Assembly: GCA_016839745.1 (NCBI GenBank)
Contig: JAEOTS010000173.1
Location: 1-25,692, forward strand
Length of the DNA stretch: 25,692 bases
Direction of reading: 5' to 3'
DNA from: Promethearchaeota archaeon
Lineage (GTDB): Archaea; Asgardarchaeota; Lokiarchaeia; Sigyniarchaeales; SOKP01
This document shows positions 1 to 25,692 of this stretch, piece by piece (within the stretch, counting starts at the first letter, position 1; each line of letters starts with the position of its first letter). A program made the position numbers and the translations under genes. Under the pieces are notes generated by a model. That model searched no databases. It was not told the origin of the DNA and was given only the letters and a program-made list of their open reading frames with translations.

Positions 1-770
1 TCTCTTGCGACTTTATTGCGATATTTATTGCATTTTGTTTTATTATAACCTTTTTCAGTAATCGCATTAGCAGGACAATTTTTGGCACATTCTCTACAAG
101 TAGCTTTAGCATAATATAAACAATTTGCATAAGGTTCATCACTTTTTCTCGGTGTAACTTCAAGCGGTGCATCTGTAATCACCGAAGCTAATCGAATATT
201 ACTCCCTAGATCAGTAATCAAGCCTTCATGTAATCCAAATGTCCCTAATCCCGCGGCAAAAGCAACATGGCTCTCAGACCAAGTAGAATAAAAATCTTTT
301 TTTGCAACCAAAGTATAAGCCTCGCTAAGTTTTCCAGAAATAGCGTTGTACCCTTTATTTTGTAAAAACTCAGTAGTTTGCTTCATTATATAATTTCTAA
401 AATCCTTAGCAAAATTCCTAGCAATAGAATAAATCTCTGCGGGTAATACCATTTTTGCTAATCTAATTGGAGTGATACTTTTCTTTCTAATCTCATCAGT
501 AAACGGGAATACTACAGAAATAATATAAAGATTTGATGCGGGTAATTGGTTTTGACCACTCGCTAACCACATTTCCAGGGGTGTATAATGTTCATATCCA
601 ACATTCTCTTTAAATTTTAAAAAGATCGGATCATTACCTTGAGCAACACCAATTAAAGGTTGTGAGAAAATTTTTCCGCCACCATATTTCTCGGGAAGGC
701 GGTTAAGTTCACTATTTTCAAATTTTTCTTTTAAATATTCTATTAATATATCTTTCAAGATTGATCTCAA
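1..770 (-). CDS. Epoxyqueuosine reductase (QueG)-like 4Fe-4S protein, 3' end truncated by the window edge
   Basis: Not in the ORF track because it has no stop inside the window. Manual translation from TTG at 770 (in-frame TAA at 782-780) is open to position 1. It contains WSESHVAFAAGLGTFGLHEGLITDLGSNIRLASVIT and a ferredoxin-type motif NCLYYAKATCRECAKNCPANAI. Confidence 0.8.
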   Translation of the reverse strand, partial: MRSILKDILIEYLKEKFENSELNRLPEKYGGGKIFSQPLIGVAQGNDPIFLKFKENVGYEHYTPLEMWLASGQNQLPASNLYIISVVFPFTDEIRKKSITPIRLAKMVLPAEIYSIARNFAKDFRNYIMKQTTEFLQNKGYNAISGKLSEAYTLVAKKDFYSTWSESHVAFAAGLGTFGLHEGLITDLGSNIRLASVITDAPLEVTPRKSDEPYANCLYYAKATCRECAKNCPANAITEKGYNKTKCNKYRNKVAR

Positions 771-993
771 TGTATTTTTTTATTTACTTTTGTACAATAT
801 CGTTAATTCATTATTTATTTCTTACTCTTAAAATAAAATAATTTTGATTAAAAATTGAAGATACTGTTAGTAAATCTCTCCCTTGATAAATGGGATTTAT
901 AATATTTTAACTAAAAATATCATTAACCAAAATGTATTTTTTTAATGTAAACTTATTTAGCATATATCCAAAATAAAATTATTCTGATTAGAA

Positions 994-1641
994 ATGGCAG
1001 ATAAAATTAATAATGAGCAAAGGCTAAATGGAAAAGTTCGACAAATTTTGTTCCAATCTATGGATGTGATATTGCAAAATCTTAAAGATAACATGGAACA
1101 CTTAGCTAAAACTAAACATTTCGAACATACCAGAAAATTCATAGACATGGTTTATGATGGATTAATAAAAAAGCGAAAATTTTTCCTATTAGCGAGTGGT
1201 CGTTCAGCTTTTATTCTACAATGCTTTGCCACTCGATTGGTTCATCTCGGTGCAGATGTCTATATGGTTACCAACCTTGGTTCTATACCGGCTCTCTCAA
1301 ATGAAGATATCTTAATAGTCCTTTCAGGATCAGGTACAACAGCAATCGTTGTAAGCCTTCTAAAAAACTATGTTAACACGGCAAAGCCATTTGGTATTAT
1401 TTCTATTACTTCTCACCCTGAAACTATAATAGGGAGAGTTGGGGATATTACCATAAAATTAAAGGGCCGAACCAAAAGAGACAAAGTTGATCTGCACGAC
1501 GATACAGCTATTCTAACTCCCGAAGGAACGATGTTCGAGATCGCAGCTTTTGTATATTTGGACGCAATTATAGCTGAATTAGCAATCAAAATGGGTAAGA
1601 CAAATGCTGATATGCTAAGAAAGCATTCTGAAACTATTTAA
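994..1641 (+). CDS. SIS-domain protein, 6-phospho-3-hexuloisomerase (Phi/HxlB)-like
   Basis: Motifs ASGRSAF..FATRLVHLG, DILIVLSGSGTT, ITSHPETIIG and PEGTMFE..A.VYLDAII match the Phi family. Confidence 0.8.
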   Translation: MADKINNEQRLNGKVRQILFQSMDVILQNLKDNMEHLAKTKHFEHTRKFIDMVYDGLIKKRKFFLLASGRSAFILQCFATRLVHLGADVYMVTNLGSIPALSNEDILIVLSGSGTTAIVVSLLKNYVNTAKPFGIISITSHPETIIGRVGDITIKLKGRTKRDKVDLHDDTAILTPEGTMFEIAAFVYLDAIIAELAIKMGKTNADMLRKHSETI

Positions 1642-1713
1642 ATTACTTTGTTTCGTTCTAATTTTTAATATTTTAACTTAAAACTATAAAAATTATTATT
1701 ACCTACAATCTTT

Positions 1714-1786
1714 GTGCCCATTATAGTGTATCTATGAGAGTAGTTTCATAACTAAATTTCTATGAATAGATATCTCCCATGGGCAC
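1714..1786. other. Long imperfect inverted repeat / candidate structured RNA between convergent genes
   Basis: Nested arms: GTGCCCAT (1714-1721)/ATGGGCAC (1779-1786), TATCTAT (1729-1735)/ATAGATA (1766-1772), and apical TAGTT-TCAT-AACTA (1741-1754). Confidence 0.55.
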
Positions 1787-1809
1787 GCTTTTATTTTATT
1801 TAGAAATTT

Positions 1810-2688
1810 TTATCCATTAGTGTTAAAATTAAGAGCACCAATTGCTCCAGCAAACTCCGATTTATCTAAAAACACCGGTTTTATTCTCTTGTATTTACAG
1901 AGTAATGAAAAAATTTGTTTTATTGGCTTATTTCCGATAAGAAAACCTCCACAAAAAATAATATGCTTTACTTCATGGTCCTTTGCCATTAGAGTAGCAA
2001 TTGTTCCGATATTTTCTCCAATACTTCCTATGAGTGATATAATTATATCTTCCTTTTTAGCAGACTTAACATCGCTATTCTTATTAATCTTACCTAATGC
2101 AGCTGCTGTGAATTCTCGAAATAATTTATCTACTCTATTATCTTCAATATCATAGATATCACCTACCTTTAAATCGACTTGATATCTATTTCCCTTACTA
2201 GCATAGCTAATTGCTTCTGAATAATCGGCAATGGATTCCTGGAAAAGTAATTTGATCAATCCCATGAAGAAGCCTCCTCCCATTGCAGAACCTCCTAAAT
2301 GTATAATACCATCCGTTTTCAATACTATAGATGTTCCAGTTCCTAACATAACTACAATTGAGGGTGGTAATGGCTTACTTTTATTGTATTCATACAGAAA
2401 CTCTACGCCCTCTATATTTGCATTAAATTCGTTGATTAAATTCGTCTCAAATTCATTAGAATATTTTTTATATAGAACAAAAGCTTTTCCCCCAGTGAAA
2501 TTCATCTTATTATATCGATCTTTATTGAGTTCTATAAATTCGTTTATTTCACTAAAGTCAGAGCTTGTTGGGTACACCATAAGGATAATTTCGTTCCCTT
2601 TCAAATAGGCAATCTTCGTAAGACTCTGACCAATATCTATCCCTACAGTTTCAGTGGGGATTTTAACATTCGTATTTTTTAACTGCAT
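1810..2688 (-). CDS. Type II (CoaW/eukaryotic PanK-like) pantothenate kinase
   Basis: Motifs GIDIGQSLTK, FTGGKA, NEFNA..EG, GTGTSI, GGSAMGGG, GNRYQVDLKVGDIY, ENIG and FAGAIGAL. The ATG at 2688 is preferred over the track's TTG at 2736. Confidence 0.85.
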   Translation of the reverse strand: MQLKNTNVKIPTETVGIDIGQSLTKIAYLKGNEIILMVYPTSSDFSEINEFIELNKDRYNKMNFTGGKAFVLYKKYSNEFETNLINEFNANIEGVEFLYEYNKSKPLPPSIVVMLGTGTSIVLKTDGIIHLGGSAMGGGFFMGLIKLLFQESIADYSEAISYASKGNRYQVDLKVGDIYDIEDNRVDKLFREFTAAALGKINKNSDVKSAKKEDIIISLIGSIGENIGTIATLMAKDHEVKHIIFCGGFLIGNKPIKQIFSLLCKYKRIKPVFLDKSEFAGAIGALNFNTNG

Positions 2689-2774
2689 TTTAACTGTATT
2701 TTGCTCCGAAATTCTAATCAACTCGATATATTTCAATAAAGATTTATTTGATCCTTTAATTTTAATATTTTGTA

Positions 2775-4193
2775 ATGAATGAGAACTCTAAAGTAAATAA
2801 TACTGAAGTTGCCGTAATTAAAAGTACTAGCCCAAGTAATTTAATAACCACTGGAATAGAAAAACTAGGTGGAATCTCAGCATTTATAGAAAAAGGAGAT
2901 CAAGTTTTCATTAAAATTAATCTAAGTGTGCCTAACGGATTTCCTGTCAATGTTAACTTTGATTCGCTCCGAGATCTTATTATTCTATGCAAAAATGCGG
3001 GAGCAAAACAAATTTTCATTGGTAGTTTCCCAGATAATGGAGTTAATACTCAATCGATTGCAAATATTTTAGGGATCCAGTCCTATTTAGAAAACCTTGG
3101 AGCAGAACTATTATTTTTAGAGGATCAAAATAACTGTCCTTTAATAGATCATGAAATAAAGGATAAGATCATAAAAATTCCAAGGGTAATACTTGAATCA
3201 GATAAATTAATAATATTTAACCAAGTGAGTGTGGATCCGCTTTTTAAGATTACATTATCTCTACTGAATTCATGTTCTCTGGTGCCTAACAGATATCAAA
3301 GAATTGAAAAAGTAATAAGGAGTGGAAAGGATTATTTACTTTTGGATCAATTCAAACAAGATTTGATTTCAAACATCCTTGATATTTATAGCATCAAAAA
3401 ACCGGATTTAGTTATTAACGATATGTTTTATTTTTTAGAAGGAGCAGGTCCTTTTGTATACAGAGATTCTAATCTAATAACCACGGGCTTAGGTATTATT
3501 GGACGAGACGCAGTAGCAGTAGATTTAATCACTTTGAAATTGTTTGGTATAGATTTATTGAGCAGCGACATTCTTTTAGAAGCAAGAAATAGAAAGTTAG
3601 GAGTTACTGAAGCATCAAATATTACAATTATTGGCGATAGTATCGAAAACATCAATTTGAAAGTACGTTTTTCTGTTTATAGGTTAGATGATATTAAAAT
3701 AAAAAATACGACCATTAAAGCAGGGCGAATTTGCTCTGGATGTTTTAAAGAAGCCTATCATTTATTGAACTATGTAAATACTCACATGACAAAGGATTTA
3801 AAGTACATTAAAAAGCAATATTTTTTGACGGGGGAAAATCCTCCAGAACCCGAATCTTTAGATCATATCATCGTCTTTGGAGAATGTGCGATAAACAGTA
3901 CAAAAAATAGAGCGTTTAGACATGTACGAACATCTAGTAATAGAAACTACATGGAGGATGTTAAAGGAAAAATAAGAAAAGATTACAAATCTCAAAAAAC
4001 TCCAAAAATTAAAGAAAAAATTAACAAAAATATTATCGAAATTCCAGGATGTCCTCCAAATTTATATGAAAGTATATTTTCTATTCAGAAATATTATGGG
4101 AAATCTAAAACACCGAATTTGTCTTTTTATAATAATCTAATAAAAACATATTATGAACAGAATTCGAAACCTAAAGTAAAACCTGGTGATTAA
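2775..4193 (+). CDS. DUF362-domain Fe-S protein
   Basis: The N-terminus LGGISAFIEKGDQVFIKIN and the later PDLVIND/EGAGP/DAVAVD are typical of DUF362. The C-terminal Cys motifs are CSGC, GECA and IPGCPP. Confidence 0.75.
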   Translation: MNENSKVNNTEVAVIKSTSPSNLITTGIEKLGGISAFIEKGDQVFIKINLSVPNGFPVNVNFDSLRDLIILCKNAGAKQIFIGSFPDNGVNTQSIANILGIQSYLENLGAELLFLEDQNNCPLIDHEIKDKIIKIPRVILESDKLIIFNQVSVDPLFKITLSLLNSCSLVPNRYQRIEKVIRSGKDYLLLDQFKQDLISNILDIYSIKKPDLVINDMFYFLEGAGPFVYRDSNLITTGLGIIGRDAVAVDLITLKLFGIDLLSSDILLEARNRKLGVTEASNITIIGDSIENINLKVRFSVYRLDDIKIKNTTIKAGRICSGCFKEAYHLLNYVNTHMTKDLKYIKKQYFLTGENPPEPESLDHIIVFGECAINSTKNRAFRHVRTSSNRNYMEDVKGKIRKDYKSQKTPKIKEKINKNIIEIPGCPPNLYESIFSIQKYYGKSKTPNLSFYNNLIKTYYEQNSKPKVKPGD

Positions 4194-4195
4194 CA

Positions 4196-5752
4196 ATGAT
4201 AAATAAATACTTCAAGGAAAACTGGCTAAAAATCGTTAAGTTTAACTCTAAAGTAAATTTAGTTGAGAATCCAAAAGAGTTGAAAGAATCAGTAAGAATT
4301 CCTGTAACTCCATTTGAAATTGATGCTTTCCTTTTATATCACCTTTTTGATCTTTTGTACCCCCGATTTGTAAACGACCAACAAAATATTCTTGATATTA
4401 TTGTCTCAGATTTCGAGCTTGACAACATTGTATTTGGGCTTTATTTATATGAAACGACTAAGCCCGGAATACACAGCGCTATTAAAGAACTACCAAAAGA
4501 TTCAATTGTTGTTAAACAAGAAGATTTAGATGATAAGGATGAAATATTTAATAGACTACAAGCTTTTATTCTGAAAGAGATTGGTATTAAAATCTCGTGT
4601 ATGAGATTAATAAGAAAAAGAGGAGTCGATTTATTAAATAGTCATTGCGAAAAGTTAAATAAATTAACCAGCTTCGAATTTTTTATAAGTCTACTAGATG
4701 TAATTCAAATTTCTCTTGAGAATGATTTATTTTCAATCTATCCAGAACCTAATTTTTTAAGATTTAATAAAAACTTTCTTACTTTTCTCAATGGGCTACA
4801 ATTATCTAAGGTTTTTACATTTTTATATGGTTTAATACCGTCGTTTAGCACTTTAATATTAATGAATTCCACCCGTTTACCAATTGCCCTAATATTTAAA
4901 AAAGAGAAAAATAAAACACATGACTCTGTATTAAATATCAATTTAACACTGTTAGAGAGCGAAAAATATAAATTGAATAGTAAAACTCATAAAGCAGATT
5001 TCAGTCTTATTCAATCGGATTTCGGTGTTGATAAAATAATAAACTTAAATCAAAATCCATTTCTCATTTTCTTAACGGAATTATTTGAAACAGAATTACC
5101 TCCTAACAAGGAAAAGTTAAAATTACTGTTTCAAAAGGTTTTATATGGAATTAGAGCTTACGATCTTAATTGGAGCATGTTTCCCAAGCCAAAGATAAAT
5201 AATTTTTTGCTGAGATTTCTAATTCGGCTTTTTGGAATAGATATAAATCTAAAAAAACTCTCTCATTGGGCAATACCCGACTTTTTATTCGATCTAAGTG
5301 CTACATATATAGGATTGAATGCAAATCTTTTGTTGGTTTTGACTGATAAAATTGAAAATAGCTCAAAACAAACTTCAACCGAATTAATCCTCTTTAGAAT
5401 TGAAAATGGTTCTATAAAAAAACTCGACTATATTAAAAACCAAGATTTAATTACTAAAACCAATCAACAATCGCTTGAATCAGTAAGATTAATTATATCT
5501 GAACAGTTTGGTTTCATTTCAAATGTTTTAATGGTGGATAAGCAACTAATTAAAACAATCCTGAACACATTTCTCATTGACTTTCATAAAATATCAATAT
5601 TTTCACTCTTAAAAGTGATTAAATTACTGAAAAATCCTCGGTATTTTCAATTATATCCTGAAATACCTCCCTATAATTTGTTTAAAAAGAAAAAAAGTAT
5701 CTTATTTCTGAAAGATTTGTTGTCGATTATTATAGATAAGCACGAGTTTTAA
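4196..5752 (+). CDS. Hypothetical protein, 518 aa, probably co-transcribed with the DUF362 gene
   Basis: Long ORF starting after a 2-nt gap from the upstream stop. No recognisable motif. Confidence 0.7.
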   Translation: MINKYFKENWLKIVKFNSKVNLVENPKELKESVRIPVTPFEIDAFLLYHLFDLLYPRFVNDQQNILDIIVSDFELDNIVFGLYLYETTKPGIHSAIKELPKDSIVVKQEDLDDKDEIFNRLQAFILKEIGIKISCMRLIRKRGVDLLNSHCEKLNKLTSFEFFISLLDVIQISLENDLFSIYPEPNFLRFNKNFLTFLNGLQLSKVFTFLYGLIPSFSTLILMNSTRLPIALIFKKEKNKTHDSVLNINLTLLESEKYKLNSKTHKADFSLIQSDFGVDKIINLNQNPFLIFLTELFETELPPNKEKLKLLFQKVLYGIRAYDLNWSMFPKPKINNFLLRFLIRLFGIDINLKKLSHWAIPDFLFDLSATYIGLNANLLLVLTDKIENSSKQTSTELILFRIENGSIKKLDYIKNQDLITKTNQQSLESVRLIISEQFGFISNVLMVDKQLIKTILNTFLIDFHKISIFSLLKVIKLLKNPRYFQLYPEIPPYNLFKKKKSILFLKDLLSIIIDKHEF

Positions 5753-5761
5753 ATTAAACAA

Positions 5762-6856
5762 TTAATTCAAATAGCCTTTTGTTTTTAATAATTCTGCGTT
5801 TAATATAGCGCCTCCTGCAGCACCCCTAATTGTATTATGACTTAACGCTACGAATTTGTAATCAAAAACATTATCCTTTCTTAATCGACCAATAGTAACT
5901 GCCATTCCCTTATCATTGTCCCTATCTTTATTTGGTTGGGGTCTATCAACATTTTCTAAGTAAATGATTGGTTGTATAGGCGCAAACGGTAAATCTAATT
6001 CTTGGGGGATTGATTTGAATTCGCTCCAAATTTTTATAATATCTTCTTTGCTCGGAATTTTATTTTTAAACTTAATATTTACACATGCGGTATGACCGTC
6101 CGAAACTGGAACTCTTGTACATGTTGCACTTATTTTTATTGAATCGTCGTTGATTATTCCTTTTTCTCCAACCTTTCCTAAAATTTTTAAAGGTTCTTGT
6201 TCAGATTTTTCTTCTTCACCACCTATATATGGAACAATATTATCCACAATATCTAAAGAGGGTACTCCTGGATATCCCGCTCCAGAAACAGCTTGGAGCG
6301 TGGTGACAATCATTTTTTCGATTTTATATCCTTTCTGTTCAAGGGCATAAATTGGGGTCATGTAACTCTGAATAGAACAATTAGGTTTGACCGTAACAAA
6401 CCCTTGTGAGAATCCTCTGTTTTTTTGCTGAATAGAAATTATATCTAAGTGATTATGGTTGATTTCAGGAATAATCATTGGTACATCTGGAGTCCATCGG
6501 TTCGCTGAACTATTGCTTATGACGGGGATACCTTTTTCGGCATATTTGAATTCGATCGCTTTTGTTTCTTCTTTTTTTGGTAAATCCATCGCTGAAAATA
6601 CGAAACTTATATTAGATTTAAGAGATGCAAAATCTTGGACATCTCTTACAATTAAACCTCTTATCTTTTCAGGGATCTCTATTGACATCTGCCATTTTCC
6701 CTTAACAGCTTCAGCATAAGACTTACCTGCGGAACGAGGTGATGCTGCAACATCAATAATTTCAAACCATGGATGGCCTACCAAAAGATTAATATAATTT
6801 TGTCCAACGATCCCCGTTGCTCCCAAAATTCCAATTTTTATTTTTTCCGAAGACAT
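5762..6856 (-). CDS. asd: Aspartate-semialdehyde dehydrogenase (archaeal/fungal type)
   Basis: Rossmann motif GILGATGIVGQ, catalytic KPNCS, QAVSGAGYPGV, TRVPVSDGH and HNTIRGAAG. Confidence 0.95.
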   Translation of the reverse strand: MSSEKIKIGILGATGIVGQNYINLLVGHPWFEIIDVAASPRSAGKSYAEAVKGKWQMSIEIPEKIRGLIVRDVQDFASLKSNISFVFSAMDLPKKEETKAIEFKYAEKGIPVISNSSANRWTPDVPMIIPEINHNHLDIISIQQKNRGFSQGFVTVKPNCSIQSYMTPIYALEQKGYKIEKMIVTTLQAVSGAGYPGVPSLDIVDNIVPYIGGEEEKSEQEPLKILGKVGEKGIINDDSIKISATCTRVPVSDGHTACVNIKFKNKIPSKEDIIKIWSEFKSIPQELDLPFAPIQPIIYLENVDRPQPNKDRDNDKGMAVTIGRLRKDNVFDYKFVALSHNTIRGAAGGAILNAELLKTKGYLN

Positions 6857-6970
6857 ATTAATTTGAGTTTATATTATATTTTTAACCTCTTTAATGAGTA
6901 ATTATTGAATAATTTTATTATATTGTTTTAGTTAAATTACAATATTAAGTAAAAGTCAGATGTGTAAACC

Positions 6971-8323
6971 ATGCTAAATCGAGAGAGTGAATTAATGAAA
7001 GAAGCAGAGGAATTAGAAAATCAATCAAAAATTGCAATCAGAGATAAAAATTACGGTTTAGCGATCCAAACTTTAATGAAAGCAAAGGATAATTACACAA
7101 AAGTTGGATTAACTGGACAAGTTTCAATAATAATAAAAGAAATTGTTAGACTAAAAAATTTAGCGCGGGATGGGAATGTTTCATTAGCTCTGCCCAAGGA
7201 AAGGAAAAGCGTTCCTGAGGAACGCTCTCAATTTAAAATAAGTCTGGATAAAATAAAGGAAACTAAATCTGAAGACACATCAATATCTGAAGCGAATGGA
7301 TACCAAATTTTAGAAAATGCTAGAAATCTTGCTCTTGAAGATAAATACGACGAAGCTACGAAACTTTATAACGAAGCTTATAGCATCTTCAAACATCTTG
7401 AATATGATTATGAATGTAAACAAATTTTACTGCAAATAAATGATATTAGAGATTATCAGAGATGGGCACAATTACGAAAATCTAAAGGAATTCAACTCAA
7501 TTTAAGAGATATTGTGGCCTTGGCTTCTGCCGAAAGAAGGCGCCAAAAAATACAAAAAGGTTTAGGAGTAAAAAAAGCTCCTATAGAAATTGCTGGAGCT
7601 AAGTTAAAAAAACCAAGTGAACCAGTGAAAACTTCTCGTAAATTGTTTGAGCAAATGAAGGTGAGCGAGCAAAGGGAAGAACAACTAAAAGAACAAACAT
7701 ACTCAAATATTATGGAGCAACAGGAGCAAAGAAAAATTAAAATGAAAGAGAAACAAGATAAAATTCAAAAATTACGAGAGAGGAGAAAACAAGAAGATGA
7801 GTTAATTAGTAAAGGGCAGGAAATCTTAGAAAGGGGTAACCAAAAACTTAAGCAGAAAGAATACGAAGAGGCTAAAAACTTATATAATCAAGCAATTGGA
7901 TTATTTACTCAGATTGGTTGGTACGATCAAATAACAATTTTGAAAAAAGAATTGCATAATATTGATTATTATAAAAAAGAAGAAGAATTGAAACTAAAGA
8001 AAGCTTCATATGGTAAGATTAAAGAAGAACAAGACTTTCAAAAGAGAGTTTCAGATGTTTTAAATGAAAAACAAAAATATCAAGCAAAACAACAAGAAAG
8101 ACGAAAAGCGCTACCTCCCGAAATAAAAAGCAAGCTAGAGAAGGTGGAATTAGTTCGCGTTAAAGCAGAGAAAGAAGAAAGTATGAATAAATTCTCTAGA
8201 GTTTTAGCAAGGTACCAGTATATCCTTTCGTTGTATAATTCTATTCCTAAAGATATCATTGATTTGTCTGAGCAAATCTCAAATGTAGAACAGAAGATTA
8301 TAGATTTAAAAGCGAAATTGTAA
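6971..8323 (+). CDS. TPR/MIT-like helical-repeat and coiled-coil protein
   Basis: Four similar helical-hairpin modules (AIRDKNYGLAIQTLMKA, LALEDKYDEATKLYNEA, KLKQKEYEEAKNLYNQA, EESMNKFSRVLARYQY) separated by E/K/Q-rich coiled-coil linkers. Confidence 0.65.
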   Translation: MLNRESELMKEAEELENQSKIAIRDKNYGLAIQTLMKAKDNYTKVGLTGQVSIIIKEIVRLKNLARDGNVSLALPKERKSVPEERSQFKISLDKIKETKSEDTSISEANGYQILENARNLALEDKYDEATKLYNEAYSIFKHLEYDYECKQILLQINDIRDYQRWAQLRKSKGIQLNLRDIVALASAERRRQKIQKGLGVKKAPIEIAGAKLKKPSEPVKTSRKLFEQMKVSEQREEQLKEQTYSNIMEQQEQRKIKMKEKQDKIQKLRERRKQEDELISKGQEILERGNQKLKQKEYEEAKNLYNQAIGLFTQIGWYDQITILKKELHNIDYYKKEEELKLKKASYGKIKEEQDFQKRVSDVLNEKQKYQAKQQERRKALPPEIKSKLEKVELVRVKAEKEESMNKFSRVLARYQYILSLYNSIPKDIIDLSEQISNVEQKIIDLKAKL

Positions 8324-8371
8324 TATTTTACGCTTCTTTTTTATAATTAATAAAAATAATTTTGATATTGC

Positions 8372-9412
8372 ATGAAGAATCCATTTTTGTCTTTTTCTCA
8401 CGTGCCCAATTCTAAAGAACTTTTAGATATAACGTTCAAAAGAGCTATGAAAAGTAGTGCCAAGGTCTCAAAGAACGCTCCTATTCTGTTAAAGGCAAAA
8501 AAAAAGGAATTCAAAAGAATTAAAGTAGCTATCGAGGAGTTAGTCGAAAGAATTTTAAATATCATTAAAAAAGTGCCAATAATTGACGATCTACCTGATT
8601 TTTATAAAGAACTAGCCTCATTATTGGTAGATGTTGACGAACTAAAATTAACTCTTGGCAGGCTTAACGGAATTTTACCGATACTACACAAAATAGAACG
8701 GGAACATTCAAAAAAACTAAGCCAGATCGAAGCTCCAAAGGACGCCGATCGAATAAGAAGGTCAGCATTTGGAAGAATCTCTTCAATAATCAATAAGCAA
8801 AATAAAAATCTAGAGTATTTAAATAGTGTCAGAGGAAGATTAAAGGAAATTCCATCAATTGATGACACATTACATTGTATTGTAGTAGCGGGATATCCTA
8901 ATGTAGGTAAAAGTAGCTTCGTAAAACAACTTTCAACTAACAAAAAAATTGAAGTTCAAGAATACCCGTTTACAACCAAAAAGCTGATAATGGGGCATTT
9001 TGATATCGAAAGGCGATTTGATAAAATCAAACTACAATTTCTAGATACACCGGGAATTTTAGATCGTCCTATGTCTAAAAGGAATAATATTGAATTGCAA
9101 GCAATATTAGCTTTACGATTAATTTCAGATTTGATCTTTTTTTTATTTGATCCAACTCCCGCTTGTGGTTATTCTATTGATTCTCAATTAGATCTTTATC
9201 ACGAAATTAAAGACAATTTCACCAGGGAAGGTAAAATTGAAATTGTAATAATTTTTAATAAAATGGATTTAGCCAGCGAAAATGAAATTAATTACCTTAG
9301 AGATCAATTAAAACTCAAGGAAAATGATTATTTTCTAATCAATGCTCTTTCTGGAGAAAACTTAGAGTTGTTAAAGGAATATTTAACGAAACGCTACAGC
9401 AATAACCAATAG
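8372..9412 (+). CDS. NOG1-family GTP-binding protein (OBG class)
   Basis: G1 GYPNVGKS, G2 YPFTT, G3 DTPGILDRP, RNNIELQAILAL and G4 NKMD, with an N-terminal helical NOG1 domain. Confidence 0.92.
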   Translation: MKNPFLSFSHVPNSKELLDITFKRAMKSSAKVSKNAPILLKAKKKEFKRIKVAIEELVERILNIIKKVPIIDDLPDFYKELASLLVDVDELKLTLGRLNGILPILHKIEREHSKKLSQIEAPKDADRIRRSAFGRISSIINKQNKNLEYLNSVRGRLKEIPSIDDTLHCIVVAGYPNVGKSSFVKQLSTNKKIEVQEYPFTTKKLIMGHFDIERRFDKIKLQFLDTPGILDRPMSKRNNIELQAILALRLISDLIFFLFDPTPACGYSIDSQLDLYHEIKDNFTREGKIEIVIIFNKMDLASENEINYLRDQLKLKENDYFLINALSGENLELLKEYLTKRYSNNQ

Positions 9413-9479
9413 AAATAATAATCTTTGTGAAATTTTTCTAACTAGAAATTTTTATATGTCTTTCTAAAGAAAAGTAATT

Positions 9480-9950
9480 ATGGAAGAATTTAAGATTGAT
9501 TTAAACGATTTAAAAGTTGACCAATTGGGATTTATATATAGAGATATAGAAAAACAAGCTAAGGTCTTCGAATCACTCTTCAATATACCGAAATTTGCAT
9601 TTATACCAGAATTTAACAATGATGTTAAATATAGGGGAAAAGATTCAATTGTAAAAGCAAAATATGCCATCAGTCGCCAATTTGATGTTCAATTTGAACT
9701 TACGGAACATGTTGAAGGGGACTGTCTCTACAAAGAATTTCTAGATCAGGGAAGGGAAGGCCTACATCATATAAGTCTATTTGTTGATGATTTGAATCCC
9801 CTCATTGAATACTTTAAAGAAAAAGGGTATGATGTAATTTATGCTGGTAGCATAGGGAAACAAAATTGGGTATTCTTTGATACAGAAGAAACACTTGGAT
9901 TGTTTCTTGAAGTACAAGAGACCAGAAAAAGAAGAAAAAAAACCAAATAA
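9480..9950 (+). CDS. VOC/glyoxalase superfamily protein (methylmalonyl-CoA epimerase-like)
   Basis: VDQLGFIYRDIEK, QFELTE, EFLDQGREGLHHI and FFDTEETLGLFLE. Confidence 0.8.
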   Translation: MEEFKIDLNDLKVDQLGFIYRDIEKQAKVFESLFNIPKFAFIPEFNNDVKYRGKDSIVKAKYAISRQFDVQFELTEHVEGDCLYKEFLDQGREGLHHISLFVDDLNPLIEYFKEKGYDVIYAGSIGKQNWVFFDTEETLGLFLEVQETRKRRKKTK

Positions 9951-10024
9951 ATCTATCAAATTTTATTTTTACATTCTAAATGATAATCTATTATTATAAT
10001 TTTCATACTACCTACACTATAAAT

Positions 10025-11104
10025 ATGGATTCTAAGAATATTTTAGGAATTGATATAGGAGGAGCAAATACTAAAGCTGCTCTAATTAAATTTAGAAATT
10101 CAGAAGTTTTCGAATCTTTTTCAATAATAGAATACTTTCCTTTCTGGGAAAAGACTTTAAATGATATTCCTAATATGTTTGTGAAAATTGTAGAAAATCT
10201 AATTATAAAAAACAATATAAATTTAGAAAATGTTGACTTTATCGCCATTACAATTACTGCTGAGCTCTCGGATGCGTTTCAGACTAAAAAGGAAGGAGTG
10301 CTCAGTATATTGGAAGCTTTAAAACAAGTTTTTGAAATTGAAAAAATGTTTTTTGTTAATAGTAACAATGAATTTATAAATTTCAACCAAGTCGAATCTA
10401 ATCCTATTTCAATTTCAGCAGCGAATTGGGTCTCAACTTCACTATTTTTAGGGAATTTCGTGCCAAACTGTATATTAATTGATGCGGGTTCAACCACTAT
10501 TGACATAATACCGATTTTAAATTCAGTACCAGTTGCTAAGGGGAAAAACGATATAGAACGGTTAATTAACCATGAATTGATTTACACAGGTGGTCTAAGA
10601 GCAACAATTCCTTCAATAACACACTTTGTCCCCTATAAAGAAAAGATGGTTAGGATTTCTTTTGAAAAATTTGCGCTTATTTCTGACGTACATAGAATAT
10701 TAAAAAACATTTATGAATCAGAATACATAAACGATACAGCGGATAATCGTTCTAAATCTTTAAACGATTGTTATGCTCGTTTAGCGAGGATGATATGTAT
10801 GGATTTAGACTCAATTTCAATAGAAGATTTAGACTCAATCGCACAATATATATATGACAAGCAAATCGAGATTGTTTTAAAGGAAATTCTAGAGTTTGTA
10901 AAAGGATTAACTGTAAGGCAACCTGATTTTAGCAGAAATCCTCGATTTGTTTTAACTGGACTATCCGCTGATTTTCTTATTAGACCTGCATTAAAAAAAA
11001 TAGGATATGAAAAAATTTTAAATTACGAGCTTTTGACTAATATTCCTGACCAAATTAGTTCTTCCGCGTTCGCTGTAGCGGGAGCATTTTACTTTCAATT
11101 ATGA
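10025..11104 (+). CDS. mfnF: MfnF-like hydantoinase/oxoprolinase-family methanofuran biosynthesis protein
   Basis: LGIDIGGANTK, ITAELSDAFQTKKEG, AANW, LIDAGSTTIDIIPI, ELIYTGGLRA and DTAD.RSK..CYARLARMIC. The likely start is ATG 10025 (MDSKNILG) rather than 9980. Confidence 0.8.
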   Translation: MDSKNILGIDIGGANTKAALIKFRNSEVFESFSIIEYFPFWEKTLNDIPNMFVKIVENLIIKNNINLENVDFIAITITAELSDAFQTKKEGVLSILEALKQVFEIEKMFFVNSNNEFINFNQVESNPISISAANWVSTSLFLGNFVPNCILIDAGSTTIDIIPILNSVPVAKGKNDIERLINHELIYTGGLRATIPSITHFVPYKEKMVRISFEKFALISDVHRILKNIYESEYINDTADNRSKSLNDCYARLARMICMDLDSISIEDLDSIAQYIYDKQIEIVLKEILEFVKGLTVRQPDFSRNPRFVLTGLSADFLIRPALKKIGYEKILNYELLTNIPDQISSSAFAVAGAFYFQL

Positions 11105-11856
11105 AATCAGAGGTTATTATGAAATCTAACCAAGCTCTCTTCAAAATTGGAGGAAAAATCATTGAAAACTCTAAAAACTTTGAGTCAACTATTTCTCAAC
11201 TCACTCAATTACACAAAAAAGAAATTCTTCAAAAAATTATCATTATCCCCGGCGGAGGATCTTACGCTAATTTTATTAGACTGTTAGAGACCGAGATTAA
11301 GCTAGGAGATGACCTCGCGCATTGGATGGCTATTTATTCAATGAATTATAATGGAATCGAAATGAAAAGAAAACATCCTGAACTAGATTTCATAGAAGAT
11401 TTCAAGGAGCTACAAGAAGCAAAAAAAAAAATCTGTATCTTTTTACCTTACACTTATCTCCACGAGATTGATGAGTTACCTCATAGATGGGATGTCACTT
11501 CAGATTCTATTGCCCACCACATTGCTTACAAATTACAGTTAAACCAATGTTTTCTGATAAAAGATGTAGAAGGACTTTTTAGTATTGATAACGAGCTGAT
11601 TAAAAAAATTACCACTCTACAATATTGCGAATTAAAAAAAAACAAACAGTTAACAGAATTCTCGGGAGATACCAATAGTTTAAAAAAGTCTAGGCCTATA
11701 GATTCATATTTATTAACTCTTATAGACGGAAATGGAATCCCCTGCTATTTATTAAATGGTAGTTCTAACCACCAAAGAATAATTGAGTTTTTCAATCCTA
11801 AAATTCCTGATGATAAGAAAACTTATACAAAAATTGTCAAAAGAAACAACTCTTAA
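11101..11856 (+). CDS. mfnE: MfnE-like amino-acid-kinase-family protein ([5-(aminomethyl)furan-3-yl]methyl phosphate kinase)
   Basis: FKIGG, IIPGGGSYANFIR, AHWMAI, LPHRWDVTSDSIA and KDVEG. The ATGA overlap with the mfnF stop suggests translational coupling. Confidence 0.75.
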   Translation: MKSEVIMKSNQALFKIGGKIIENSKNFESTISQLTQLHKKEILQKIIIIPGGGSYANFIRLLETEIKLGDDLAHWMAIYSMNYNGIEMKRKHPELDFIEDFKELQEAKKKICIFLPYTYLHEIDELPHRWDVTSDSIAHHIAYKLQLNQCFLIKDVEGLFSIDNELIKKITTLQYCELKKNKQLTEFSGDTNSLKKSRPIDSYLLTLIDGNGIPCYLLNGSSNHQRIIEFFNPKIPDDKKTYTKIVKRNNS

Positions 11857-11950
11857 ACTATGAATAACCTCAAATATTAGGTTAATTTTATCAAAATTAA
11901 AATATGTATATATTAATAATTTTAATTTTAAAAATAAAAGTGATATTATT

Positions 11951-12451
11951 ATGGATATCGAAGAGATGAAAGAGAATGCTGAATTTTTGATCAAAAATGT
12001 TAAGGGGGTAGAAATTCCAGGATCTGCTACAGTTAATGTTAGATATAAAACTTTAGTGAACTTTGCTAAAGTATATGGAATAACTGACCCAAAATACGTT
12101 GGTTCTGAAGAAGAGGGTATAGTAGCCTGCCATGCATTTGCCAACCTTTTCACGATCAAAGCGGTGTATAAATTACTCATAGGTTTTAATGTAGTTCAGG
12201 ATGGCAAAACGCGGGGAATAATGCTCGATCCTGGAAAATTGTTACACACAGGAAATCTTTATAATTGGGAAGGCTGTGTTGATGTCAAACCTGGTGATAA
12301 ATTAAAAGTTACTGGTTCATGTGAAGATGTATGGCTAAATGAGAAAAATATGATACTATTTTATAAATTCTTAGTTAAGGTAAAAAATCAAAATGAAGAA
12401 CCCGTTTGCGATGTGGTACTTACAGCAGGGGTTAGGAAAGGAGGGTATTAA
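11951..12451 (+). CDS. MaoC/FAS1-dehydratase-like hotdog protein (degenerate catalytic motif)
   Basis: FAKVYGITDPKY, LLHTG..Y.W...VKPGDKL and NQNEEPVC, without the D-x4-H hydratase motif. Confidence 0.7.
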   Translation: MDIEEMKENAEFLIKNVKGVEIPGSATVNVRYKTLVNFAKVYGITDPKYVGSEEEGIVACHAFANLFTIKAVYKLLIGFNVVQDGKTRGIMLDPGKLLHTGNLYNWEGCVDVKPGDKLKVTGSCEDVWLNEKNMILFYKFLVKVKNQNEEPVCDVVLTAGVRKGGY

Positions 12452-12452
12452 A

Positions 12453-13001
12453 ATGGCAAAAATTTCTGATTATAATGTAGGTTATGTTGTAAAAGATCAA
12501 TTTGAGGGAGTTACTAGGGATTTACTGAGAACTTACGCAAAATCTTCTGGTGATACTAACCCCATCCATACCAATGATGTTGTGGCTGAACGAGCAGGGC
12601 TAAAGGGGATAATAGCACACGGTTTATTCTCAACGGGTTTAATTACAAAATTATTTGAAGACCACCTAGAACATGGGAAAGCAGGGAAATTAATAGAAGT
12701 TAATATTGAAATGCGGGGGATGGTAAGATGTGGAGATCTAATCATTACTGAAGCTACTGTTAATAAAATAGAAGGAAAGAGAGTGTTTTTTGATGTTGAG
12801 CAGCGAACAATCACAAAGGTTGATATCAAAGATAAAAATAACAATATTGTAGAACAATTTGAAGCAGGTGAAAGAGGATATATTTCTGAAAAAGACATCG
12901 AAAGAGGTTTAGTTAAAACAAAGGAAGTACCAGGAGGAATTCTTACATATCGGGAAAGAATTTCTACTCCAGGAACTGCAATAATTGAATTGTTTGAATG
13001 A
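12453..13001 (+). CDS. MaoC-family (R)-specific enoyl-CoA hydratase / dehydratase
   Basis: Intact hydratase-2 motif YAKSSGDTNPIH..AERAGLKGIIAHG. The start is ATG 12453, one nt after the upstream stop and preceded by GGAGG. Confidence 0.85.
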   Translation: MAKISDYNVGYVVKDQFEGVTRDLLRTYAKSSGDTNPIHTNDVVAERAGLKGIIAHGLFSTGLITKLFEDHLEHGKAGKLIEVNIEMRGMVRCGDLIITEATVNKIEGKRVFFDVEQRTITKVDIKDKNNNIVEQFEAGERGYISEKDIERGLVKTKEVPGGILTYRERISTPGTAIIELFE

Positions 13002-13161
13002 TTACTCATCCTTTAATTTATTATTTTTTTATCCAATTTTTTTTGTATTTAATCTCATTAATTTTAAAATAACAGAATTTTATGGTATTATTGAAAAACA
13101 TTTTTAAATATTAACAACAAGAAGATAATTGGTTTAAAATTAGAATTATACTAGTAAGCTC

Positions 13162-16071
13162 TTGACTATTATAAACCTAGACTCAAAAAAAGTTGAAGAT
13201 TTGATTTTAAGCGGTAGTTACGAAAAAGCCGCTGGTGAACTATTTGAAATTATCGAACACCCCGCGAATTCTGATAAAGAACTAATTTACGATAGTTTAA
13301 CGTTATTAAATAAAATCTGTGATAAATCTCCCGCAATTTCGTTAAGAACGGTTAAAAATTTGGCAAACACGATAAATGATCTTAACTCCTGGGTTAGACT
13401 AGTGTCTTTAGAAATTCTGTACCAGATTACTATGTATCGCCCGAATTTACTAATTGAACTCATGCACGAGATTAGATTACGGTTATTTGACCAAGAATCC
13501 TCTATTAGACGTTTAGCAGTAAAAATAATGGGAAATTTAATTCTCTCATTACACATCGATAGAGAGGAATTGCAAAACATTATCGAAGAATTTACGGAGA
13601 AATTAATGGATAATGACTGGAAAGTTAAACTTCAAGTTATTAAAACACTTAAAAAAATATTAAATCAAGATTTTACGAAGATTCGGGAATATGAGCCATT
13701 ACTATCTATTATAATCGTAAATTTAAGGGATGAAGATGACGATGTAGCAAGATCAGCAGCAGACCTCCTAAAAATTCTTGGTACGTATTTTCTATCCAAA
13801 GAAAAAATTACTTATGTTCTATTAAATCTTCTTTACAATGAGGAATCACGAGTTAAAGAGTTAATAATCTGGTTATTCGGAGAAATCGGAAAAGAAAAAT
13901 CATCAGAAATAATCCCTATTATTCCAAAATTGATAAATCTCTTAAAAGAGAATAACTATCGAATTCAACTCCGCGTCATTGATTCTCTTGTAACTATAGC
14001 GGAGAATAATTTTGATCAAATTTGGGCAAACCTAATTACTGCACTATACACAGGTGATACTGAATTTAGAAATATTGTTATTAACGCTCTCTATCATCTA
14101 TGTCAAAGTAATATTATGGAAATTTTCAATTATATTTTTGAAGAATTTGAAAATCCTTCAGAAAATGTTAGAGACGGGGTTGCACTCGTTTTTAAACGCC
14201 TTTATGAAGAGTATCAGGTAGAAATTGAGAATGAGATCACAAAGATTTTATATATGCTAGAATCTAAATATTGGCGCGAACGACAAAAAACAATAATTCT
14301 GCTAAGAAATATCTGCTTTATCTTAGAGAGTAAAAAAGTTGCAGTTTGGATTTTTATTGAATTGGAGAAAAATTTGAGAATTGAAAATGATCCAGATGTA
14401 AGTGAAGAAATTCTCTATACAATAAAGAATATTAAGGCAAATTTTCAAGACATTGATGAAACCATCCAGGAAGTTAACGAAGATCTGGACCTATTTTTCA
14501 AAAAAATTCAGGAATTCCAAAAAATACCTGCACAATTTCGAGAAAAAATGAATTTATACATTCAAGAATTCAAATTTCATCAAACTGAAATAGAGTTAGA
14601 TAAGATTTATCGTAAAATCCTAAATAAAATAAAGAAATTTAATAAAAGATTAAACAAATTCGAATACAAAAGGTTGGCTTTCAATTTAATAGAGGATTGG
14701 GAAGAGACTAAAGTCATGATAATGGACGAACTCAGCATTATTAAGGCTTTCATTTCAGAAGTGTTTGAAGAGAAGAAGGAAGAATTTACTTTAAATTTAA
14801 AATCAAAAATTAAACTTTTAGGAGATCGTATTAATATCTTGAAAGCTCAATACGAAGATATACAGGAATATAACTTTCTTGGTCATTTGGATGATTTATT
14901 AATAGAAAAAGTTGAAGATAAAGAACTTGAAGAGAAATTCACCCAAATTACGCAGCTAAGAAATTATATGTTTAAACTAGATGATGATATTCGTGAAATA
15001 TTAGTACAAAATGTAGAATTTAACGAGATTTTCAAAACGCTTTTAAGTAAATGGGTTGGTTTCAAAATTGAACTTCAAGAATTTCTAAGCGATTTAGATA
15101 GGAAAATAAAATCAACAAAAGATAAGATAGTAGAAGAAATCCAACGCTCTAATGGAACTGTTGAAACTCAAAAATTAAACTTGCTTTCTTCAGTATTATT
15201 CCAAGGTCATATTCAATCAATAATAACGCAAGGAATTGAAGGGCTTAAAAGATTCAACGATAACTTTGATAATTTAAAATTAAAATTAGAGACATTACTA
15301 AAGAAAAGCGAATTCTCAGATGTTAGAAAGCTAATACAGATGAATACTAATCAAATTCAAAATTATATTGAAGAATACGAAAATCAAATTGATAACCTAG
15401 TTGGAAAAATGACTGAAGATAATGACGTGTTCAATCTTTTTGCGAGACCATCAGTCACAAAATTTGTTTCATTTAAAGAAGTTCTAATCAATAAACTAAA
15501 AGCCTTCACCCTGAAAAGTATCGACGAGCTTACATTGAGTCAAATCAAGTATTACCTTGACGTCATAAATCCTATTAAATTAGAAAGTCTCGCCTCTTAT
15601 ATTGACATGGATATAAACCTATTGAAAGAAAAAATTGTAAAATTCGTGAATAAGAATAAACTCAATGCACGAATTATAAAAGATGAACTCTATTCTCCAA
15701 AAAGAGAAGACATTATTGAACCGAGAGATATCCTCTTTTTCAAAAACATTAAAACTCTTGGAAATAACTTATACTTTAACTTTAAACTAAATAACCCAAC
15801 AAATCTACTATTTTCAGATTTACAGATATCTCTCAAAACACCTGAATATCTAAGCTTTATTCGTAATGAAAGTTTCCCTAAATATCTCTATCTTAATGAA
15901 TTAAAACCCGGAAATGTGTTTAAATTTAATTATGTCTTAAAATTAAAGCATAACATTGAAAAAAATTTAGCTGATCCTTCAGTTGATGAAGTAAAACTTA
16001 ATATTTATTATAAGGATCCTTTCGATATCACTCGTAAAATTACAAAAAAAATTGATCTCCTTTTACCTTAA
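13162..16071 (+). CDS. Large HEAT-repeat / coiled-coil protein with PCI-like winged helix and C-terminal Ig-like domain
   Basis: HEAT signatures in the first ~420 aa (DLNSWVRLVSLEIL, DQESSIRRLAVKIMG, DNDWKVKLQVIKTL, DEDDDVARSAADLL, NEESRVKE, ENNYRIQLRVIDSL). A long E/K/L heptad-rich middle region follows, then IKLESLASYIDMD..LKEKIVKFV..NKLNARI and a beta-rich C-terminus. Confidence 0.7.
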   Translation: MTIINLDSKKVEDLILSGSYEKAAGELFEIIEHPANSDKELIYDSLTLLNKICDKSPAISLRTVKNLANTINDLNSWVRLVSLEILYQITMYRPNLLIELMHEIRLRLFDQESSIRRLAVKIMGNLILSLHIDREELQNIIEEFTEKLMDNDWKVKLQVIKTLKKILNQDFTKIREYEPLLSIIIVNLRDEDDDVARSAADLLKILGTYFLSKEKITYVLLNLLYNEESRVKELIIWLFGEIGKEKSSEIIPIIPKLINLLKENNYRIQLRVIDSLVTIAENNFDQIWANLITALYTGDTEFRNIVINALYHLCQSNIMEIFNYIFEEFENPSENVRDGVALVFKRLYEEYQVEIENEITKILYMLESKYWRERQKTIILLRNICFILESKKVAVWIFIELEKNLRIENDPDVSEEILYTIKNIKANFQDIDETIQEVNEDLDLFFKKIQEFQKIPAQFREKMNLYIQEFKFHQTEIELDKIYRKILNKIKKFNKRLNKFEYKRLAFNLIEDWEETKVMIMDELSIIKAFISEVFEEKKEEFTLNLKSKIKLLGDRINILKAQYEDIQEYNFLGHLDDLLIEKVEDKELEEKFTQITQLRNYMFKLDDDIREILVQNVEFNEIFKTLLSKWVGFKIELQEFLSDLDRKIKSTKDKIVEEIQRSNGTVETQKLNLLSSVLFQGHIQSIITQGIEGLKRFNDNFDNLKLKLETLLKKSEFSDVRKLIQMNTNQIQNYIEEYENQIDNLVGKMTEDNDVFNLFARPSVTKFVSFKEVLINKLKAFTLKSIDELTLSQIKYYLDVINPIKLESLASYIDMDINLLKEKIVKFVNKNKLNARIIKDELYSPKREDIIEPRDILFFKNIKTLGNNLYFNFKLNNPTNLLFSDLQISLKTPEYLSFIRNESFPKYLYLNELKPGNVFKFNYVLKLKHNIEKNLADPSVDEVKLNIYYKDPFDITRKITKKIDLLLP

Positions 16072-16118
16072 TATTTTATTCAATTTTTCGTCTTAGTTGA
16101 TAATAAAAATTGATCATT

Positions 16119-16160
16119 TATCGAAAAAATGAATAATTTATAACGAAAATATTAATATAA
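16119..16160 (+). promoter_or_regulatory. Putative selD1 promoter: two CGAAAA motifs 22 nt apart, the second acting as BRE before a TATA-like box
   Basis: TATCGAAAAAA (C at 16122) and TAACGAAAATATTAATATAA (C at 16144, 81 nt before the ATG). The same layout occurs upstream of selD2. Confidence 0.55.
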
Positions 16161-16224
16161 CCTTTGTATCTTTAAATTTACAATTAATTAAGGTAGTAAA
16201 ATATAGATAATAATCGTGAGGTGA

Positions 16225-17262
16225 ATGTTACAAGAAGAAGAGAGTTATCGATTAACGCTCCAAACGAAATTATTCGGATGAAACTGTAAACTCGATTCTA
16301 AGAAATTAGACACGCTTTTGGCTAATGCAGGGTTGAAAGGGGATATCGAAGATTCTGCAATTATACCGGTTCCAAACACTAATTTAGTAATGGTTAAGAA
16401 TATTGACATCTTTACACCAATTATCGATGAACCAGAAATAATGGGCGAAATAGCCGCAGTCAATGTAACTAATGATGTATTCGCGTTAAATGTCCCAGAA
16501 ATCTCAGGTATGCTTGTTTTTCTCGGGATGAAAAAGAATATGCCTATGCATGTCGCAGAAGGAATATTGATAGGTATAAGAAACTTTATCGAGAATAAAA
16601 TTGATTCAAAAGTACTTGGTGGCCATACGATCTACTCTGAATGGCCTCTTATTGGCGGAGAAGCTTCTGGATTTATCAATAAAGATAAAATAATTAAAAA
16701 GAACTACGTGAAAGAGGGGGATGCATTAATACTAACCAAACCCGTAGGAAATCAAGCAATCATGGCAGCATACCGATTACAGAAAAATAACCCTGATCTC
16801 TTAAAGGCTTTTTCTAAAGAAGAAATTGATGAATCGATAGATTTAGCCGTAGAGTATATGACTATGCCGCTTCAAAGCGTTGTAAAAGCAATTCACTCTT
16901 ATCAAGATATGTCTTTTGTGCACTCAATGACAGATGTTTCTGGATTTGGACTTTCAGGACATTTAAAAGAGATGCTTCAAAATTCAAATCTATCTGCTAA
17001 TATCAAGAAGGTTCCGATATTTAAACTTGCTAAAGAATTAGCGTATGAATTTGGATACAAATTTGACGAATGTGAGATGCCTGAAACTGCGGGTGGAATG
17101 CTACTTTCTGTGGATCGTAAGTACGCTGAAGAGTTCTCAGAACGACTCGACAACGAGTTTCATGTGTCTAATTGGATTATAGGAGAGATTGATAACATTA
17201 ATGAACCTAGACATGTTCGCGTTTCAAAAGATGTTGAATATGTCGAAATAACTGAAATATAA
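16225..17262 (+). CDS. selD: Selenophosphate synthetase (selenide, water dikinase), selenoprotein paralog 1; TGA 16279-16281 = Sec19; 345 aa
   Basis: GAGGTGA RBS directly before ATG 16225, giving MLQEEESYRLTLQTKLFG-U-NCKL in frame with the track ORF at 16318. Further motifs: EDSAI, NIDIFTP, NVTNDVFAL, GGHTI, LTKPVG, MTDVSGFGLSGHL and ETAGGML. A SECIS follows the stop. Confidence 0.95.
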
Positions 17263-17334
17263 CGATGTTAATGATGTAGGCTAAAACACTGCAAGTGACT
17301 GCCTATTGAAAAAATCCGTTGCACAACGGCATCG
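17263..17334 (+). promoter_or_regulatory. Eukaryote-type SECIS element in the 3' UTR of selD1
   Basis: Outer stem CGATG/CATCG, ATGA at 17271-17274, stem GTAGGC/GCCTAT, unpaired AAAA at 17283-17286, mini-stem CAC(T)/(A)GTG, GA at 17308-17309, and extra hairpin CCGTT-GCAC-AACGG at 17316-17329. Confidence 0.88.
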
Positions 17335-17367
17335 AATAGCTAATCCTTATTTTTCTTTTAAATTATT

Positions 17368-17508
17368 TTAATTTTTCGTTTTTTGTAAATTTCGTCTTTT
17401 CCACTCTTTTAAGTACCAATTCAAGAAGTCATTTGTGACTCCTAAAGAGTTTTTTTTTTGATTTTGGAAATCTTCTAATTTTTTCTGTTTTAACCGGAAA
17501 TTAAACAT
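17368..17508 (-). CDS. Putative 46-aa basic small protein between the selD paralogs
   Basis: ATG 17508 to TAA 17368 gives MFNFRLKQKKLEDFQNQKKNSLGVTNDFLNWYLKEWKRRNLQKTKN. A TATA-like TTTATAAATA lies on the minus strand at 17566-17557. Confidence 0.45.
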   Translation of the reverse strand: MFNFRLKQKKLEDFQNQKKNSLGVTNDFLNWYLKEWKRRNLQKTKN

Positions 17509-17620
17509 AAAACGAGATTGAGTAAGATTTACTTAGATAAACTCAAAATCAAACCGTATTTATAAAGTGATGTAGCATAAGAATATTACAATTCGAACTG
17601 ATATCGTTGCTATTATTACT

Positions 17621-17661
17621 TATCGAAAAAAATAATAAATATAATCGAAAAAATTAATAAA
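17621..17661 (+). promoter_or_regulatory. Putative selD2 promoter: two CGAAAA motifs 22 nt apart, the second acting as BRE before a TATA-like box
   Basis: TATCGAAAAAA (C at 17624) and TAATCGAAAAAATTAATAAA (C at 17646, 82 nt before the ATG). This mirrors selD1. Confidence 0.55.
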
Positions 17662-17727
17662 CATTAATTCATATCAAAATCGTATTAGAATTAAATAAAA
17701 ACGAATTTCGTAAAAAGTGTGAGGTGG

Positions 17728-18759
17728 ATGACTGAAGAAAAAAAGGACTATCGATTGACAAAGCAAGTTAAAATCTATGGTTGATCGTGTAAACTTGGTG
17801 CTAATCAATTAGAAGAATTACTGGAGAAAACTGGTTTAAAAGGATTTATTGAAGATGCTGCTATCGTGCCCGTTCCATCTTCCGATATGGTTCAAGTGAA
17901 AAGTATTGATATTTTCACACCTCTCGTAGATGAACCAGAAATAATGGGCGAAATCGCTGCTTGCAATGTTACTAACGATATTTTCGCGATGAATGTTCCA
18001 GAAGTTTCAGGAATGCTCGTGTTTTTAGCTATCAATAAAAACACTCCAATGCATATTGCAGAAGGAATTCTTAAGGGAATTAAGAGATTTATGGAACAAA
18101 AATTACATTCTAAAGTAGTAGGAGGGCACACCATATATAGCGAGTGGCCCCTTATTGGTGGGGAAGCATCTGGTTTTGTAAACAAAAACAATTTAATTCG
18201 AAAACACGGTGTGAAGAAAGGTGATAAGTTACTCTTAACAAAACCAATCGGATTACAAGCTATTATGGCAGCATATAGGTTACAGAAAGATTCTCCTGAA
18301 ATGTTGGAAGAATTATCATCGAACGAACTCAACAATTCAATTAAATTAGCCTTAAACCTAATGACAACATCTAATCAAGGAGTAGTAAAAACGATTTATA
18401 CTTATAACGATTTCTCCTTTATACACGCTATGACTGATGTTACTGGCTTCGGATTGTCTGGTCACTTGAAGGAAATGCTACAAAATTCTGGATTATCTGC
18501 GATTATTGAAGCTATACCTTCAATTAAACTCTCAAAAGACCTTTCTAAGGAATATGGATACGCTTTTAGCGAATGTTTGTGCTCTGAAACGGCGGGAGGT
18601 ATGCTGATTGCTCTGGATCCGAGTAGCGTAGAAGATTTTTCTAATACGCTCTCCAGTCAAGGCATTTCTAATTGGATTGTTGGTACTATTGATAACAAAG
18701 AACCTGAACTTGTAAGGATCTCGAAAAAAGTTAACAATATTGAAATAGATAATGTATAA
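17728..18759 (+). CDS. selD: Selenophosphate synthetase, selenoprotein paralog 2; TGA 17782-17784 = Sec19; 343 aa
   Basis: GAGGTGG RBS before ATG 17728, giving MTEEKKDYRLTKQVKIYG-U-SCKL in frame with the track ORF at 17866. Further motifs: EDAAI, SIDIFTP, NVTNDIFAM, GGHTI, LTKPIG, MTDVTGFGLSGHL and ETAGGML. A SECIS follows the stop. Confidence 0.95.
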
Positions 18760-18829
18760 TGATGTCAATGAAATAGGCTAAAACACGTATGTGGGTGCTT
18801 ATTGAGAACCCCGTTGCTCAACGGCGTCA
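18760..18829 (+). promoter_or_regulatory. Eukaryote-type SECIS element in the 3' UTR of selD2
   Basis: Outer stem TGATG/CGTCA, ATGA at 18768-18771, stem ATAGGC/GCTTAT, AAAA at 18780-18783, mini-stem CAC/GTG, GA at 18804-18805, and extra hairpin CCGTT-GCTC-AACGG at 18811-18824. Confidence 0.88.
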
Positions 18830-19017
18830 AATTTTTACCATTATTTGTTTTATCTCATTATTTTTTAGTTAAATTTTGGATCATACCAATTAATTTTTTA
18901 AAAAGAATTATGTGAATTTACCTTTAGATTTAAAATTTTAAAAGGAAAAATTCGATAGTAACTCGAGCTTAAGTTTATATTTCCTCGTTTTCTTCTTATA
19001 CGAAAAGAAGAAGATTT

Positions 19018-19377
19018 ATGATTATGGATAAGGAAAAAGAATATTATAAAATTCTCGAAGTCGAAGAAGACGCTTCTGAAGAAGAAATTAAACTGGCTTA
19101 TCGTAGATTAGCGAAAAAATATCATCCCGATCTTAATAAAACCGATCCCAAGGCTAAAGATAAATTTATTAAACTGCACGAAGCCTACGATACGCTAAGC
19201 GATCCTCAGAAAAGAAAAATCTATGACCAAGCAGGATACAACCCACGAAACATAGACTTAAGTGATGTAATTTGGCGTAATAACTCCGTTCGATTTAGAG
19301 AAATTTTAAGACAAATATACGCAAATTTTTATAGAACTCCATATAATAAACCTCCTCCTGAAGGGATGTATACATAA
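19018..19377 (+). CDS. Small J-domain (DnaJ-like, class C) protein
   Basis: [46 protein letters not shown]. No G/F-rich or zinc-finger region. Confidence 0.9.
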
Positions 19378-19437
19378 TTAAATAAAAAAGACTTGAACTA
19401 TTACTAAAAATATTTTATATAAGGATCTAACTTCAAC

Positions 19438-20178
19438 TTATTTTCCTAAAAGTTCTTTCATACTCTTTAATATAATTTCAATTTCGCTATCGAAAACTTT
19501 TACCCTATCAAAATTGAGTTTATTTACTTCAAGTAATTGGGACACAGCAAATTCAGGGGATTTATTGATTTCTTTTGCTAACTTAATCGCTTCCTCGAGT
19601 GCTTCACCTGGCTCAACAAGTTTATTTATTATATTTAACCGATAGGCTTCCTCAGCACTTAGAAAATTCTCTTTTGAGCCGGTATTCAAAGTAAGCTCAA
19701 GAGCTTTACCTCTACCTACAAGACCCATATATGGGAAAAATAAAGGACAGGCTCCAAATCTGATTTCTGGATGACCAAATAATGCGCCCTTCGAAGCAAC
19801 TCTAAGATGGCAAATTACAGTTAGATCAAAAGCTCCTGCAAGAGCAAATCCATTAATAGCAGCGATGAGCAGTTTTGGGAAATTAAATAATGTTTGATGA
19901 AAGAGGTGATTAGACTCTACAAACTCTTCATAATCGCCCTCGCCTTGGACAACCTTTTGTACTTCGTCCCTATCAAACCCAGCGGAGAAAAAATCTATCC
20001 CACCATAAAAAATGACTGCTCTAACTTTTTTATCTTCTTTTAGAGCGTTTAAAGCATGCATAATTTCAGAACGCATGTCAGAACTAAGAGCATTTTTTTT
20101 ATCAGGGCGATTGAAATTAAGGATACAAATTCCACGTTTAAAAGCAAGTCTTATGTATTCATAATTATTAGTTTCCAT
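19438..20178 (-). CDS. Enoyl-CoA hydratase/isomerase (crotonase) family protein
   Basis: LNFNRPDKKNALS, FSAGFD, PKLLIAAINGFALAGAFDL, FGHPEIRFG and LSAEEAYRLNII. Confidence 0.9.
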   Translation of the reverse strand: METNNYEYIRLAFKRGICILNFNRPDKKNALSSDMRSEIMHALNALKEDKKVRAVIFYGGIDFFSAGFDRDEVQKVVQGEGDYEEFVESNHLFHQTLFNFPKLLIAAINGFALAGAFDLTVICHLRVASKGALFGHPEIRFGACPLFFPYMGLVGRGKALELTLNTGSKENFLSAEEAYRLNIINKLVEPGEALEEAIKLAKEINKSPEFAVSQLLEVNKLNFDRVKVFDSEIEIILKSMKELLGK

Positions 20179-20208
20179 ACCTTCAATAATATTGAATCAT
20201 TAATAATG

Positions 20209-21003
20209 CTAATTTCTTTCCCGGATTTTACCATTTAAACTTAAGATTATTTCTCTGATTTCAGCTAAGGCTTGTTCTGCTAATTTATCTCCATTTTCAA
20301 CATTAAAACCAGTTATTGAGATCTCTACTTCTAATGAAAGCCCAATTCTAGGATGGGTTTTAATCCAAAGTTTAGGATACTTCTCCTCGAGTTTAGTAGT
20401 ATATGGAGCTATCTGTGATTCCCCGATACCCATAAAAAACAAGCCTTTTTCGACAAATTTTCCTCTCTTTTCCTTTAAAATGGGTTTAATAACACTAAGA
20501 AAAATCGCTTTCATTTCTGATGGAACACCTGGTAATATGAAAATTGATGTTTCTCCTTCCTTTAATTTCACACCAGGAGCAGTTCCTCTTATATTTGGGA
20601 GTGGTATGGATCCTTGAGGAAGATAACTCATTTTCTCTCTTTCTTTAGTCATGCCTTCAAGTTTTAGAATTCCTCTTTTGTACGCGTGTTCATATGCTCC
20701 CTTAATAGAATTGTAAGCGTGTTGATTTAACTCTAATTCTCGATTTAATCCCTTTGCTATGCCCGCTAATGTCATGTCGTCAAATGTAGGACCAAGCCCC
20801 CCTGTGGTAATTAACATGTTTGGTTTACGTTCTAGAATGGTTTTTAAAGTTCTAGAAATAATACTAATGTCATCTTCAATAGTTGTAATCCTTTTTAATT
20901 TGTGCCCGTATTTGACTATTCTTTTAGCCATCCAATTTGAATTAGTATCGAGTGTTTTTCCGATGAGGATTTCATTTCCAATTACTAATATCTCAACTTC
21001 CAT
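20209..21003 (-). CDS. CinA-like N-terminal (MoCF-biosynthesis fold) protein without a PncC domain
   Basis: IGNEILIGKTLDTNSNW, TGGLGPTFDDMT, GTAPG, LPGVPSEM and GIGESQIA. Confidence 0.88.
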   Translation of the reverse strand: MEVEILVIGNEILIGKTLDTNSNWMAKRIVKYGHKLKRITTIEDDISIISRTLKTILERKPNMLITTGGLGPTFDDMTLAGIAKGLNRELELNQHAYNSIKGAYEHAYKRGILKLEGMTKEREKMSYLPQGSIPLPNIRGTAPGVKLKEGETSIFILPGVPSEMKAIFLSVIKPILKEKRGKFVEKGLFFMGIGESQIAPYTTKLEEKYPKLWIKTHPRIGLSLEVEISITGFNVENGDKLAEQALAEIREIILSLNGKIRERN

Positions 21004-21118
21004 TTTTTCATCAAGTAGATACAGATTTAGTTTATTATTTCGTTCAAAGGTAATTTAAATTATTCTTAATATCATTATATAATCAGTAATTTTAATAAAA
21101 AGTTATGAATACAAGACA

Positions 21119-21676
21119 ATGACTATAGAAATAGACGATAGTGGTACTGGAGACTTAGTTGGAGATGCATTTATTGGGTTTTATAGAAAGGATATGAAAA
21201 AAATAATCTTTAAAACTCTTCCTGTAGATTTGTTCAAGGGAGAAAACTGGAAGAATAAGATGCCCTTAAAAAAAACCCTTGAACTCGTTAAAGAAGGTTT
21301 AGAAGAGCTAAAATTTGATAAAAAAAGAGAAAAAGTATTGCTTTGCCGAGGAAATATCTTTGATAACGTAAGAGCTTACTTTATTGAGGAAGGAATTCTA
21401 TACGAAGACGCAATCATTGAGGGGAAGCTTCAAGATGCTGTAGAAAGGAGATTAATTACTCATCTAAGAGACGATTTAGGAATTAGGTCAAAAAAATTAA
21501 CAATTATAAGCGGTGCAAGGCGTTATTTTGTTCTTTTCAATTGGGTTACTTACAATTTCTATAAAAGAGAGAAATTTGTTAAATCTGGATTCAGAAAATG
21601 GAATACTGTTTGGCGAGAAAGAGCTATTGAGAAATATGAAGAAATAAAAGCAAACAAGAAAGGTAACTTCTACTGA
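21119..21676 (+). CDS. Conserved hypothetical protein, possible RNase H-like fold
   Basis: The N-terminal IEIDDSGTGDLVG resembles the RNase HII GIDEAGRGxxxG strand. It also has LCRGNIFD and IEGKLQDAVE. Confidence 0.55.
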   Translation: MTIEIDDSGTGDLVGDAFIGFYRKDMKKIIFKTLPVDLFKGENWKNKMPLKKTLELVKEGLEELKFDKKREKVLLCRGNIFDNVRAYFIEEGILYEDAIIEGKLQDAVERRLITHLRDDLGIRSKKLTIISGARRYFVLFNWVTYNFYKREKFVKSGFRKWNTVWRERAIEKYEEIKANKKGNFY

Positions 21677-21681
21677 TTTAT

Positions 21682-23325
21682 TCAATCTTGTCTTAATTTT
21701 TTCTTTAAAATTACACTTCTTATTATACCGATTCCAGCTAGACCGACTAGAGCTCCGCCTGTTAAACTCATACTTAGTTGAATTGTGTTACCTAATGAAG
21801 TTGAATCCATAACTAAATTCATTTCTTCTTGCGCTAAATATGGCATCACATTATTCCTAAAATTAGGTAACCACGAAAGAATCATTGCAATTTCATCATC
21901 TTCTAATTGGTTTGCCATCTTTAAACCAAAGCTAGCAGCAGAATCAGGGTTTTCCACTGCGTAAAACCATTCTCCTAATCCTTTTTGATTTACCAGTGAA
22001 AATTCATTTGAAACATTCCATAGAGATCTAGCCGACTTAAGAGATATATTAGAGGGAATTACAGCTGTGTTTTGACTATGATAACCTAACTCGAATCCAT
22101 ATACCGTAGTCGCTTTTAAATCAATGGGAAATCCAAAAGGATATAATGCCCTCCCATCAGCAGTGCCGTTAGTCCAGACTTCTAAGAAGATAACTTTAGC
22201 ATATTCGCTTAAAGTCATTCCCTCTCCATCTGGAGGAGGAAGTGTAATTAAAACTGGAACCATGTTCCACTTGAACGACTCATTCCACAACCAATTTAAA
22301 ATCATATCGATTTGGTAATCTTTTAAGCTAAATTCTACTTTTAACTCTTCCTTGATTGTAGAGTTTTCAGCAGCTGCAATCCATTCAAATATTCCCATGT
22401 CGTTGGTGAGTGATTTTTCGTTGTTATCGTCCCAAAGAGCATTTATTGAAGATCTAGAGATATTTGATGGTTTTAAGCGACCAACTTCAAATCCAAAAAG
22501 AGGATCGTCTATTTCATCAAGAATCTCACTGAAGTCATATCCATCTTCATAAAGTGTACAATTAGCCCATTGATCATAAAAATACATTTCAGTTATTTCC
22601 TTCGTGTCCATTCCAGTATATTCTGGCATAACTACGGACATATTTGCAACTATCATTGGAATTGCAACAGGAACAAAGTAATCTCTGTAATAATCAGCTA
22701 ATTTGACTAGTTGATTCCATGTAGCGTTATATCCTGTAATTAACTCTTGTTGTAATGTTGAATTTCCGATAGCCTTATCACTTAATTCAAGGAAATCTAA
22801 AACACCTGTACCCATCGTATTATTACCTATCAAACCAGGAAGAGTTTCGGTTCCTTCTATAAGACGAAACTTAGCATTTCCATACCATAGGTTTTGCTGA
22901 TAGTATTCAGATATCCCCTTAATTGGGGGATATCCCATCCCCTTTAGTGATGAGCTATAGGTAACCGGAATAATTAATACCCAATGTATCCATTTATCGA
23001 AAAGCATTGTTAAAGGTACTACTCCTAACACTGGCTCAGTATGTAATGTCATATTTATTAAAAACATGAAAAATGTCGCGTTTACTATTGCTTCCAACTC
23101 TGAAAGACCTTTCTTTCTTATGTCTCTTAAAGCTCTTGGAATACCTAGCTCAGCAATCATAGATTCAACCAATGGAAGTGCTTCTTCTTCAATACCTATT
23201 AAACCCTCGTCGACAGAACTCTCAACCATATCGTTAATAGATGTATTGAGGAACATTCCCCCCGGTATTAACACGCCCCCTAAAGCGATTAGGACTATTG
23301 AAGTAATTAAAACTTTTTTTGACAT
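21682..23325 (-). CDS. Membrane-anchored protein with N- and C-terminal hydrophobic helices and a repeat-containing extracellular region
   Basis: N-terminal VLITSIVLIALGGVLIPGGMFL and C-terminal MSLTGGALVGLAGIGII followed by a basic tail. It has internal repeats and 14 N-x-S/T sequons. Confidence 0.75.
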   Translation of the reverse strand: MSKKVLITSIVLIALGGVLIPGGMFLNTSINDMVESSVDEGLIGIEEEALPLVESMIAELGIPRALRDIRKKGLSELEAIVNATFFMFLINMTLHTEPVLGVVPLTMLFDKWIHWVLIIPVTYSSSLKGMGYPPIKGISEYYQQNLWYGNAKFRLIEGTETLPGLIGNNTMGTGVLDFLELSDKAIGNSTLQQELITGYNATWNQLVKLADYYRDYFVPVAIPMIVANMSVVMPEYTGMDTKEITEMYFYDQWANCTLYEDGYDFSEILDEIDDPLFGFEVGRLKPSNISRSSINALWDDNNEKSLTNDMGIFEWIAAAENSTIKEELKVEFSLKDYQIDMILNWLWNESFKWNMVPVLITLPPPDGEGMTLSEYAKVIFLEVWTNGTADGRALYPFGFPIDLKATTVYGFELGYHSQNTAVIPSNISLKSARSLWNVSNEFSLVNQKGLGEWFYAVENPDSAASFGLKMANQLEDDEIAMILSWLPNFRNNVMPYLAQEEMNLVMDSTSLGNTIQLSMSLTGGALVGLAGIGIIRSVILKKKLRQD

Positions 23326-23348
23326 TTTACTATTGGATTTAATAATTA

Positions 23349-23423
23349 TTGATCACAATTAATGATCAAGTATAAGATATCTTTTGATAAATTAATATAT
23401 AAATATTTCTTTTGAAAGATATC
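23349..23423. promoter_or_regulatory. Divergent promoter region with inverted repeats around a TATA box
   Basis: TTGATCA-N7-TGATCAA (23349-23369), and GATATCTTT (23376-23384)/AAAGATATC (23415-23423) flanking TATATAAATA (23396-23405). Confidence 0.45.
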
Positions 23424-23466
23424 ATACAAATATTGAAAACCACTAGTTAGGTGTTATTCTGTTACA

Positions 23467-24159
23467 ATAAACAAAAAAGCACCAATAAATCATGAATTTA
23501 AGATTTTAGAATGTGTAAGAGACAAACCCGGAGGAGTTACTGTTTCAGATATTGCCAATTTTACCGGATTTTCGAGAAACACAGTATCTAAATATGTTTC
23601 AATACTAGAACTTAAAGAACAAATCTTTAGTAAAAAAATTGGAGCATATAGATTATTTTTTGCTACAAAAAGAAATTATATCCCGCTAGAGTTAGCCATT
23701 TCTTACTATAAAGCACTCATCTCTCGCTTCAAAAAGTACATTCCTGACACGGGAGAATTAGCAAAAAAAATAGGTAAAGAAGCAGTAGCAGACATCAAGT
23801 TCACCTTTGGTCCGAGTATATATAAGCAAATGAAGAGTATAAAAGATAACCCTATTTCAAGGGTACATTTAGAAAGTTTTAGAAGTTTTTATCCTGTATA
23901 CGACCCTTTCTCGCCTGAAATTGAAATTTCAATAGTGAATATCGATCCAAAAGGAAAAAGTGCCACTTTTCGGTTTAAAAATTCCCCGTTCCTAAGTGAT
24001 ACTAAAGATTTTGATTATCATATTTATATAATATGTGGAATTACTGAGGGAATTCTTGAAAGAGAGCTAAAAACAAAAGTTTTGTGTGAGATTAAAGAGA
24101 TACATCCTTCAGAAAAGAAGGATGATGCATTTTTTGATTTAATTATTAAGTTGACTTAA
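23467..24159 (+). CDS. Winged-helix (HTH) + V4R-like domain transcriptional regulator; start codon uncertain/non-canonical
   Basis: The frame of track ORF 23830 is open back to 23437. It encodes ILECVRDKPGGVTVSDIANFTGFSRNTVSKYVSILELKEQIFSKKIGAYRLFF (HTH plus wing). The C-terminus has the V4R-like F.F.NSPF..HIYIICGITEGIL. The start is placed tentatively at ATA 23467. Confidence 0.75.
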   Translation: MNKKAPINHEFKILECVRDKPGGVTVSDIANFTGFSRNTVSKYVSILELKEQIFSKKIGAYRLFFATKRNYIPLELAISYYKALISRFKKYIPDTGELAKKIGKEAVADIKFTFGPSIYKQMKSIKDNPISRVHLESFRSFYPVYDPFSPEIEISIVNIDPKGKSATFRFKNSPFLSDTKDFDYHIYIICGITEGILERELKTKVLCEIKEIHPSEKKDDAFFDLIIKLT

Positions 24160-24198
24160 AATACATTCTATTTATTATTTTATATAAAATGTGAGATT

Positions 24199-24882
24199 AT
24201 GAAGATAGTAGTATTTGCACCTCATCCCGATGATGAAATTTATGGAGCAGGAGGATCTATATTAAAATGGATGGAAGAAGGTCATGATGTTCATGTTGTA
24301 TATGTCACAGACAACTGTGCTTTAATAACATGGGGAAAAAAGCACGATGACCTAATTGAAGAAGGAGTCGAGGATTACATTGATCTAAGTGAGGAGGAGA
24401 TTGGTAAAATTGGGTTAAAGGAAGCTAGGAGCGTTGCTAAAGCCTATGGGTTTCCAGATAGCAATGTTCACTTGTTTGAGTTCCACGATCAAGATGCTAT
24501 GAACCAAATAGATAATGGGGTAAAATTAACCAAAGATATAATCAAAGATGCTAATAGAATAGTTATCCCCGGTGATAACAACAATCACCCTGATCATCAA
24601 GCTACACACAATATTGTTAAAAAAGCAGCGATTGAACTGAACCTTGTGGATGCAGAATTTTATGTGTACGCAATTCACAATGCCCAAAAGGCTCCATTAG
24701 AAAAACAAATTAAAATCAAAATCGCCGATTATCGAGTTAGAATTTATGAAATCATGAAACTTTATAAAACCCAACTATTATTTAAAATTTCTAGAATTGG
24801 ATGGGAAACATTGATGAGGAAACGGTCTGAAAGATTTGGAGTCTTTTCGTTAAAAGATGCTGGTAAGTTTTATAATTTCTAA
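24199..24882 (+). CDS. PIG-L/LmbE family deacetylase
   Basis: VFAPHPDDEIYGAGG, VHVVYVTD, HPDH and YKTQ. Confidence 0.9.
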   Translation: MKIVVFAPHPDDEIYGAGGSILKWMEEGHDVHVVYVTDNCALITWGKKHDDLIEEGVEDYIDLSEEEIGKIGLKEARSVAKAYGFPDSNVHLFEFHDQDAMNQIDNGVKLTKDIIKDANRIVIPGDNNNHPDHQATHNIVKKAAIELNLVDAEFYVYAIHNAQKAPLEKQIKIKIADYRVRIYEIMKLYKTQLLFKISRIGWETLMRKRSERFGVFSLKDAGKFYNF

Positions 24883-24896
24883 TAAAAAACCGAGTA

Positions 24897-25571
24897 TCAC
24901 TTTAAATTAGTTCCACAAGTGGGACATACTTTAGAATTAGCTGGAATTTCACTTCCACAAGCAAAACAAATAACCTTAGTCTTGTCAGATGGGGGATCTG
25001 GTTCTGGATGAACTGGGGCTTTTACTTCCTTATCGTCATGCGTAAATACGCTCATGTCATGATCTTGACTGATCATTTTCTTAACATAGTCTTGATCGTG
25101 AGGTGTGATAATTTTAAAATCTTCTGGAGCTTCAATTTCTTCAAATCCGATCGGTAAATTTTCAATATCACTACTTTTAATAATCTTAGGGTCACTAATA
25201 TCCCTTGGAGTTTCAATTTCAGTAGAAAATGTCGAACCATCAGATGGTTCATCTTTAAATATCTCTTCCTTTGGTCTTACTTCAGATGTTCTTGATGACG
25301 CTATTAATTCCTCTCTTAAAGCCTGTGCTCTTCCTTTTTGATCATATAATTTTGATTTGAGATCCTTAATGTGGTTAATAATTTGTTTGGTTTTCTCAAT
25401 AAGCATTGATTTATAATACACTTCAATTTTTGGGGTTTTTGAAGCATTTAATGCCATTTCAGAGATATCTAACCAAAGATCAATGGCTTCTTGAAATCTT
25501 TTATGTTTTTCTAACCCATTTGCTTTAGCAACTTTGTAACTTAGTTCTTGGTTGAATTTTGCGACATCCAT
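24897..25571 (-). CDS. MIT-like N-terminal helical bundle + disordered linker + C-terminal zinc-ribbon protein
   Basis: KVAKANGLEKHKRFQEAIDLW..MLIEKTKQIINHIKDLK, an acidic/Pro-rich linker, and C-terminal CFACG..CPTCG. Confidence 0.65.
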   Translation of the reverse strand: MDVAKFNQELSYKVAKANGLEKHKRFQEAIDLWLDISEMALNASKTPKIEVYYKSMLIEKTKQIINHIKDLKSKLYDQKGRAQALREELIASSRTSEVRPKEEIFKDEPSDGSTFSTEIETPRDISDPKIIKSSDIENLPIGFEEIEAPEDFKIITPHDQDYVKKMISQDHDMSVFTHDDKEVKAPVHPEPDPPSDKTKVICFACGSEIPANSKVCPTCGTNLK

Positions 25572-25692
25572 TATTAAACAAAATGCAATTTTAAATTATT
25601 CTCAAAATTATCAAGTTAATTCAACTATTTATAGTTGCTAATATAAGGATATGTATAAAAATTAATAATTGGAATTTTTATTACATTATTAA

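Follow-up and report, generated by a model that had tools for sequence, protein, structure and literature searches.

Multiple genes for selenophosphate synthetase (SelD) are already known from Asgard archaea. In the parts available to us of the survey by Huang, Xiao and Zhang (2024, ISME J, PMC11227280), at least two selD genes are reported in 51 Loki- and Thorarchaeia organisms, SelD is itself a selenoprotein in over 90% of the Asgard archaea that use selenocysteine (Sec), and Asgard selD carries mostly type II eSECIS-like elements. The SECIS of Lokiarchaeota SPS has been described as lying in the 3'UTR and comprising a kink-turn-like UGA..GA core, a short main stem and an extra stem at the apex (Mariotti et al. 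2016, PMC4989117). In the metazoan SPS1/SPS2 duplications, Sec or Cys is always replaced in one of the two paralogs, which gains another function (Mariotti et al. 2015, PMC4561486).

The window analysed here covers positions 1 to 25,692 of contig JAEOTS010000173.1 from a Promethearchaeota archaeon, and its two adjacent selD genes are an instance of what is known from these same archaea, the multi-copy Sec-containing selD of Loki- and Thorarchaeia, as far as the consulted parts of PMC11227280 describe it. Because multi-copy selD in these archaea was already published there, the core finding is known and the window adds detail; an earlier note on this DNA, which was made from the letters alone, overrated its novelty, as both multi-copy selD and type II eSECIS-like elements are found in that paper. 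Relative to the same parts of the survey, the present analysis goes further in the tandem arrangement, the single-origin GUNCK clade, the signature substitutions, the selection analysis and the shared promoter element, and searching its supplements for the MAG names of this lineage gave no match. Possibly new are the single origin of the upstream copy (selD-N), four substitutions specific to it, and a 38-nt element present at both selD genes and at a dsrE-tusA operon; the detail added by the window lies in the one origin of the N copy, its signature residues and a promoter logic that the selD genes have in common with a YedF-like pair. The features of the locus are as follows.

16120 to 16157, plus strand: 38-nt putative promoter element 5' of selD-N; exact pattern match, conserved before N orthologs.
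16217 to 16223, plus strand: Shine-Dalgarno-like GAGGTGA of selD-N; read from the sequence, kept in all orthologs.
16225 to 17262, plus strand: selD-N, the derived paralog, 345 aa, ATG to TAA, with the UGA-Sec codon 19 at 16279-16281.
17263 to 17334, plus strand: SECIS-1, a predicted eukaryote-like type II element of 72 nt with an extra 3' side hairpin; adjoins the selD-N stop and folds at -16.7 kcal/mol.
17368 to 17508, minus strand: antisense small ORF of 46 aa between the selD genes; conserved in relatives by tblastn.
17622 to 17659, plus strand: 38-nt putative promoter element 5' of selD-S; exact match to the same motif as at 16120, conserved before many S orthologs.
17721 to 17727, plus strand: Shine-Dalgarno-like GAGGTGG of selD-S; read from the sequence.
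17728 to 18759, plus strand: selD-S, the ancestral-type paralog, 343 aa, ATG to TAA, with the UGA-Sec codon 19 at 17782-17784.
18760 to 18829, plus strand: SECIS-2, a predicted type II eSECIS-like element of selD-S, 70 nt; adjoins the selD-S stop, from folding and alignment.

Sequence comparison confirmed both loci as selenophosphate synthetase (SelD, selenide-water dikinase) genes with a UGA that is predicted to be recoded to Sec. Both proteins passed the whole-protein NCBIfam model for selD, TIGR00476 (181.8 bits for N and 199.7 bits for S against a curated cut-off of 125 bits), and each contains an N-terminal AIRS and an AIRS_C domain above the gathering score, which gives the PurM-superfamily architecture; the two are 61% identical across their full length. 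The earlier note had placed two full-length copies at exactly these positions, each with a ribosome-binding site and with TGA at codon 19, and all of this held, the Shine-Dalgarno-like sequences lying immediately 5' of each ATG. Codon 19 stands in the context F-G-U-N-C-K in selD-N and Y-G-U-S-C-K in selD-S; the in-frame UGA aligns with the Sec/Cys position of homologs, and the reading frame is conserved on both flanks, including the 18 preceding codons with their YRLT motif, which are conserved across all copies. It was also right that TGA serves as a normal stop in other parts of the window, where it terminates five ORFs (at 11104, 13001 and 21676, plus 21682 and 24897 on the minus strand), and that standard gene callers would truncate both genes, as a plain ORF scan yielded only truncated ORFs at 16318-17262 (314 aa) and 17866-18759 (297 aa).

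Among solved structures, the closest are those of human SEPHS1, Leishmania SEPHS2, E. coli SelD and A. aeolicus SelD. In an alignment with the E. coli chain 3u0o, Sec19 falls on E. coli Cys17, the correspondence that had been proposed from the sequence. The catalytic Lys, Asp and Asn motifs, described earlier as intact in both copies, proved invariant in a set of 97 sequences (27 N and 70 S): U19, C21, K22, D43, D61, N80, D84 and D237 are the same in all of them, and these include the equivalents of E. coli Cys19, Lys20, Asp51, Asp68, Asn87, Asp91 and Asp227. In the E. coli enzyme, Cys17 and Lys20 belong to the N-terminal loop, and D51, D68, N87, D91 and D227 are the Asp/Asn ligands of ATP and metal. 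Both proteins probably make selenophosphate. The Lokiarchaeal pair is like metazoan SPS1/SPS2 (SEPHS1/SEPHS2; PMC4561486) in being an independent duplication whose two copies were both retained in the long term, but unlike it, Sec, Cys21, Lys22 and the Asp/Asn ligands are kept in 27 of 27 N and 70 of 70 S sequences. There is consequently no paralog lacking Sec or Cys, as an SPS1/SPS2-type pair would have; Sec is present in 97 of 97.

The host genome, a fragmented MAG (3.5 Mb in 192 contigs, 89% complete, 5.8% contamination), contains the Sec machinery whose absence would have spoken against recoding, namely tRNA-Sec, PSTK, SepSecS and EFSec. SepSecS scored 411 bits, over its cut-off; for PSTK and the archaeal EFSec, the Sec-specific model was the best match in each case with a score below the curated NCBIfam cut-off, and the Pfam domain aSelB_III is present in EFSec. 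The tRNA-Sec gene lies at positions 5449-5596 of another contig (C150) and has two introns; their removal leaves a sequence that folds into a 9/4 cloverleaf, with UCA as the anticodon and G as the discriminator. It was located solely by BLAST with the intron-less tRNA-Sec of a relative, as genome searches with ARAGORN and Rfam RF01852 missed it and a strict custom descriptor returned nothing credible in the genome. The best Rfam tRNA-Sec candidate turned out to be a tRNA-Gly and a further one a tRNA-Leu with an intron, and the relaxed SeC calls of ARAGORN failed closer scrutiny and were rejected.

To our knowledge, SelD is the sole Asgard selenoprotein family that is also widespread in eukaryotes, and the eukaryotic element has been proposed to descend from the SECIS of Asgard SelD. 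A SECIS of its own had been proposed at the 3' end of each copy, and folding and covariation both bore this out. In an alignment of 36 sequences, four helices were paired in 94.6% of cells, and sliding the partners as a control reduced the pairing to 27-46%; compensatory double changes affected 11 of the 19 pairs. In the kink-turn core, the UGA and GA columns are invariant; the AAA stretch is nearly so, and the CAC/GUG apical ministem was paired in 91.7% of cells with zero double changes. The elements thus show the UGA..GA core, the unpaired A-rich stretch, the apical ministem and the 3'UTR location of Asgard type II eSECIS-like elements. Searches against Rfam gave no match at the gathering score, with no SECIS family among the matches up to E = 10; the predicted elements would act like eukaryotic SECIS and are not members of the Rfam SECIS families by the covariance-model test. 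They are similar to the previously described Lokiarchaeota SPS SECIS (PMC4989117) in the core, the stems and the resemblance to eukaryotic type II, but differ in adding a conserved 3' side hairpin, which produces a three-way junction.

The history of the duplication was read from a SelD tree of the 97 sequences. All N (GUNCK) copies form one clade with 100/100 support, which covers two genera (g1 and g12) and sits inside the clade of one Lokiarchaeal family (f1), and selD-S falls together with the GUSCK SelD that all other genera and families have as a single copy. Since the outgroups are all of the S type, one tandem duplication and several later losses are indicated, and the downstream GUSCK copy is the ancestral type and the upstream GUNCK copy the derived one. 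The claim of an independent archaeal duplication with Sec kept in both copies was therefore borne out, although the event can be dated only approximately, as the tree does not fix where the N clade attaches among individual S lineages. The N-then-S order on one contig, together with the TGA codons, recurs in 27 independent assemblies from the two genera. Neither copy evolves neutrally: with a median omega of 0.081 in N and 0.110 in S, both are under strong purifying selection. None of the three outcomes examined that could have undermined the earlier claim (missing Sec machinery, no support for the TGA codons or the tandem order, neutral evolution) was therefore observed. The stem branch of the N clade is long (0.25), and four substitutions are fixed specifically in this clade, S20N (beside Sec), N216L, A234S and T239S; position 216 is Asn in 66 of the 70 S sequences and Leu in all 27 N sequences. 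A literature look-up for the role of Asn216 gave no answer, and no role is known for any of the four substitutions. In several complete genomes of this genus the S copy stands alone, so that some lineages can do without N.

The 38-nt element has the pattern ATCGAAA-N6-ATAA-N5-ANCGAAA-N3-TTAATA, with two BRE/TATA-like units, and its only three good matches in the 3.5-Mb genome are those at selD-N, selD-S and the dsrE-tusA operon. It may be a promoter or an operator, and selD-N and selD-S are probably co-regulated; because both genes bear the same element, the differential regulation that had been suggested for them is weakened. The operon at the third site encodes a DsrE-like protein (motif CGVC) and a TusA-like protein (motif CPLP), for the latter of which YedF models were the best in NCBIfam with scores below their cut-offs (42 vs 79 bits and 36.6 vs 110 bits). 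Bacterial YedF is a SelD-linked fusion of TusA/SirA-like and DsrE-like parts and has been reported to be absent from archaea (Lin et al. 2015, PMC5322559). The archaeal pair resembles the two halves of this protein and shares the selD motif, but unlike in the bacterial fusion, dsrE and tusA are separate genes in the reverse order.

Taken together, we consider it very probable that the window contains two functional paralogous selD genes that arose by one tandem duplication, form separate units and use SECIS-guided Sec decoding, with N possibly specialised in loop exchange. The duplication occurred once, in an ancestor shared by two or more genera within one family; each selD, which has a 38-nt BRE/TATA-like element, a strong ribosome-binding site, the UGA as its codon 19 and a SECIS after the stop, would be its own transcription unit; and the UGA would be decoded as Sec by the tRNA-Sec, PSTK, SepSecS and archaeal EFSec of the genome under the guidance of the SECIS. 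The N copy may have been retained through a specialised selenium exchange of its flexible Sec loop with partner proteins, with the chemistry unchanged, a specialisation suggested by the four clade-specific substitutions and the long stem branch. It is also possible, though we would not bet on it, that the two copies do identical jobs and the second merely raises SelD output for a large selenoproteome: the catalytic residues are identical between the clades, the promoter element is common to both, the repeated loss of N in close relatives is explained equally well by redundancy, and among the relatives of this genus is bin41, the MAG with the largest archaeal selenoproteome (PMC13188914). However, such redundancy does not fit well with an identity of just 61% after long coexistence, with no sign of gene conversion, nor with a long N stem branch followed by tighter constraint (omega 0.08 vs 0.11 in S) and changes fixed in N at near-invariant sites, such as Asn to Leu at position 216.

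SelD acts as a dimer, and its ATP site lies between the chains. The need of SelD activity for dimerisation (PMC7595633), the adjacency of the genes and their common promoter motif would suit an obligate or preferred N/S heterodimer with asymmetric roles, but many species have the S copy alone, so S, at least, must function as a homodimer, and we regard the mixed dimer as improbable. There is also little likelihood that N feeds a non-Sec selenium pathway (a selenium cofactor or a selenium-modified tRNA) while S serves SepSecS, as tRNA 2-selenouridine synthase was not found in the 89%-complete genome and no other selenophosphate-using enzyme was identified there, even though several selenophosphate clients exist in prokaryotes (PMC4561486), bacterial HGD-D-family genes are linked to selenium genes (PMC5322559) and a double-cubane-cluster reductase gene separates N and S in some relatives. 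The idea of an artefact or decay, in which the pair would be a two-strain assembly chimera or include a pseudogene whose TGA truly stops, has almost no probability left and is effectively refuted: the MAG is indeed fragmented and contaminated, but the same gene order stands on single contigs in the 27 independent assemblies, the 18 codons 5' of the TGA are conserved with YRLT in all copies, omega is far under 1 for both, and each copy carries a covarying SECIS.

Returning to the two functional, Sec-keeping paralogs, an old pair of this kind, unlike the animal SPS, offers a natural experiment on the retention of Sec in the enzyme that itself enables Sec. We further speculate, while considering it unlikely, that the Sec-SelD paralogs and the split YedF-like DsrE/TusA could form one small selenium-trafficking regulon under the 38-nt operator-promoter, in which N, changed directly beside Sec (S20N/D) and at a near-universal Asn (N216L), would receive its selenium from a different partner than S or pass selenophosphate on to one. 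If so, this would be a case of SPS subfunctionalisation with Sec kept in both copies.

The double-cubane-cluster reductase gene that lies between N and S in some relatives has no ortholog above the cut-off in this genome. The antisense 46-aa ORF has an intact homolog immediately 3' of selD-N in 9 relatives, with 54-89% amino acid identity by tblastn, and it may stand outside the selD system.

The two genes for selenophosphate synthetase (SelD) lie on the same strand, and each is interrupted by one in-frame TGA that is predicted to encode selenocysteine (Sec, U).

16225 (ATG) to 17262 (TAA), + strand: selD-N, the upstream, derived paralog, 345 aa, single in-frame TGA at codon 19 (F-G-U-N-C-K)
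17728 (ATG) to 18759 (TAA), + strand: selD-S, the downstream, ancestral-type paralog, 343 aa, single in-frame TGA at codon 19 (Y-G-U-S-C-K)

Both selD-N (181.8 bits) and selD-S (199.7 bits) score above the curated cut-off of 125 of the NCBIfam selD model, both proteins contain AIRS and AIRS_C domains, and they are 61% identical from end to end. When aligned with E. coli SelD, the Sec codon of both corresponds to Cys17, and Cys21 and Lys22 correspond to Cys19 and Lys20. Five other ORFs in the window terminate at TGA; thus, the recoding of UGA in the selD genes is site-specific. The earlier note had described two full-length copies with TGA at codon 19 and TGA as an ordinary stop elsewhere, and had expected standard gene calling to truncate both; these coordinates, scores and domains agree with it, and a plain ORF scan of the window recovered only 3' remnants of 314 and 297 aa. 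The tandem selD observation stands on good support and is of biological interest, and it is already known in kind: Huang et al. 2024 (PMC11227280) report that >90% of the Sec-using Asgard archaea have SelD as a selenoprotein, that 51 Loki-/Thorarchaeia organisms have two or more selD genes, and that type II eSECIS-like elements occur on most selD genes, so that the central claim on the pair has been published. The Lokiarchaeal pair differs from the animal SPS1/SPS2 pairs, because one animal copy always loses Sec (PMC4561486), whereas here both copies retain it.

The origin of the pair was traced in Promethearchaeota (Lokiarchaeota) MAGs, including bin41, Loki_b31 and the ABR series, from which 97 selD genes were extracted. 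In a genus and order survey of 41 related genomes, two TGA-containing selD genes were found in 13 of the 24 other species of the genus, on the same contig wherever coordinates were listed, and the other families of the order had a single copy; in 301 genomes sampled across the phylum, the pair recurred in about 14 species of another genus from the same family, with single copies elsewhere. Wherever both copies were recovered, the upstream one was GUNCK (GUDCK in two cases) and the downstream one GUSCK, and single-copy genomes were all GUSCK apart from two contig-end cases. In maximum-likelihood trees the N copies formed one clade (100/100 with 16 rows; 100 SH-aLRT with 27 rows from both genera), which has a long stem (0.25), is nested within the fully supported family clade, and branches internally broadly in parallel with the S copies. 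This single nested clade and the mirrored branching indicate one tandem duplication inside this Lokiarchaeal family, followed by loss of the N copy in several lineages, such as a clade of five species and a number of individual species, some of whose genomes are 98-100% complete. The independent archaeal duplication with Sec kept in both copies, which the earlier note had proposed, is thus upheld by the phylogeny of the 97 sequences. We found no account of this tandem single-origin history in the literature read.

Neutral evolution of one copy was not seen: among 14 species with both copies, the median pairwise Nei-Gojobori dN/dS was 0.081 for N and 0.110 for S, which indicates that neither copy is decaying. 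All 97 sequences were invariant at the positions that align with the catalytic and ligand residues of E. coli SelD, and only four positions separated the N and S types cleanly.

Position 20, adjoining Sec: Ser in the S type, Asn in the N type (Asp in two)
Position 216: Asn in 66/70 of the S type, Leu in 27/27 of the N type
Position 234: Ala in the S type, Ser in the N type
Position 239: Thr in the S type, Ser in the N type

We found no account of these N-clade signature residues and no role of Asn216 in the literature read; human SEPHS1 apparently also has Asn at the equivalent of 216 in our alignment, and the E. coli alignment is gapped there.

The earlier note had given each gene a 3' SECIS, and a conserved element begins right after the stop codon of each selD. 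In an alignment of 36 such 3'UTRs, all from the genus, both RNAalifold and a hand-drawn structure gave four helices, namely an outer stem, a 6-bp stem above an invariant UGA..GA core, a CAC/GUG ministem past an AAA stretch, and a side hairpin on the 3' strand. Pairing held in 94.6% of cells versus 27-46% with slid partners, compensatory double changes occurred at 11/19 pairs, and covariation as high as that observed did not arise in any of 500 shuffles. The element is the type II eSECIS-like element known for Asgard selD (PMC4989117 and PMC11227280); no SECIS family came up in either of two Rfam searches of the window.

The Sec machinery is present in the assembly (3.53 Mb, 192 contigs, 32% G+C, 89% completeness), in which the window is the entire contig C158. 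SepSecS (411 bits, over its cut-off), PSTK, and EFSec, an EF-Tu-like GTPase with selB as its best model and an archaeal aSelB_III domain, are all encoded. Neither ARAGORN nor the Rfam tRNA-Sec model detected tRNA-Sec in the assembly until introns were removed; a BLAST search with a complete relative's tRNA-Sec, which lacks introns, located the gene.

C150:5449-5596 (outside the window): tRNA-Sec, ~80 nt upstream of SepSecS, with EFSec about 3 kb away on the same contig

The gene contains two introns, a 28-nt one that splits the anticodon loop and a 30-nt one that splits the T loop, and the spliced product folds as a textbook archaeal 9/4 tRNA-Sec with a 9-bp acceptor stem, a 4-nt D loop, a 4-bp T stem, a CUUCAAA anticodon loop, a long variable arm and a G discriminator. 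A T-loop intron has been described for Lokiarchaeum tRNA-Sec (PMC4989117), and we found no account of a two-intron form in the literature read. No tRNA 2-selenouridine synthase was found in this 89% complete assembly.

Both selD genes are preceded, about 65-70 nt before the ATG, by a 38-nt element with the pattern ATCGAAA-N6-ATAA-N5-ANCGAAA-N3-TTAATA, which looks like two BRE/TATA-like units.

16120-16157: element upstream of selD-N
17622-17659: element upstream of selD-S
C17:25029-25066 (locus L151:230-267): element upstream of a dsrE-tusA operon
C17:25128-25736 (L151:329-937): the two-gene dsrE-tusA operon

These three are the only good matches in the genome; 31 genomes of the genus gave 0-3 per genome and a reversed control gave zero, the arrangement with three sites recurs across the genus, and in 8/8 other species checked the non-selD site preceded the dsrE-tusA operon by ~60 nt. 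The operon encodes two proteins, one DsrE-like (119 aa, CGVC motif) and one TusA-like (75 aa, CPLP motif); for the latter, YedF models rank first in NCBIfam, with scores below cut-off. Bacterial YedF is a single TusA/SirA-like and DsrE-like fusion that shows a statistical association with SelD and was reported not to occur in archaea (PMC5322559), whereas here there are two separate genes in reversed order, which together resemble a YedF that has been split and reordered. The common element speaks for joint rather than differential control of the two selD genes, and these sequence patterns point to a putative small selenium-handling regulon of the selD pair and dsrE-tusA, with the element as its candidate operator or promoter. 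We found no account of a promoter element common to selD genes and such a YedF-like pair in the literature read.

The genes that flank the selD pair have no evident selenium link, and those downstream also include an enoyl-CoA hydratase and a MoCF-biosynthesis-domain protein; a small antisense ORF lies between the two copies.

13162-16071: 969-aa protein with N-terminal HEAT repeats, immediately upstream of selD-N
17368-17508, - strand: basic small ORF of 46 aa, antisense, between selD-N and selD-S
19018-19377: J-domain protein, downstream of the pair

Nine relatives keep the 46-aa frame open just downstream of selD-N (amino-acid identity 54-89%), among them species without detectable DNA similarity, and it is probably a real small gene. 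In some relatives (G008, L060:2439-3731; G003, G004, G104, G205 and G299) a double-cubane-cluster anaerobic reductase gene (430 aa, HGD-D family, 461 bits on NF040772) separates selD-N from selD-S; no ortholog in this genome scores above cut-off, and HGD-D-family genes have been tied to selenium genes in bacteria (PMC5322559). Another family of the phylum has a SelD that lacks Sec and has a bacterial-type score, ~400 bits (e.g. G261:C12:110681-111607); it sits in an open frame of ~750 aa, as part of a fusion protein, and two genomes carry this form together with a normal UGA-containing SelD.

Follow-up and report, generated by a model that had tools for sequence, protein, structure and literature searches.

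The window analyzed here (the whole 25,692-nt stretch of contig JAEOTS010000173.1, from the genome of a Promethearchaeota archaeon) carries two tandem selD genes, each followed directly by a SECIS element with a short G+C-rich hairpin on the 3′ side of its internal loop, and the locus raises the question of what this hairpin is: a device of selD, a neighbor that adjoins the SECIS by chance, or a part of the SECIS itself. Asgard SECIS elements are cited as a bridge between the archaeal and the eukaryotic reading of UGA as selenocysteine (Sec). In the reading that we favor and consider probable, each selD is followed by an Asgard, Loki-type type II SECIS, and the hairpin is an integral third arm, common to all of the selenoprotein families examined. 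We document the structure of this arm, its conservation, its generality, and the motif in its loop.

Both genes lie on the forward strand, each with one TGA in frame. The upstream gene, selD1 (16225..17262), encodes a selenophosphate synthetase whose UGA (Sec) is codon 19 (16279-16281) and which, when TGA is translated as U, forms a single open frame of 345 aa; in its paralogue, selD2 (17728..18759), the UGA (Sec) is again codon 19 (17782-17784). Both proteins score above the curated cutoff of 125 bits for the selD profile TIGR00476 (181.8 bits for selD1 and 199.7 bits for selD2), and both contain the N-terminal Sec motif G-(U/C)-x-C-K, in the form of GUNCK in selD1 and GUSCK in selD2. Sec-containing selD genes occur in 58 of the 61 relatives searched, mostly as tandem pairs. 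The rest of the window is taken up by housekeeping genes, among which no further Sec machinery was found. Directly upstream of selD1 (13162-16071, + strand) is a gene for a 969-residue HEAT-repeat protein with no other family match, directly downstream of selD2 (19018-19377, + strand) is one for a 119-residue protein that is hardly more than a J domain, and at 1810-2736 (− strand) is a gene of the Fumble family (type II pantothenate kinase), an unusual one for an archaeon. A conserved block of ~45 nt precedes each selD start by 60 to 110 nt (window positions 16112-16165 and 17614-17667); it contains ATCGAAAAAA and AT-rich, TATA-like stretches, with ATCGAAAAAA present twice, 22 nt apart, ahead of selD2, and after it, immediately 5′ of the selD ATG, stands a conserved GTGAGGTG. 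This paired upstream motif recurs in the closest relatives only, and the block may be a promoter or a regulator site.

The two SECIS elements, also on the forward strand, begin immediately 3′ of the TAA stop codon and, as whole three-way junctions, span 17263..17334 (element 1; 87 bits with the covariance model R1) and 18760..18829 (element 2; 92.7 bits). Each is closed by a covarying helix, H1, which pairs CGAUG (17263-17267) with CAUCG (17330-17334) in element 1 and UGAUG (18760-18764) with CGUCA (18825-18829) in element 2. In both elements, 3 nt separate the 5′ strand of H1 from the core, which reads AUGA at 17271-17274 with its partner GA at 17308-17309 in element 1, and AUGA at 18768-18771 with its partner GA at 18804-18805 in element 2. 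The kink-turn arm enclosed by the core (17275..17307 and 18772..18803) begins with H2, a stem of seven pairs in both elements (17275-17281 with 17301-17307, having a U-U at the stem base, and 18772-18778 with 18797-18803), and proceeds through four unpaired A's (17283-17286 and 18780-18783) to a mini-stem, which has four pairs in element 1 (CACU/AGUG, 17287-17290 with 17294-17297, loop GCA) and three in element 2 (CAC/GUG, 18784-18786 with 18791-18793, loop GUAU). Beyond the 3′ GA, a linker (6 nt and purine-rich in element 1; 5 nt in element 2) leads to the hairpin, H3, which is CCGUU-GCAC-AACGG at 17316..17329 and CCGUU-GCUC-AACGG at 18811..18824 and which, in both cases, adjoins the 3′ strand of H1 with no spacer. 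Rereading the sequence confirmed the coordinates and letters assigned to both elements in the preliminary description, as well as its remark that their H3 stems are identical; as for the H1 changes between the copies, all taken there to be compensatory, one is truly so (C-G to U-A) and the other is one-sided (U-A to U-G). The first run of five T's 3′ of element 1 lies at 17350..17354, and another lies 3 nt beyond element 2, at 18832..18836 (both + strand); these T5 runs are likely archaeal termination signals.

Except for the third arm, the architecture of these elements is that of a known class. The text of Mariotti et al. 2016 (PMC4989117) presents the SPS lokiSECIS as type II-like, with an additional apical stem, and the model given in the text of Huang et al. 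2024 (PMC11227280) consists of an upper stem, a mini-stem, an internal loop, and a lower stem, with a core of 5′-(A/G)UGA ... (G/A)A-3′ around an upper stem of 7 to 15 bp (≤2 mismatches) and, for selD, lower-stem pairs of the form G[A/U]G_C[U/A]C; type II denotes unpaired adenines followed by a mini-stem of 2 to 8 bp and an apical loop of 2 to 6 nt. As described in these texts, the SPS lokiSECIS and the Asgard type II eSECIS-like structure are one and the same, and the window elements share with it the position directly after a Sec selD, the AUGA/GA core, the short upper stem, the unpaired A's, the apical mini-stem, and, in the form of GAUG/CAUC, the lower-stem pattern G[A/U]G_C[U/A]C. Asgard eSECIS-like elements published by Huang et al. 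2024 number 1,224. By their location in the 3′ UTR, their core with its 7-bp stem, and their A's followed by a mini-stem, both fall within the type II eSECIS-like class, and their position, their conservation, and the intact selD frames are the grounds on which they are thought to direct Sec insertion at the upstream UGA.

With eukaryotic SECIS elements (Rfam SECIS_1; types I and II), the window elements have in common the 3′ UTR location, the AUGA/GA quartet, the unpaired A's, the type II mini-stem, and a helix 1 that closes the internal loop, whereas the published text on eukaryotic elements describes two helices with a simple internal loop, and the upper stem is shorter in the selD elements here. 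No Rfam family reached its gathering score in the window, and between positions 16000 and 19100, no family, SECIS included, matched even at E values of up to 10. A hairpin 3′ of the internal loop, or a junction, goes without mention in the running texts of PMC4989117 and PMC11227280 (as distinct from their figures and supplements); a 2026 review repeats the same SECIS models, with “hairpin,” “junction,” and “third” all unmentioned, and a literature search for SECIS together with three-way junction returned nothing relevant. The SECIS element itself is already published, and its third arm is apparently undescribed in text and may be drawn in figures.

By themselves, the two selD copies prove little, because they are paralogues, with 61% amino acid identity and with 81% mean column identity over their 3′ regions. 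The folding energies of the two elements (z = −1.4 and −0.19) are unexceptional and, taken alone, uninformative. The evidence for the junction comes from two larger alignments, the first of which (A2) consists of 42 distinct selD 3′ elements, all from the genus, aligned by MAFFT without reference to structure. In A2, 92.6% of the cells of the four-helix structure are paired (versus 30 to 47% in a control with slid partners), four of the five pairs in H1 and four of the five in H3 have changed on both sides, and none of 500 shuffles matched the observed values on four of five measures. Across these 42 elements, no variation occurs in the GA of AUGA or in the A of its 3′ GA partner, and the remaining core letters are ≥90% conserved. 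The second alignment (A3), in which 58 selD elements, including those from other families, were aligned to R1, has double changes at all five pairs of H1 and all five pairs of H3; the proportion of paired cells is 92.6% for the 58 elements as well, a level attained by none of 500 shuffles, and with slid partners, pairing across the two alignments was 30 to 48%. Being fitted to the structure of the model, A3 favors that structure, and A2, for which no structure was used, agrees. H1 and H3 are real, conserved arms of the junction: the proposal that a hairpin 3′ of the internal loop turns the element into a three-way junction, with an outer closing helix that covaries, is borne out by the 42- and the 58-element alignments alike.

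The same arrangement extends well beyond the genus. Among selD 3′ regions collected from families elsewhere in the order and class, together with those of five more families across the phylum, nearly all elements keep the same order of parts around unrelated H3 stem sequences (e.g., GCUGC/GCAGC, CCCAC/GUGGG, CUGCCG/CGGCAG, and CCACC/GGUGG); the hairpin, whose presence in other Asgard selD 3′ UTRs the preliminary description had left to be checked, is kept across the sampled families of the phylum. With a strict parser that tolerates no mismatch in a stem, 65 of 83 selD elements yield the complete junction; among the 18 that it misses, those read closely have either one internal mismatch in one of the helices H3 and H1 or a core that departs from the usual form. 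In the 65 parsed elements, the commonest length of the linker that follows the 3′ GA is 5 nt, and H3 and H1 are separated by 0 nt in 50. Phylum-wide statements rest on this parser and on by-eye reading, because R1, which was built from the genus, recovers only 11 distant selD elements at E values of up to 0.05. In several families, the core UGA doubles as the stop codon, and the 5′ strand of H1 belongs to the coding sequence. Loci L125 to L131, which come from a different family within the phylum, have a selD that terminates at the UGA of AUGA, with GAGACCG, the 5′ strand of H1, placed 18 to 19 nt inside the reading frame, such that the terminating ribosome must unwind the element.

Nor is the arm restricted to selD. 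Five FlpD/VhuD genes, each interrupted by two TGA codons, are present in the genome that contains the window, and their 3′ UTRs contain type I lokiSECIS elements with the hairpin and the closing helix at the same places. As given in the text of Mariotti et al. 2016, the type I lokiSECIS (PrxL, VhuU, HdrA-VhuD) has a 9-bp stem, an 11-nt loop with A's first and G last, and an AUGA opposite GA or AA. Under criteria that are blind to the flanks (AUGA, a 9-pair stem, a 10- to 11-nt A-rich loop ending in G, and GA or AA), 12 type I candidates were found in this genome, with the same third arm and closing helix as the selD elements: the strict parser detects H3 together with H1 in 11, against 1.16 on average and never more than 4 when the 3′ flanks were shuffled 200 times, and the twelfth has both H3 and H1 after a longer 5′ spacer. 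These type I elements differ from the selD elements in that they have no mini-stem and have other H3 loop sequences; here too, the arm is unmentioned in the published running text. The genes preceding the 12 candidates are the five VhuD/FlpD genes, PrxL-like (peroxiredoxin), VhuU-like, and HdrA-like frames (these three named by eye from motifs), and small multi-Sec ORFs.

Outside this genome, the third arm was seen by eye in seven Sec-FlpD 3′ regions from five other Asgard genomes belonging to four other families; a relaxed parser returned the by-eye junction in four of the seven, a different parse in one, a wrong core in one, and no junction in one. In 29 orthologous VhuD-type elements from 28 genomes of the genus, the H3 stem (AUGG/CCAU) and the H1 stem are invariant and therefore carry no covariation signal, neither for nor against pairing. 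Some additional frames came to light alongside these elements. On the minus strand of contig C116 of genome G000 (~14537-14770), a zinc-ribbon-like small ORF with up to four in-frame TGA codons, which is a candidate multi-Sec small selenoprotein, stands directly before a type I SECIS that has the third arm. Contigs C37 (242-436, + strand) and C157 (29694-30206, + strand) of the same genome contain ORFs with in-frame TGA followed by SECIS candidates; one of these ORFs is small and membrane-like with GGGUPKPC, and the other has two consecutive TGA codons (C-U-U).

The loops of H3 vary in both length and sequence and are often tetraloop-like (GCAA, GCGA, GUAA), and a G-C or G-U step is nearly always present: it occurs in all 12 loops from the genome itself, in all 7 from the FlpD set, and in 38 of 39 from selD elements outside the genus, compared with about half of the loops after within-loop shuffling (some of the loops were read by eye, and the sequences are related rather than independent). 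Across the 29 orthologous VhuD-type loops, the GC is kept while the other letters and the length vary. By-eye comparison of the H3 loop with the 5′ junction strand and with the apical loop revealed no consistent complementarity.

What these data make of other readings of the hairpin can now be weighed. According to the preliminary description, the hairpin might be a selD-specific, autoregulatory module that links selenophosphate supply to Sec insertion. In favor of this, the product of selD belongs to the Sec machinery and is itself a selenoprotein, the SECIS of selD is of type II, unlike the others (as stated in the text of PMC4989117), and R1 matches only the two selD elements in their own genome; this last specificity arises from the type II arm and the selD sequence, not from H3. 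Set against this is the comparison of selD 3′ UTRs with those of other Asgard selenoprotein genes, in which the same arm appears in all 12 non-selD candidates and in the Sec-FlpD genes of five other genomes, and with the arm found outside selD, the basis for an autoregulatory selD module is removed: the coupling is unsupported, and we consider it very improbable. Termination offers another account, under which H3 would be a terminator-like or 3′-end-protecting stem that stands before a T-run and adjoins the SECIS by chance. A T5-7 run does lie within a few bases of element 2 and of many of its selD2-type relatives, and a scan classed H3 and the T-run behind element 2 as terminator-like. Sites of this type, however, occur no more often than in shuffled sequence, H3 lies inside the covarying H1, no T-run adjoins element 1 or the VhuD-type elements, and in other families H1 is in coding sequence and no T-run follows the element. 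Archaeal termination needs T-runs and is not known to need hairpins. A transcript-end feature is, in our estimation, an unlikely explanation of the arm.

Energetics suggest a different role, as a two-state switch in which an alternative helix would inactivate the SECIS by hiding the core's 3′ GA. The minimum free energy (MFE) fold of element 1 is the consensus fold (−16.7 kcal/mol), whereas in the RNAfold MFE structure of element 2 (−17.1 kcal/mol) GAGAAC pairs with part of H3, and this alternative is better by 1.4 kcal/mol than the three-way fold (−15.7 kcal/mol). Yet the alternative helix is not formed by element 1 and is not conserved, with 56.7% of its cells paired, which is the level of shuffles, and one double change, leaving a switch with scant plausibility. 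It could also be argued that H1 and H3 together are a euryarchaeal-type SECIS (the GAA_A kink-turn-like hairpin) into which a eukaryote-like arm was inserted, making the third arm the ancestral and functional one. H3 is indeed a short G+C-rich hairpin on a basal helix, as in the methanogen element (Peiter et al. 2025, PMC11881835), with which the Asgard elements also share the 3′ UTR location, the G+C clamping, and an as yet undiscovered binding factor; GAA stands ahead of H3 in many elements of the genus, and in a comparison drawn from the literature only, the Methanococcales VhuD SECIS has AUGA and GAC around its main stem (text of PMC4989117). The methanogen SECIS is a single hairpin that works when shortened and is generally without an AUGA/GA arm (PMC11881835). 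Against the euryarchaeal reading, the Asgard elements do not display the asymmetric internal loop in which GAA faces a lone A, flanked by G-C clamps and with both A's invariant: the GAA before H3 is confined to part of the genus and not conserved outside it, and the opposite A is missing in most elements, given the absence of an H3-H1 spacer in 50 of 65. Both A's are indispensable in the methanogen SECIS (PMC11881835). A Loki SECIS construct was, moreover, inactive in Methanococcus maripaludis (PMC11881835), which is weak evidence. A euryarchaeal-type origin of H1 and H3 accordingly seems doubtful to us, and its chances small.

We return to the reading in which H3 is an integral arm of an Asgard SECIS. 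In this structure, H1 would be the canonical helix of a kink-turn and the AUGA/GA core with H2 its kinked, non-canonical arm, with H3 as an insertion that interrupts the non-bulged strand after the 3′ GA and ahead of H1, a topology that would correspond to a k-junction, i.e., a kink-turn with a third helix in its non-bulged strand (PMC4005666; Wang, Daldrop, Huang, Lilley 2014). In every parsed element, the 3′ GA precedes H3 and the 3′ strand of H1 follows it, as the placement in a k-junction has it, and the sequences fit the tandem G-A/A-G pairs that adjoin the bulged-strand loop of a k-junction, in that the GA of AUGA is opposite GA, with H1 on the 5′ side and a 5′ loop of 5 nt that includes AU; the non-Watson-Crick pairs are predicted only. 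In the k-junction of the TPP riboswitch (PMC4005666), the third helix adjoins the canonical helix, just as H3 adjoins H1. Unlike in the riboswitch, 3 to 7 nt intervene here between the 3′ GA and H3, and the 5′ loop is longer, such that the geometry may differ; the TPP k-junction is, furthermore, a ligand sensor, whereas the Asgard element is a recoding signal, known here from its sequence. Since most elements have no spacer between H3 and H1, H3 probably stacks on H1, and coaxial stacking is consistent with the 50 of 65 elements that are spacer-free. Such stacking would lengthen a very short lower helix and could fix the angle of the kink-turn arm.

In such an arrangement, the loop of H3, with its near-constant G-C or G-U, would be a probable second contact point for the archaeal recognition machinery, and candidate partners include EFSec, an L7Ae-type protein, the ribosome, or another factor. 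No archaeal SECIS-binding factor is known (PMC11881835), and SBP2 is absent from Asgard archaea, according to the text of PMC11227280. The genome studied here encodes an EFSec of 477 residues at L148 854-2287 (minus strand), which is of the archaeal type and without winged-helix domains, and only two L7Ae-family genes, both small. We tentatively raise the possibility that the third arm is the docking site of the archaeal SECIS reader (domain IV of EFSec, an L7Ae-type partner, or a ribosomal site) and that the SECIS ancestral to that of eukaryotes was a bipartite k-junction, of which the plain internal loop of eukaryotic SECIS elements would be the remnant after SBP2 took over, a scenario that could well prove wrong.

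For the study of Sec in Asgard archaea, the idea of selD-specific regulation through the hairpin is removed. Search models and reporter constructs that are confined to the AUGA stem-loop may be incomplete, and the folding energy of −6.9 kcal/mol for the inactive Loki SECIS in M. maripaludis suggests that a short construct was used. The third arm is also a concrete bait for pull-downs, in which wild-type RNA can be compared with RNA that lacks the arm or is mutated in its loop. With the arm included, the working model of the Asgard SECIS becomes a three-way junction in place of an internal-loop hairpin.
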